A stretch of 63,625 nt of DNA, filler included. It is 8 parts of 8 records of this genome, joined end to end, with 100 filler letters (N's around TTAATTAATTAA, not from the genome) between each part and the next. Parts side by side here need not be neighbours in the genome. Positions count along the whole stretch, not along the records: positions 24,099 to 32,747 come from SRR31147125_7585; 7 more parts are not named here. One strand, given 5' to 3'. The notes under the pieces were generated by a model, which ran no database searches, had not been told where the DNA came from, and was given only the letters and a program-made list of their open reading frames with translations. A program made the position numbers and the translations under genes. The first letter of the stretch is position 1; the number at the start of each line of letters is the position of its first letter. Of this stretch, positions 1-63,625 are shown one piece after another.

Positions 1-1911
1 AAAAAAGACTCGCTGAAAAGAAGTATCATTTTCTATTCGTCCGCTAGTTTTTCCTTGCCGCAGCATACCAGTTTCAAATCCATCAATATATTCTCCATTA
101 GCTCCTGTAATAATTATAGTCTCCCCAGAGGCATCGATGTTTAGTTGAGCATCGTTTGTAAAAGAGGAGTTTGCATCAATCACAGCATATTCATGTGGGC
201 TGATGGTTAAGGATGAAATTTGATACTTTTGCAAGATTTCTTCACTGTCGGTAATATAACATCCTGATAAGTCCACTTGGTTGTCAGAGGCGTTAAAAAG
301 CTCTATCCAATCAGAATCGTCACCAGATGCACAGACCTCGCTTATATATACTCCGGAAGCGCGTCTATCCAAAGCACTATCCAGTGTCTCAAATCCAGCT
401 GAATTTTCTGAATATGGAGTAGGATATGGATAAAACAGAGGCTTTCCATCTTCACTGCGACCAAAAGATACATTTTCCAGCCTATCTTCCGGCAGTTCAA
501 AAGTGTCTGTACGCATAGTACTAATATCAGTTAGGTAGATTGCAGGTTCATCACTGGCAATTTTAAATGTAGTATGCAATTGGGTAGATGTATTATCTTT
601 TCCAGAAAGAAATACAATGCAATACTCGTATGGCTCAAGTACAGTATCAGGGAAAGACCATTTTAGAAGGGAATTACTATCATCCGATAAAAAGTAATTT
701 CTCATAGATATTGGTTGACTACTATTATTATAAACCTCTGCCCATGCACTGCGATCACCATCCTCATCAGTTATACTATATGAGTTTTTTAGCAGTACTT
801 CATTAATGCGAACTGGGTCGGTTGCATCCATTGAGGTTAGTTTTTGTAATTCAAATATATTTTCAGAGTTTTTTGTTCCTGGGGTTGTATCCAATGTGTA
901 AACATCAGATTCTACAACAGCTATATCTTCACCTAAACCAGAAGTCCAAGAAAGATTGTGTATTAAAGTATTTTTTGTGTTAAATAAATATACTCCGCAA
1001 TCCTGCTCACTAAATCCAAACGATATATCATTTGTATCCTGTGCATTTGGTAAATTGACAAGGTAATATTCGCCTGCATCTAAATTAATATCCGGCAGAT
1101 GATATCGATTTCCCCCGGAACTATTATCAGAAATATAAAATAAAGCTAAATTAACGGTTGTATCGCTTTTATTATATATTTCTACCCAATCTCTGCCATC
1201 TGATGAATTTGGCATAACCTCTGATATTTTTAGCATTATATCATCAGAGACAGATAAAAGAGAATCTAATGTTTGAATCTTTGTGTTATTTATTGCACCT
1301 GGTGTTGGACTTATGCAATATCCCCATGTATAATCATCCTTCAGAGCATAAGATACATCAGTATACATTTCTGGAATAGAGATATTTTGTATTTCATGCC
1401 CAGAATCATTAGCAAAACTTACTGTTTCACCATTCTTTGATAGATTAAATCCCAAGCATGGTGCATCTGACTGGGATGACGTTTTGTCAGTTGCATATAC
1501 TACTAAATATTCATGTGCGGGTATTGTTATATCGCCAAATGTGTATTTTTCGCCTTTTCTTGAGTCACTTATTATACTGTAATCTGCAAGATTAATATCA
1601 TTGTCTGAGTTGTTATATAGTTCAATCCAGTCGGGAGTTTCCTGCTTTGAGGTAATCAGTGAAGAGTCATTACTGCAAACAATTTCATTAATTATAATTG
1701 TATCTGTTAATAATGATTTAGATTTACCAAAGCCAAAAAATAGTAGTACTACAATTATTAATACACTTAATTCAATACAAACAATTAATACCGCATTTCT
1801 ATTTATTTGTTTGTTATTATCTATTTTTGTTTGCTGAATGTCTATATTATCTGTATCTAAAGAAAAATTTTTTGTACTATCGTGTTGTTTTTTATTCTTA
1901 TTCCAATGCAT
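1..1911 (-). CDS. Membrane-anchored multi-lamin-tail-domain (LTD) protein, 3' partial (runs off the window)
   Basis: Missing from the ORF track. ATG at 1911 with AAGGAG RBS, an N-terminal hydrophobic helix, then four LTD-like repeats: IIINEIV..DWIELYN, LKISEVM..DWVEIYN, VRINEVL..AWAEVYN, VYISEVC..DWIELFN. Confidence 0.8.
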   Translation of the reverse strand, partial: MHWNKNKKQHDSTKNFSLDTDNIDIQQTKIDNNKQINRNAVLIVCIELSVLIIVVLLFFGFGKSKSLLTDTIIINEIVCSNDSSLITSKQETPDWIELYNNSDNDINLADYSIISDSRKGEKYTFGDITIPAHEYLVVYATDKTSSQSDAPCLGFNLSKNGETVSFANDSGHEIQNISIPEMYTDVSYALKDDYTWGYCISPTPGAINNTKIQTLDSLLSVSDDIMLKISEVMPNSSDGRDWVEIYNKSDTTVNLALFYISDNSSGGNRYHLPDINLDAGEYYLVNLPNAQDTNDISFGFSEQDCGVYLFNTKNTLIHNLSWTSGLGEDIAVVESDVYTLDTTPGTKNSENIFELQKLTSMDATDPVRINEVLLKNSYSITDEDGDRSAWAEVYNNSSQPISMRNYFLSDDSNSLLKWSFPDTVLEPYEYCIVFLSGKDNTSTQLHTTFKIASDEPAIYLTDISTMRTDTFELPEDRLENVSFGRSEDGKPLFYPYPTPYSENSAGFETLDSALDRRASGVYISEVCASGDDSDWIELFNASDNQVDLSGCYITDSEEILQKYQISSLTISPHEYAVIDANSSFTNDAQLNIDASGETIIITGANGEYIDGFETGMLRQGKTSGRIENDTSFQRVFF

Positions 1912-2045
1912 TTGTTTACTTGCTCCTTATGTGATATAGCTATTTTTAAATATTTATGCTATATTTTACGAAAACAGGTATTAATTATAGCACTATTTGG
2001 TAATAAATAAAACATGAAATTTAATGTATAAGGTATTAAAAGATA

Positions 2046-2074
2046 TTGAATTAATTTAGTTATCATGTTAAAAT
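2046..2074 (+). promoter_or_regulatory. Sigma70/SigA-type promoter of the ABC-F leader
   Basis: TTGAAT-N17-TAAAAT with TG extended -10. Confidence 0.55.
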
Positions 2075-2107
2075 AAATTATCAATTTATAACAAAGGACT
2101 TGTTAGT

Positions 2108-2158
2108 ATGAATTTAATATGGTTGTTAGGAAAGAAAAATTTAAGCGCCAAATCATAA
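2108..2158 (+). CDS. Putative leader peptide (uORF) MNLIWLLGKKNLSAKS
   Basis: AAAGGA upstream of the ATG. The RBS/start region is complementary to 2159-2179, and it lies upstream of an ABC-F gene. Confidence 0.5.
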   Translation: MNLIWLLGKKNLSAKS

Positions 2159-2226
2159 TTTCACACTACAAGTGCGTCCATTTTTAATATAATTAATGTA
2201 CACACACCCAAAGTTAAAAAATAATT

Positions 2227-2270
2227 GCATATAAAGAAAGGGCTTTTTAATTCTGCCTTTATGTGCTTTT
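2227..2270 (+). terminator. Putative premature terminator in the ABC-F leader
   Basis: GCATATAAAG...CTTTATGTGC stem followed by TTTT. Confidence 0.5.
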
Positions 2271-2338
2271 AAGCAAAAATCATACAGCCATTAAGTTAAT
2301 TCATAAAATTGAAATTATTTAAATAGGAAATTAGAAAA

Positions 2339-4254
2339 ATGATAGAATGTTCAGTACAAAATATATCCAAGTCATTTGGAGCGAATAAAATATTTGAAAA
2401 TATAAGCTTTGAAATAAAGACTAAGGAGAAAATAGGGTTAATTGGACCAAATGGAGTAGGGAAAAGTACCGTTTTAAAAATATTAATGGGAAAAGAAGAC
2501 TGCGAAGGAACAGTTGCATTTAGAAAGGGCGTTATTCCGGGATATTTGGAACAGTCTCCTGAATACGATGATATGCACACTGGGGCTAGTGTTCTTGATC
2601 TGGCTTTTGAAAAGATATCAAAGATAAAATCAAAAATGGAATTACTAGAACTTAGCATGACAGATGCTGACAATATGGATGCTGTTATGGAGGAATATGC
2701 AGAACTACAGACACAATATGAACTTTTGGGAGGGTATGATACACAAGAGAAACTTAGCAAGGTAATAAAAGGTCTTAAGATTGATGATAATATGCTAAAA
2801 ACATCTTTTAACAAGCTAAGCGGCGGCGAAAAGACAAAAATAATATTAGGAAAAATATTATTGGAGGAACCGCCCTTACTGCTTTTGGATGAGCCGTCTA
2901 ATCACCTGGATTTATCTACTATGGAGTGGTTGGAGCAGTACATTAGTAAGTACAACGGTGCTGTAATAATAGTGTCCCATGATAGATATTTTTTGGATAG
3001 AGCAGCGGATAAAATAATAGAGCTATCCAAAAATAATGCACATGTTTTCCATGGAAATTATTCATATTTTATTAAGGAAAAAAGCTAAGATACGAAAATG
3101 CACTAAAGCAATTTAATCAAAATCAAAAGGAGATAAAAAGGGTAGAGGAGCAAATAAAGCGCTACAGAATATGGGGCACTATGCGAGATAGCGACAAAAT
3201 GTATGCTCAGGCAAAGCAGCTGGAAAGAAAGCTTGATAAAATGGAAAAGCTGGATAAGCCAATATATGAAAACAAGAAAATCAAATTGAGGGCAAAGGAA
3301 GCAAAAAGAACTGGAAAAGAAGTATTAATTGCAGAAAACCTTAGTAAAACCTTTGGTGATAATAATTTGTTTAATAATATTAATTTTAGGGCTTACTATA
3401 GGGACTCCATAGGAATATTAGGGGATAACGGAAGTGGTAAATCAACCTTATTAAAGATATTATTAGATGAAATAAAGCCAGATACGGGCACTGTTAAGTA
3501 TGGTTCAAACCTAAACATGGGCTACATTGCACAAAATATTGATTTTGGCGAAGAGGATAAAAGCTTGCTTGAGTATTTTCAATATAAATACAATATTAAT
3601 AACTCTGTAGCCAGATTAGAGCTTGCTAAGGTTTTGTTTACAGGAGATGATGTATTTAAAAAAATCAGTGTATTATCAGGCGGCGAAAAAAGCAGATTAA
3701 GACTGTGTTCATTGATGTATGAGAATGTAAATTTGATGGTACTTGATGAACCGACAAATCATCTGGATATTGAATCCAGAGAGATACTAGAGGATATTTT
3801 AAAGGACTATACAGGGACAATTGTGTTTGTTTCTCATGATAGATATTTTATATCTAAGATAGCTAAAAAGATAAATGTTCTGCGTGATGGAATGTTAACA
3901 GCTTATAATGGAAATTACAAATACTACAAAAATGAGCTTGCAAAACAGCAGGAGGCAAAGGAATTTGGGCTGGTAAAAACCATAAAAACAGCGAGCAAAT
4001 CAAAAACTAAAAGCGACCACACCATTAAAGAAAATAGTATTGATAGACTGCAAAAGAAAATTGAAGCAATGGAATTAGAAATTGCGAGCATAGAGGAAAT
4101 TATCAACAATTTAGATGATGAAATGATAAAATTCGGGGATAACTTAGAAAAACTATCAGAATTAGATATAATGAAAAAATCATTACAGAACGAATTGGAT
4201 GAAAAAATAGCAAATTGGGAAGCTATGCTAAAGGAACTTGAAGAACTGAAATGA
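2339..4254 (+). CDS. ABC-F family ATPase (ribosome-protection-like); one gene split by a frameshift in the A-run near 3080
   Basis: Two ABC domains (GPNGVGKS, LSGGE, LDEPSNHLD, SHDRYF; GDNGSGKS, LSGGE, LDEPTNHLD) and no TM segments. The interdomain linker continues in another frame across 3088-3180 (..RYENALKQF..RYRIWGTMRDSDK). C-terminal coiled coil. Confidence 0.9.
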
Positions 4255-4261
4255 TAATTAT

Positions 4262-4279
4262 GCCCGCCGTTTGGCGGGT
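4262..4279. terminator. Terminator hairpin between convergent genes
   Basis: GCCCGCC-gttt-GGCGGGT directly after the ABC-F stop. Confidence 0.55.
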
Positions 4280-4336
4280 AGAATTTTACAATTTATTATA
4301 AAAATAATGTTTTGTAGTATAACGAAAAGATAAATA

Positions 4337-5068
4337 TTATTTTGCACCAAACTTTATACTTAATGATTTAGTAGGACATGTATCAACACACACAAAGCAT
4401 TTGTTGCATTCAATATTAGTTATCTCGCCCTGTTTAACATAATCAGAAACAGGCAGTGATTTAGGACATGCTTTATCGCACTTTTTGCAGTCTACACAGG
4501 TATCGGCATTTGCTTTTATACGAAGCCTTGGCAATTTTATTAACTTAGAAATTGATTGTCCGATTATCATAAATGGAGCCATCCAGCATATCATATAGCA
4601 GGTTGCGCGCTTACCGAAAATAAGCGGCAATATAAAGGTTATAAAAAGCACACCATAATAAATAATATAGCTAAATGGTCTAGATACGCTTATAATTTCA
4701 TCAGTCATAAAGAAAAAGTTAGCACCGATTATACCACCAGCTGATATAAACATAATAACAACTAAACTTAGCCATCCTGCATAAACAACATATTTTAGAA
4801 AGCGAAGCCATTTAGGCTTGAATTGCTTTGGCTGAACTACAGCACAAGCTTCTTGTCCAGCGCCTGATGGGCACACCCATCCGCACCATATTCTGCCGAA
4901 AAATAATGAACTAACAAACAAACCCATAAATACTATTAAACTTCCGTTTATTATGCCCTGGCTAGGATATACTATTGATAGATATGGCGACATATAGTTG
5001 AGTGTAACAGGGAACAATACAAAGCTTAGTAAAAGTAAGCCGTAGCGTAATCTTTGTCTTTTTTTCAT
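4337..5068 (-). CDS. Membrane 4Fe-4S binding protein (NapH/MauN-like polyferredoxin)
   Basis: TM helices, GRIWCGWVCP, and two CxxCxxCxxxCP ferredoxin motifs. Confidence 0.85.
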   Translation of the reverse strand: MKKRQRLRYGLLLLSFVLFPVTLNYMSPYLSIVYPSQGIINGSLIVFMGLFVSSLFFGRIWCGWVCPSGAGQEACAVVQPKQFKPKWLRFLKYVVYAGWLSLVVIMFISAGGIIGANFFFMTDEIISVSRPFSYIIYYGVLFITFILPLIFGKRATCYMICWMAPFMIIGQSISKLIKLPRLRIKANADTCVDCKKCDKACPKSLPVSDYVKQGEITNIECNKCFVCVDTCPTKSLSIKFGAK

Positions 5069-5694
5069 TGTTCTATCTCCTCATTTTGAAATTTAAACTC
5101 AAATTTTATTCTTGTTGGGTTAAGAGTAGAGTTGAGAACATAGGCAGCAGATTTTAGAAACCGCTCGTGATATTTTCTGTCTGCAAACATATGAAAGTGA
5201 GTATCTAAATACCCATTGAAGCCCATACTTATAATTGCATATGAAATCTCTACTTCTTCAATTAAAAATAAATTTTGTTCATGGCCATTTTTAATTAAAT
5301 CGAAGATTATTGGAAAGAAAGTTTCTTGTCTTGCCTTATCAACAGCGTAATGATACCTTTCAGGTAATGAACCTTCAAAAAATCCTTCTACAATGTTTGG
5401 GGATTCTGTAGCAGTAAACATACTTTGAAATATTTGCAGCAATGCTATGTCTGGAGGAATATCTTTAACAAATGCAGTGTAATTTTTAAACATTGATTGT
5501 GCTTCATCTTTAATAATTTCAAATAATAATTTTTCTTTAGATGTAAAGTGATAAAAAATAAGTCCTTTTGCTACTCCTGCCTTTTTAGCTATCTCTTCTA
5601 CCTTTACATTATCATACCCCGATGATGCAAACATTTCTTTTGCTGTCTGTTTTATATTCTCTTTTACTTCTTTGGTTTTTTTGTAAGTTACCAT
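5065..5694 (-). CDS. TetR/AcrR family transcriptional regulator
   Basis: N-terminal HTH GYDNVKVEEIAKKAGVAKGLIFYHFTSKE; overlaps the downstream gene by 4 nt. Confidence 0.9.
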   Translation of the reverse strand: MVTYKKTKEVKENIKQTAKEMFASSGYDNVKVEEIAKKAGVAKGLIFYHFTSKEKLLFEIIKDEAQSMFKNYTAFVKDIPPDIALLQIFQSMFTATESPNIVEGFFEGSLPERYHYAVDKARQETFFPIIFDLIKNGHEQNLFLIEEVEISYAIISMGFNGYLDTHFHMFADRKYHERFLKSAAYVLNSTLNPTRIKFEFKFQNEEIEQ

Positions 5695-5708
5695 GATTAC
5701 CCCGAATT

Positions 5709-5755
5709 TGACTTGAGTCAGTATTAATTATATATATTTTTTTCGTAAATGTCAA
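5709..5755 (-). promoter_or_regulatory. Consensus sigma70 promoter with a palindromic operator
   Basis: TTGACA-N17-TATAAT (5755-5727), then TGACT-N2-AGTCA (5709-5720) at about the start site. Confidence 0.7.
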
Positions 5756-5814
5756 TAATATTTTCATAACAAAAAACCCACCATGTGGCGGGTTAAGTAG
5801 CTCAATAATTAATT

Positions 5815-6495
5815 TTACTTATTTTTCAGATAATCAACTATAGCTTGTGCAAATTCTTCCGCTGCGTTTGGTGCATCTCCAGTTATTATATTACCTTCAA
5901 TGGTTACATCCAGTTCAGAATCTTTTACTCCTTCGCTTTCCATTACTGGATCTGATTCCGGTGAATTATACCAGCAGGCAATGTCGCCTTCTCCAATAAC
6001 ATGTGCCTTAGCTAAGGTAACTGATCCATAGCATATTGCGCTTACCAGTTTTTTATCTTCATTCATTCTATTTAGTATGGCATGAAGTTCTGAATTGTCC
6101 CATAGGCTTATGCTGCCGCCAATTAATACAATTCCCATTAACTCATCTGTGTTTAGGTCTGCAAAGGCTATTTCAACCTCTGTATTCTCTGTTGTTCCTG
6201 TTGCTGTGCCGAGTGCATCACTGGCGATAATAATATCATAGTTTGCATCATTTAATGCATTAACTACAGGATTAAATTCCAATGATTGATATCTATCTCG
6301 TGCTATTACTACAGCTACTTTATTATTTGCCATATTTTTCTCCTCGTTAGTTTTATCAGTTTGTTGGGGCTCTGCTATTTCATTTGCTTCGATTTGCTCG
6401 TCTGGTTCTACAGGCTTTGCATCACTAGGTGTAGTATTTGTACATGCTGTAATAAAGAATGCAGCTATAATACAAAAGTTAAGAATTTTTTTCAT
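5815..6495 (-). CDS. DJ-1/PfpI family lipoprotein
   Basis: Lipobox FITA-C, low-complexity linker, then a DJ-1 fold (SLEF, LIGG, AICYG, IITGDAP). Confidence 0.8.
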   Translation of the reverse strand: MKKILNFCIIAAFFITACTNTTPSDAKPVEPDEQIEANEIAEPQQTDKTNEEKNMANNKVAVVIARDRYQSLEFNPVVNALNDANYDIIIASDALGTATGTTENTEVEIAFADLNTDELMGIVLIGGSISLWDNSELHAILNRMNEDKKLVSAICYGSVTLAKAHVIGEGDIACWYNSPESDPVMESEGVKDSELDVTIEGNIITGDAPNAAEEFAQAIVDYLKNK

Positions 6496-6571
6496 ATAGA
6501 CCTCCTAATCAGCTAGGCAGTTGAATGCTTTGTTTAAGTTGGTTGCATATAGATTATTATAGCAAAAAAAA

Positions 6572-6591
6572 TCCCCGCAGAAAAGCGGGGA
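6572..6591 (-). terminator. Rho-independent terminator after pheT
   Basis: TCCCCGC-agaaaa-GCGGGGA with an adjacent A-run (T-run on the minus strand). Confidence 0.65.
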
Positions 6592-6673
6592 ATGATATTT
6601 TATGTAATTGCAGGTATTTTGTGCTGGAGGCACATTATTTTGGCTGTTTTAAGTTAACATTAGAAGTCATTCT

Positions 6674-8257
6674 TTAATCTCTTAATTTCGCATTAAAGTT
6701 TTTCTCTAAAACTCTTACTATTTTGTTGAATTTTTTGTTTACATCTTCATCTGTTAATGTTCTGTCTTTTGCTCTGAATATCATAGAGAATGCAACACTT
6801 TTTTTGTTTTCTCCAACTTGTGTACCTTCGTAAATGTCGAAGATTTCAACACTTTCAAGTAACGGTCCGCTTGTTGTTTTTATTAGGGCTAGCATTTGAC
6901 CTACAGGTTGTTCTTTGTCTACAACTATAGCTAAATCTCTGTCCACAGCTGGGTATTTAGGTAAGTCTACCACAACTAATTCACTGCGGGTTATCTCAAG
7001 CAATTCATCTAGATTAATTTCAGCTAAGTACGCACGCTTTTTAATCCCCATATTTTCTGCAATGTCTGGGTGAAGCTCGCCGATAAATCCAACTACCACT
7101 TCATCAACCATCAAGACAGCCATCCTGCCTGGATGAAGGAAGTTGTTGCCGCCTCTTACAAATTCATATTTTTTATGACCTAATGTTTTTAGCAAAGACT
7201 CTATTCTGCCCTTTACTGTGAAGAAAGTTTCATCATCTGCACATACACCAATGGATAGGCGATTAACTTCTAGTGGAAGCTCGTCATTAGTCTCGTGGAA
7301 GGTTTTTGATATTTCAAATAACTTTACGTCATCTATCCTGTGGTTTAAGTTATTTGATATTGTTTTAATTAGTGCAGGTATTAATGATGTACGCATTAAA
7401 GAATAATCTTCACCTAGAGGATTAAGTATTTTTACTGCATTGCGCAAATCATCATCTTCATCTAGCATTAGTAAATCATATGCAGATGGACTCATGAATG
7501 AATAATGGACAGCTTCATATAGCCCATGGCTTGCCATAAATGAACGAATTAAAAGGTTCATTCTTTGGCGCATTGTTCTTCCCTTTGACTCTATGTGCAT
7601 TTCAGGAAGTTTGGATGGAATTTTGTCAAATCCATATATACGTAAAACTTCCTCTGCTATATCAGCAGTGTTTTGCAAATCTTGCCTGTATGTTGGGATT
7701 TCGCATATTAATTTATCGCCTTCTACATGTGATTCAATCTGTAGCCTGCGTAATAAGCCATCCATTGTATTGCCGGGCAAATCTAAGCCTAAAAGTTCAT
7801 TAATTCTATTTACTGACACTTCCAACGTTCTTGGTTCTACATCTGCGTTCAATACATCTACACAGCCTTGTGCTATTTTGCCAACTCCTAGTTTTTCAAC
7901 CAAGTGCATTGCTCTGTTTAATGCTAGTTCGCAATTAGCAGCATCTAATCCCTTTTCATATCTTGATGAAGACTCAGTTCTCATGCCTAATGCTCTAGAT
8001 GTTGTTCTTATGTTTACTGGGTTGAAAGTTGCGCTTTCAAACAATACTACATTCGTATCGTCATATACACCAGATTTCTCTCCGCCCATTATTCCAGCTA
8101 GTGCCACAGGCTTGTTATCGTCGCAGATAACCAACATGTCTTCTGTTAACTGGCGTTCCTTACCATCAAGTGTTATTATTATCTCGTCCTTTTTAGCATT
8201 ACGAACGATTATTTTTTGCCCTTCAACATATTTAAAATCGAATGCGTGCATTGGCTG
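6674..8257 (-). CDS. pheT: Phenylalanine-tRNA ligase beta subunit, 5' partial
   Basis: QPMHAFD, LAGIMGG, ESSSRYEKG, NPLGEDYSLMRTSL and the C-terminal FDX-ACB domain (DRDLA..DRTLTDE). Confidence 0.95.
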   Translation of the reverse strand, partial: QPMHAFDFKYVEGQKIIVRNAKKDEIIITLDGKERQLTEDMLVICDDNKPVALAGIMGGEKSGVYDDTNVVLFESATFNPVNIRTTSRALGMRTESSSRYEKGLDAANCELALNRAMHLVEKLGVGKIAQGCVDVLNADVEPRTLEVSVNRINELLGLDLPGNTMDGLLRRLQIESHVEGDKLICEIPTYRQDLQNTADIAEEVLRIYGFDKIPSKLPEMHIESKGRTMRQRMNLLIRSFMASHGLYEAVHYSFMSPSAYDLLMLDEDDDLRNAVKILNPLGEDYSLMRTSLIPALIKTISNNLNHRIDDVKLFEISKTFHETNDELPLEVNRLSIGVCADDETFFTVKGRIESLLKTLGHKKYEFVRGGNNFLHPGRMAVLMVDEVVVGFIGELHPDIAENMGIKKRAYLAEINLDELLEITRSELVVVDLPKYPAVDRDLAIVVDKEQPVGQMLALIKTTSGPLLESVEIFDIYEGTQVGENKKSVAFSMIFRAKDRTLTDEDVNKKFNKIVRVLEKNFNAKLRD

Positions 8258-8357
8258 NNNNNNNNNNNNNNNNNNNNNNNNNNNNNNNNNNNNNNNNNNN
8301 NTTAATTAATTAANNNNNNNNNNNNNNNNNNNNNNNNNNNNNNNNNNNNNNNNNNNN
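8258..8357. other. Artificial contig linker
   Basis: N44-TTAATTAATTAA-N44, which puts stops in all six frames. Confidence 0.98.
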
Positions 8358-8807
8358 CAAATGAATCCGATTGGTTTCTAAAATAAGGTGCGCTAAAACC
8401 TCTGTGTCAGAAGTTGTTTGAAAAATACTGCCTTTTTTTTCTAACTCGGTTTTTAGCTGAATAGTATTTGTAAGGTTGCCGTTATGTGCAAGCCCTAGCT
8501 GTCCTAAATGTGTGTTGAACAAAAAAGGCTGAACGTTAGCAAGGCTGTTTTCGCCAGCTGTTGAATACCTTACATGACCGATCGAATGACAGCCATTTAT
8601 ACTCTTAATATCTTCTGTTGTAAACACGTTACGAACAAGACCTTCGCCTTTTTTTATTTTAAGTTTTTTTGAATCGGAAGAAACTATGCCAGCTCCTTCT
8701 TGTCCTCTGTGTTGTAGTGCATGAAGACCATAATATGTAAACTCGACCGCCTTATCATGGTTAAAAACACCAAATATTCCGCACTCTTCGTGTAGCTCAT
8801 TAAACAT
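8358..8807 (-). CDS. purF: Amidophosphoribosyltransferase, 3' partial
   Basis: EECGIFG propeptide/Cys, LQHRGQE, GHVRYST, AHNGNL. Confidence 0.95.
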
Positions 8808-8832
8808 TAATTAGTTCCTTTCACCTAAAACC

Positions 8833-9537
8833 TTATGATAAACGTTTTAGTATCTCTATATATGCTTCTTCCACGCTTCCCAAATCACGTCTAAATCTAT
8901 CTTTATCAAGTTTTTCGTTAGTCTTTTTATCCCAAAGTCTACAAGTATCCGGGCTGATTTCATCAGCCAAAACAATTTGACCATCGTTTGTTTTTCCAAA
9001 TTCGATTTTAAAATCGATAAGCCTGATGCCTTGTTTATCGAAAATATCGATTAAAACTTCATTTATTTTAGCTGTTAGCTTATACATTTCTGTTAGTTCT
9101 TCGTAGCTACAAGCTTTAAGCGCAATGGCATGATGATCGTTGATTAGTGGATCATTTAAATCGTCATTTTTATAAGATAATTCAAAGATAGTGTTGTCAA
9201 TTTCAGTGCCTTCTTTAATCCCAAGCCTTTTAGCCATAGACCCAGCAACAACATTTCTAACGATCATCTCTAGTGGCACAATGTCAACCTTTTTGCAAAG
9301 TTGTTCTCTATCGCTAAGTTTTTTTATAAAGTGAGTAGGAACGCCTTCTTTTTCTAATTTTTCAAACAAAAGATAAGTGATCTCGTTATTTAAAACGCCT
9401 TTATTTTGAATAGTATCTTTTTTAACGCCATTAAAAGCAGTTGCATCATCTTTATAGTATATTATTATCTTATCTTTATCATCAGTTGCATAAATCTGTT
9501 TTGCTTTTCCTTCGTATAAAAATTCTCTTTTTTCCAT
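8833..9537 (-). CDS. purC: SAICAR synthetase
   Basis: [34 protein letters not shown]. Confidence 0.97.
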
Positions 9538-9573
9538 TATTATTAACCCATTATTAACCTTTCGAATAATTCA

Positions 9574-12500
9574 TTAACCCTTAAAATACTTCACCGCATT
9601 TTTAAATAAGTTTTGGTTTTTGTCGCCATAAATATTTTTATATAGGTTTTCGCCTTTTCTTTCGCTGTGTCCCATTTTTCCTATTATTTTACCGCATTTA
9701 GAAACTATACCTTCAATGGCAATTGTAGAACCATTAAGGTTAGATTCGCCATTCATACTAACATCACCATCTAAATCACAATACTGAGAAAAGATTTGAC
9801 CATTTTGCTTAAGTTCTTTTAACATATTATCATCACAAATAAATCTACCTTCACCATGGCTAACTGCAATTTTGTGAACATCACCAACGTTAAAACTTGA
9901 AAGCCAAGGGGAGTTTGTGTTTGCTATTTTTGTTGTTGCAATACATGATATATGCCTTGCAAGTGAATTGGTAAATAAAGTAGGGCTATCGCTATCTAAA
10001 GCCTGAATACGTCCATATGGTAAAAGACCAGATTTAACAAGCGCTTGAAAACCATTACATATGCCGATGATTAAGCCGTCTCTATCCAAAAGATCATGGA
10101 CTGATTTTTTTATCTTTTCATTTTCCAATACGTTGGCGATAAATTTGCCACTGCCATCAGGCTCATCACCAGCAGAAAATCCTCCAGCAAGCATAAGAAT
10201 ATTGGCTTCATCTATGTTTTTACTAAGCTCTTCAATAGAATCTAAAATATCTTGTTCAGTTTGGTTTTTAAACACTATATTTAAAACACTAGCACCAGCT
10301 TGCTCAAATGCTTTTTTTGATTCGTATTCGCAGTTTGTTCCTGGAAAAACAGGAATAACAACCTTTGGTTTATCTGTTTTTACAGGGTTTAAGTCTAAAG
10401 CTGTTTTGACAGGTTTTATATTGCAATCTACATCGCCATTATTAGATGCATAAACAGGATAAATATTATTATATTTAGAAAGTAGAGAATCTTTAATCTC
10501 TTCTATGCTTATGTCGATATCATTTATTATAACTTTATTGTCATCAGTTGTGTTTCCAAGGTAGATAGCATTAGGTGAATCAAGCTTCCTCGTAGATTCA
10601 ACTATTATAGAACCAGGGCTTATATCAAACATATCAGAACAATTGCCCTTAAATCCAACGTCGTTGCCAATACTCATCTTACATATTCCTTCGGAAACTC
10701 CGCCAAACTCAATTGGATAAGCTGACACAATATTTTTGCTTTTTATATGCATATTTATAAAGTTGAAGTTGTATTTTAGCATATCGATATCTGGCATCAT
10801 ATCATCAAGTGGTGTGTGTGTTATAAGATAAACACTATTATCAGCTTTTTTAAACTCAGGGGAAATGGTGTTGTTTGCATTCATTGTTGTTACAGCAAAA
10901 CTTATAAGAGTTGGTGGGACATCTATATCATTAAATGATCCACTCATAGAATCTTTACCGCCAATAGCAGGTAAGCCGAATGCATCTTGTGCATAAATGC
11001 TTCCAAGCAGTGCAGCTGTTGGTTTGCCCCATCTTAAAGGATCTTTGCCAAGCTTTTCGAAGTATTCTTGAAAAGAGAATCTCACTTTTTGAAATCTTGC
11101 ACCTACGCTTACTATTCTTGCTAAACTTTCTACAACAGCATAAGCAGAACCGTGATATGGGCTTTGTATAGATAAGTCTGGATTGTATCCGTATGCTAGT
11201 ACGCTTGCTGTATTAGTTTCTCCATTTTCCATAGGAATCTTTTGGACAGAAGCAGGAGCCTTTGAAAGCTGGTTTTTTCCACCATATGGCATCAGTATTG
11301 TAGTAGCTCCAACAGTTGAATCAAACATTTCTACCATACCTTTTTGCATAGCCACGTTTTTGGAGCTAAGCATATTTTTAAGCTTTTCCTTGTTTGTTTC
11401 GCCATGATAATCGCGCTTAAAGCTAACCTCTTTTGGAGCCTTAATGGTAACATCGCATTTTTGACGAACGCCATTCGTATCTATAAAGCTTCTTTGCAAA
11501 TCGACAATTGTTTTGCCTTTGTACGTCATAACTAGTTTATCGTTATCAGTAACATAAGCTACTGTAACAGCTTCTAGGTTTTCTTTTCTGCAATGTTTAA
11601 TAAACTTGTGCTCGTCTTCTTGACAAACAACAACGGCCATACGCTCTTGTGATTCGCTTATTGCAATTTCGGTTGCCGAAAGCCCCGTGTATTTTAATGG
11701 TACTTTATCAAGATGGATCTGTAGGCTATCTGATATTTCTCCAATAGCAACACAAACCCCACCAGCACCAAAGTCGTTACATTTTTTTATAAGCGTTGAA
11801 ACTTCTTCTTTTCTAAAAAGTCTTTGAATCTTACGCTCGCAAGGAGCATTACCTTTTTGAACTTCTGCACTGCATGTTTCAATGGATTCGTTAGTATGCT
11901 CTTTAGAAGAACCCGTAGCACCACCTATTCCGTCTCTTCCTGTTCTTCCGCCAACAAGAATTATAATATCGCCACAAACTGGGCTTTCGCGTTTTACATT
12001 GCAAGCGGGAGCAGCAGCAACAACGGCACCAACTTCTAAATGCTTTGCTCTATAGCCTTCTGATTGAATCTCTCTTACATAAGTTGTAGGCAAGCCGATT
12101 TGATTACCGTATGATGAGTTACCATCGCTCGAACCTTTGCTTATTTTCTTTTGAGATAGTTTTCCTTCGATTGTTTTAGAGATATCCTCACATGTATCTG
12201 CAGCACCAGATATTCTCATAGCTTGATATACATAAGATCTACCACTTAGCGGATCACGAATTGCTCCACCTATGCATGTAGAAGCACCACCAAAAGGTTC
12301 GATTTCGGTTGGGTGATTGTGAGTTTCGTTTTTAAACATCAAAAGCCATTTTTCAGTTTCACCATCAACATCAACATCTATATAGATACTGCAAGCATTA
12401 ATCTCTTCCGATACTTCCATATCATCAAGCTTGCCGGTTTTGCGCAGATATTTTCCGCATACAGTCGCCATATCCATTAATGTTATGGGTTTTTCTTTTT

Positions 12501-13278
12501 TAGCATATAATGTAGACCTAAGCTTCAAGTATCTTTCATATGATTTTTGAATGCTGTCGGAATATTTTGAACTTTCAATTGTAATATTGGAAAGAACAGT
12601 TTCAAATGTAGTGTGTCGGCAATGATCTGACCAATAGGTATCCAAAACCAAAAGCTCTGTTTCACTTGGGTCTCTTTTTTCTGTATCTTTAAAATAGGAT
12701 TGAACAAAAAACAAATCTTCATAGCTCATAGCAAATCCCATTTTATCTTTATAACTTTTTATCGATGATTCATCCATATCGATAAAACCGTTTATGTAAG
12801 GAACATCATCTTTGATGTCGTCTTTTTCAATTTCTAAAACACTTAGATCTTTTTGTCTTGCTTCAACTTTGTTGATCATGTAGTCCTTAGCCGATTCAAG
12901 CTGACTATCGGATATGTTACCTATTAAAACAACGAGTTGACCAGATCGCACAACGGCCTTACTTTGAGGACGTAAAAGCTTAATGCATTGCATAGCACTA
13001 TCAGCCCTTTGGTCAAACTGACCTGGGTGATATTCTATTGCAAAGTACTTATCATCACATTCAAAGTCTTCTAAAACCTCATCCGTTACGCTTTCAGAAA
13101 AAACATGGTTTTTTGCTTTTTTATACACCTCTTCATCTATAGCAAAAATATCGTAGATGTTTAAAAGCCTAACATCGTTTAAGCTATCAAGATTTAGATT
13201 CTCTTTTAATTCAGTAAGCAAACCATTTGATTTTGTTCTAAAACTTTTCTTCTTTTCAACAAAAATTCTTTTGTTCAT
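9574..13278 (-). CDS. purL: FGAM synthase, single-chain (PurL with fused glutaminase)
   Basis: YWSDHCRH, KNETHNHP, DFGAGG, FPGTNCE, GICNGFQ, MGHSER. Likely start MNKRIF after GGAGG. Confidence 0.95.
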   Translation of the reverse strand: MNKRIFVEKKKSFRTKSNGLLTELKENLNLDSLNDVRLLNIYDIFAIDEEVYKKAKNHVFSESVTDEVLEDFECDDKYFAIEYHPGQFDQRADSAMQCIKLLRPQSKAVVRSGQLVVLIGNISDSQLESAKDYMINKVEARQKDLSVLEIEKDDIKDDVPYINGFIDMDESSIKSYKDKMGFAMSYEDLFFVQSYFKDTEKRDPSETELLVLDTYWSDHCRHTTFETVLSNITIESSKYSDSIQKSYERYLKLRSTLYAKKEKPITLMDMATVCGKYLRKTGKLDDMEVSEEINACSIYIDVDVDGETEKWLLMFKNETHNHPTEIEPFGGASTCIGGAIRDPLSGRSYVYQAMRISGAADTCEDISKTIEGKLSQKKISKGSSDGNSSYGNQIGLPTTYVREIQSEGYRAKHLEVGAVVAAAPACNVKRESPVCGDIIILVGGRTGRDGIGGATGSSKEHTNESIETCSAEVQKGNAPCERKIQRLFRKEEVSTLIKKCNDFGAGGVCVAIGEISDSLQIHLDKVPLKYTGLSATEIAISESQERMAVVVCQEDEHKFIKHCRKENLEAVTVAYVTDNDKLVMTYKGKTIVDLQRSFIDTNGVRQKCDVTIKAPKEVSFKRDYHGETNKEKLKNMLSSKNVAMQKGMVEMFDSTVGATTILMPYGGKNQLSKAPASVQKIPMENGETNTASVLAYGYNPDLSIQSPYHGSAYAVVESLARIVSVGARFQKVRFSFQEYFEKLGKDPLRWGKPTAALLGSIYAQDAFGLPAIGGKDSMSGSFNDIDVPPTLISFAVTTMNANNTISPEFKKADNSVYLITHTPLDDMMPDIDMLKYNFNFINMHIKSKNIVSAYPIEFGGVSEGICKMSIGNDVGFKGNCSDMFDISPGSIIVESTRKLDSPNAIYLGNTTDDNKVIINDIDISIEEIKDSLLSKYNNIYPVYASNNGDVDCNIKPVKTALDLNPVKTDKPKVVIPVFPGTNCEYESKKAFEQAGASVLNIVFKNQTEQDILDSIEELSKNIDEANILMLAGGFSAGDEPDGSGKFIANVLENEKIKKSVHDLLDRDGLIIGICNGFQALVKSGLLPYGRIQALDSDSPTLFTNSLARHISCIATTKIANTNSPWLSSFNVGDVHKIAVSHGEGRFICDDNMLKELKQNGQIFSQYCDLDGDVSMNGESNLNGSTIAIEGIVSKCGKIIGKMGHSERKGENLYKNIYGDKNQNLFKNAVKYFKG

Positions 13279-13365
13279 CTTTCCTCCATTTTTTACTTGT
13301 GCTAATCGCAAGACAGAAAACCTCATATATAGCTTTACGCATATATTGATGTTTTACTATAATCT

Positions 13366-14487
13366 TTAAAATAGCATTAAAAATTTATCAGAATCTGCAA
13401 TAGCAGATTTAATGTCGTCATTTACAAAATTAATATGGCCCATTTTCCTATTATGCTTTCTTTCGGTTTTTCCATACATGTGAAGATACGCTTTTTCTGA
13501 CTTAAAACTCATCGCTTTTTCAACATGTTGACCTAAAATATTGACCATAACTGTTGGTCTTTTTAGCGTACTATCGCCAAAAGGCATGTCGGTGATCATT
13601 CTAACAATTTGTTCAAACTGGCTTACATCGCATCCATCCGTAGAATAATGTCCTGAGTTATGCGGTCTTGGTGCCATCTCGTTAAAATATATTTTATCTT
13701 CACAAACAAAAAATTCGACCGCTAAGATTCCGTATATGTCCATATGTTCCATCAAGCTTTTGGTTTGAGCCTTCATATCACTTTCTTGGTCTTTGCTAAG
13801 CCCACTTGGGACGATAGATTTATGGAGTATGTTATTTTTGTGTATGTTTTTAGCTATTGGCATAAAAACTATCTCATTATTTTTTGCTCTTATAGCAATA
13901 ACACTTGCTTCGCATTCAAAGTTAATAAAGCTTTCTAATATACAATCGCTGTTTTTTGCTATCTCATTTGCTTTTAAAATATCGGATGGATCCTTTATTA
14001 CAACTTGCCCTTTGCCGTCATAACCAAAACTACAAGTTTTAAGAACACAAGGGTATCCTATTTTATCTACGTATGATATGACATCTTGTCCTTTTTTTAT
14101 AGCTAAAAAATCGCCTACGTTAAGACTAGATCTTTTTGCACTTTGTTTTTCGCGTATTCTATGTTGGGATATATAAAGTGGTATAGAACCTTGAGGTATG
14201 TTGTATGTTTTTTGCATCTTATCAACAACATTATAAGGGATGTTTTCAAATTCATAGGTTACAGTATCAGAAAGACTGCAAAGTTTTTCTAGTGCGTTTT
14301 CGTCGTCGTAATTTGCACAAATAAAGTTATCAGCCTTTTGGCTGCAAGGACAATCGGAAGATGGGTCTAAAACATTTACACTAAAGCTAAGCTTATGGGC
14401 TGCATCCATCATCATAAGCCCAAGCTGTCCGCCACCGATTATACCAATCGACTTTATTTCGCGCTTATTAGTCAAGTTTATGCTCAT
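13366..14487 (-). CDS. purK: N5-CAIR synthetase
   Basis: [38 protein letters not shown]. Confidence 0.95.
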
Positions 14488-14938
14488 TTTTAACAATCTC
14501 CCTAAGGTCCGCTTTATACTGATCAAGCCTATTTGCTAAATTGTTATCGTAAGTTGAGATAATTTGACATGCAAGGAGCCCAGCGTTTTTTGCTCCGTTT
14601 ATTGCCATACTAGCAACAGGAACGCCAGCGGGCATTTGTACAATTGAAAGTAGTGAATCCATTCCGCTAAGGTTACTACTTTTTACAGGAACGCCTATAA
14701 CAGGCAAGCTGGTTTGGCTAGCAACCATACCAGGAAGGTGAGCCGCGCCTCCTGCGCCAGCGATGATAACTTTTAAACCTCTTTGTCTTGCGGTCTTTGC
14801 ATATTCGTTCATTTCGTCAGGTGTTCTATGTGCGCTTATTACCTGTTTTTCGAATGATACGCCAAGTTCATCTAAAACTTCACACGCTGCTTTCATAACT
14901 GGGTAATCAGATTTTGATCCCATAATAACTCCAACCAT
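14468..14938 (-). CDS. purE: N5-CAIR mutase
   Basis: [29 protein letters not shown]. Confidence 0.97.
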
Positions 14939-14980
14939 TTAATCTTTAATCCTCTCAATCGACATTGATATAATAAATAT

Positions 14981-15006
14981 AAAAAAGCACTACTTTATAT
15001 AATGCT
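14981..15006 (-). terminator. Candidate riboswitch-controlled terminator upstream of purE
   Basis: AGCATTAT-ataaa-GTAGTGCT-TTTTT on the minus strand. Confidence 0.5.
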
Positions 15007-15099
15007 ATAATTTAAAGATAATATTAATGATTTTTCATACGCTATGAATAAACAGCAAAAAGAACAACGCAAAAAAGAAAGTTTGCACTTTGTTTTTTG

Positions 15100-15170
15100 T
15101 TTTCCATAGTCTGCTCATTTACGGCGGCAGGTAGAGACTTTCGAACCATATTATCGACGTTATATGAAAA
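15100..15170 (-). ncRNA. Purine riboswitch, guanine-sensing type
   Basis: Minus strand TTTTCATATAA-CGTCGATAATATGGTTCGA-AAGTCTCTAC-CTGCCGCCGTAAATGAGCAG-ACTATGGAAAA. It has the AATATGG and CCGTAAA kissing loops, a TCTAC junction, C at the discriminator, and sits 5' of the pur operon. Confidence 0.92.
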
Positions 15171-15373
15171 ACCATCAAATTCACGCATATTATAGCACAA
15201 CTTTTTCAATAAATCTATGCTTAGATATAAATAATTATTGCATGGATTAAAGATCAAAAGAGCAACCTTAATACTTTGAAATATTTATGCTTGTTTATAT
15301 GGTAAATCTGCTTTTAACTTTGCTTAGATATCGGTCTGTTTTAAAACTAATTACGCTGATATTTTGATGACTA

Positions 15374-17356
15374 TTATTTTAAACTAAAATCTAAATAGTC
15401 CAATGTAAGATTATCATTGTAGTATTTATCGCCCATTACAATTTGTTCGCCATATAGTTTTTTTATCATCTGTTTTTCGTGTGAATAGAGTGGGTTATCG
15501 CCCTTTGGTCTTGTTAATGATTCGTAATGATAGATATCCACGTTTGAGCATATTAAATTTGAAAAACCAAGGTTTAATATACGCAAGGATAAATCTAAAT
15601 CATTAAGACTAATTTTAAAGTTTGTTTCATCAAAGCAATTTGCTTGGTTAAACTTTTTCTTTTCTATTAAAAGACAAGCGCCAGAAACGCCGGATACATT
15701 TTGATTTGTTTGCAATCTCGAAAAATACCCATCATCGCTTTTATCAAAGTTTTTATGAAACTCCTGCGCAATCTTTTTGCTGTTAAGATATATCCCTGCA
15801 CTCTGTACAGTGTCGTTTGGATACAAAAGCCTTGCGCTAACAGCGCCAATATCACTTCGTCTTGCATAACCTAACATATGAGTAAGCCAGCCTTGTGTTA
15901 AAACTTCTGTGTCGTTATTTAAAAACAAAAAGAAATTTCCGCTAGCAAAGTTTTTTGCAGCGTAGTTGTTGATAGCCGAAAAATTGAAAACAACGTTGTG
16001 TTCGTAAAATGAAATACGATTATCTAGTGCACTAAGCTCATTCATCATATCAAAAGTTTCTTTGTTTTCGCTGTTGTTGGAAACGCCGATAATTTCAAAG
16101 TTATTGTAATCGGTTTTTTTTAATATGCTTTGTACGCATGTTTTTAAAATATCTGGTTGATCTTTAAATGGAATGATAATGCTAACCAAATCATCGGACA
16201 CAGCGTAATCTGTTTTTCTTGTGCCTTTCAGTTTTCCTTCTGATACTGTTGCATCAACGCTTATTCTTTTAAAATGGTTTTCGACTGCTTTGGTATACTT
16301 TGTTGATGTGCATTGAAGTATACTGTTTTGATCAGCTATAACTTCACCAAAGATGCTTTTATGATAAAGTATTTCTTGTATATGATAAACCTTATCCGTT
16401 TTTTCTAAAACTTTTAAGTACGTATCAAATAAAATAGCATCCTCCATATCTTCGTCAAAAGGATGAAGGATATTTTTTATAACTTCGGTCTTAATCATAG
16501 CAAGATACCCAATATAGTTGTTTGCTAAAAAGGAATCATAAGAATAATCTGGTTTATAATGTGGGTCGAAATGCTTGCTATTATTGCTGGTCTTATCTTC
16601 ATCGGTGTAGATAAAATCACAATCCGATTGCATAGCGCATTGGAGCATCTTATAAATGGCAGTTTGATGCAAAGTATCTCCAGCGCGAAAACACACAATA
16701 TAGTCACTCTTTATTTTATCGCTGTAATTTTTAATACTCGAACCTATGAGGTTTATGTCCAAAAGTGTTTTTAAACCATCAATAAAGTTCAAATGGTTTT
16801 CATCTAAAGTGTTGTTTGAGAATATAAGGACAGTAAAATTCTTATAAAGCTGACTTGATAATGAAACAAGTGTATTGCTTAACAAGCTTATATCGGTATC
16901 TTTTTTTATATGGATGATAACGGAAACACTAGGGCTATTATTTAATCTGTCTTGATATTTTTGATATTGTTCAATATCCTTTACACCAAAATCACAGATA
17001 TAATCGTCGTTTGTACTCAATGTTCTTTTGAAATTTTCTGAGGGTAATCTTCCTTCATATCTTCCAAACACAATATAATGAATAAGCGGGTTTATATTTT
17101 GCTTTAGTACATGCGGATTAACTTTGCAATAAAAATTTGTATCAAAATCTTTTGATGGGTTTAGACCAGTAAAACCGCCTATATATAAAAAGTGGACATA
17201 GGGGCTAATAAAATTGTTATAATTTGATTTGTAATATTTCTTATCAAAAAGAGGGCTTTGCTTTAAAATCTTCTTATATTTAAAGTGCTTTAAAGACTTT
17301 TTACCACCCTTAAGCATCCTTTTTATCACTTTTATAGAGTTTAATGCTAACTGCAT
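15374..17356 (-). CDS. Two-domain GT2 glycosyltransferase (surface polysaccharide)
   Basis: IYTDED, VSIIIPFKD, FNFSAINN, FLNNDTEV, VSGACL, and an N-terminal NPLIHY..G..EGR repeat domain. Confidence 0.85.
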   Translation of the reverse strand: MQLALNSIKVIKRMLKGGKKSLKHFKYKKILKQSPLFDKKYYKSNYNNFISPYVHFLYIGGFTGLNPSKDFDTNFYCKVNPHVLKQNINPLIHYIVFGRYEGRLPSENFKRTLSTNDDYICDFGVKDIEQYQKYQDRLNNSPSVSVIIHIKKDTDISLLSNTLVSLSSQLYKNFTVLIFSNNTLDENHLNFIDGLKTLLDINLIGSSIKNYSDKIKSDYIVCFRAGDTLHQTAIYKMLQCAMQSDCDFIYTDEDKTSNNSKHFDPHYKPDYSYDSFLANNYIGYLAMIKTEVIKNILHPFDEDMEDAILFDTYLKVLEKTDKVYHIQEILYHKSIFGEVIADQNSILQCTSTKYTKAVENHFKRISVDATVSEGKLKGTRKTDYAVSDDLVSIIIPFKDQPDILKTCVQSILKKTDYNNFEIIGVSNNSENKETFDMMNELSALDNRISFYEHNVVFNFSAINNYAAKNFASGNFFLFLNNDTEVLTQGWLTHMLGYARRSDIGAVSARLLYPNDTVQSAGIYLNSKKIAQEFHKNFDKSDDGYFSRLQTNQNVSGVSGACLLIEKKKFNQANCFDETNFKISLNDLDLSLRILNLGFSNLICSNVDIYHYESLTRPKGDNPLYSHEKQMIKKLYGEQIVMGDKYYNDNLTLDYLDFSLK

Positions 17357-17443
17357 GCTTTGCTCCTTATTCTTGCTAATTTGTTTCAGTTAGATATTAG
17401 CATAAACGTGGAGAATTAACAATGTAGTTGAAAAGGATATTAA

Positions 17444-17473
17444 AAGAACCTTTTATGCTGTAAAAAGGTTCTT
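17444..17473 (-). terminator. Terminator downstream of metK
   Basis: AAGAACCTTTT...AAAAGGTTCTT inverted repeat. Confidence 0.55.
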
Positions 17474-17521
17474 GTTATTTTTAGAATATACTATATCGGT
17501 AAGCTTACGTTTGCCGCACTT

Positions 17522-18679
17522 TTATTTTAACTGATCTACCATGTCAAGTTTTTCCCATGATAGGTCTAAATCGTTTCTTCCAAAATGACCATAGCTTGCA
17601 GTTTGTTTGTATATTGGACGAAGCAAGTCCAGTTTTTCGATAATAGCATCTGGTCTTAAGTCGAAGTTATCAACAACGATTTTAGCAAGCTTTTCATCAT
17701 CATATTTTCCTGTTCCAAAGCTTTCAACAAACACAGATATTGGCTGAGCAACACCGATTGCGTAGGAAACTTCGATTTCACATTGATCAGCAAGCCCAGC
17801 AGCAACAAGATTTTTTGCGATATATCTTGTATAATATGCGCCAGATCTATCTACCTTTGTAGGATCTTTACCAGAAAAAGCGCCACCACCATGCCTTGAA
17901 TATCCGCCGTACGTATCGACGATTATCTTTCTGCCGGTAAGCCCAGAATCACCTTGAGGACCACCTATTACAAATCTGCCAGTTGGGTTGATTAGATATT
18001 TTGTGCTATCGTCTAAAAGGTCTTGAGGCATTGTTGGTAAAACAACATGCTTTATGACGTCTTTTTTAATTTGTTCTTGTTCAATTTCGCTGTCGTGCTG
18101 TGTAGAGATAACAATTGTATCTATTCGTACTGGCTTATTATTTTCATATTCAACGGTAACTTGAGATTTCCCATCTGGTCTTAAATAAGCAAGCTCACCA
18201 GATTTTCTTACCTGTGCCAGTTTTTTTGTAAGTTTATGTGCTAAATTGATTGGCATTGGCATATAATCATCAGTCTCATTACATGCAAAACCAAACATCA
18301 TGCCTTGGTCTCCAGCACCTTGGTTTTTGTCGCCGCCTACCTTTTCTTCGATGCTGTTATTAACACCAAGTGCGATGTCTTTTGATTGCTCGTCAATACT
18401 GGTGATGATTCCGCAAGTCTCGCCGTCAAAGCCATATTTTGCTCTAGTAAAACCAATATCCTTTACAGTTTGTCTTACTATTTTTGGTATATCTACATAA
18501 CAATCTGTTGTGATTTCACCCATAACCAAAACAAGCCCAGTGTTAATCGCTGTTTCGCATGCAACCCTTGCATGTTTGTCATTTGTGAATATTGCGTCCA
18601 AAACTGAGTCAGAAATCTGATCACACATCTTATCTGGATGACCCTCAGTTACGGATTCTGAAGTAAAAAATCTTTTCAT
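17522..18679 (-). CDS. metK: S-adenosylmethionine synthetase
   Basis: [41 protein letters not shown]. Start MKRFF after GAGG. Confidence 0.97.
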
Positions 18680-18742
18680 ATCAAGTTTACCTCTCTTTCT
18701 TAATTGATATTTTTTGTAGTTCAGCTTAAAAATAAACAAAAA

Positions 18743-18842
18743 NNNNNNNNNNNNNNNNNNNNNNNNNNNNNNNNNNNNNNNNNNNNTTAATTAATTAANN
18801 NNNNNNNNNNNNNNNNNNNNNNNNNNNNNNNNNNNNNNNNNN
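18743..18842. other. Artificial contig linker
   Basis: N44-TTAATTAATTAA-N44. Confidence 0.98.
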
Positions 18843-18871
18843 GTAGGGGGCAATTCATGAATTGCCCCTAC
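18843..18871. repeat. GTAG-type REP-like palindrome
   Basis: GTAGGGGGCAATTCATGAATTGCCCCTAC, a near-perfect palindrome with GTAG/CTAC ends at the contig edge. Confidence 0.7.
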
Positions 18872-19120
18872 TATAGAATTTACATTCTAGTGGGAAAATT
18901 TTGGTCAGCCTCTTTTTTCATTGTCAAGTTTTCCAACGGAAGTTTATGTCACGTATTAGAGATTCTTAATGTGTTTATTTCTTGTAAGAGAGGGTGGAAG
19001 AGGGTATAATTGGTGGTAGGGAGGATTATGGCGAGCAATACTGGTAAGCCATTCCTATAGAAGTGTAGTGGAGAATTTTATTTTGTCTATAGATAAGTTA
19101 TATGACATTTAGGAGGTAAT

Positions 19121-19973
19121 ATGATCGATAACAGCATTATTAAAGAATTTAGAAAAAAAGTTATCTTAAATAATTATTTTACACTTAACAAATACCGAAA
19201 TGTAAACGAAAAAAATCAATGGAGCTTAATCTGTGCATGTATGGATTGGATTGATGTAGCTATTGGCTATATAACAAATCATCAGTCAAATTCTCGTGAC
19301 ATAAATATTCAAAGTATGGAATTATATACTTTCATTTCTTCAATTGATATTATTTGGGAATCTATACAGCAGTTGCATAGGGTTATTATAAATGCTAAAA
19401 CAATTCCATTCAAAGGAGAAAAATCTATTTTTAGTAATAATTTCTTAAAGGATGATAATGATTATTTTAAACATATTCGAGCAGCTTTTGGAGCCCATCC
19501 TGTAAATCTTTCAGATAAAAAAGGTTGATGATTTGCTAGCTGGCCTACTAATACAGTTTATACAGAATATGATTTCGCTGTTCATTTATATACTTCAGAT
19601 GCCAATAAAGAAGATATTATATTTGGAATTCATTTTGACGAATTAAAAGAGTATTTAATGAGGAGATATGATTATTTAAATTATCTCATTATTGAACTTG
19701 AAACCCAGTATAATAAATTCTGTAAGGAAAAATCTAAAGATAAAATTATTCTTTCTAATGATAATATTGAAAATTTAACCCTTCTTAAAAAAGAAGCTAA
19801 GAAAAGATTAAATAATTCCTACTACATAGAAACAATTGATGAATTATTAACTATTTATAAAGCAGATTTCGAATTATCTAAAAAACTATATATAAATTTC
19901 TAATGAAACAAGTTTTGAAGAAGCTAAAACGGCTGTCTTCATTGGTTTAAATGAATATTGGAAAAACAATTAA
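19121..19973 (+). pseudogene. Disrupted hypothetical protein
   Basis: ORFs 19121-19528 and 19658-19903 share a frame and are joined by TGA-TGA plus open sequence (FASWPTNT..). A further frame break occurs near 19890 and a plausible C-terminus ends at 19973. Confidence 0.65.
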
Positions 19974-20144
19974 CACAAAACATCTTATGACCAAACGCCA
20001 GACTAAGCGAAAATCAAGATTCATCTTTGGTATCAAATCGTTAGGTTAAAATAAGATTCATACAGAGTTAAAAATTATTCTAGTTACATCTCCTAATTCC
20101 ATATAGACAGCATAAGTAAAACTTTGATTAACTAAAAAAATATT

Positions 20145-21351
20145 ATGAAAGTGGTGATAAATTTGTTTAAAGGTGAAGAAATTAATTTCAATTATGATGG
20201 AGGAAATACACACGAAATAACTGATGACAAGATAAACGAAAAATATTTAGCTGGGGAAGTTAGAATCGTTACTGAACAAGCTAGATATCCATTAAATACA
20301 GTTAAAATGATGATAGAATCAGGTAATTATGAATTAAATCCTGATTTTCAAAGAAGACATAGATGGAGCATTGAAAAAAAATCAAGACTAATTGAATCCT
20401 TCATTATGAACGTTCCCGTCCCGCCAATTTTCCTATACGAAAATGAATATTCTCATTATGAGGTTATGGATGGACTTCAAAGGTTAACAGCTATTTATGA
20501 ATTTTATTCAAATAAATATGAATTAGAAGGTCTTGAATACTGGACTGAATTAACTGGGAAAACTTACGCTAACTTACCCGCTCAGATAAAAGAGGTGTTG
20601 ATAGAAGATACCTATCTTCAATCATACTTCTGCAAGAAACAGCAAAAGATCCAGGAGAAGCTCAAAATATGAAGCAACTCGTTTTTGAAAGAATTAACAA
20701 TGGAGGAATAAAACTAGAAGGGCAAGAAACTAGAAATGCATTATATGATGGGCCAATGAATAGAATTTGTATTGAGCTTTCTAGAGATTTTAACTTTTGC
20801 CAAATGCTTGACTTACCTCATGAAAATTCCTTACTAATTAAAAGTGGGATTGATAACTTGTTATTACAAAACCCTTTATTTCAAAAAATGACTGATGTCG
20901 AATATGTATTAAGATTTTTTGCTATGAGACAAGTTGAAAATGGTTATGAAGGCAGAAATCTAAGTGAATTTTTTGACTTATATCTAAAAAATGCAAATTT
21001 ATTTGAAAAAACTGTATTAGAAAATCTAAAAATATTATTCTTAGAAACTATGGAATTTGCGTATAAATTATTAGGAGTTAAAGCTTTTTCTTATGGAGAA
21101 ATAGAAAAGACCATTGGAATTGGTTAAATAGAGCTACCACAACCGTTTACGATCCGCTAACTTTTGTTCTATCTTCTCTTTTAAGTGAAAAAGAAATATT
21201 AATTTCTAAAAAAGAAATTATCAAAGAAGATTTGAAAAAACTATATGAAAATAAATATGAAGAATTTGAAGGAAGAAATAATAACAAATCTAATATTGTG
21301 AGAAGAATAAGTATATTCTCTAACTTCTTCAATAAATATTTAGGTGATTAA
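20145..21351 (+). CDS. DUF262 (GmrSD-N/ParB-like) protein; one gene with two frameshifts (~20590, ~21087)
   Basis: PDFQRRHRW, LIESF, DGLQRLTAI and FERINNGG..L motifs. The frames join at an A-run and a T-run; stop at 21351, 3 nt before the next ATG. Confidence 0.85.
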
Positions 21352-21354
21352 TTT

Positions 21355-22398
21355 ATGGAATATATGAAAAGGGAAATTGTTGAAAAAACGGATGAGTTAA
21401 AAAGATATTTATCTTTTATTGAAGAAGTAAAAAATATGTGTAATGATACTGATGAAACATCACATACATCATTAAAAACTATTATTAAAAAATTTAGAAA
21501 TAAAAAGGTTTATGACTATAGCATTATTATTATTATGTTATATGGACTATTAGAAAGCTTTCTAGAAAATTCAATCAAGAATTACCTTTTAAAGTTGAAT
21601 AAACTTGTTCCAACTTTCCAAGGTTTACCAACTAAAATAATTGAATCTCATACTTCTGTTTCGGTTAAATTAATTCCTAATTTAAAACTATCATCAAAAT
21701 ACAGTGAGATTAATGAAAAAGAAATTATTAAAAATTTAGATAGTTGTTTTGATGATAAAAAAGGGTATCGGTTAAATGTAGAGGCATATACACATCATAC
21801 AGCGAATTTTAGACCACAAATCATATCTGAATTTTTTTCAAATATTGGAATTACTAATATTCTAGAAAAAGTAAAAGTTAGTCAAAATTTTAAAGAATTT
21901 TATTATCATAAAAAGCAAGTTGAACCAAATACACTTTCTAACGATATTGTCTTTGAAATTCTTTCTGATTTAGCAGAAAGAAGAAATGAAGTCGCTCATG
22001 GAAATTTAACAGAAGATATTTTGGGAATAAGCTATTTAGAAGAGTATATTGAATTTATCAAGGTATTTTTGATTTCTATAAACGAAATCTTAATTAATGA
22101 GCTTCTTCCTATTGAATTTGATAATTCCAACAAAACCAAACTAAAATTAGTAAGAAATGTAATAAATAATAAAATTATTTGCGTAGAATTAAATTATTTA
22201 AAAATAAAAATTGGAGACATTATTTTTATTAAAAATGATAACGAAAATTGTCTAAGAAAAGGAACTATAATAAAACTTCAGCACGATAACAAAGAAATAA
22301 TTGAAACAAATGTAGAAGAAGTTATCCATGTAGGAATTGAACTAAATACGAAATTAAAAGATAATTATAACTATTACCTAAAAATAAACAACACCTAA
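21355..22398 (+). CDS. HEPN RNase (MAE_28990/RiboL-PSP-like) with a C-terminal beta-barrel extension
   Basis: Helix IIMLYGLLESFLE and RxxxxH motif RNEVAH (21982-21999); closely coupled to DUF262. Confidence 0.8.
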   Translation: MEYMKREIVEKTDELKRYLSFIEEVKNMCNDTDETSHTSLKTIIKKFRNKKVYDYSIIIIMLYGLLESFLENSIKNYLLKLNKLVPTFQGLPTKIIESHTSVSVKLIPNLKLSSKYSEINEKEIIKNLDSCFDDKKGYRLNVEAYTHHTANFRPQIISEFFSNIGITNILEKVKVSQNFKEFYYHKKQVEPNTLSNDIVFEILSDLAERRNEVAHGNLTEDILGISYLEEYIEFIKVFLISINEILINELLPIEFDNSNKTKLKLVRNVINNKIICVELNYLKIKIGDIIFIKNDNENCLRKGTIIKLQHDNKEIIETNVEEVIHVGIELNTKLKDNYNYYLKINNT

Positions 22399-22635
22399 GA
22401 TGTCGCCAAACTATGTGCTAAAACCACACAACAGTTATACCATAACAACTTTAGTCGTCATAATCTATTGGCGCAAGAAAAAATAAGAAAACTTTATGAA
22501 TAAAATAAACCTGAAAGATTAATACTTAAAGGTAAACACACTATTTTATTCTATTCAAAATCCAAAAAAGGATGTAATTTATTAAGCATTGTTACATAAT
22601 GATTTTCGAATATATATTATGAGAGGAATAATTTT

Positions 22636-22953
22636 ATGAAAGAATATAATGTAATAACTTTATGTGGTAGCACAAAGTTCAAAGATGAGTTTATTGAAGC
22701 TCAGAAACAATTGACCTTACAAGGAAATATCGTCATTTCTGTTGGTTTTTTCAAACATTCTGGAGATAAGGAAGTACTAGATGATGGCGTGAAAGAAATG
22801 CTTGATGATATGCATAAGCGAAAGATTGATATTGCCAATGAGATATTCGTAATAAATAAGAATGGCTATATCGGAAGTAGTACAAGGTCTGAAATCGAAT
22901 ATGCAAAAGCACATGGGAAGAAAGTACTATATCTCGAAGATTCCAAGATTTAG
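22636..22953 (+). CDS. Nucleoside 2-deoxyribosyltransferase-like small protein
   Basis: ITLCGS...HKRKIDIA.EIFVIN..GYIGSSTRSEIEYA..GK pattern, including the conserved Glu. Confidence 0.6.
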   Translation: MKEYNVITLCGSTKFKDEFIEAQKQLTLQGNIVISVGFFKHSGDKEVLDDGVKEMLDDMHKRKIDIANEIFVINKNGYIGSSTRSEIEYAKAHGKKVLYLEDSKI

Positions 22954-22958
22954 AGGGC

Positions 22959-22987
22959 TTGATGAAAATTCTGGTTAATATTATAAT
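22959..22987 (+). promoter_or_regulatory. Sigma70-type promoter
   Basis: TTGATG-N17-TATAAT upstream of an AAGGAG RBS. Confidence 0.55.
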
Positions 22988-23014
22988 ACTTAGTTATATA
23001 AGGAGAAATTAAAA

Positions 23015-23509
23015 ATGAAATATTTAAAATTTTTGATTCTATTTTTTATATTCGCCTTACTTGTTGGATATAAAAATTTTGATTTCAAAATGAAAAAATT
23101 AACTAAAATAGAAGGACTGAAAGCTATTGAATATACAAAAATAATTGAAAGTATCACTGATATAAAAAGTAATATTGAAAATTCTGGTAATATTATAGAA
23201 TACACTGAAAACTTTTCTTTAAGTGATACTGGTTATGCTTTTTTGTTAGATTCAAATTTTAACTTTAAACATTTTCCTTCAGAAAATCTAATTGGAACAA
23301 ATATACAGAACCTTAACAATCCTATTTTTAATCAATTAGTTAGCGAATTAAAATCGGGAAAAGAAAGCGTTAATGCTCGATACTTTAATAATAACCTTGA
23401 TAAAGGATTAATTTTTATTAAGTTAAGTAATAATGATATCTTTGGAATTTCGTTTGTTTTAGATCAAATAGTTGATAGAAATGAAAAACTAGTAAGAATA
23501 TTTAATTGA
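23015..23509 (+). CDS. Exported/membrane-anchored Cache-like domain protein
   Basis: N-terminal hydrophobic segment; TGYAFLLDSNFNFKHFP..LIGTN resembles a Cache/PDC domain. Confidence 0.5.
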   Translation: MKYLKFLILFFIFALLVGYKNFDFKMKKLTKIEGLKAIEYTKIIESITDIKSNIENSGNIIEYTENFSLSDTGYAFLLDSNFNFKHFPSENLIGTNIQNLNNPIFNQLVSELKSGKESVNARYFNNNLDKGLIFIKLSNNDIFGISFVLDQIVDRNEKLVRIFN

Positions 23510-23574
23510 TTAAATACATCTAACATTCAAACCTACCTCGGTAATGAGAATCATTCAGAAAGTTAAAAAAATAA

Positions 23575-23613
23575 AAATAAGGTTTCTCGCAAACTCTGCA
23601 AGAAACCTTATTT
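23575..23613. terminator. Bidirectional terminator
   Basis: AAATAAGGTTTCT...AGAAACCTTATTT between convergent genes. Confidence 0.7.
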
Positions 23614-23615
23614 AA

Positions 23616-23786
23616 TTAATAAACCTCGTCATGCGTACCAACATTGATTGGTATTATAGTGTCATTTTCTATAATGAAATCTATTGTAATTCTATAAGAC
23701 ATATTAATTGATACCGAATAAACTTCTGACAGCTTCCCCTTTAATTTATGTAATCTCAAAGAAGGGTGATGGGGATTTAATTCCAT
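23616..23786 (-). pseudogene. RelE/YafQ-superfamily toxin lacking its N-terminus
   Basis: MELNPHHPSLRLHKLKGKLSEVYSVSINMSYRITIDFIIENDTIIPINVGTHDEVY* matches the C-terminal part of this toxin family. Confidence 0.7.
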
Positions 23787-23791
23787 TAATT

Positions 23792-23998
23792 TTAGCTATT
23801 TTGTATTCTTTCCATATGTTCTTCTATAGATTCTGGAATAAAATTACCATTTTTCAAGTCATTTCTTGCTTTTAATATAGCTACTTCAAGCTCACACTCT
23901 CGTAAATAATTATATTTCTCCAAAGAAAGAACAATATACTTGTTTTTTCCCCTGGCTGAAATCATTAGTTCTTCATCATTTTGAATTACATCATTAAA
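23792..23998 (-). CDS. Phd/YefM-type antitoxin, 5' partial
   Basis: ..NDEELMISARGKNKYIVLSLEKYNYLRECELEVAILKARNDLKNG..ESIEEHMERI, directly upstream of the toxin remnant. Confidence 0.75.
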   Translation of the reverse strand, partial: FNDVIQNDEELMISARGKNKYIVLSLEKYNYLRECELEVAILKARNDLKNGNFIPESIEEHMERIQNS

Positions 23999-24098
23999 NN
24001 NNNNNNNNNNNNNNNNNNNNNNNNNNNNNNNNNNNNNNNNNNTTAATTAATTAANNNNNNNNNNNNNNNNNNNNNNNNNNNNNNNNNNNNNNNNNNNN
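23999..24098. other. Artificial contig linker
   Basis: N44-TTAATTAATTAA-N44. Confidence 0.98.
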
Positions 24099-24859
24099 TT
24101 TTTCGGCCCGGTTGCCTGATCGGTTGCCTGATCGGATGCCTGATCGGATTTTTCTTCCCCCTCACCCTTCCGGTCCACAGCCAGGGCAGATTCAAACCGC
24201 TCAAGGTCTTTTGGGGAAAACCGCCTGGGGGGTTCAGGTGCCAGTCCCATTTTCTCCACAATGGTGCCGAATCCGGGACGTGAAATCTCCACCAGGCCGG
24301 CCGGGTTGGATATATAGATTCCTTTTCCCCCCTGGAACAAAACAGACAGCTTTTTCCCCTCCACCATACCGGCGTACATGGATCCCCTGATACCGATGGT
24401 GCCCGAAGGCGCTTCTGTGGTGAAATTCTGGGGGGCGATGCGGGTGATGGCCCCGCCCATAACCCTGAAACTTCCCTCTTTCACCTTGATTTTCATTTCC
24501 GAAGACGGGTCATCCGGACGCCATAAATACCGGGAGATATCCATTTGGGTATTCTTGCCAAGGGTAAGGAGGGTATGGTCCCGGAACTTTAACTGGACCC
24601 GCCCAAAGGCCCCGGTCTTCACCGTATCTTTTGCAAATATGGGGGATTTCATCCCCAGGGGCCGAATCTGCCCGTCCAGGACCGCTGAGACATCCCCCCG
24701 GACCGCCACCACCGTGCCGGCAGGGATCTCTGAAAAAGCCCGGCCCGGCAGGAGGGCCAATACCAGGGCAACCAGGCAGACCAGGCTTAAAGCCGGACCG
24801 TGATGACGGGTCTGCCGGGACAGCCCCCTTCCTGAACCTTGCCATGGGGTTATACGCAT
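24099..24859 (-). CDS. Exported FecR-domain protein, 3' partial
   Basis: Signal peptide, then AGTVVAVRGDV, DTVKTG, F.DHT..TLG.NT, APSGTIGIRGS. A 12-bp tandem repeat at about 24108-24148 encodes (S/T)DQA. Confidence 0.8.
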
Positions 24860-26218
24860 ATTCCCTCCCTGTAATCCCCTGCTTGAGGGTACCCATAGAA
24901 AAGGTATTCCACTCCCGTCTGAACCATATTCCGGGTAAAGTCATAAAGCCCGATATTGGATAACGCCCGGGTACGCAGAACCTCGATTTTCAAATTCAAC
25001 CGCCGGGCCCTGTCCGGGGACTGCCACAATTGTTTACTCAGCCCGGCTTCAATATAGTGGATCCTGTCTTCCCTTTTCCGGCCAAAGACAGGATTCTCGC
25101 CCCTGTAATCAGATATCTGGTATTCATAACTCACCGTCCCTGTCAATCCTGGAACCAGCTGTCCCCTGATCCGGGCCCTGGCACCGACACGGTGATAGGC
25201 GTACTGGTCATCCCGGGCATCCTGGGCAGCCCCTGTCAAATCCAGGCCCAGCCATGAACGGCCCAGCAGCCAGTTGCCACTCATACCCAGTTCCCCATGC
25301 CATCCGTCCCGGTCGGCAGTCTGGAAATCCTGAATTCCCCGGAACAATACCCCGAAAGATGAAGCCGGGATGACAGAAAAAACAGCCCCTGTACCCGTGG
25401 CCCAAGCCCGGTCTGATAGGTGCTGCCGTCCAGTGTAAAATGGGTTCCGGTAAGGCGGAGCCCCAGGGTGTGCGGTCCCAGCATCCGGTCGGGGCCTGTC
25501 ATGACCCTTGTATAAAAGGTATTCAGGGCAGCGGTTTCCACGTAGAGGTTATGGACCAGGACGGCGCTGGTCTGCCAGGCCCAGGGTGAATAGGGGAAAA
25601 GATACCGGTGGAAAAGTTCGGCACCGGTATTGAGCACCCAGTCTTTATCCCGGTCTGAGGCCTCCCCGGTCAGTTCAATATCCCCCACCTCGCTTTGAAT
25701 AATCCGGCTGGAAGGGGCGGACCAGATATTATCGTTGTAAATCCCGCCCAGGGTGAGGGTGCCTGAAAAAAATGTTTTTTTTCAGACCGGTCGATCAGGG
25801 CCAGAAAATCTTCAATATTCTTTTTCACCGGTTCCGGCGGGTCTGCCGCCAGGACATCCCGGCATTGCTGCCTTGCCAGGTCATTCAGTCCGAGCCGGAA
25901 ATAGGCCCTGGCGATTTCGAGTTTCACCCGAAGATTGGCAGGATCCGAGATCAGCATCCGCTCGAAAACCATCACCGCCATTTCATAATTCCCGGATTCA
26001 AAGGCGGAACGGCCCAGATAAAAATTGACCAGCATATTGTCCGGATCCTGGTCAAAGGCCTCAAGAAACCGGGTATAGGCCTGGTCAAAGTCTCCCTGGT
26101 CAAACAGGGCGATCCCGGCTTCCATAGGTTCCTCATAAGCCGCCCCGGCCCAGGCTGACAGGCTCGCCGCCATCCATACGGCCACCATTGCCCATCTGAT
26201 AAAACCTGGTTTTTTCAT
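24850..26218 (-). CDS. TPR + outer-membrane beta-barrel protein (DUF560/Slam-like), frameshifted (~25765, ~25350-25390)
   Basis: Signal peptide and TPR helices (FYLGRSAFE..RVKLEIARAYF), followed by amphipathic beta strands ending SNIGLYDFTRN..GVEYLF. Confidence 0.7.
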
Positions 26219-26324
26219 GCCAGTCCCCTGGGCAAAAAAAGCCGGGACATAAAAAGGGCCTTTTTCGCCTAAATATTCGAAACCACAATAAGGATCGGAA
26301 ATCTGCGTTTGACTGCGTTTCAAA

Positions 26325-26353
26325 ACTATCACAGAATATGGAGCCAGTGTCAA
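26325..26353 (-). promoter_or_regulatory. Sigma70-type promoter for the TPR/FecR pair
   Basis: TTGACA-N17-GATAGT with TG extension; a GGGGCAG/CTGCCCC hairpin (26363-26385) closes the upstream operon. Confidence 0.45.
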
Positions 26354-26387
26354 GGGAGGATCGGGGCAGTGATCCCCCCTGCCCCAT

Positions 26388-27242
26388 TCATTTAAATCGG
26401 CCGGTCTGCCCGAGATACCCTTTGTTTTGAAGATACCGGATAGACCTGGCAGCCGTTTCAACGGCATCATGACTGTTCCGGCTCAGTTCAATATTGACCT
26501 GCCCCCGGTATTGAATCGCTTTAAAGGCATTGAAAATCGGTCCGAAGGCCATTTCCCCCTCCCCGAATTCCAGGTGAATGTGCCGGTGCTTTTGCATATC
26601 TTCCAGATGAACATTGACGATATCTTCTTTATTTGACCGGATGGATTCCGGCACATCTTTTTCCGTGATAAAGGCATGGCCGGCATCAAAGGTCAGTTTA
26701 AAGGATTCACTGCCCACCTGTTTTTTTAATTGTTTAAACTGGGATATGGTTTCCACAAACATGCCCGGCTCCGGTTCAAATGCAAGAAATACGCCCTGGG
26801 CTTGGGCCGACCGGCACAGGGTTCTGCACCCCTGGACAAGGTATTCCCATGCCCTGTCATCACTGATCTCACCGGGCTTTACCCCGGACCAGATGGATAC
26901 GGCATCCGATCCCAGTTCAGCGGCAATCCCAATGCATTTTTCTATAAATTCCATCCGGAATTGCCTGCCCCGGGGATCCGGTGAAATCAGGGTGGGATCA
27001 TGCTTTTTCCAGGGGTTGAGCAGAAATCTGGCCCCGGTTTCAATGACAGAGGAAAGATGATGTTTTTCCAGTTTTTTTTTAACCCGGGGGATATGGTCCT
27101 CTACATGTCTGTCCCAGGGGTTGAGGGCCCCATGGTCAATGGTGATGGCAATGGATTGGTATCCCAGGGAAGAGAGGATCTCAATGGCCGACCCAAGGGA
27201 ATGATGGGCAAACCCATTGGTGTTATACCCCAGCTTAAACAT
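26388..27242 (-). CDS. Sugar-phosphate isomerase/epimerase (xylose-isomerase-like TIM barrel)
   Basis: GYNTNGF, IETGARFLL, EPEPG, DAGH, HLED and IELS metal-ligand motifs. Confidence 0.85.
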   Translation of the reverse strand: MFKLGYNTNGFAHHSLGSAIEILSSLGYQSIAITIDHGALNPWDRHVEDHIPRVKKKLEKHHLSSVIETGARFLLNPWKKHDPTLISPDPRGRQFRMEFIEKCIGIAAELGSDAVSIWSGVKPGEISDDRAWEYLVQGCRTLCRSAQAQGVFLAFEPEPGMFVETISQFKQLKKQVGSESFKLTFDAGHAFITEKDVPESIRSNKEDIVNVHLEDMQKHRHIHLEFGEGEMAFGPIFNAFKAIQYRGQVNIELSRNSHDAVETAARSIRYLQNKGYLGQTGRFK

Positions 27243-28578
27243 CCCGGGCTCCCATCAATTCCATGAGAATGGGAAAGGCCTCTTTCATATGAATTTTAGA
27301 GGGAATATCACCGATCCTGTTTCCCGAAAGGATAAAAACCGCCATCCCATTTTTATCCGCCGCCGGAGCGCCGTGGGAGCCTTTAATCAATTCCGGTGTC
27401 AGGGGAATCTTCATGGTCTTTTTATCAAAAAACAATTCCAGGGGATCATACCCCGGCTTGCGATGGATATCGATATTGCCTGCAAAATCAGGTGCCTTTT
27501 CAGGGTCGCCCCACCAATAATAGGAAAACCATTTATCCCTGTCCGATATGGCCACAAGGTCCCCTGAGCGTTCATGAAAAATCTGCCATTCCTTTTGGGC
27601 GGCCGGGGTCAATACCTTGTTCACACCCTCAATGCCTTCAATAAAGCCTTTAACCGCTTCCAAATCAATACCCGTATTAAGATAGACATGGGCCACCTGG
27701 TGATCCGCCATGGCAAATGCAGGGCTCAGTTCCAGGTCCGGATACTCACGCCCCTCAATGGTACGGACCTTGAGGAAACCTGCCTCCCGAAGCCGGGTGT
27801 TCAGGGAGACGGCCCCTGAAACCTTTGTGATGGAATATTCGGAAAAGGCGCAAATCACGGCATCATCCCTGATACCCATATCTTCTATGGTTTCAAGGAA
27901 TTGCCCCATCAACTTATCCAGCACGGCAAGGTCCTCATCAATCAAGGGATCGTCAGGTCCCAGCCGCTGGCAGGAATAATCCAGATGGGGAATATAGGTC
28001 ATCATAAAATGGGGCCGATCCGTTTTGACAACTTCAATGGCCGCCTCCATGATCCACTCGGAGGCCTTTGCCGAGGCAAATGGCCCCCAATAGTCCATGA
28101 GGTTAAAGGGCCGGCCGATCGTCCGGCAAAGGGACTCATATTTACCCACAGGCTTGGAATAGCACCATTGAATCAGGCCCTCATCGGTGTGCATGGGTTT
28201 GGGGGTGATGATGATATCGGCCCTGCCGTGGAGGGTATTCTGGCAAAAAAGGACGGCGCTTTTAAAATCCGGGCGGATCTCCTTTAATGTTTCCCAGATG
28301 GGAGGTCTTTGCACGAGACTTCTGTACTGGTCCCAGAAACTGATTTCAAACCGGTCCCGGTAATAGAATCCATTGGCGACAATGCCGTGCTCCCCCGGCG
28401 GGGCACCGGTGGTAAAGGAGGCCTGGCCGGGCAGGGTCAGGCAGGGGAACCAGGGGACCATGTCCGCCCGTTTTCCCTTTTCCATTAAGGTTGAAAAATT
28501 CGGCATCCGTACAAGCCGGTCCAGAAGCTCAGGGGAAAGCCCCACCAGGTTAAAGCAAAACAGATAGGGATGTATCAT
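27235..28578 (-). CDS. Nucleotide pyrophosphatase/phosphodiesterase (alkaline phosphatase superfamily, EboF-like)
   Basis: PCLTLPGQA..TG..HGIVANG (catalytic Thr), YIPHLDY, SEY, DIHRKPGYDP.ELF, KGSHG. Confidence 0.85.
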   Translation of the reverse strand: MIHPYLFCFNLVGLSPELLDRLVRMPNFSTLMEKGKRADMVPWFPCLTLPGQASFTTGAPPGEHGIVANGFYYRDRFEISFWDQYRSLVQRPPIWETLKEIRPDFKSAVLFCQNTLHGRADIIITPKPMHTDEGLIQWCYSKPVGKYESLCRTIGRPFNLMDYWGPFASAKASEWIMEAAIEVVKTDRPHFMMTYIPHLDYSCQRLGPDDPLIDEDLAVLDKLMGQFLETIEDMGIRDDAVICAFSEYSITKVSGAVSLNTRLREAGFLKVRTIEGREYPDLELSPAFAMADHQVAHVYLNTGIDLEAVKGFIEGIEGVNKVLTPAAQKEWQIFHERSGDLVAISDRDKWFSYYWWGDPEKAPDFAGNIDIHRKPGYDPLELFFDKKTMKIPLTPELIKGSHGAPAADKNGMAVFILSGNRIGDIPSKIHMKEAFPILMELMGARDV

Positions 28579-28593
28579 ATGACTTCCTTTTTT

Positions 28594-29468
28594 TCAGGTG
28601 ACCTTAAAGAGGCGGACGGAAAAGACCGCCGGAATATACAGCAGCAGGATCAGGGCCGACAGGCAGAGGGGGGCCCGTCCGGACGCAATGATAAAATCCA
28701 GGAAAATAAGGGAAATTAAAAGACGCTTCATCACCCTTTGATAATCCTGGGGTCCATGGGTTTCAAGCAGCCCCAGCACCCGGGATGAGAGAAAAACGGC
28801 AAAACAGATCAGGACCGGCACCATGCCGAATACCGGCAAAACGCCTTTCAGGTATAAAAAAAAGCCCAGGCGCAGGAAAGGCCCAGGGCCAGGGCGCAGA
28901 CTCCGGTATGGACCGGGGCTTTTCCGCCTTGAGCCTCTTTGCGCCCCAGCACAGTGACCCCGTAGATATAGATCATGGGGATCAAGGGGATCAGCAGCCA
29001 TCCGTCAAAGGGCTGAACAGACAATGCCATGAGGAAATTAAAATACCGGCATGCGGACATAAACAGGGGGCCCGAAATCCCCTGGGATTTGAACACCCCG
29101 TCATAGAGCAGAATGGCGGATACCAGAGCCAGACTGACACAAAAAGGCAGAACACCCGCCATCCGGGCAAAGGCGGCACCGGCTGCCAGCAGCATAATAC
29201 CCAGCAGACAGGCGGCCTGCCTTGTGACCCGGCCAGAAGGGATAGGGCGGTCCGGCCTATGGATCCTGTCGCTGGGGGCGTCAAAAAAATCATTTAATGC
29301 CATGCCTGCCGAATAAAAACAGGAAGATGCCAGGAGCAGCCAGACCAGGGCGCTTATTTTTCCAGTCCCAGCCCCTGTAATCAGAAATCCGGCCAGGATA
29401 TCGGCCTGGGCGGTGAACATACCGGGCAGCCTGATCAGTTCAAGAAAGGTGGCAATTTTTTTATCCAT
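28594..29468 (-). CDS. UbiA family prenyltransferase (EboC-like), frameshift at the homopolymer run ~28860
   Basis: LELIRLP, GMALNDFFD...D...RPDRPIPSG, YD..FK and multiple TM helices. Confidence 0.85.
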
Positions 29469-30290
29469 GGCCCCAGACCTTTTTTAAATAGGTTCTTGCC
29501 TCCATCGCAGCCTGTTCAGGCCGGTCCAGGTAGGGGTATAGCTCAATGGTCACATAATCCCTGTATCCGGTTTGATCTATGGCCCTGAGCACGGCCCTGA
29601 TGTCGATGCCCCCTTCCCCCGGCAGAATATGCAGATGCTCCCTGGTTTCAGGGATATCTTCCAGGTGGTAATGCCGGGTAAAGGGTTTAAGCTTATCAAT
29701 GGCTGCTACAGGATCTTCACCCACGCAGTAAAAATGGCCCACATCAAAATTAAGCCCAAGGTTGGGATGATTGAACTGGTTGATAAAATCGAGAAATTCG
29801 TCCGATGTCTGTATCAGCAGATCCGGCTCCGGCTCGATGAGCAGGAAGATCCCTTTTTCCCGGGCCAGGGGCAGGACCTGGGAAAGGCCCTGGATAAAGA
29901 CGCCGATCGCCTCGTTCCTTGACATGCCGTCCACAGGCCCCCCGGGCTCGGTGGAAACGGTCCTGGCCCCCAGAGCTGCAGCCAGGTCTATACATTTTAA
30001 TGTATACTCGACCCTGAGTTGTCGGAATGATTTGTCCGGCTCAATCCAGGAAGGGTGGTGAAAATCCTGGATCTCACACATCATAAAGGCATTGAGATTG
30101 GATATCCCAAGCCGGTGGCGGACGATCATTGCCTTAAGATCAATGATATCCCTATCTGTCAAATGGCCGGGCCAGGCATGGGGGGTGTCGCACATGATTT
30201 CCACCCCGTCATACCCGGCACCGGATACGGCCTCCAGGGCATTTTCAAGGGAAATTTCCTGAATGCATTGGTGCTGAATGCAAATTTCAT
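29461..30290 (-). CDS. Second sugar-phosphate isomerase/epimerase TIM barrel, frameshift ~30255
   Basis: True start MKFAFSTNAF at 30290, joining ..GYDGVEIMCD.PH; motifs EPEP, DVGH, HLED, IELY. Confidence 0.85.
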
Positions 30291-30309
30291 ATTGTCCTTT
30301 CCGGCCGGG

Positions 30310-31518
30310 TTAAAGTCTGGGAACCATCAAATTCAATGAAATCAATGAATAGGCCGAAACCAGGACAGGATCATTTTCCCACCACCTTGCCGAAGGGTTG
30401 ATCCAGGACCCGTCCTCCCTCTGATTCTGAATCAGTTTCACGGCCAGTTCTTTCCGCCAGTCAACTTCCCGGCCGTCCGTGGTAACCATGAGGTCATCCC
30501 CGTAGACCGTGAGGGCCTTGGCCATGGTATGGTAATAATAATAGAGCCCCTGCTGGCCCACCCCCGGATTTTCATCCAGGGTATAATTGGATTTGAGCCA
30601 GCCGTAGGCGGCCTGAACCCTGGCATCTTCTTTATCCAGCTTGGCATAGATAAAGCTGAGCAGGCCGGCATAGGTCATGGACCCGTAGGAACGCAGGGCG
30701 GTCTTTCCCGATGCAAGGGTTTCTTCCCCTGCCTTGGAACTGCCCGGATAATAGACAAACCCGCCCTTGTTTTTTTTGTCCGCACTGGACCAGGCCTGGT
30801 CATTGGAGCCCGGCAGGTTCTGGCACCGCTGGATGAACTTTAAAGCCGCCTCCCAGTCCAGGGAAGATTTCTGCAGCCCCTTAAGCTCCCTGTAGACTTG
30901 AAGCTGATCGTCGGATTCAAGGAATTCGCTGGCCCGGAGGGCTTCCAGGGCCATATAGGTATTGGACATATCCGAATGGTCCTTGGTTCCGTACCCGATG
31001 CCCCCGTCAAATTTCTGATCTGTGGCCCCTTTTTCGCCCCGGTCCAGCTGGAGGGTGGCGATATAGCGCCTGGCCTTGAGGATATGGGGATGGTATTTCG
31101 TCTCATTGGCGGCCAGCAGGGCCATGAGACAGATGGAAGTATTATAGTTGGGCAGCCCCTCCTTAAAAATCGCCCCGTTTTCGTGGGCGTTGGAGACAAT
31201 AAACTCCAGGGCCTTTTCAATGAACCGTGGCTTTTCCACGGCGTTCCGGTGCAGGGGCGAGGTTAAAAAGGCATAGGTCACAAGGCCGGTGATGGCCGGG
31301 AACCCGGGGTTGGACCAGGATCCGTCCGGGTTCTGGGCCTTTTGGAGATAAGTGTACCCCATGTCCAGGGTCCGTTTAATCTCGTTTTTCAGGGACAGTG
31401 TATCATGGCCGGACTTCAGTGTCTTTTCCACGCCCATGGCAGGGCCATAGATAAAAATAAGTATAATGGCCAGGGAAAATACATTAAACAAATATCTCTT
31501 CTTGGGTCGAATTTTCAT
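30310..31518 (-). CDS. Exported prenyltransferase/squalene-cyclase repeat protein
   Basis: Signal peptide; QNPDGSW, DGGIGY, GGFVY, YGSMTYAGLLS, LYYYY and QREDGSW repeats. Confidence 0.85.
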   Translation of the reverse strand: MKIRPKKRYLFNVFSLAIILIFIYGPAMGVEKTLKSGHDTLSLKNEIKRTLDMGYTYLQKAQNPDGSWSNPGFPAITGLVTYAFLTSPLHRNAVEKPRFIEKALEFIVSNAHENGAIFKEGLPNYNTSICLMALLAANETKYHPHILKARRYIATLQLDRGEKGATDQKFDGGIGYGTKDHSDMSNTYMALEALRASEFLESDDQLQVYRELKGLQKSSLDWEAALKFIQRCQNLPGSNDQAWSSADKKNKGGFVYYPGSSKAGEETLASGKTALRSYGSMTYAGLLSFIYAKLDKEDARVQAAYGWLKSNYTLDENPGVGQQGLYYYYHTMAKALTVYGDDLMVTTDGREVDWRKELAVKLIQNQREDGSWINPSARWWENDPVLVSAYSLISLNLMVPRL

Positions 31519-31904
31519 ATTCCCTCCTGTAAAAAAATGTACGAATCGGGTTCTATATGGTTACGATCTACGTCCCTGTTCCAGGGGCATCGTTCTGATA
31601 AACGGGTATAAACCGATGCTTAAACATGCAATTAATATACCGATCTCAGCATGACCGCCCGGATCACTCATGTTCCCGGGATTGATTTCGCCGATTCGGG
31701 ATCTAAACAGGTCAGATGGAATATAATCCGCCAATTTGAGAATTTTTTTCACATAATTATGAGTTTTTTTTCTATTCCTATGGTTCAATGGTTTGAATTG
31801 GACCTGGCCGGTACCCAGAATATCTGCCCGGCATGCTTTCCGAACCAGCCTACGACCCCGTGAATATTGGGTTAAAAAGAATGTCAGTTTTTATCCATGT
31901 TAAG

Positions 31905-31920
31905 TGGCATATTTTATGCA
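31905..31920 (+). promoter_or_regulatory. Sigma54 (-24/-12) promoter upstream of the PEP-CTERM gene
   Basis: TGGCAT-N5-ATGCA with GG and GC at canonical spacing. Confidence 0.55.
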
Positions 31921-32099
31921 GAACTTTTATATAGCATTTATTTAAGTACCACCTGCATTTTTCCTAAATATTCCAGTTGGCACTATGTTTCTCCTCTGCT
32001 GCTCAGTTCTCCCCTATATGCGGGTTGGCGGCGATTAAACAACGGCAAAAGGGTTAAGCCCGACAGATAATCCAATTATCAAAAGGAGGTAAAGGAAAA

Positions 32100-32747
32100 A
32101 TGATCAAACGTGTACTTTATTCATTCATTTTCATGGTGACAGGATTTTTATTGGCCGCGTCGGTTTCCTGGGCGACATACATGGCCGAAATCACCTATGA
32201 CTATACCGGCGGACCGGGCAGTTATGTGTTTGACTTTACGATTAAAAACACCTCTGACGGCGGCAGCACCGGTCCCTTGGACTATTTTTCCATTGATTTC
32301 GATGCCGGTGATGCCAGCCAGTATACCCTGATTCCGGGGGATTCCGATTTTGATGCTCTGGGAACCTATGCCTGGGTCGCCAATAACGGATGGTTTTCAG
32401 AAGCCTCTGAATATGATCCGGGATTCGGCGGAACCCCGGCCAATGTCCTGGCTGATGATTCGGTCTTCGGCGGGGGAGGCGGGGGCATCGCCCAGGGGGC
32501 AAGCCTTGGGGGATTCAAGGTGAAGTTTGACTATGCCGGCCCCCTGGCCCCTGAAAACATGAGTTTTCCTGGATCGCAGAATTTGGCACCAGCGACGTTG
32601 ACAACGGGGGAATTGATATGGGCGGATACTGGATCCTGGGAGATGACGCAGGGCAAACGGTTTATGAACAACAGGGACCGCCCCAGCCGCCCGTTATTCC
32701 CGAGCCCGGCACCATAATCCTTCTGGGATTCGGTCTTCTGGGGGTTG
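32100..32747 (+). CDS. PEP-CTERM sorting-domain protein, frameshift ~32565, 3' partial
   Basis: AAGGAGG RBS, signal peptide, Gly/Asp-rich body; C-terminal PVIPEPGTIILLGFGLLGV in the shifted frame. Confidence 0.85.
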
Positions 32748-32847
32748 NNNNNNNNNNNNNNNNNNNNNNNNNNNNNNNNNNNNNNNNNNNNTTAATTAAT
32801 TAANNNNNNNNNNNNNNNNNNNNNNNNNNNNNNNNNNNNNNNNNNNN
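32748..32847. other. Artificial contig linker
   Basis: N44-TTAATTAATTAA-N44. Confidence 0.98.
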
Positions 32848-33171
32848 TTAGGTTATGGTAAGAGAACTGATCTTGATGATTATCCACTACAATCGAGAGG
32901 TGGAAAAGGAGTTATAAACATCAAATCTAATTCAAAAACAGGTGATGTTGTAGAGATTAAACTTGTAATTGATGATGAAGAATTAATGGCAATTACTTCT
33001 AATGGTGTTGTTATTAGAACACCAGTTGACACTATCTCGAATATTGGAAGATCTACTCAAGGTGTAAAAGTTATGAGAGTTTCTGAAAATGAAAAGGTAG
33101 TTTCAATAGTAAAAGTCAAAAAAAATATGGAAGAGGTTCTTGACGAAGAAGTTCTTGAAGATGAAGAGTAA
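32848..33171 (+). CDS. gyrA: DNA gyrase subunit A C-terminus, 5' partial
   Basis: GYGKRT..Y..QSRGGKGV and IGRSTQGVKVM pinwheel blades, acidic tail. Confidence 0.9.
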   Translation, partial: LGYGKRTDLDDYPLQSRGGKGVINIKSNSKTGDVVEIKLVIDDEELMAITSNGVVIRTPVDTISNIGRSTQGVKVMRVSENEKVVSIVKVKKNMEEVLDEEVLEDEE

Positions 33172-33187
33172 TTTAAATTAGAATATA

Positions 33188-33216
33188 AAAAATGCCTGCA
33201 CATGCAGGCATTTTTT
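33188..33216. terminator. Bidirectional terminator
   Basis: AAAAATGCCTGCA-ca-TGCAGGCATTTTT. Confidence 0.8.
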
Positions 33217-34077
33217 ATATAAGTAAATCCAAAAAAGCTTTTTTCTCTTTTAGTTCAATGTCTAGTTTTTTAAGAATAATTTTTAACTCTTCCTGTTTTA
33301 TTCCAAACTTCTCTAAACTACGTTTTGAGATATTGACCTTTCCATGGTTTCCACTATCTCCGATTTTTTTAAATCTAACTAGTGAGTCAGCAATATGAAC
33401 AGCGTAAACTAAATCTTTATATACAGGGTTATCTATCAAATCAGGTGTATGGTGATAAAAGATACTTGAAACAATACTCTCAGGAAGTTTCCAATTAGTT
33501 GTTATTTTTTTCCTATAATACAGTGATTTATTCCCATAGTTTCATTCTCAGCTTCAAGAAGAGTAACACCTTTATTTTTGGATATATTAATTGCAGCTTT
33601 GAAGTCGTCGTAAAATAGTTGGTCTTCAAATATTTTTGCTACATCATGAAGAAGAGCAGCAGTGAAAACAAGATCTCTGTTTTCTAAATTTTTATAGTCA
33701 GCTAATATTTTAGCAGCAGTGGCAACAGCAAATGAGTGCAACCACAGTGTACCACCTTTAAAATAATTAGCTTTAAAGAATAGCTCTTTCATACTACTAA
33801 GAACAATTAATTCTCTTATGTTATTGAAACCAAGCATAACTATAGCGTCTTTTAAAGTAGCAACCTTATTATTCATGCCATAATATGCAGAATTAACCAA
33901 TTTAAGAGTTTTAAGAGTAACCGCAGGATCACCATGCATTATTTCTTCAATATTTTTAGCATTACTATTTGGATCATCCAGCTGATTTAGTATCTCATTA
34001 ATAACATTTGGTAATGTAGGGATGGAAGTAATTCCATCTAATATTTTTCTGGCTTTAATATTATCCATTTTAATCAT
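33215..34077 (-). CDS. HDOD domain protein, frameshift at the homopolymer run ~33507
   Basis: IPTLP, DPAVTLK.LKLVNSAYY, LWLHS, ALLHDVAK, NHC.IG, continuing in a shifted frame as NWKLPE..FYHH. Confidence 0.85.
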
Positions 34078-34255
34078 CCTTATCCTTTTTTAATATTTTA
34101 ATTATATAATGTGTTTATTAAAATTTTATTTGAATGCTTTCCTATATTAATAATAGCTTTAAAAGTTATAAAAATCAATATGATTTGACTTTACAAAAGA
34201 TATGTGATACTTTATATGTTGGAAAAGTGCGTGACATTACTCAGGAGGTAAATTA

Positions 34256-36352
34256 ATGAAAAAGATAAAAAAAATACTGATTGGACTAATAGTTTTAAGT
34301 CAAACGGTATTTTCATATCAAGATATAGATAAAGAAAGCTGGGAAGGAAAAGCCGTAATGGAGCTCTATGAAAAAGGGATATTAACTTCATCGATCATGG
34401 AGTTAGAGTCATTTGAGGGCGATAAAACCTTTTCAAGATATGAGATAGCTTCGATTTTATATAACAGTATAAAATACAACACTGAGCAACTTCAAATGAA
34501 TGCTGATGCTCAAGATATTGTTATATTGAAGGCTCTTATTTCAGAATATGGAAATGAATTAGGTCAGCTTGGCGCAGAAAACGACGAACTTAGAAAAGAG
34601 CTTCAAACTACAGAGGATAGAATTAATGCTAGAATGGATTCAAAATTTTCTGAATTAAGAACGGAGCTTGATAGAGTTAGAGTTAATGGAGATGTCAGTT
34701 TAGTAAAAACACTTCAAGATGAAGACGGTGAATCAGGTTTTAAGGAGATTGAACTTGAAGGAGAAGTAAATATCCTTACTAAAATAAATGATGATATAAA
34801 AGCTGAAATTAAGCTTGACCCTGAAGATGGTCTAGAGGCTTATGAGTTAAGACTTCAAAATGAAAGGTTAGAGTTAATTGTATTTGAAGATGAATCTAAC
34901 GAAAAGAGATTACCAACGTTTTTAAGTACATTTGGAATTTTAGATGGAGAAGCAATTGATGTTGAAGACGCAGTTATTGCTAAAGGAGCACTGGCAGGAA
35001 AAGATTACACAGCCTTAATGGCTAGCTCTACTGCCGGAGATATCGTAGCAGCTGAGTGGCAGGGAACATTTAACTATTTTGATTCTAGAGAGGGAACAAC
35101 TTCTGATATGGCACTCTCTTACTCATCATTAAATAATAGTGACACTGGAGCGGAAAAAGGAATATTTTCATTTGCTCCAAACTTTGAGTTTACTTTAAGT
35201 GATAAAACAAAATCTTATTTTAATTTTGAATATGGATCAATTAATAATTCTGAGGATTATGACCTAGATGGAGATTCAATTGAATATACACTACCGGCAG
35301 ATGATACAACGGCCTTATTGCTATATAATAGAGTTGAGACTACACTTAATAGTGGAGCGAAAAGAATATTCACTGTTGGAGGAATAAATACAGGAACAGA
35401 CTTTGATATTGATGGTTTAGGTGATGTTAATAAAAATCCATTTAGAGAAACTGACTTAGTTAGTGTTGAAGCTAATAAAATGGGATCAATATTTGGAGCA
35501 GAGTATAAAAATTCTGAGCTTAACTCAGCAATTTATTATTCCACTTATGCTTCGAATGACCCGTCAGATGAAAAAGAACAAAGATATAAATTATCGAACC
35601 TTTATTCTCCAATGAGAAAAAACTATAAATTAGGATTAGATCTTTTACAAGATGAATCATTTGACTATAACGCAGATGAATCAGATACTGAGTTATACAA
35701 AAGGTATATAGTTATGCCAAAACTTTACTTAAATGATATAATAAAAGATAATTCAGAAAATAAATTTATGTATGCCTATATTAGTAATGATGACACTGAT
35801 AAACAATCATGGAAACTTTATGGCGACCATACTCAGATTCTTGATAGCGAAAAAAGTGTAAAATATGTTTCGCAATACTTTGATGATAGAGAAACTGAGA
35901 GTAAAGAGATAGAGTTTGGATGGAATTTTGAAAGAACAGGAATGACTATAGGTAAAGAAGAAAAAGCTAAACCTGCTGACCTTATAATAGGAGCAAGATT
36001 AACAGATTTAGCTTATGATACAGCTAATCTTGATGATGAACGTTCAGCGAGGCTATTCTTTGCTCAGAAGATATATTATAAGTCATGGACACTTCTTTAC
36101 GGAGCAAAATATCAGATAACTTTAGAAAGAGAAACTACTAGTTCATCTCTAAAAGATTTAGATGACTCAGATGATTTTAAAGCAGGTTTTGAAATTGATT
36201 ACAACTTCTCTGATGATGTAGAAATAGGGTTTGTATATGGTCCTGCTGAAATATATGAATCAGATGATGAAGATGATTTCTTATATGATAGAACATCAGC
36301 ATTTGATGGTGAACAAGACCAGGCAACATTTAAAATTAGCGCAAAATTTTAG
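34256..36352 (+). CDS. SLH-domain + coiled-coil + beta-barrel outer-membrane protein (OmpM-like)
   Basis: Signal peptide; SLH-like YQDI...W...AV.EL..KGI...FEGD...SRYEIA; coiled coil; beta-rich body ending FKISAKF. Confidence 0.7.
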   Translation: MKKIKKILIGLIVLSQTVFSYQDIDKESWEGKAVMELYEKGILTSSIMELESFEGDKTFSRYEIASILYNSIKYNTEQLQMNADAQDIVILKALISEYGNELGQLGAENDELRKELQTTEDRINARMDSKFSELRTELDRVRVNGDVSLVKTLQDEDGESGFKEIELEGEVNILTKINDDIKAEIKLDPEDGLEAYELRLQNERLELIVFEDESNEKRLPTFLSTFGILDGEAIDVEDAVIAKGALAGKDYTALMASSTAGDIVAAEWQGTFNYFDSREGTTSDMALSYSSLNNSDTGAEKGIFSFAPNFEFTLSDKTKSYFNFEYGSINNSEDYDLDGDSIEYTLPADDTTALLLYNRVETTLNSGAKRIFTVGGINTGTDFDIDGLGDVNKNPFRETDLVSVEANKMGSIFGAEYKNSELNSAIYYSTYASNDPSDEKEQRYKLSNLYSPMRKNYKLGLDLLQDESFDYNADESDTELYKRYIVMPKLYLNDIIKDNSENKFMYAYISNDDTDKQSWKLYGDHTQILDSEKSVKYVSQYFDDRETESKEIEFGWNFERTGMTIGKEEKAKPADLIIGARLTDLAYDTANLDDERSARLFFAQKIYYKSWTLLYGAKYQITLERETTSSSLKDLDDSDDFKAGFEIDYNFSDDVEIGFVYGPAEIYESDDEDDFLYDRTSAFDGEQDQATFKISAKF

Positions 36353-36376
36353 TTAAATAAATAATTAAATATTCGA

Positions 36377-36407
36377 CGGTAGCTCTTATGAATAGAGCTA
36401 CTGTTTT
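36377..36407 (+). terminator. Rho-independent terminator
   Basis: CGGTAGCTCT-tatgaat-AGAGCTACTG-TTTT. Confidence 0.7.
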
Positions 36408-36573
36408 AATTTTATGTAATAATAAAGTATAAATTTTGTAATGTTTGATTTTACTGACCAAAAAATTACTTTTAAGTAATATCATTTCTGTATAGCTTTC
36501 AAAAAAACTTAGTTGAAATTGGCTTGGGGAAATAACGTTTTATTAAGTGATGGTTTTAAGCTAAAAGGGGAAG

Positions 36574-36720
36574 ATGATGAATAGTATTTTGGGAATAGTT
36601 TCAAATCTTCAGGTTCTATTTTATGTTTATTTGGCTTTTGTGATAGGTTATTTAACTTATGACAAAGTAAAGAAATATAACTTAACAGGACTGGATAATT
36701 ACTTAAGTAGTACAAATTAA
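36574..36720 (+). CDS. Small single-TM protein (48 aa)
   Basis: AAGGGG RBS; MMNSILGIVSNLQVLFYVYLAFVIGYLTYDKVKKYNLTGLDNYLSSTN*; terminator immediately after. Confidence 0.55.
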   Translation: MMNSILGIVSNLQVLFYVYLAFVIGYLTYDKVKKYNLTGLDNYLSSTN

Positions 36721-36728
36721 TAACAGTT

Positions 36729-36762
36729 AAAAACAGTATTCAAAAGAGAATGCTGTTTTTTT
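36729..36762 (+). terminator. Rho-independent terminator
   Basis: AAAAACAGTATTC-aaaaga-GAATGCTGTTTTTTT. Confidence 0.7.
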
Positions 36763-36774
36763 ATTTCAATTTTT

Positions 36775-36813
36775 TTGGATTTATATTATAATATATTTAT
36801 AATATAAATCCAA
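36775..36813. repeat. Perfect 17-bp inverted repeat
   Basis: TTGGATTTATATTATAA-tatat-TTATAATATAAATCCAA. Confidence 0.85.
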
Positions 36814-36942
36814 CTTTCCTTTTAATTTTAAGTGTATTTAGGTTTAGTCAAAGCTTTAATTATAAACGAAATGGACTAAAATAATTTTTAGAATATAATG
36901 GAATTTAAATACTTAAATTTAGAAAAAGTTAGGGGGAATAAA

Positions 36943-37308
36943 ATGAATATAACTACACCTGCTTTTCTATTTTCAGCAATCTCACTATTGATGGGAGCAT
37001 ATATTGCAAGGTTTTCAAAACTGGCTATACTGATTAGAGGTTTTCTAAGAAAAGAAAAGACAGAATTTAACTTGAAACAGATGAATATTTTAAAGAAAAG
37101 ATTAGTGTATGTAAAATATATACAACTTTTTTCAGTATTATCTTTATTTACAGCAACACTTTCAATGATACTGATTATGCTAAAACTAATATATTTAACA
37201 AAAATTATTTTTTCACTTAGTTTAATTATGTTTATGATATCATTAATTTTAGCATTAATTGAGCTATACTTTTCAACAACAGCACTTGAATTAAACTTAA
37301 AGGAGTGA
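36943..37308 (+). CDS. DUF2721-like membrane protein (copy 1)
   Basis: TTPAFLFSAISLL..AY..RF, L.KRL..VKYIQ, three TM segments. Confidence 0.7.
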   Translation: MNITTPAFLFSAISLLMGAYIARFSKLAILIRGFLRKEKTEFNLKQMNILKKRLVYVKYIQLFSVLSLFTATLSMILIMLKLIYLTKIIFSLSLIMFMISLILALIELYFSTTALELNLKE

Positions 37309-37313
37309 AGCAG

Positions 37314-37739
37314 ATGAATATCACCTTAACAACACCAGCTTTAATTTTTTCAACTATATCCCTGCTTTTATTAGCATATACAAATAGATTTCTAGGGGTA
37401 GCGTCTTTAATCAGAGCACTTCATGATAAAGCTAAACAGGAGGGAAGTCGAAATCCTATTATACAAAATCAGCTAAATTCCCTAAAAAAGAGAGTTAAAC
37501 TTATTAGAGATATGCAATTTTTAGCAATAGAATCGCTTTTTTTCTGTGTATTTTCTATGTTAATGCTATTTTATAACAAAATCTTAGCAGGGGAAATCCT
37601 GTTTGCAATTGCACTGATATTGCTTTTAGCATCACTTGCTCTGTCAGCAATAGAGATTAACATCTCAGTTAAGGCACTTGGTATCCAACTAAGCGAATGT
37701 ATTGGTGATGAATGTGAATTACCTATTGATAAAAAGTAG
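37314..37739 (+). CDS. DUF2721-like membrane protein (copy 2)
   Basis: TTPALIFSTISLLLLAYTNRFL..A.LIR.LH, L.KRV.LIR.MQ, EI.IS..AL. Confidence 0.8.
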   Translation: MNITLTTPALIFSTISLLLLAYTNRFLGVASLIRALHDKAKQEGSRNPIIQNQLNSLKKRVKLIRDMQFLAIESLFFCVFSMLMLFYNKILAGEILFAIALILLLASLALSAIEINISVKALGIQLSECIGDECELPIDKK

Positions 37740-37851
37740 ATTTTACTGTATCATAATTGGAGTACAATGAATTTGAAAAGTAGGTTAGCATTATAGAATT
37801 ATTTTAAATTGCTTTGAAATAGTAATTTATTAATAGAATAGGGGGTACTTG

Positions 37852-38136
37852 ATGCCAATAGTAATACCAAAATCTTTACCGGCACATGAGATATTATCAA
37901 CTGAAAATATATTTATTATGACAAAAGAGAGGTCTATGCACCAGGATATTAGACCGCTTAAAATAGTAATATTAAACTTAATGCCTACAAAGATAGAAAC
38001 TGAAACGCAACTGTTAAGATTGCTAGGTAACACGCCACTGCAAACTGAAATAACACTATTAAATACAGCAAGTTATAAATCTAAAAATGTGTCAGAGCAT
38101 CATTTAGATAGTTTTTATAAAACTTTTGATGAGATA
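37852..38136 (+). CDS. metA: Homoserine O-acyltransferase, 3' partial
   Basis: [45 protein letters not shown]. Confidence 0.95.
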
Positions 38137-38236
38137 NNNNNNNNNNNNNNNNNNNNNNNNNNNNNNNNNNNNNNNNNNNNTTAATTAATTAANNNNNNNN
38201 NNNNNNNNNNNNNNNNNNNNNNNNNNNNNNNNNNNN
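38137..38236. other. Artificial contig linker
   Basis: N44-TTAATTAATTAA-N44. Confidence 0.98.
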
Positions 38237-40754
38237 AAAATCAAAGGCTGGAATAATTATAAGAGGGGATATATCTACTAACAACTCCCCTTATATGGGA
38301 CTTTTTATTGATACTAATAAATCACAGTTAAGGTATGCAAGAAGAATTTCTAATAATAAAGCTGGAGCTAGTGCAATAGTCAGTACTTATGAATATCCTG
38401 TGTATATGAGGGTTAAAAAAGTCACAAATGGCGGTAATGTTAGTATCTATACAGCAGTTTCCCAAGACCCTACTTTTCAACAAGGTGTAAGTGAAAAAAA
38501 GGCAAGTATTCCATTTACTTCAGATACTACATATGTTGGTTTTGCAGTTTGTGCAGGAAGTGGGGCTAAAGGAGAACCTACGGCTATTTTTGATAACGTA
38601 AAAATTAAACAAAATAATAAAGTGGTATATTCATCGACTCCTGAAAGAGTTCCAAACAAACCAAAAAATTTAAATTCCATCATTGGAAATGAAGAAGTTG
38701 TTTTATCTTGGAGTAAAACTCACTTAGCAAAAAATTATTCAGTTGAATATACAAAGGATAATAAAAATTATATTGTCGCAGTAGAAAATACTAAAGATAC
38801 GAGAGCTAAAATAACTGGTTTAGAAAATGGTAAAGAGTATTCATTTATAGTTAAATCAAAAAATAAATTTGGTGAAAATGTTTCTGATAAAATTAAAGTT
38901 ACTACTGATATATCAAATTTGTTACCTCCTATGGGTTTTTCGGCAAAGCCAAAAAACAACTCTACTGTTTTAACTTGGGATAAATCAAACGGAGCTGATT
39001 CTTATGATATTTTTATTAGTAATAATGGAATTGATTTTCGTCTTATAAAAGAATCTGTAATAGATACATCTGTAATAATAGAAGATTTGAAAAATGAACA
39101 TCAATACCACTTCAAAGTAACTGCCAAAGGAACGAACATGACAAGTAAAGATTCTGATATAATGGCAGTCACTCCTAACCCTGTTCCTGAAATAGCAAAG
39201 GATTTTCTAGCTGCAACAGGTGAATCTAAAGTAAGCTTTTCATGGAAAAGAGCCAAAGGAGTAACATATACTTTTGAAAGATCCACGTCAAAAGATGGGG
39301 TTTACGAAATAATTAATTCAGGTGTTACGGACAGATTTTTTGTAGATGAAGAGCTTGATACAAACAAAACCTACTATTACAAAGTTTATCCTGTAAAAAA
39401 AGGAGTGGAGGGAGAAAGCTCTGAGTTTGTCTTCTCACCAAAGCTAAAAAATAATCCTATTAAAAAGTTAAAAATTAAGGATTCTTTTACTGCTCCTCGG
39501 TGGATTCTATCATCAAATTTTGATGAAAACATTATGCTTTTTAGCGATAGAACTTATAAAACCAGAGTAGTTCCTAAAAAATACAGAGGTCTCGATTGGC
39601 TTAGAACTGCCGTTGATTCCAAAACGTATATTGGGAAAACCTTAGCGGAATTCACTCTAAGAAATGATTCGGAACTCTATTTGGCTGTAGACAGTAGAGT
39701 TTTCAACTCTACTCTCAGCACTCCAAAGTGGATAGAAGAGGATGGATGGGTTGATACTAGTGATGTTATCATGGATGATGGCCCTTCTCAAAATGTAAAA
39801 TATATGATTTTCAGAAAAAACTTCAAAAAAAATTCTAAGGTTTCTCTTGGGGCAAATACGCCAAACGGAAATACAGGGACAGTTACATATTTTGTTCTTA
39901 TAAAGCCAAATCTTGTGAGAACTAAGGATATTCCAAACTACACCAATAAAAAAACGTTTAAATTAGATGCAGAAGTTACTCCTGATACTAAAGTCATTCT
40001 TTCTCTTAATGATAAGAAAATAGTAGATAAAACGTTTGATGGTTCATCAAGTATAATGAAGTCTATAAAACTGAATAAAGGATTAAATAAAATAGAAATT
40101 TTTGCAGAAAATTCAAAAGGGGTAACATTTTCAAAACTCTACGAGATAACTTATGATAATAAAAAACCAATTATAAAGCTCAAGAGAGAGCCTAAAAACT
40201 TTCCAAAATCTGCTTTCACAATTTTAAATGGAACTGTTGATAAGGGTAGTTTTGTTACTGTTGTTCACAATAAAAAAACTGTCTTTGAAGAAGATTTAAA
40301 AACAAATGCTCAATTTTCTAAATCATTTTCTCTAACTGAAGGCCTAAATCAAATTAGCATAACTGCTAAAGATAAAGCTGGAAATATCACAAGCAAAAAC
40401 TATGATATCAATTATAAATTTAGCGTTGAAGAAATTAAATTCTCGTCTACCCCTATAGAAGTCAATAAAGTTTCTTCTCTATCTAAAACAAATGAAATTT
40501 TTGCTTTAGCAAATATAAAAAATGAAATGAAAACAGCAAAAGAAATTGTACTTACAATACAGCTTTATGACAAGGCAAATAATATAAACAATGCGATATC
40601 ACAGCCTATTACTATTAAACCATTTGAAAATAGAACGGTTTCTGTCGGGATTCCAATGCCTTCAGGAATGAAAAAAGGTTATTCTTTAAAAGCATATGTT
40701 TGGGATGGAATCGATGATACTAATAAACTTTCAAATGTTATCAAACTTCAATAA
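38237..40754 (+). CDS. Large modular extracellular protein (ConA-like, 3x FN3, Ig-like repeats), 5' partial
   Basis: Frame open to the contig edge (SKAGIIIR...YVGFAV); FN3 repeats (LSW..Y.V..GLENGKEYSF.V); Ig-like L.EGLN.I.I.A.D.AGN. Confidence 0.7.
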
Positions 40755-40766
40755 GGGAGGCTAAAA

Positions 40767-42936
40767 ATGAAAAAATTATTGATAATTCTATTTATCACAA
40801 CAGTCGCATTTTCAAATGTTTTTGCTCTACAGTTTAATAATATAAATGCAGATACCGTCTTTAAGAAAAACTATACTATTAAAGGAAGCTCACAAGCTAA
40901 GGGAGTATTATCAGTTAAAGTTAATAATCAAATCAAAATTAACAAAAAAATTAACTCCTAATAAAGAATTTAATTTTAATTTTTCACTTGAAAATGGACG
41001 AAACTCTATAGAGTTTATTTTTACAGATAATAACAATACCATAGAAAAGAAAAATTTCAATATTGTTAAACTAGAAAAATATGATATGTTAGTTGATAAA
41101 AATTCTAACACAAATAGTGGAAACGAAATCGACGGAAAACCTACTTTTAATAATATACAATCTGCTATCAACAGTATTCCCGAAACAAATACAAAAACAA
41201 TAACTATCTTTGTAAAAAACGGTGTGTATAAACAAAAATTAGTTATTAACAAACCTATGGTAACATTGATTGGGGAAAGCAGAGATAAAACGATATTAAC
41301 ATATGATGACGTAGTAGGAAAAAAAGATTCCACTGGTAAAAAAATTGGAACTCAGGGAAGTTTCAGTACAAGAATTCAGTCTACAGCAAAAAATTTCGTA
41401 GCTGAAAATATCACTTTTGAAAACAGCTTTGAAAAAAATTATTTATCTAAAAATAATGGGGAAAAACCAAAAGAAAAAAGAGCTGTTGCTTTATTGGTTC
41501 AATCTGACAAAGCATCATTTATAAACTGTAGAATTGTTTCTGGTCAGGATACTTTATATATCAAAGAATCAGCAAGACATTATTTTTACAGATCTATTAT
41601 AGAGGGAGATGTTGATTTCATATTTGGAAATTCAACAGCTATTTTCGAAGAGTGTGATATTGTTTCACTTGACAGAGAAACAAATCCAAAAGGATATATT
41701 GTTGCTCCTCAAACTGCAAAAGGAACAAAATATGGATATGTATTTTTGAACTCAAAACTAATAAACAACGGAATAAAAGAGAATGAATCTGTTTATTTAG
41801 GTAGACCGTGGGGAGTAGAAGGGTTTACTGCATATATCAATTGCTTTATGGATTCGCATATTAAATCAACTGGTTGGAATGAAATGTCAGGCAGATCTCC
41901 AGAGAAGGCAAGATTCAAAGAGTTCGGAAGTTATGGTCCCGGAAGCAAAGTTAAAAAGAACAGTGTAAGAGATAAAAAATTAATCTCTAAGAAAAACGCT
42001 AAAAAGTATACTATAGAAAACATCTTTGAAATCAATGGGCAAAAATGGAATCCAAAAACATATCTTGATTCACTTTATATAAAACCTCAAATAAAATTAA
42101 CAAATAAAAATAACGCTACTGTCAAAGGTGCATATTATTATTTGAAAGGTAGTGTTAATCAAAATGGTACACTAACCGTAGCAATAAATGACAAAACAAA
42201 TAATATTAAAATTCCAGTTTATAAATCGAAGAAACTTAATGAAAAAATCAATCTTTTACCTGGAAAAAACAATATAATAGTTAGTTTTATCAATGATTTT
42301 GGGGCTAGTAACGAAATTTCACTTAACATTAATTATAACGAAGTAAAACCTCAAGTTACTTTATTCGAAACGCCAAATTCTAAAGTTAAAAAATCAAATT
42401 TTGATTTAACAGGAGTTGTTGATAAAGACTCATTAATTACACTTAATTTAAACGAAAACAACATTATTGAAAATGCTAAAATTAATAAAAAAACTAAGTT
42501 TAAGTTTCCTATTCAATTTAAAGAGGGAAAAAATATAATTAACCTCATTGTTACAGATTTTTTAGGTAATAAAACACAAAAGATTTTTAATGTTTACAAT
42601 GATAAAAATTGGGAAAATAAATTATTTACATTAAATTCAACATCATTGAGAGACAAATATTTTGTTAAAAATCAAACTAAAAGCAATTTAAATATCAGCA
42701 TTAATGTTAAAAGTAACTCCTCTGTAGAAAGAACTGGCATTACTATTATTGAATTAAAAGACTCAAATGGATTTATCATAGGGAAAACTTATTCAAAAGA
42801 TTCATTCAAAAAAGGAGAAGCTAAAATAATATCAGCATCATTTTTTACTCCTAAATTAAAGAAAAACTCTTATTCAATTACAGCATACACAGTTTCTTCG
42901 GAAGAAGTTTCATCAAATATTCTTATTAAACAGTAA
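40767..42936 (+). CDS. Secreted modular pectinesterase (CE8), frameshift at the A-run ~40945
   Basis: Signal peptide; IQSAIN, GVYKQKL, ENITFEN, QDTLY, GDVDFIFG, YLGRPW, followed by Ig-like repeats. Confidence 0.85.
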
Positions 42937-42967
42937 CGTAATTTTCATATTATCATTTAACTCCTTA

Positions 42968-42998
42968 AAAAAACTCCGTCATTTTCGACGGAGTTTTT
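42968..42998. terminator. Bidirectional terminator
   Basis: AAAAAACTCCGTC-atttt-(C)GACGGAGTTTTT. Confidence 0.75.
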
Positions 42999-43080
42999 CT
43001 ATATTACTTTTTTTTATTTATTTCCTCTACTTACCTGAGGTCAAAAAAGAGGGGGATGAAAAAAATCCCCTTCTAAAACT

Positions 43081-44127
43081 TTATCTACTCTTTTTTTTGC
43101 TTTTAACTTTTATAGCTTTCAAAGTTGATTTAGCTTCACCAAAACTTTTTCCAAGCATATTTTCAAGTTTTTTCTTTTCAGCTTGTTTATGAGTTAAGCC
43201 ATCATATGATAACTCTTTTTTTAGTTTTTTGTAGTTTTCAAATCTCTTCTCAGATAACTCTCCATTATCAATAGCTGCTCTAACTGCACATTTTGGCTCA
43301 GTTTCATGAGTACAGTCACTGAATTTACATTGATGTGCAAGCTCCTCTATATCTTCAAAGGTAGTCTCAACATCTCCACCCCAAAGTTGAAGTTCCCTCA
43401 TACCGGGAGTATCAATAATAATCCCGCCACTCCCCATAAAGAACATCTCTCTATGAGTAGTTGTATGCCTTCCTTTTGCATCGCTCTCTCTGATATCCTG
43501 AACTTCTAATACCTCTTCACCTAATAGCTTATTAATAAGCGTTGATTTCCCTACACCTGAGGAACCAATAAATACAGATGTTTTACTATTAACAAAATAT
43601 TCACTTAGCTCATCTAAACCTTCATTTTCAAATGAACTAATAGTATGAATTGATACACCAAAAGCTATTGCTTCAAGTTCAGCTAATTTGGTTTCCATAT
43701 CCTCAGCTATATCTGATTTGGTAAGTAAAAACACTGGATTTGCACCACTTTCCCATACCATAGTCAAATATCTCTCTAATCTAGATAGATTGAAATCCTG
43801 ATTAAGCGAAGTTACAATGAACACATTATCTACATTTGCAGCTATCACCTGCTCATCAACACGTTTACCTGCAATCTGCCTAGATATTTTACTCCTTCTA
43901 TCCATTATAGCTGTAATCAAGTTGTCATCCGTTGCCACAACCCAGTCACCCACTGCAGGAAACATCGCATCTTTTATAAGGTTTCCTTTTAGGTCTGCTA
44001 AAATTTCAGCCCCACCAGTGTTTATTCGAAATTTATTTCTAAATACCGCTGTTACTCTTGCAAATTGTTCATTTTCATTTAATTCATAATTATAACTATT
44101 ATTCCAACCTAAGCTTTCTAAATTCAT
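43081..44127 (-). CDS. rsgA: Ribosome small subunit-dependent GTPase A family protein
   Basis: PAVGDWV, AANVD, TKSD (G4), GSSGVGKS (G1), GRHTTT, DTPG, and zinc finger C.F.DC.H..EP.C. Confidence 0.92.
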   Translation of the reverse strand: MNLESLGWNNSYNYELNENEQFARVTAVFRNKFRINTGGAEILADLKGNLIKDAMFPAVGDWVVATDDNLITAIMDRRSKISRQIAGKRVDEQVIAANVDNVFIVTSLNQDFNLSRLERYLTMVWESGANPVFLLTKSDIAEDMETKLAELEAIAFGVSIHTISSFENEGLDELSEYFVNSKTSVFIGSSGVGKSTLINKLLGEEVLEVQDIRESDAKGRHTTTHREMFFMGSGGIIIDTPGMRELQLWGGDVETTFEDIEELAHQCKFSDCTHETEPKCAVRAAIDNGELSEKRFENYKKLKKELSYDGLTHKQAEKKKLENMLGKSFGEAKSTLKAIKVKSKKKSR

Positions 44128-44306
44128 TTTTTCTTATTTCCTCCTAATGTTAATTTTCTAGAAATTTATAAATAAATTCATCAATTAAATATTGATTATT
44201 TTATTTATTTATCTAAAAAATTTATTTTCTCTTAAAATATTACTCACTTCTAAAGTGAGTTAATCCAAATTATGAGGAAATTAAACAAGCCTAGTTTTCT
44301 TTTATT

Positions 44307-44354
44307 CTAAACTTGTTTAGCCCTCATTCCGTTAATTCTTTCCATTACAAACAT
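44307..44354 (-). CDS. Putative leader peptide MFVMERINGMRAKQV
   Basis: GAGAGG RBS-like sequence upstream; its 3' end forms the 5' arm of a long hairpin in the rsgA 5' UTR. Confidence 0.55.
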   Translation of the reverse strand: MFVMERINGMRAKQV

Positions 44355-44544
44355 CAAGTCACATCCTCTCTCGTTTACTTTATAAATCTATTTAAGATTA
44401 TAAAGACCGCTTTTTATTTTAATATTTATTTTTTCTGAGATTTCTCTCGTGCAATAATTTTTACCACTTATATCCAATAAAGTCAATATGAGAGTTTTAC
44501 ATAATTTATTTTATATTTAATTTTGAATATTATGCAAAACTCTT

Positions 44545-44570
44545 AATCTAAGAGAAATCTAAGGAAAATC
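44545..44570 (+). promoter_or_regulatory. 11-bp-period direct repeats (OmpR-family box candidate)
   Basis: AATCTAAG-aga-AATCTAAG-gaa-AATC upstream of the LTXXQ gene and the response regulator. Confidence 0.45.
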
Positions 44571-44689
44571 AAAATTTCCTCATAGATAAGCAGAGTATCA
44601 TACTGGTATAGAAAATAAAAACAATAACAAGACAGGATATTGGCAAAGCTAAATTCATGAATAACACAATAATAAAATCTTAGGAGGAA

Positions 44690-45483
44690 ATGAATATGAA
44701 ATTTTGTAAATCACACGAAATGGGAAATCACGGTCACGAGTTTATGAAGAATATTTTTGAGGAGCTTAATATAACAGATGAACAAAAAGATAAAATAATT
44801 CAAATAAAAAAAATAGGAAAAAAAGAGAAAATGAAGTTAGCTGTAAAATATATCTTTGGAAAAGCTGATTTTGAATCTCTACTGGATATGATACCAGAAA
44901 AAATTGGAGAAATAGAGGAGATCTTAACACAGGAACAAAAAGATAAAGCTAAAAAAATGATGATGGAGGAACATCAGAAGTTTTTGCTCATAAACTATTT
45001 ATGTTAAAAGATAACATTAAAGAGTTAATTGAGGTGACTGAATTAAACGAAATACAAAGAGATCAGGCAGAAAAACTGTTTAACTTAGCCATTGAGCATG
45101 AAAATTGCGAGGAAATATTCAAGCTAAAAGCCGAATTTAAAGCTTCACTCAGCGAGGAACAAAAAGATAAAATATTTGAGTATATTAAATTAAATACACA
45201 TGTGGGTGAGTTCTTAAAAGAACTAAATATTAGTACTGAACAAAAGGATAAATTCATGGAACTACATGAAAAAGTTTGTAGCTCAAAGCCTGAAGTATGT
45301 AAAAAATTTAAAGATGGTGAAATGTCTTTTTCTGATATGGCAAAAGAAAAAATAGCAATGATTAAGGAAATGAAAGCTGTTCTTAACCCAGAACAAATTA
45401 AGAAAATTAAAGCTATGCATAAATCACACTGTCATGGTCATAAATTCCACGGGTCTAGACATGGACATAGTGGATGCTGCTAG
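44690..45483 (+). CDS. LTXXQ-repeat (Spy/CpxP-like) protein with His/Cys-rich termini, probably one gene with a frameshift ~44955-44980
   Basis: ITDEQK, LTQEQK, LSEEQK, ISTEQK and LNPEQI repeats; C-terminus HKSHCHGHKFHGSRHGHSGCC. Confidence 0.6.
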
Positions 45484-45583
45484 AAGAATAGTTTCAATAA
45501 ATTTAAAATATCATGTATAATTACACTAGGGAGAATATCTATTCTCCCTTATTGTAATAAAAAACTAATAAGCAGGTGTTAGG

Positions 45584-46171
45584 ATGTCTCAAAAAGTATT
45601 AATCGCAGAAGATGATAAAAAAATCGCTCGTTTACTTCAAATTTTGTTAGAAGACGAAGATTACAAAGTTGATATTGCATATGATGGTAAAACTGCCCTT
45701 GAGATGGCTAAATCTCAGGAGTACAAGCTTATTCTCCTAGATATTATGATGCCGAGGATGAATGGAATCGAAGTTTGTAGAAAAATTAGAGAGTTTGCCA
45801 AAACTCCGATTATCATTATCTCAGCAAAAGATGAAGTCAGTGATAAAGTTATAGGACTTGAGCTTGGTGCAGATGATTACATTACTAAACCATTTTCCAA
45901 TGAAGAATTCATTGCCAGAGTTAAAGCCATGCTTCGAAGAGCAAATAATTCTACAAATGATAAAATTGATAAAGATATCATTATCAATGGTCCTCTAAAA
46001 ATAAATCAAACTAACTATACAACTTGGTATAATGGTACAGAAGTTAATCTAACAAAAAAAGAGTTTGAGCTTCTCGAATACCTAATGTTAAATAAAGGAA
46101 TTGTATTGAAAAGAGACCAGATTTTATATAATGTGTGGGGTTATGATTATATTGGTAATGACAGTGTATTG
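45584..46171 (+). CDS. OmpR/PhoB family response regulator, 3' partial
   Basis: AEDD, LLDIMMP, GADDYITKPF, LTKKEFELL..VWG winged helix. Confidence 0.92.
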
Positions 46172-46271
46172 NNNNNNNNNNNNNNNNNNNNNNNNNNNNN
46201 NNNNNNNNNNNNNNNTTAATTAATTAANNNNNNNNNNNNNNNNNNNNNNNNNNNNNNNNNNNNNNNNNNNN
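46172..46271. other. Artificial contig linker
   Basis: N44-TTAATTAATTAA-N44. Confidence 0.98.
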
Positions 46272-46332
46272 CAATGTACATCATGTTTATCATTTTTTGC
46301 CGCGGAGTTTCCGGACAATATTTAGCACCCAT
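46272..46332 (-). CDS. gldM: Gliding/T9SS motor protein, N-terminal fragment
   Basis: MGAKYCPETPRQKMINMMYI directly after gldL. Confidence 0.85.
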
Positions 46333-46355
46333 ATTACGCTTTTAAGTGAATGATT

Positions 46356-47261
46356 TTACTTATTATAGCTCATTGCGCCCAACATATTACCATAAATGGT
46401 ATTTAAGGCTTCCAAATTCTTATTTAGCTGTTCAGCATTTTCTTTATATTTCTTAAGCTCATCAACAGAAGAAGTCAGAATAGTATTCATCTCTGAAAGA
46501 TCCTGATTAAATTTCTGTGTAGCTTTAAATTGGTCTTGTGTATCTTTCAACTGACCTTCGAAATTTGAATTTAAGGAATTCAGATTATTATTTAACCTTT
46601 CCAAATTTCCGGCATATTCTTTCGAACTACTACCAATACTTTCCAATCCTCCTTCAATTATTTCTGAAGATTTATTGTAACTGTCAGACAAGCGTTTTCC
46701 TGTTTCAGAAAGCTGATCTGCAGCTGTTGAATAGGAATCAACCAAAGTTCCAACTGAATTACTTATATTTTCGTTTGCCTTGTTATTAATGTCTGCAAAA
46801 GAATTCATCGATTCAGATGCTGAACCAAGATTCTTAACATACATGTCGGTTGCTAAAGTAGCAGAACTAATATCGCTAATTCCTTTGGCAGTATTTGTAA
46901 GTTCTGTTAATCCCTGGCCAACTTTATCTATTAAGTCGGGTGTTAATTCTGAGGAACCAAGTAGCTGTTCCAGCCCCTGACTTCTTTTTGGTTTTAGCTC
47001 CTCAATGTCTGCCAACTCGTAATCTTCCCTAAGTTCAGGGTACACTTTTCCCCATTCAGGAAAATCCATTGGAGGTTCAAAAGCAGACAAAAAGAAAATT
47101 AATGCCTCGGTTGAAAGACCAATGGTAAGGAGTAATCCAGAGTACTGTAGGTGCTCAAGTTTAAATAATGCACCAATAAGAACAACTGCTGCTCCCCATC
47201 CATATACATATCCCATGAATGCTTTCCAACGCTTTGTTTTAAATAGTTCTCCCAAGTTCAT
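46356..47261 (-). CDS. gldL: Gliding/T9SS motor protein GldL/PorL
   Basis: YGWGAAVVLIGALFKL.H, TEA.IFFLSAFEP, W..VYPEL, LN.IYGNML.AM. Confidence 0.92.
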   Translation of the reverse strand: MNLGELFKTKRWKAFMGYVYGWGAAVVLIGALFKLEHLQYSGLLLTIGLSTEALIFFLSAFEPPMDFPEWGKVYPELREDYELADIEELKPKRSQGLEQLLGSSELTPDLIDKVGQGLTELTNTAKGISDISSATLATDMYVKNLGSASESMNSFADINNKANENISNSVGTLVDSYSTAADQLSETGKRLSDSYNKSSEIIEGGLESIGSSSKEYAGNLERLNNNLNSLNSNFEGQLKDTQDQFKATQKFNQDLSEMNTILTSSVDELKKYKENAEQLNKNLEALNTIYGNMLGAMSYNK

Positions 47262-47290
47262 AACAATTGGTATAAGGTTAAATAATGGAA

Positions 47291-48642
47291 CTAAAAATCT
47301 TCTCCGAAAGTAGAACGAACGCATCGAAATCCAACATATGATTTCGTAGTATCCTGATATTCGTAGTTACGGGTAGATACCTGAACAAATTGCGAAATAT
47401 CTTTCCACGAGCCACCACGAATAACTTTACGCTTCATTACCGCAGGCTCATCTTTACGTGCATTGTACGTAAATGTTGGATTTAAATCGCTAAAATAATT
47501 GTAACCGGCCTCGTCGTAAGCAGTACTTGTCCACTCTGCAACGTTACCCGACATATCGTATAATCCATATTCGTTCGGATCGTAACTTCCAACTTTTAAG
47601 GTGGCAATGGCACCATCCTCTACATAGTTTCCACGAAGAGGTTTGAAGTTTGCCAAAAATACACCTTTATCGTCACGCGGATAATAGCCTCCCCAAGGGT
47701 ACATCGAAAATTCTTTTCCTCCACGTGCGGCATATTCCCACTCAACTTCAGTAGGCAACCTGTAGGTCATAAGAGTTGCTTCTCCTCTCTCAGTTAAATA
47801 ATCAGTTTGAATTTTTGTACGCCAGTTACAAAATGCATTGGCTTGTTTAAGGTAATACCCACTGCAGGATATTCATCAAATCCCGGATGCCAAAAATAAC
47901 GGGTAGCAAGAGGTTCATTATACGAATAAGTAAAATCTCTTATCCAACATAAAGTATCGGGGTACACATGAACCTGGTCGTGCATCATAAAAGATGAACG
48001 GTTTTCGATTGGCACTAATTCCCCTTCAATATTATATACATTACCTTCGTAACGTTGCGTTTCGAAATTATAACTATTCGATCGACGAGCTGCCTGATTT
48101 AAATCAACCCACCAATACTCATAGATTAACTTGCGGGTATCAACTTCTCTTTTGCCAAAAAAGCGTTCGTTTTCAGGATAATACAAATCCTCCATTGCCA
48201 TCTGAAAGTCAGGATCATCCCAGTCGATCTTTTCGTCCCAGTTAATTTTTGGAGGATCGATTGGATTTCCTTCCCTGTCTTCTGTAATTAAAAATTCAGG
48301 ATATTGTTCGCCCAACATTTCGCGGGCCTTCTTTTCTTTTACCCACTCTACAAATTGGCGATATTCGTTATTTGTAATTTCAGTATCATCCATCCAAAAT
48401 GGTTCTTGCGACACTGTTTTTGTAGGAACACCTGCACTGCTAGCATCCTGATCGCTGGGCCCAATATTAAAGCTACCCCTTCGAACATACACCATTCCGT
48501 ATGGTTGGGTTTCTTTAAATCGCTGCCTTTTTTGCACTCCCATTAATTCACCGTTACCGCCGCCGGCACCTCCGCCACTAAAGCACCCGGTAAAGCTTAG
48601 CGCAATTAATAAAACAACTGCAATTGAAAGTATTTTTTTCAT
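47291..48642 (-). CDS. gldK: Gliding/T9SS lipoprotein GldK/PorK, frameshift ~47850
   Basis: Lipobox FTGC, GELMGV, PYGMV, YPDTLCW..DF.YSYNEP, FGE-fold RLPTE.EWEYAARG and RGGSW. Confidence 0.9.
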
Positions 48643-48829
48643 GCGATTAAAATTGTTAATTTTCCAATGTATCGTATAAAACCCACATAAAACGTCCTAA
48701 GGGATTATGATTAATGCTGGTTTCATAATCAGCTCTATTTTTTAGAGATTTGATTTAATTCTATTTTCAAAACAATAAAATAATAAAATATTACTGTCTA
48801 ATCCAAACAGAAGCTCAAATTCATATTAT

Positions 48830-49786
48830 TTACAAAAACCTAATACTCTTATATCGCTTGCTACGACTTCGCTCTAAATCAATCGAATAACTCACAAAAA
48901 ATTCATGCGAAGAAAAGCTATTACTTTTTAAGGCCGATGTAACCAAATCAAAAGAATAACCTAATCGTAACCCATTTAATAACTCCATTCCCATAAGTAA
49001 AGCAACGGCATCTTGAACCCGATAAGTTAAACCGCCCCAAAACTTATCGTTATACACCACATTTGTGTTTAAATCTAACTGCCATGCGGCAATATCAGTT
49101 TTAAACAAGAACGAAGGTCGCAGTTCAAATAACGGATCAGACAGTTTAATATTGTATCCACCACTTAAATAGTAGTGTCTTGCCAAAAAATCGACCGCCA
49201 TTTCGTCGTATTTTATTTCGGGCTGGTTTATATGGGTAACCGAAAAACCTGCGTAATATTTATTCGTGTACAAATATAATCCTGCTCCAAAATCAAAGGC
49301 TAACTGGCTCGATTCCGACTGTGGAATGTAATTGTCGCCAGTTCCTCCTTCCGAACCATTTAAAATATCGTCGGAAGAAACCCAACCATCGGAATTTATG
49401 TTAAAGTTATACAATCCGGGAGCAATACCAATTCCTAAAGTTCCCAGAGCAGTGTTTACTTTATATGAATAATTGAAATTAATCCACATATTCTCGTAAA
49501 ACCCGTATTGGTCGCTAACAATATTAATTCCAACACCTCCGGGTGCGCCAAAAGCATTAACTGCTGCGTCAACACTAAAAACCAATGTAACAGGCTCTCC
49601 TCCTCCGTAACCAATCCATTGGTAACGATTTAAAAGCATTCCGTTAATTGCGTCTTCAGCCCCTGCATAACCAGCATTAACTCCCAACTTATAAAACATA
49701 TTGTTTGTATATTGAGGGTCGCTTTGACCAATGGCTGCGAAATTAACCAATAACAGTAAAAATAAAAAAGAAACTGTTTTTTTCAT
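48830..49786 (-). CDS. PorP/SprF family T9SS membrane protein
   Basis: Q.DPQYT.NMF..L.VNAGYAG, R.QW.G, GYSFD, SHEF; located upstream of gldK. Confidence 0.88.
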   Translation of the reverse strand: MKKTVSFLFLLLLVNFAAIGQSDPQYTNNMFYKLGVNAGYAGAEDAINGMLLNRYQWIGYGGGEPVTLVFSVDAAVNAFGAPGGVGINIVSDQYGFYENMWINFNYSYKVNTALGTLGIGIAPGLYNFNINSDGWVSSDDILNGSEGGTGDNYIPQSESSQLAFDFGAGLYLYTNKYYAGFSVTHINQPEIKYDEMAVDFLARHYYLSGGYNIKLSDPLFELRPSFLFKTDIAAWQLDLNTNVVYNDKFWGGLTYRVQDAVALLMGMELLNGLRLGYSFDLVTSALKSNSFSSHEFFVSYSIDLERSRSKRYKSIRFL

Positions 49787-49902
49787 ATTCTTCTTCCAAA
49801 TGGCAATATAGCTATTTTCCGAGACCGCAAAAGAAACAAAAATTTGTTATTTGTAACAATCTTCTGTTAACAAGGTATGCAAAGAACGTTCGCAATTTGG
49901 TA

Positions 49903-51042
49903 TTATTTTAAGATTTCGTCGATTTTTTGAATATATTTTAACCAAAGCTCCGGAATCTCGTTTAATGTTGCATCAATATAATCCTGCTCGGAGCATGCCA
50001 CATAAACAATTTTATTGCTCAACGAGCGAAACTGAATCCACCATTGCCCGGTTTCTATATTCTGATAAAAAACCAATGGAGAATCGACATCTGTAATTTC
50101 AACTTTAAAAACTTTAAATCCGTCTCCATCCTCAGGCTTAAGAGCACATCTGCTTAATACCCCTTCTAAAAAATACCAGCATGATTGTGCTGCTAATTGT
50201 ATATTAATCTCGTTATTAACTACTTCGAATAAACCAAGAACTTTCAATCGGCTGCTCATGCCGGCATATCTCGACAACTGGCAAATTTCTTCGCTATGCA
50301 AACCATTCGGAAGTTTATGCTTACCAAAGCTTTCGGTGTATTTCAGAGTTCCATAATCTATCGAAACAAAATCGCTATTTCTTAACACCGGATCGGCAAG
50401 CGTTAAATCTTCTCGTAAAACACCAAGTCGAACCGGATTACAAATTGCCTTAATTTTCGACAAATAAATATCGGGCACATAATGTTTCTGACACCCCAAT
50501 ATTCCAAATTGAAAAATATCGGGTTGGCCACTAAATATTCGTGAAAGATAGTTTTCGGAGTTAAAAGACTCTTTTCCTTTACGTACATCTAAAAAAGCAT
50601 CGACTGTAGAAAACGAGAATAATTTATTTCCGCGGTAAGCCTGACAAATGCCATAGCTAAAATCCTGGCTGCCGCCCAAAACAATGGTAATAATATTTAA
50701 TTCAGACAAATAATCTACCACATCGCGCAATGCCAAAATGTTACCTTTATTACTGCTGGCCTGTTTCAAATTCCCTAAATCAACAAGATTAATCTTTCCT
50801 AATCCTTTAAGTTGATACAATTCTTTTCGAATTAAATTAGGGATATCATAATTTACACATTCATTCTTCTGGTTTTCGAATGGTATTCCAACAATAACTA
50901 CCTCTACTTTTCCCAGGTTAGCTTTATTTAACCTAAGTGTATATTTTTCGATGGCAGCACCTATTGAATATTTCCAGTTAACAGGAGAACTCTCAGCAAA
51001 TGCTGAAAAATCGACAGGATTGAAATAATGATTTAGGTCCAT
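49903..51042 (-). CDS. Arginase/formimidoylglutamase-fold protein
   Basis: IRKELYQL, DLGNL, LGGSQD, PNG..SEE.CQL.RYAG.S. Confidence 0.75.
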   Translation of the reverse strand: MDLNHYFNPVDFSAFAESSPVNWKYSIGAAIEKYTLRLNKANLGKVEVVIVGIPFENQKNECVNYDIPNLIRKELYQLKGLGKINLVDLGNLKQASSNKGNILALRDVVDYLSELNIITIVLGGSQDFSYGICQAYRGNKLFSFSTVDAFLDVRKGKESFNSENYLSRIFSGQPDIFQFGILGCQKHYVPDIYLSKIKAICNPVRLGVLREDLTLADPVLRNSDFVSIDYGTLKYTESFGKHKLPNGLHSEEICQLSRYAGMSSRLKVLGLFEVVNNEINIQLAAQSCWYFLEGVLSRCALKPEDGDGFKVFKVEITDVDSPLVFYQNIETGQWWIQFRSLSNKIVYVACSEQDYIDATLNEIPELWLKYIQKIDEILK

Positions 51043-51105
51043 CTTCTATTGGGTAATTTTTCATGTAAAAATAAAGGCAAATGATTAAATCACCTGCCTT
51101 TATTC

Positions 51106-53432
51106 CTATTTTTTTCTGGTACGTCTTGCTTTTGGCGCCGGAGCTTCATTGATAATCTTCATACAATCTTCAAAAGTTAAGTCTTTTGCCTCAACTTTTA
51201 TTGTCTTTGGAATTTTAACATTTTTCTTACCGTGCTTAATATACGGCCCCCATCGTCCGTTAAGGATACGCACTTCGGCATCTTCCTCGAATATTTTGAC
51301 AACCGCTTTCCTATCCTTTTCGCGCTTTTCTTCAATCAGTTCTATGGCCACATCTAAGCCAACCGAATAAGGGTCGTAATCTTTGCCCAGCGAAACAAAC
51401 TTATTATCGTGACGCACATACGGTCCGAAACGGCCAATGGCCACGGTTACCTTTTTATCTTCGTACATGCCCAATTCGCGCGGAAGCTTAAATAACTCCA
51501 GTGCTTCCTCAAGCGTAATAGTTTCAATGTGTTGTCCGGTACGCAAACTCGAAAATTGTGGCTTCTCGGCGTCTTCTTCGGTCGATGTTTCACCAATTTG
51601 AGCCAATGGACCGTAACGTCCAATCTTAACCGAAACTTGTTTCCCAGATTTTGGATCCTCTCCCAAAATGCGTTCCCCTTTCGAGCGTTCAGCATTCTGG
51701 GTAGCATCTTCTACACGATTATGGAAAGGCTGATAGAACTTGTCAATCATTTCGTTCCAAACCTTTTTACCATCGGCAATGTCGTCGAATTCTTTTTCAA
51801 CATTTGCGGTAAAATTATAATCCATAATCTGGTCGAAATTATCAATCAGGAAATCGTTTACAACAATACCAATATCGGTTGGGAACAATTTATTTTTTTC
51901 AGTACCGGTAATTTCAGTTTTAGCTTCTTCTTTTATCTCTCCGTCGTTCAACTCTAAAACGTAGTATTTTCGTTCAACACCCATACGCTCTTCTTTTACA
52001 ACATAATTCCTATTCTGAACGGTTGTAATAGTTGGTGCGTAAGTAGACGGACGACCAATTCCTAATTCTTCAAGTCGTTTTACCAAAGAAGCTTCTGTGT
52101 AACGTGCCGGACGTTGTGTGAATCGCTCGGTGGCCATTGCCGAATTCATTTTCAATTCGTCGTTTGCCTTTAACGGAGGAATAATACTTTGTCCGTTTCC
52201 ATTCCCGTTTTCATCGTCAGACGATTCAATATAAACTTTCAGGAAACCATCGAAAACAATAACTTCTCCGCTTGCAACAAATTTTTCGTCTGCATTCGAA
52301 ATATCGATAGTTACCGTTGTTCTTTCCATAATGGCATCAGCCATTTGCGAAGCGATGGTTCGTTTCCAAATAAGTTCGTACAGGCGTTGTTCCTGCGAAC
52401 TGCCATCAACGGTTTCATTTTCCATATAAGTTGGACGGATAGCTTCGTGCGCTTCTTGTGCACCTTTTGCTTTTGTCTTGAACTTACGTGTTTTTACATA
52501 TTTTTCGCCGTGGAGTTCTTCAATTTTTTCTTTGAAGTATTCAGCGCCAGACCCGAAAGATTCACAGAGTCGGTACGCATGTAGGTAATTTTACCGCTTT
52601 CGTACAATCGTTGTGCAACTGCCATGGTTTGCGAAACCGAGAAACTAAGTTTCCGACTGGCCTCTTGTTGCAAAGTAGAAGTTGTAAAAGGTTGAGCCGG
52701 TGTTCTTTTGCCAGGCTTTTTTACAACATTGCTTACGTTAAAATCAGCTGTTTTGCATTTTTCGAGAAATGCATTTGCCTCTTCGCGGGTTTTAAAACGT
52801 TTCGAAAGTTCGGCTTTAAGTACCGTTTTTTCATCAACCTGGAAATATGCATTAACTCTGAACGACGATACGCTTTTAAAATTTCGAATTTCACGTTCGC
52901 GTTCAACAATTAACCGAACAGCAACAGATTGCACTCGACCTGCCGACAGTGATGGTTTTACTTTTTTCCAGAGTACCGGTGACACCTCGAAACCAACAAT
53001 ACGATCTAACACACGACGAGCCTGTTGTGCATTCACTAAATGCTCATCAATATTTCGCGGAGTTTCAATAGCACGAGTAATTGCCTCTTTCGTAATCTCG
53101 TGAAAAACAATACGTTTTGTCTTTTCAGGTTTTAACTTTAGCACCTCTTTCAGATGCCATGCAATTGCCTCTCCCTCACGGTCTTCATCGGATGCGAGCC
53201 ATACCATTTCAGCATTTTTTGCCATTTTTTTCAGCTCGGTAACAATCTTTTTCTTATCCGGAGAAACAATGTACTTCGGTGTAAAATTCTTTTCTATATC
53301 AATACCGAAATCTTTCTTTTCCAAGTCTCTGATATGACCCATACTGGAGGTAACAACAAAGCTTTCGCCAAGAAATTTTTCGATAGTTTTCGCCTTTGCA
53401 GGTGACTCTACAATTACCAGGTTTTCGTGCAT
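51106..53432 (-). CDS. topA: DNA topoisomerase I, frameshift at the homopolymer run ~52525
   Basis: LVIVESPAKAKTI, ASDEDREGE, SAGRVQS, ITYMRTDS (catalytic Tyr), GIGRPSTYA, and GR.GP C-terminal repeats. Confidence 0.95.
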
Positions 53433-53646
53433 ATTCGTTCTAATCCGTTCTACAATTTTCTGCAAATTAAAGAAAATCAAATGCTAAGTTCAAAATTTAT
53501 GACGCTATTTTTTCATTTCTATATAATTGAAAATGATTAATTTATTTTTATTGGGCGAAAATATTATTGCTTTTCAATCCGTTAAAACAATTGTAGCATA
53601 TATATAATCGTATATCTTTGTTGCCTTATTATAATCTGCAGAATTC

Positions 53647-56031
53647 ATGGGAGAAAAGACTTTAAAATTTAAAAAATATCTTATCGCTTTCTGGTCGGTT
53701 GTGTTGCTTTCGATTGCAGGCGTGGTACTGCTTTTTGTAATGATTGGCAATGGCAAACTGGGTTTTATGCCTTCGTTTGAAGAGTTAGAGAATCCGAAAA
53801 ACATACTGGCCTCTGAAATTTATTTCGAAGATGGGAAAGGACTCGACAAATACTTTGTTCGCGAAAACCGCACCTTTATTGGTTACAATAATTTACCTCC
53901 TCATTTGGTCGACGCATTAATTGCCACAGAAGATGTTCGTTTTTACAACCATTCGGGAATCGACCTCCGCGGATTATTTCGTGTGGCAAAAGGAATTGTT
54001 ACCGGCGATGCGAGTTCGGGTGGAGGAAGTACGCTTAGCCAACAGTTAGCAAAAATGCTTTTCCCCAGAAACGGAGTAAGCAGCAAAGTTGATTTGGTAC
54101 TGCGAAAGTTTAAAGAATGGGTTATTGCCGTTAAACTTGAACGAAGCTATACCAAAAAGGAAATAATCTTAATGTATTTAAACAAATACGATTACCTGAA
54201 CAATGCTGTTGGTATTAAATCGGCTGCAAATGTTTACTTCAATATTCCTCCCGATTCCTTACAACTTCATCAGGCAGCAATGCTTGTTGGCATGGCAAAA
54301 AACTCGTCGTTATACAACCCTGTCCGACGTCCGGAACTGGTGAAAGAACGTAGAAATGTGGTTTTAAACCAAATGCAGAAATATGGTTACATTTCGGAAA
54401 GTGAATGCGAATCGGCCAAACAACTTTCACTTGACTTGGAATACAACAGGGTAGATTATAAACTGGGCCCGGCACCATATTTCAGAGAATATTTGCGCTT
54501 AACATTAACAGCCAAAAAACCCGTAAGAAAAAATTATGCCTCGTGGCAGGAGCAAAAATTTATTGAAGATTCGGATGAATGGGAAAACAACCCACTGTTT
54601 GGCTGGTGCAATAAAAACAAAAAACCCAATGGCGAAAACTGGAATATTTATACCGATGGATTAAAAATCCACACTACTCTTGATTCGCGTATGCAGAAAT
54701 ATGCAGTCGAGGCAGTTGAACAACACTTAGGCAAGGATTTACAGCCTTTATTTGATGGCAGTATGAAAGATTTACGAAATCCACCGTTTGCCAACAATAT
54801 GAGCGTAAAGGAAACCGAAGATCTTTTAAACCGTGAAATACGAAAAAGCGAACGCTACCGGTTAATGAAAAATGCCGGAAAAAACTTCGATGAAATAAAA
54901 GAGAAATTTAACGAACCCGCCCAAATGACTGTTTTCAAATGGGGAGGAGAAGTGGACACAACCATGACTCCAACCGACTCTATAAAATGGTATTTGCGTT
55001 ATTTCCGGTCGTCGTTTATGGCAGTTGATACCGAAAGCGGAAAAGTTAAAGCGTATGTTGGCGGCCCTAATTACAAGCATTTTATGTACGACATGGTTAA
55101 AGCGGGGAAACGACAAGTTGGTTCAACCGTAAAACCATTCTTGTACACTTTGGCCATGCAAAACGGATTAACACCATGCACAAAAGTACCATATGTAAGT
55201 CAACAGTTTATACAGTGGGACGGCACTATTTACGAACCAAAAGACTCTGATGTTGATGAGGAAATGGACGGAAAAATGGTAACTCTGAAATGGGGATTAG
55301 CCAACTCGAAAAACCGGATTTCGGCATGGGTATTAAAACAATACAATCCACAAGCGGTGGTTGAAGTTATGAAACGCCTTGGAATTGTCAGCCCAATCGA
55401 TCCCGTAAATTCAATGTTCCTTGGTGTTTCCGATGTTACTTTATACGAAATGGTCGGGGCTTTTAATACCTACGCTAACCTTGGAGTTTATACAAAACCA
55501 TATTTTGTTACCCATATTGAAGACAGGCATGGAAATATAATTGCTCGCTTCCAGCCAGAAAGACACGAGGCTATTGACGAAGAAACAGCTTACTTAATGC
55601 TGAACCTGTTGCAGGGAGTTATTAATGAAGGAACAGGAAAAAGGCTGCGTTTTTCAAACCTATTCCGGGACAGAGTTACGGAAGAGTATGGAATGTTTGA
55701 CTACAAAATGCCTATTGCAGGAAAAACAGGAACAACGCAGAACCACTCCGACGGTTGGTTTATTGGTGTTACACCAAAACTTACAGCAGGTGTTTGGACC
55801 GGTGCCGATTTAAGAAGTATCCACTTTAAAACAATTGGCTCAGGACAGGGAGCCAACATGGCTCTTCCGATTTGGGGTTACTTTTACAAAAAGGTACTCG
55901 CCGACGAATCATTGGGAATAAAAGAGGCCGAAATGGAATTTAAAAAACCGGCAAATTTTAATATCAATTTAGATTGCGACAATGTTAATTCGCAGAATAA
56001 TTCTACGCAGGAAGAAGACGAATTCTTTTAA
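53647..56031 (+). CDS. Class A penicillin-binding protein (PBP1a-like)
   Basis: TM anchor; ATEDVRF and GGSTLSQQLAK (transglycosylase); GSTVK, SKN and KTG (transpeptidase). Confidence 0.92.
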   Translation: MGEKTLKFKKYLIAFWSVVLLSIAGVVLLFVMIGNGKLGFMPSFEELENPKNILASEIYFEDGKGLDKYFVRENRTFIGYNNLPPHLVDALIATEDVRFYNHSGIDLRGLFRVAKGIVTGDASSGGGSTLSQQLAKMLFPRNGVSSKVDLVLRKFKEWVIAVKLERSYTKKEIILMYLNKYDYLNNAVGIKSAANVYFNIPPDSLQLHQAAMLVGMAKNSSLYNPVRRPELVKERRNVVLNQMQKYGYISESECESAKQLSLDLEYNRVDYKLGPAPYFREYLRLTLTAKKPVRKNYASWQEQKFIEDSDEWENNPLFGWCNKNKKPNGENWNIYTDGLKIHTTLDSRMQKYAVEAVEQHLGKDLQPLFDGSMKDLRNPPFANNMSVKETEDLLNREIRKSERYRLMKNAGKNFDEIKEKFNEPAQMTVFKWGGEVDTTMTPTDSIKWYLRYFRSSFMAVDTESGKVKAYVGGPNYKHFMYDMVKAGKRQVGSTVKPFLYTLAMQNGLTPCTKVPYVSQQFIQWDGTIYEPKDSDVDEEMDGKMVTLKWGLANSKNRISAWVLKQYNPQAVVEVMKRLGIVSPIDPVNSMFLGVSDVTLYEMVGAFNTYANLGVYTKPYFVTHIEDRHGNIIARFQPERHEAIDEETAYLMLNLLQGVINEGTGKRLRFSNLFRDRVTEEYGMFDYKMPIAGKTGTTQNHSDGWFIGVTPKLTAGVWTGADLRSIHFKTIGSGQGANMALPIWGYFYKKVLADESLGIKEAEMEFKKPANFNINLDCDNVNSQNNSTQEEDEFF

Positions 56032-56054
56032 ACAGATATTTATCGAGAGAATCG

Positions 56055-56091
56055 AAAAGCCGGCATCTGTCTTGTAAAGATGCCGGCTTTT
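56055..56091. terminator. Bidirectional terminator
   Basis: AAAAGCCGGCATCT...AGATGCCGGCTTTT. Confidence 0.8.
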
Positions 56092-56108
56092 TGTTTTAAA
56101 CAACAAAC

Positions 56109-56627
56109 TTAAAATTTGTTCTCGTGTATTTTATCGAACTGCAATTCATCAAAGGCTTTTCCTTCTCTCAACTTTTCAGAATAACCAATTGTAACAATAC
56201 TTAGTACCCTTAAATTTTCAGGGATATCTAATAAATCTTGAATGTATTTTTCCGAAGATAATTTTTCGGAATGTTGCCGATTACGAACCTGAATCCAGCA
56301 GCTACCTAAATCCAGTGATTGTGCGGTTAATTGCAGCAAAATTGATGCAATGGAACAGTCTTCTACCCAAACGTCGTTCTTGGTTTCATCAGCACAAATT
56401 ACGACTGCCAAAGGGGCTGTCTCTAAAGGTTTTATTCCATGTGGTTTACAAGCTTTCAATTTGTCAATTATCGTTTCTTCATTAACAAATATAAATTCCC
56501 AGGGATTAATATTTTTTGAAGAAGGAGCTCTTAAAACAGTTTCTTTCAGAAGCTCAACTTTTTCTTCTTCAATTGCTTGTGTTGTATATTTTCTTGTGCT
56601 TCTTCTTTCTCTCAATAATTCAATCAT
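56109..56627 (-). CDS. Nitroreductase family protein
   Basis: RRSTRKY, APSS.N..PWEF, DCSIA, LGSCWIQ. Confidence 0.9.
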   Translation of the reverse strand: MIELLRERRSTRKYTTQAIEEEKVELLKETVLRAPSSKNINPWEFIFVNEETIIDKLKACKPHGIKPLETAPLAVVICADETKNDVWVEDCSIASILLQLTAQSLDLGSCWIQVRNRQHSEKLSSEKYIQDLLDIPENLRVLSIVTIGYSEKLREGKAFDELQFDKIHENKF

Positions 56628-57097
56628 AGCAATACTTTTTCAAAACAGTTACTGTGTAAATTTTCTTTATAAATGCCGTAATTCGGAATTCGCGAATAAC
56701 CAGCTTTTTCATATAAATCTATGGCTTCAGGTTGCCTGTCTCCGGTTTCCAACCATATTTTTGAGTAACGAAATTCTTTAGCCTGTGTTTCAAGCTCTTC
56801 CAAAAGATTTTTAGCCAAACCACTCCCTCTAAAACCAGGCTTAACAAACATCCTTTTTATTTCAACAATTTCATCTCCCTTTAAAGAGCGTAAAGCCCCG
56901 CAAGCGGCAGGTTCACCTTCAAAATAAACAATGTAAAAACCCGCGTTTCCTGCAGTAACTTCTTCGGGCGAAAAAGCTCCTTTTCCATCTTGTTGAAAAT
57001 CGTAACGCTTGGCAATATCTTTTGTTAATCCATCAATTAAACGCTTTGCATCAAGTGAGAGCGGACTGACTTTTCGGATTTCAATTCCTTTTTCCAT
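56624..57097 (-). CDS. GNAT acetyltransferase
   Basis: EIKRMFV...RGSGLA, LETG..QPEAI.LYEK.GY. Confidence 0.88.
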   Translation of the reverse strand: MEKGIEIRKVSPLSLDAKRLIDGLTKDIAKRYDFQQDGKGAFSPEEVTAGNAGFYIVYFEGEPAACGALRSLKGDEIVEIKRMFVKPGFRGSGLAKNLLEELETQAKEFRYSKIWLETGDRQPEAIDLYEKAGYSRIPNYGIYKENLHSNCFEKVLL

Positions 57098-57153
57098 ATC
57101 AACAAGAAACAAAAATTTCCTAACTTCATAAGCTCAACTTAACAACTAACATT

Positions 57154-58089
57154 ATGAATTTCAGGATCATTTTACTTTCCATTTTATTGCTGTTAACATA
57201 TTCATGTGGAAACTACTATTCAATAAATGATTTTAAAAAAGTGGAAAAAATTGATGCCCATTACCACGTTTACACAAGCGAAAGTATTTCAATGGAACAA
57301 GCTGAAAAAGACAACTTCAAATTATTGTCCATAAATACGAATTCGGGAACATGCGAACGGGTTGTTACAGCACATCAGTGGCTGAAAAAACTAAACCGGC
57401 AATTTCCTGGCGAATTTGAATACACCACTACTTTTTGTTTAGACGGCTGGGACGAATCTGCATGGACCGACAATACTATTTCGTGGTTAAAACAAACCAT
57501 TAACGATGGTGCTATTTCGGTTAAAGTTTGGAAAAATATTGGAATGGAATTTCGCGATAAAGACAGTGTTTTGGTAATGATTGACGATTCGCAGCTCGAT
57601 CTTGTTTTTAAATTTCTGGCTGAAAATAATATTCCTTTGGTTGCACATTTGGGAGAGCCGAAAGCTTGCTGGCAACCTGTTGAAGAAATGAAAGCCAGCA
57701 ATAATCGGAATTATTTTACGAATAATCCGCAATACCATATGTATCTGCATCCCGAATACCCCAGCTATGAAGAACAAATGGCAGCCCGCGATCGAATGTT
57801 GGATAAAAATCCTGATTTAATTTTCATCGGCTGTCATTTAGCAAGTTTGGAATGGAGTGTGGATATTTTGGGCGAATGGCTCGAAAAATATCCGAATACA
57901 GCAGTAGACATGGCAGCGCGAATGGGTGATCTTTTTTACCAAACACGAGACGATTACGATAAGGTGAGAGACTTTTTTATTAAGTATCAGGATCGGATTT
58001 TATATGGAACAGACATAATTGATCGCGGTGGCGATAAAGAAATTTTTCATAAACGAATGCACGAAACCTGGCTGCGCGACTGGGAATAC
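57154..58089 (+). CDS. Amidohydrolase family lipoprotein, 3' partial
   Basis: Lipobox TYSC, IDAHYH, VKVWK, GCHL, DRILYGTD. Confidence 0.82.
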
Positions 58090-58189
58090 NNNNNNNNNNN
58101 NNNNNNNNNNNNNNNNNNNNNNNNNNNNNNNNNTTAATTAATTAANNNNNNNNNNNNNNNNNNNNNNNNNNNNNNNNNNNNNNNNNNNN
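58090..58189. other. Artificial contig linker
   Basis: N44-TTAATTAATTAA-N44. Confidence 0.98.
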
Positions 58190-58834
58190 GATGATGGGAT
58201 AGGTGACAAAGTCGGAATGTTTTTTGACAATGTGTCGGATGGTGTACTCTTCGGTGAAATCCTGCTCACCCTCTTCAACATCCTTCAGCTGAAGGGTGAT
58301 GGTGGTGCCTCTGGAGGCTTTTTCCACCTCTTCCACGGTGTAGGATCCTTTTCCGTCGGATTCCCATTTCACACCGGTTTCCGCTCCGGCCGCCTTGGTG
58401 GTCAACGTGATGTGGTCGGCGGCAATGAAAGCGCTGTAGAACCCGACGCCAAACTGCCCGATCAACTCGGGGCTGATGAGGCCATTTTCTTGTTTTGATC
58501 GCTCCAGCGCTTCCATGAACGCTTTTGTTCCACTTTTTGCAATGGTACCGATGTTTTCATTGACTTCATCATAGGTCATGCCGATACCGTTATCGGAAAT
58601 TTCAAAGCGTTTTTTTTCGGGATCGGTGGAGATTCGAATGTGATAGTCGTTATCACCTTCGAAGAGCTCCGGCTCGGTCTGCTCTTTGAACCGGGCTTTG
58701 TCGATGGCGTCCGATGCGTTGGAGACCAGCTCCCGGACAAAAATTTCTCTGTTGGAGTAGAGAGAGTTGATGATCAAGTGCAGAAGCTGCTGAACCTCGG
58801 TTTTAAATTCACATGTCTCTTGTCTGTTACTCAT
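58190..58834 (-). CDS. htpG: Chaperone HtpG (Hsp90), 3' partial
   Basis: [43 protein letters not shown]. Confidence 0.96.
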
Positions 58835-59027
58835 TGTTTCTCCTGAAATTGCTGTGGTTGAAGCGTGTGGTTTTTTTCCCGTCAATTATTTGTTATAGTT
58901 TAGTAATCGACATAAATAATTGATGCAAAAACGGGATTGTCAAGGCAATCCGACCCGCCTTGTGCAGGTTTTTTTTGAAGCGGTTTAATAAAAAGGGCAT
59001 TGCATATGGGAAAAGAGGGAGGAATAG

Positions 59028-60890
59028 ATGACGGTAACCATCAATCGATCCAACTGGCAGGAGCACCTGACCACCCCGGAGTGCGTCCTGGAGCGTATCA
59101 AACCGGGGATGACCGTTTTTGTAGGGACGGGGCCTGCATCTCCCCGAACGTTGACACGGGTGCTGCTCGATTATGATGAGCACAATCTCAGAGACATCGA
59201 GCTGGTGCAGCTGGCGGTGATGGGAGATACCATTCTATCCGTCGAGAAATTGGACGCCCCCAATTATCGGTTGAAGACTTTTTTTTCCGGTTATGTCGCC
59301 TGGGACACCATTTCATCCGGCCGGGTGGATTTGATTCCGGCGTATTCATCAGAGATTCCAAAGATTATCAAAGAGGGGAAGGTCTCCATCGATGTGGCGT
59401 TCATCCAGATTACTCCGCCCAACGAAACCGGATACGCCAGCCTGGGAGTGGCTGTGGATGTCGCCCGGGAAGCCATCGATCAGGCGACCCTGGTGGTCGG
59501 AGAGATCAATCCCGAGATGCCCTATACCTTCGGGGATACGTTTGTATCTATTCAAGATTTCGATCTTCTGATTCAGTCGGAAAAGCCGCCGCTTCACTAT
59601 GGGCCTCAGAAGGCTTACACCCAGATGGATCTGGTGGCTAAAAATGTAGCCTCCGTTATTGCCGATGGCGATTGTTTGAGTTTCTCCCACGGGGCCATGT
59701 TCGATGCGTTGGTACCGCATTTGATCAACCGGCAGGATTTGGGAATCCATTCGTTTTATTTTACAGATGCCGCTGCCACACTTGTCAAAAGCGGTGCCGT
59801 GACCAACTCAAAAAAATCGCCGTTTCGGGGAAAGTCCCTATGCTCATATGCGCTCGGATCCCCGTCCCTGATGAAGTGGCTGGATCGAAATCCCCTTGTG
59901 GAGTTTCAGGGGATCGACTGGGTCTGCAATCCCCGGCTCATCGGCAGCAACCCCCAGTTCGTTGCACTTTATGAAGCCAGAAAGGCCGATTTGCTGGGGG
60001 GGGTCGCCTTTCCCCTGAAGGGCACCGTTGTGACCGGCCCCGGTGAGGCCATGGACTTCATCACCGGGGCTGAAATTTCCCATGAGGGGTGTACCATTTT
60101 CGGACTCCCCAGTCGAAATCTGAAAGGGGAATCCAATATCATGTTGGCGTTGGAATCATTCCCCAACCAGCTGCGGCTCCGGGAGTCGGTGCATATGATC
60201 GTGACGGAATACGGCATTGCCAATTTGAAATGGCGACCCCTTCGGGAGCGGGCCCAGGCCATGATCGACATCGCCCATCCCGACGATCGGGAGCGGCTCA
60301 TGGAAGGGGCTCGGCAAAAGAAGTTAATTTATGCCAATCAGATTTTCATTCCCCGGTCGGCTCACCTCTATCCGTCCCACATTGCCGCATCCCACCGCTT
60401 CAAAGGGGGCATTACCCTTCGGTTTCGTGCCATCAGACCGTCGGATGAGTCCTCCATGCGGCGGTTTTTCTATCGCTGTTCCGATGAGATGATTTTTTAT
60501 CGGTTTTTTTACTCCATCAAGACCATGGATCACGACAAGATGCAGGAATACGTCAATGTGGATTACAGCAGTGAGCTATCCATTGTCGGGCTCTCCGGAA
60601 TGGCGGATGATGAGCGGATTGTGGCTGAAGGGCGGCTCTTCAGAAATGAGCGAACCAATTACGGTGAGGTGGCATTCCTGATCCAGGACGAGTTTCAGGG
60701 GGTCGGGGTGGGGTCATACATGCTTGCTCTTTTTATCAGCGAAGCAAGAGATCGGGGAGTGAACGGCCTCAGTGCAGAGGTGCTTGCCGACAATCAGGCC
60801 ATGATTCGGGTGTTTGAAAAAGCGCAGTTGCCCATGGATGCGCGCCTTGAAAACGGGGTCTATAAATTGACCATGCATTTTCAGGATTAG
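59028..60890 (+). CDS. Acetyl-CoA hydrolase/CoA-transferase-like domain fused to a C-terminal GNAT
   Basis: DVAFIQITPP..GY.SLG..VD, VTEYGIANL, ERA.AMI.IAHPD.R, then YRFF, EVAFL..D.FQG.GVG, DN.AM..VF. Confidence 0.85.
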   Translation: MTVTINRSNWQEHLTTPECVLERIKPGMTVFVGTGPASPRTLTRVLLDYDEHNLRDIELVQLAVMGDTILSVEKLDAPNYRLKTFFSGYVAWDTISSGRVDLIPAYSSEIPKIIKEGKVSIDVAFIQITPPNETGYASLGVAVDVAREAIDQATLVVGEINPEMPYTFGDTFVSIQDFDLLIQSEKPPLHYGPQKAYTQMDLVAKNVASVIADGDCLSFSHGAMFDALVPHLINRQDLGIHSFYFTDAAATLVKSGAVTNSKKSPFRGKSLCSYALGSPSLMKWLDRNPLVEFQGIDWVCNPRLIGSNPQFVALYEARKADLLGGVAFPLKGTVVTGPGEAMDFITGAEISHEGCTIFGLPSRNLKGESNIMLALESFPNQLRLRESVHMIVTEYGIANLKWRPLRERAQAMIDIAHPDDRERLMEGARQKKLIYANQIFIPRSAHLYPSHIAASHRFKGGITLRFRAIRPSDESSMRRFFYRCSDEMIFYRFFYSIKTMDHDKMQEYVNVDYSSELSIVGLSGMADDERIVAEGRLFRNERTNYGEVAFLIQDEFQGVGVGSYMLALFISEARDRGVNGLSAEVLADNQAMIRVFEKAQLPMDARLENGVYKLTMHFQD

Positions 60891-60982
60891 AAATGGGGTT
60901 CAAGGGAGGGGGCATTTGCCTGATTTGGGGACAGATTTCAAATTTCTCCCGACTGGCCTAATGGGGATGAAAGGAATATGCG

Positions 60983-61450
60983 TCAGAGTGTCAGCAAATT
61001 GAATCCGGTGGCGGGATCCGGTGCCCGCACCCCATCAATACCCATCAATTCCATGATCACCACCTCCATGTACAGCCAAACCAATACCCCGTTTCTGGCG
61101 CATCCGGTGATGGAGCGATTCTCTCTCCCGCAGGATAAATGGAGATGAAGAATCGGCTCCCCCGCTTCATTGGGAAAGAATGTACCGATTCCTGCCGATT
61201 CATGCACGCCGTCCAGAATATGATTATAGAGCGGCATGGTTGGTGAAACAGGCGTTTTGTCGGGATCTTTTGGACCGGTCACCAGATTGCTCTTTTCATC
61301 CGCCCCTCCAATGGTCCAAAGAACGCCTCGTTTCAGATTTCGTTCCTTTGCAAATCTCTCCAGTGTCTCGTGAATGACTTCTCCCTGTTCCAGTCGAACG
61401 ACAAACGTTCTGCCGACGGTTGCTTCCCGGTATTTGATGATGACCTCCAA
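60983..61450 (-). CDS. PPC domain (DUF296) protein
   Basis: FVVRLE.GE, IGG, G.P.LHLH.S.GR, EVVI.EL. Confidence 0.8.
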   Translation of the reverse strand: MEVIIKYREATVGRTFVVRLEQGEVIHETLERFAKERNLKRGVLWTIGGADEKSNLVTGPKDPDKTPVSPTMPLYNHILDGVHESAGIGTFFPNEAGEPILHLHLSCGRENRSITGCARNGVLVWLYMEVVIMELMGIDGVRAPDPATGFNLLTL

Positions 61451-61466
61451 AAATTGTCGTGTTTGC

Positions 61467-63098
61467 TTACGGCAAAAAATGCTTTCGTTTTAATTTATGT
61501 TTTTTAATCTTGTAGTGGAGCAGCTGTCGGGAAATCCCCAACTGTTTGGCTGCTTGGGTGACATTTCCTTGAGAGGACTCCAAGGCCTGAATGACGGCAA
61601 TTCTTTCATGTTGGGTCTGGCTTTGAAAGAGTCCGATATGGTCATCGGATATGGACGGAGTTGAAAGAGGCTGCGTCGGCTCAGGTGTAGGTAACTGAGA
61701 TTGCGAGTGCAATTGTGGTTGGGATTGGGACGGCAACGACGACGAAAATGGGGAGTGAGGGTGAGGTCGGGGGGGGGGATGAGAGCGGCGTCGTTTCCGG
61801 TGGAGAGGGTGAATTCGAAGGTGATGTCAATGGATTGGGCATTGGTGCTTTTTCGGCACTATTCTCCACAGGAACAAACGCATTCATGTCCGGAGATAAA
61901 TGCTGCACATCAATGATCTTGTTATGTCCCACAAGATTCATGGCCCCTTCCATGAGGTGTTCCAGCTCCCGAACATTGCCCGGCCAGTTGTAGGACATGA
62001 ACAGCTCCATCACCCTCTCGGAAATTTGTTTGACATTGGTGCCGAGTACCGGATTCAGCTTTTCGATAAAGTGGGTGGTGAGTTCCGCCATGCCCCCTCT
62101 GCGGTCCCGAAGTGGCGGAATCTTGATGAGCACAACGCCGAGTCGATAGTATAGATCGATTCTGAGTTCATCCCGCTGGATCGCCAGCCGGGGATCTCGG
62201 CTGACGGAGCTGATGATTTTGACATTCACGTCGATCTCATGGGGAGAGCCGACCCGTCGCACTTTTTTTCCTGGAGTACCCGCAAAAGCTTTGCCTGGAG
62301 ATGAATCGGCATGGCCAACAGCTCATCGAGAAAGAGGGTGCCCCCTTCAGCGACTTCAAACAAGCCGGCTTTGTCCATGGCGCCGGTAAAGGCCCCTTTG
62401 GTGGTGCCGAAAAGCAGGCCCTCCAGCAGATCATGGGGGATTGCCGCGCAGTTCACCGCCACATACCGTTTTCCATGACGGCTGCTGTGGTTGTGTATGG
62501 ATTGGGCGAACAGTTCCTTACCGGTACCGGTCTCCCCCAGAAGCATGACCGGTGAGGCGGAGTTGGCCGCCTGCCTTGCAATTCTCACGGCACGCTGAAA
62601 CAAGGGGCTGTTGCCGATGAGATCGGCAAATGAGAAGCGGGTACCGTTTCCAAAATCGGGACGGCATTCCCGGGAGCTACTCATGGGAGTAGAGTGTTGG
62701 AGCAGCTGATAATCTTTGACAAAACAGACCGTGCCGGTCACATTCCGGTCGGTGAACAGGGGGTAGACGCTGGTGATGGTATGGGTCACCTTTCCCGAGA
62801 TGGTGCGATAGAAAAAGGTGCGGTTTTTAATGGCGGCCCGGCGGGAAATACACTGCATGACCATGCTGGTGCGATCGTTGAGTTCGTAGATGTCGGTGAC
62901 TTTGAGACCCAGTACATCGCTGGGATTTAAGTTGTCGATGGCGGCCTGGGCCTTGTTGTAAAAGAGAATTTTCCCGCTCAAATCGGTGATGATCACCCCG
63001 TCATCCAGCCTGTCCAGTAAGTCGATGAAGTCGATGAAGTCGATGCCGGCCACGTCCGGATGGGGGGAGATGTTATGGAGACCTGACGGGGAAATCAT
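61467..63098 (-). CDS. PAS-domain sigma54-dependent activator (RocR-like), two frameshifts (~62265, ~61770)
   Basis: PAS domain, GETGTGKE, NCAA, GAFTGA, LFLDE, WPGNVREL, Pro/Ser linker, and Fis HTH AAKQLGISRQLL.YK. Confidence 0.88.
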
Positions 63099-63487
63099 CA
63101 GTGATGACTGCAGCCTCCGCCGCCGTCAACGCTGTGTCCGATGCACACTTCATCTGCCTGAAATTCCTGAAGTTCCCCTTTGTTGAAAAGATCGAGATTG
63201 AACTGGATGGAGCCTTCTTTTGCGCGAAATACTTTGATTCCTTCCACTTGAAGTTTTCTTAGCGCCCCTTTGCCGATGCCGCCCACGACCACCGTATCCA
63301 CCCGGGTCTCCCCAAGGGCTTTGATGGGCTGACACTTGCCGTGATCGTGGTGCAAATCTTTATTTTTAAGAATCTCATGATCTCCGGCCTCAGTGTCCAC
63401 CAAGACAAAAAAGGGGGCGGAACCAAAATGGTTGTAGACGGATCCGATCAGTCCAAGATCGCTGTTGGAGGGAAAAACGACTTTCAT
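63098..63487 (-). CDS. NifB/NifX family (FeMo-cofactor-binding-like) protein
   Basis: HFG.APFF..VD, HG.C.P, VVGGIG.GA..KL...GIKV, Cys/His tail. Confidence 0.85.
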   Translation of the reverse strand: MKVVFPSNSDLGLIGSVYNHFGSAPFFVLVDTEAGDHEILKNKDLHHDHGKCQPIKALGETRVDTVVVGGIGKGALRKLQVEGIKVFRAKEGSIQFNLDLFNKGELQEFQADEVCIGHSVDGGGGCSHH

Positions 63488-63625
63488 GATAATTAACTCC
63501 GACACATTGTCAGGTGATGACTCAAATCAATGGCGTGTATGGTCTGAGTGAATTGATACTCTCTACTTTATTTTCCATCAATTCAATGAGCAAGCTTTTA
63601 AAAAGATCAAGTTCATGGAATAAAA

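Follow-up and report, generated by a model that had tools for sequence, protein, structure and literature searches.

An ebo-type operon without EboE, headed by the gene for a putative exported barrel of terpene-cyclase fold, as the apparent half of a split pathway

What does an ebo-like operon make when it is headed by the gene for a terpene-cyclase-fold barrel, and what could this barrel do outside the cytoplasm? The locus lies in a window of 63,625 nucleotides, filler included, i.e. the whole stretch of DNA analysed, which is composed of 8 joined contigs. The operon contig (24099-32747) has a GC content of 0.527 vs. 0.27-0.38 in its neighbours, so that the remaining window is uninformative on the host, which is likely a sulfate-reducing bacterium.

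The operon and its apparent second half

The first-pass annotation described five tightly packed genes. They are indeed co-directional on the minus strand, and coordinates and family matches agree:

32100..32717, plus strand: divergent gene for an exported PEP-CTERM-like protein (NF033947, E 0.0025)
30310..31518, minus strand: gene 1, probably exported single (alpha/alpha)6 barrel, 402 aa (PF13243, E 8e-10; SQHop_cyclase_C-like)
29461..30290, minus strand: gene 2, small xylose-isomerase-like TIM barrel 'a', ~276 aa (PF01261)
28594..29468, minus strand: gene 3, EboC-like UbiA prenyltransferase (NF035940, N-terminal piece and C-terminal match)
27235..28578, minus strand: gene 4, EboF-like alkaline-phosphatase-superfamily phosphodiesterase (PF01663, E 3e-56)
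26388..27242, minus strand: gene 5, small TIM barrel 'b' (PF01261)
about 26338..26387, minus strand: GC-rich hairpin 3' of gene 5 (RNA fold of -26.3 kcal/mol)

Genes 1 to 5 are spaced, in this order, by 19, -8, 15 and -8 bases. One of the two proposed operon boundaries, the divergent PEP-CTERM-like gene starting at 32100, holds. The other is only partly borne out: the hairpin does fold after gene 5, but it is missing from the intrinsic-terminator list of a promoter and terminator scan that itself performed at chance level, and a co-directional gene is present beyond it. In the relative L001, a homologue of the PEP-CTERM-like protein is encoded beside ydjY and eboB.

In the window, genes 2 and 3 each carry one frameshift, near 30248 and 28855, respectively. 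A contig from run X1, from which this DNA may derive, restores one base at each of these positions, hence both genes are intact. The frameshifts are assembly errors, and a pseudogene status of genes 2 and 3 is thereby ruled out.

The operon had been considered reduced, with EboA, EboB and a cyclitol-forming enzyme absent. For EboB and the cyclitol synthase this is correct for the operon contig, and apparently for it only. In the relatives L002, L003, L008, L012 and L111, eboB, ino1 and ydjY adjoin the barrel gene, from which ino1 is divergent in L002, and in L001 they are found at most 6 kb away. Ino1 is encoded in 4 of 5 related genomes and EboB in all five. A second contig of run X1 (7,558 bp), assigned to the same organism by its depth alone (86.6 vs. 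90.6 for the operon contig), matches eboB over ~500 bases, ino1 over 66 bases and ydjY over ~31 bases. The presence of EboB in this organism is supported indirectly, by the depth-matched contig and the five relatives, and all genome-wide statements made here are based on the relatives' genomes and run X1. For EboA, neither the operon contig nor L001 or L002 yielded a match. Judging from these gene contents, the operon is apparently one half of a split ebo pathway with eboB, ino1 and ydjY on the second contig. A split cluster, which the first-pass annotation itself had named as an outcome refuting its proposal, is what relatives' loci and the depth-matched contig point to, and this cluster lacks EboE. 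The conservation of gene 1 with the other four genes, on which the initial proposal depended, is evident from its co-occurrence with EboF (see below) and from a five-gene order that recurs in L001/L110, a single contig with a truncated last gene, in L002, and in L109, where both ends are cut off.

An ebo subtype without EboE

The ebo operon was described as eboA-F (Yurchenko 2016, PMC5133447). According to a recent preprint, ebo genes are genetically tied to saccharoquinoline and thallusin, a seaweed growth signal, EboC homologues farnesylate the head group, and EboE is counted as core of the pathway (bioRxiv 10.64898/2026.05.21.724671). It covers 27 verified producers and 8 non-producers; verified production is known from Maribacter, Stieleria, Saccharomonospora and Nostoc. 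The present operon shares with the ebo operon an EboC-like UbiA protein and an EboF-like phosphodiesterase, and EboB is apparently encoded elsewhere in the organism. In contrast, neither EboE nor EboD is present and no EboA was seen in the operon contig; in their place, there are two small TIM barrels and, apparently, Ino1. The exported barrel and YdjY are further differences, unmentioned in those parts of the ebo literature that were accessible.

One of the TIM barrels had implicitly been taken for EboE. Neither qualifies: with 35.5 bits they stay below the EboE cut-off of 250, true EboE proteins reach 417-437, and none of the five related genomes encodes a protein above the cut-off, which rules this assignment out. 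TIM barrel 'a' shares 66% identity with its L002 counterpart and 49% with the TIM barrel whose gene precedes eboC on a plasmid of B. cereus. TIM barrel 'b' is closest (42%) to the isomerase encoded between SCO3242-type eboC and eboA in Streptomyces clusters and likely belongs to the Ino2/Ino3 class. EboC is the best NCBIfam match of gene 3, whose N-terminal piece, frameshifted in the window, obtains 174 bits with NF035940; intact relatives score 202-239 bits, below the cut-off of 250. Gene 4 counts as EboF, with 36-40% identity over most of its length to the proteins in EboF position of Bacillus, Streptomyces, Geobacter and Haloferax clusters. By hydropathy, its product has no hydrophobic N-terminus.

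The actinomycete-type ebo cluster (ino1, SCO3242 eboC, isomerase, eboA, eboB, eboE, eboF) resembles this system in its Ino1 route and in the isomerase related to TIM barrel 'b', but it retains EboE and EboA and is devoid of the barrel. A closer match is the EboE-less set of Ino1, two TIM barrels, TatD, UbiA and EboF carried by plasmids of B. cereus and H. volcanii. Among 80 EboF-led metagenome loci counted by hand, 44 display the order TIMa-eboC-eboF and none contains EboE. By its gene content, the operon probably belongs to an Ino1/two-TIM, EboE-less ebo subtype. Neither this subtype nor the barrel-YdjY pair was found described in the literature searched; searches on YdjY and on ebo combined with TonB, squalene and Desulfobact returned nothing on the pair.

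Other neighbours of plasmid-borne ebo loci were considered, too. PQQ-type/heme dehydrogenases, seen on two plasmids, were rejected as ebo-locus neighbours: of two queries, one matched its own locus only, and the two additional matches of the second were weak and lay in loci without ebo genes. The CxxCH motif is missing from the large neighbours with PKD domains. A profile search of four ebo plasmids resulted in a single weak partial match of 22 bits.

The barrel and its partner YdjY

That an exported alpha/alpha-barrel protein heads the operon has been corroborated. A hydrophobic N-terminus was found by hydropathy in gene 1 and in 60 of 63 aligned family members, and this signal-peptide-like segment makes export likely. 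The AF2 model (pLDDT 91.5) displays an (alpha/alpha)6 barrel with QW-type repeats, as expected for class II terpene cyclases, to which the modelled fold is closest. Top Foldseek matches are MstE and 8paj/8pak (TM about 0.5, 12-14% identity). With VIA, Z 24.7 was obtained for SHC (rmsd 3.2, 280 aligned residues).

In view of these similarities, the barrel could be a class II cyclase of a non-canonical, periplasmic type, which would form the drimane rings on the farnesylated product of the ebo genes with E381 or D183 as acid and a Tyr/Arg network, and receptor-linked strains would import and mature a linear precursor. Structurally, it resembles monodomain and drimenyl cyclases most closely (MstE, 8paj/8pak, SsDMS, SHC). 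The substrate of MstE is a prenylated aromatic, and its motif is DxD instead of DxDD. In the thallusin preprint, as far as accessible, no cyclase is assigned to the pathway (bioRxiv 10.64898/2026.05.21.724671). Six tyrosines, D183, R378 and E381 are 85-99% conserved among 133 distant barrel representatives. The conserved positions comprise Y125, Y176, D183, N186, Y256, Y278, Y283, N317, R378 and E381; of these, the near-invariant D183, N186, R378 and E381 would fit an active site just as well as a binding site. Against a cyclase argues the lack of a conserved DxDD or DxD general-acid motif in the barrel family. Where class II cyclases carry DxDD, gene 1 has D183-M-S-N and the family DLSNT/DMSNT (D183 96%, S185 78%, N186 93%); DVDDT of SHC is placed opposite DMSNT, though the local alignment is weak (10 bits). 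In addition, glycoside hydrolases and epimerases (Z 20-22) are nearly level with the cyclases (Z 22-25). MstE (6SBB, a monodomain class II meroterpenoid cyclase) and the myxobacterial 8PAJ/8PAK share the single (alpha/alpha)6 barrel and QW-type repeats with gene 1, which differs from them by the missing DxD acid, the signal-peptide-like N-terminus, its YdjY partner and its occurrence in genomes without the prenyltransferase. Altogether, we consider the cyclase rather unlikely.

Another periplasmic enzyme, which would attach, remove or remodel the prenylated head, e.g. by transferring it to a partner protein or by ring opening, is quite improbable. The polar cavity residues are conserved, the fold is common to prenyltransferase beta subunits, epimerases and hydrolases, and O-methyltransferase genes are located near the barrel gene in L096, L098, L100 and L112. 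Furthermore, the accessible preprint text assigns no known enzyme to the step from saccharoquinoline to thallusin (bioRxiv 10.64898/2026.05.21.724671). However, no conserved Cys/His metal site stands out in the barrel alignment, and YdjY is the sole conserved acceptor candidate nearby.

YdjY is encoded within 1.2 kb of the barrel gene in 52 of 80 loci, usually with the barrel gene downstream of ydjY, and P0174 is a single case of a YdjY-barrel fusion. By hydropathy, YdjY, too, has a signal-peptide-like N-terminus. The YdjY model (pLDDT 80) had no Foldseek match under E 0.001 and a best VIA Z of 5.7. A prediction of the barrel-YdjY complex, run without alignments, scored 0.00, which speaks neither for nor against their interaction.

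Across three lineages, barrel and EboF co-occur in 44 of 49 EboF genomes in a set of 151 (p 5e-22), in 9 of 12 among 201 genomes (p 2e-13; all on the same contig, 3-15 kb apart) and in 6 of 8 among 251 genomes (p 8e-8), in genomes that are mostly incomplete and whose relatedness inflates the Fisher values. An independent envelope module of barrel and YdjY, connected to the ebo genes by nothing more than common regulation or a shared mobile region, is very improbable, although ebo genes are missing from the neighbourhood of the barrel gene in 65 of 80 loci, YdjY is also present in one of the control genomes, E. coli, and the tree reveals no significant clustering of ebo adjacency (57/500 shuffles as low). 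In the other 15 loci ebo genes do adjoin the barrel gene, and these represent two distinct architectures, Ino1-type and EboD-type clusters, in several lineages. Cultured carriers include Geobacter sp. OR-1, of the EboD type, Desulfosarcina ovata and Desulfobacter curvatus. Moreover, the 44 of 49 genomes include cases with scattered genes. Conversely, the barrel was found in no plasmid record, though 60 carry EboF, and was not found in 2 of 3 EboF-positive Pseudomonadota genomes or in 76 of 80 EboF-led loci, a good part of which are short. This makes a universal pathway step unlikely and also speaks against the cyclase.

A possible receiver of the ebo product

In Desulfobacterales, a TonB-dependent receptor is encoded at most 2.4 kb from the barrel gene in all 6 EboF-less barrel genomes and in 0 of 6 with EboF, with a receptor profile built partly from the loci tested and one EboF-positive locus extending only 0.9 kb on one side. 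Five tested EboF-less barrel genomes also lack EboC, EboB and a match to a second EboF query. The EboF-less, receptor-linked genomes are spread over three or more branches of the tree. In Verrucomicrobiota, by contrast, no receptor was found beside the barrel gene in 11 barrel-only loci, one of which has an eboF-like neighbour below the cut-off, or in 9 EboF-positive loci. Periplasmic or surface binding proteins pair with TonB-dependent receptors in cofactor uptake. The exported barrel resembles them in its location beside a receptor in genomes without synthesis genes, but differs in having an enzyme-like fold, in being kept by makers, too, and in having a candidate ligand only.

The best reading is that the barrel likely acts as a periplasmic receiver of the prenylated product, in makers and importers alike, with the non-canonical cyclase as main rival. 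For the complete proposal, in which the split, EboE-less half would yield a prenylated cyclitol-derived aromatic that barrel and YdjY bind in the periplasm instead of the barrel acting as a classical cyclase, the chances appear even. Enzymes of the Ino1 class convert glucose-6-phosphate into inositol phosphate, and Ino1, encoded elsewhere, would do so here. The two small TIM barrels, EboB and EboF might then replace EboD/EboE, as the gene substitution suggests, to form a hydroxylated aromatic head. EboC would farnesylate it at the inner membrane, as shown for homologues only, and the tyrosine-rich cavity of the barrel could, together with YdjY, take up the lipid product. In makers, it would arrive from the inner membrane. 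In ebo-less relatives, where the receptor gene is found adjacent, it might arrive through this TonB-dependent receptor, with ligand and direction deduced from the observed gene arrangement.

The first-pass annotation had proposed a prenylated sugar or cyclitol lipid that is cyclised or transferred outside the cytoplasm. Due to the genetic ties of ebo genes to saccharoquinoline and thallusin, a prenylated cyclitol-derived aromatic is more likely. A step outside the cytoplasm is plausible, but cyclisation by gene 1 is questionable because the canonical acid motif is missing. It is also conceivable, albeit unlikely, that barrel and YdjY constitute a periplasmic maturation module for thallusin-type meroterpenoids with a DxDD-less cyclase, and that non-making anaerobes import a precursor via a dedicated TonB-dependent receptor and finish it. 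If so, the ebo product would be a community-shared, vitamin-like factor beyond algal signalling.

Two exported proteins, the barrel and YdjY, track the ebo pathway across lineages, and the EboE-less subtype escapes screens that require EboB, C, E and F jointly. The relatives that have a receptor and the exported pair but no ebo genes display the pattern expected of product uptake from neighbours. If such uptake takes place, the product would be useful within the envelope of anaerobes remote from seaweed.

Integrity and host of the operon contig

The first-pass annotation had described five tightly packed genes, and this arrangement was borne out in the window (minus strand, 31518-26388). They encode an exported barrel (gene 1, 30310-31518), a TIM barrel (gene 2), an EboC-like UbiA protein (gene 3), an EboF-like phosphodiesterase (gene 4) and a second TIM barrel (gene 5). 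The window consists of eight contigs joined by the linker N44-TTAATTAATTAA-N44. GC is ~0.52 in two of them, the operon contig (24099-32747; 8,649 bases, GC 0.527) and 58190-63625, vs 0.27-0.38 in the other six. Because of this difference, the record mixes organisms. Among named sequences, those nearest to gene 1 come from Desulfobacter, Desulfobacterium and Desulfotignum (72-79% identity), so the operon host is likely a member of this group. One base is missing in gene 2 and one in gene 3, which breaks both reading frames. A 16,046-base contig from sequencing run X1, from which this DNA may derive, covers the whole operon stretch and contains the missing bases; the frame breaks are therefore assembly errors. 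It also restores bases in a downstream Slam-like gene. Further features of the window are:

26218-24850 and 24859-24099, minus strand: Slam-like TPR/beta-barrel outer-membrane gene, then FecR-domain gene
~31905, plus strand: candidate sigma-54-like motif directed at a divergent PEP-CTERM-like gene
20145-22398, plus strand, low-GC neighbouring contig: GmrSD_N gene (two frames), then RiboL-PSP/MAE_28990 HEPN gene

The Slam-like gene lies immediately 3' of the operon and is interrupted by assembly errors only; no Slam-like/FecR pair was seen in the related loci. Candidates similar to the motif at ~31905 are located upstream of the ebo runs of loci L003 and L015, and sigma-54 response regulators beside L001, L003, L093, L100 and L112. 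The GmrSD_N and HEPN genes are likely a defence pair.

EboE and the missing ebo genes

Gene 3 best matches EboC and gene 4 EboF, while genes 2 and 5 encode TIM barrels of ~280 aa each. A TIM barrel of the operon had been assigned to EboE. This assignment does not hold: the EboE model yielded 35.5 bits vs a cut-off of 250, and true EboE proteins from other loci exceed 400. Among five related genomes, none had EboE above the cut-off, four had Ino1 and all had EboB. Gene 5 shares 42% identity with the isomerase found in ebo clusters of Streptomyces. For gene 2, the counterpart is the barrel preceding eboC on a B. cereus plasmid (49% identity). This plasmid and H. volcanii pHV3 each carry Ino1, two TIM barrels, TatD, UbiA and EboF; neither has an EboD or EboE annotation. 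In the gene-4-led metagenome loci (best 80 of 300, counted by hand), the order TIM-eboC-eboF was found in 44 of 80 and EboE in none. The locus is therefore part of a widespread EboE-less ebo subtype.

The operon had also been considered reduced. In relatives, the partner genes lie near the barrel: ino1 is divergent from it in L002; in L001, ydjY and eboB are found 4-6 kb upstream; and L003, L008 and L012 display ino1-ydjY-barrel-TIM-TIM-eboC-eboF plus eboB in a single run. When run X1 was compared with a relative's eboB/ino1/ydjY region, one contig of 7,558 bases matched (eboB ~500 bases, ino1 66, ydjY ~31). Its depth of 86.6 (operon contig 90.6) is the sole basis for assigning it to the same organism. 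Hence, the missing partners are likely on this second contig, and the operon is apparently split, not reduced. In most clusters (e.g. L017:12345-12659, L059:15644-16000) and on the second run X1 contig, eboB is preceded by a conserved ~100-aa gene that has no Pfam family.

The exported barrel and its neighbours

Gene 1 was modelled as a single (alpha/alpha)6 barrel (pLDDT 91.5). Foldseek top matches were MstE, two myxobacterial monodomain proteins and SsDMS. VIA Z scores were 24.7 for SHC, 24.6 for 8paj, 24.2 for SsDMS and 21.7 for MstE; sugar-acting barrels also reached 20-22. The acid of SHC is the middle aspartate of DVDDT, which aligns weakly with DMSNT of gene 1. Across 133 distant family representatives, no conserved DxDD or DxD was found; conservation is 85-99% at D183, N186, R378, E381 and a number of tyrosines. 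These residues are common to ebo-linked and receptor-linked copies. The operon would behave like an ebo pathway, but its TIM barrels score below the EboE cut-off. Because both the EboE and the acid-motif comparison fail, the barrel/ebo set is filed outright in neither family. In longer forms (P0157, P0194, P0199, P0207 and others; 530-670 aa), the barrel has additional toroid repeats on its N-terminal side; one such form comes from a Planctomycetota MAG.

A hydrophobic N-terminus is present in 60 of 63 aligned barrel proteins and in 13 of 13 aligned YdjY proteins. Among the best 80 of at least 587 barrel loci, 52 have a YdjY-domain gene no more than 1.2 kb from the barrel and one has it elsewhere; two were untestable and in 25 it was not found. 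One representative is a YdjY-barrel fusion. Ebo neighbours occur at 15 of these 80 loci, in Ino1-type and EboD-type clusters alike, and the remaining 65 are mostly from Verrucomicrobiota. An unannotated gene of ~310-330 aa is encoded 5' of the barrel, mostly ahead of ydjY, at 24 Verrucomicrobiota-type loci (e.g. L045:8858-9784, L004:8197-9189). Large exported PKD-domain proteins recur beside ydjY-barrel-ebo clusters (L011, L025, L059, L063, L017, L001); those checked have no heme motifs. In Desulfobacterales, an O-methyltransferase recurs next to either ebo genes or members of the distant barrel clade (L096, L098, L100, L106, L112).

Barrel and EboF in genome samples (groups named from the record title of each centre genome; p-values inflated by kinship)
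Order of a Desulfobacterium genome, 251 genomes: barrel 12, EboF 8, both 6
Class of Geobacter OR-1, 201 genomes: barrel 9, EboF 12, both 9, all on one contig
Phylum of a Roseibacillus genome, 151 genomes: barrel 55, EboF 49, both 44, mostly far apart

The barrel-ebo link has exceptions. Although 60 plasmid records contain EboF, none of the plasmid records matched the barrel. It was found in one of three EboF-positive Pseudomonadota genomes, and a wider-profile search of five EboF-only genomes gave no match in four and a partial match in one. It is not present in 76 of the 80 gene-4-led loci (best 80 of 300), many of which are short.

In the Desulfobacterales sample, a TonB-dependent receptor lies within 2.4 kb of the barrel in 6/6 EboF-less barrel genomes and 0/6 with EboF (p 0.002, with a receptor profile built partly from loci later tested). 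In 5/5 tested receptor-linked genomes, no match was obtained with EboC, with EboB or with a second EboF query. Receptor-linked barrels occupy at least three branches of the tree, one being sister to the window clade. A TonB receptor is also found inside two ebo clusters. The receptor link is contradicted by barrel-only Verrucomicrobiota loci, where a receptor was found in 0/11, although one of these had an eboF-like neighbour.

Receiver or cyclase

The barrel had been proposed to have a terpene-cyclase fold, and it might be a biosynthetic cyclase. Its conserved polar residues leave catalysis possible, but the canonical acid motif is missing and many ebo clusters are without a barrel, so this role appears rather unlikely. 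Because ebo carriers and apparent importers both keep the barrel, a periplasmic receiver of the ebo product fits better; we give this candidate role even chances. The text available of the thallusin preprint names no cyclase, suggests that EboC may cyclise, and contains neither 'periplasm' nor 'TonB' (bioRxiv 10.64898/2026.05.21.724671). According to the same text, none of eboB, C, E and F is dispensable in Stieleria, EboC farnesylates hydroxyquinolines, and Ino1 with two isomerases probably stands in for EboD in actinomycetes. An envelope role is also indicated by Nostoc ebo mutants, for which the portion available of PMC6282210 describes a defect in periplasmic export. Further background is contained in parts of PMC12414744, PMC9401909, PMC5133447, PMC9235831 and PMC12904256. 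Our literature search, which covered sources other than subscription journals, found no publication that describes either the EboE-less subtype or the pairing of barrel and YdjY. In the proposed pathway, a cytoplasmic route would convert inositol into an aromatic head, which would be prenylated by EboC; barrel and YdjY may then act in the periplasm.
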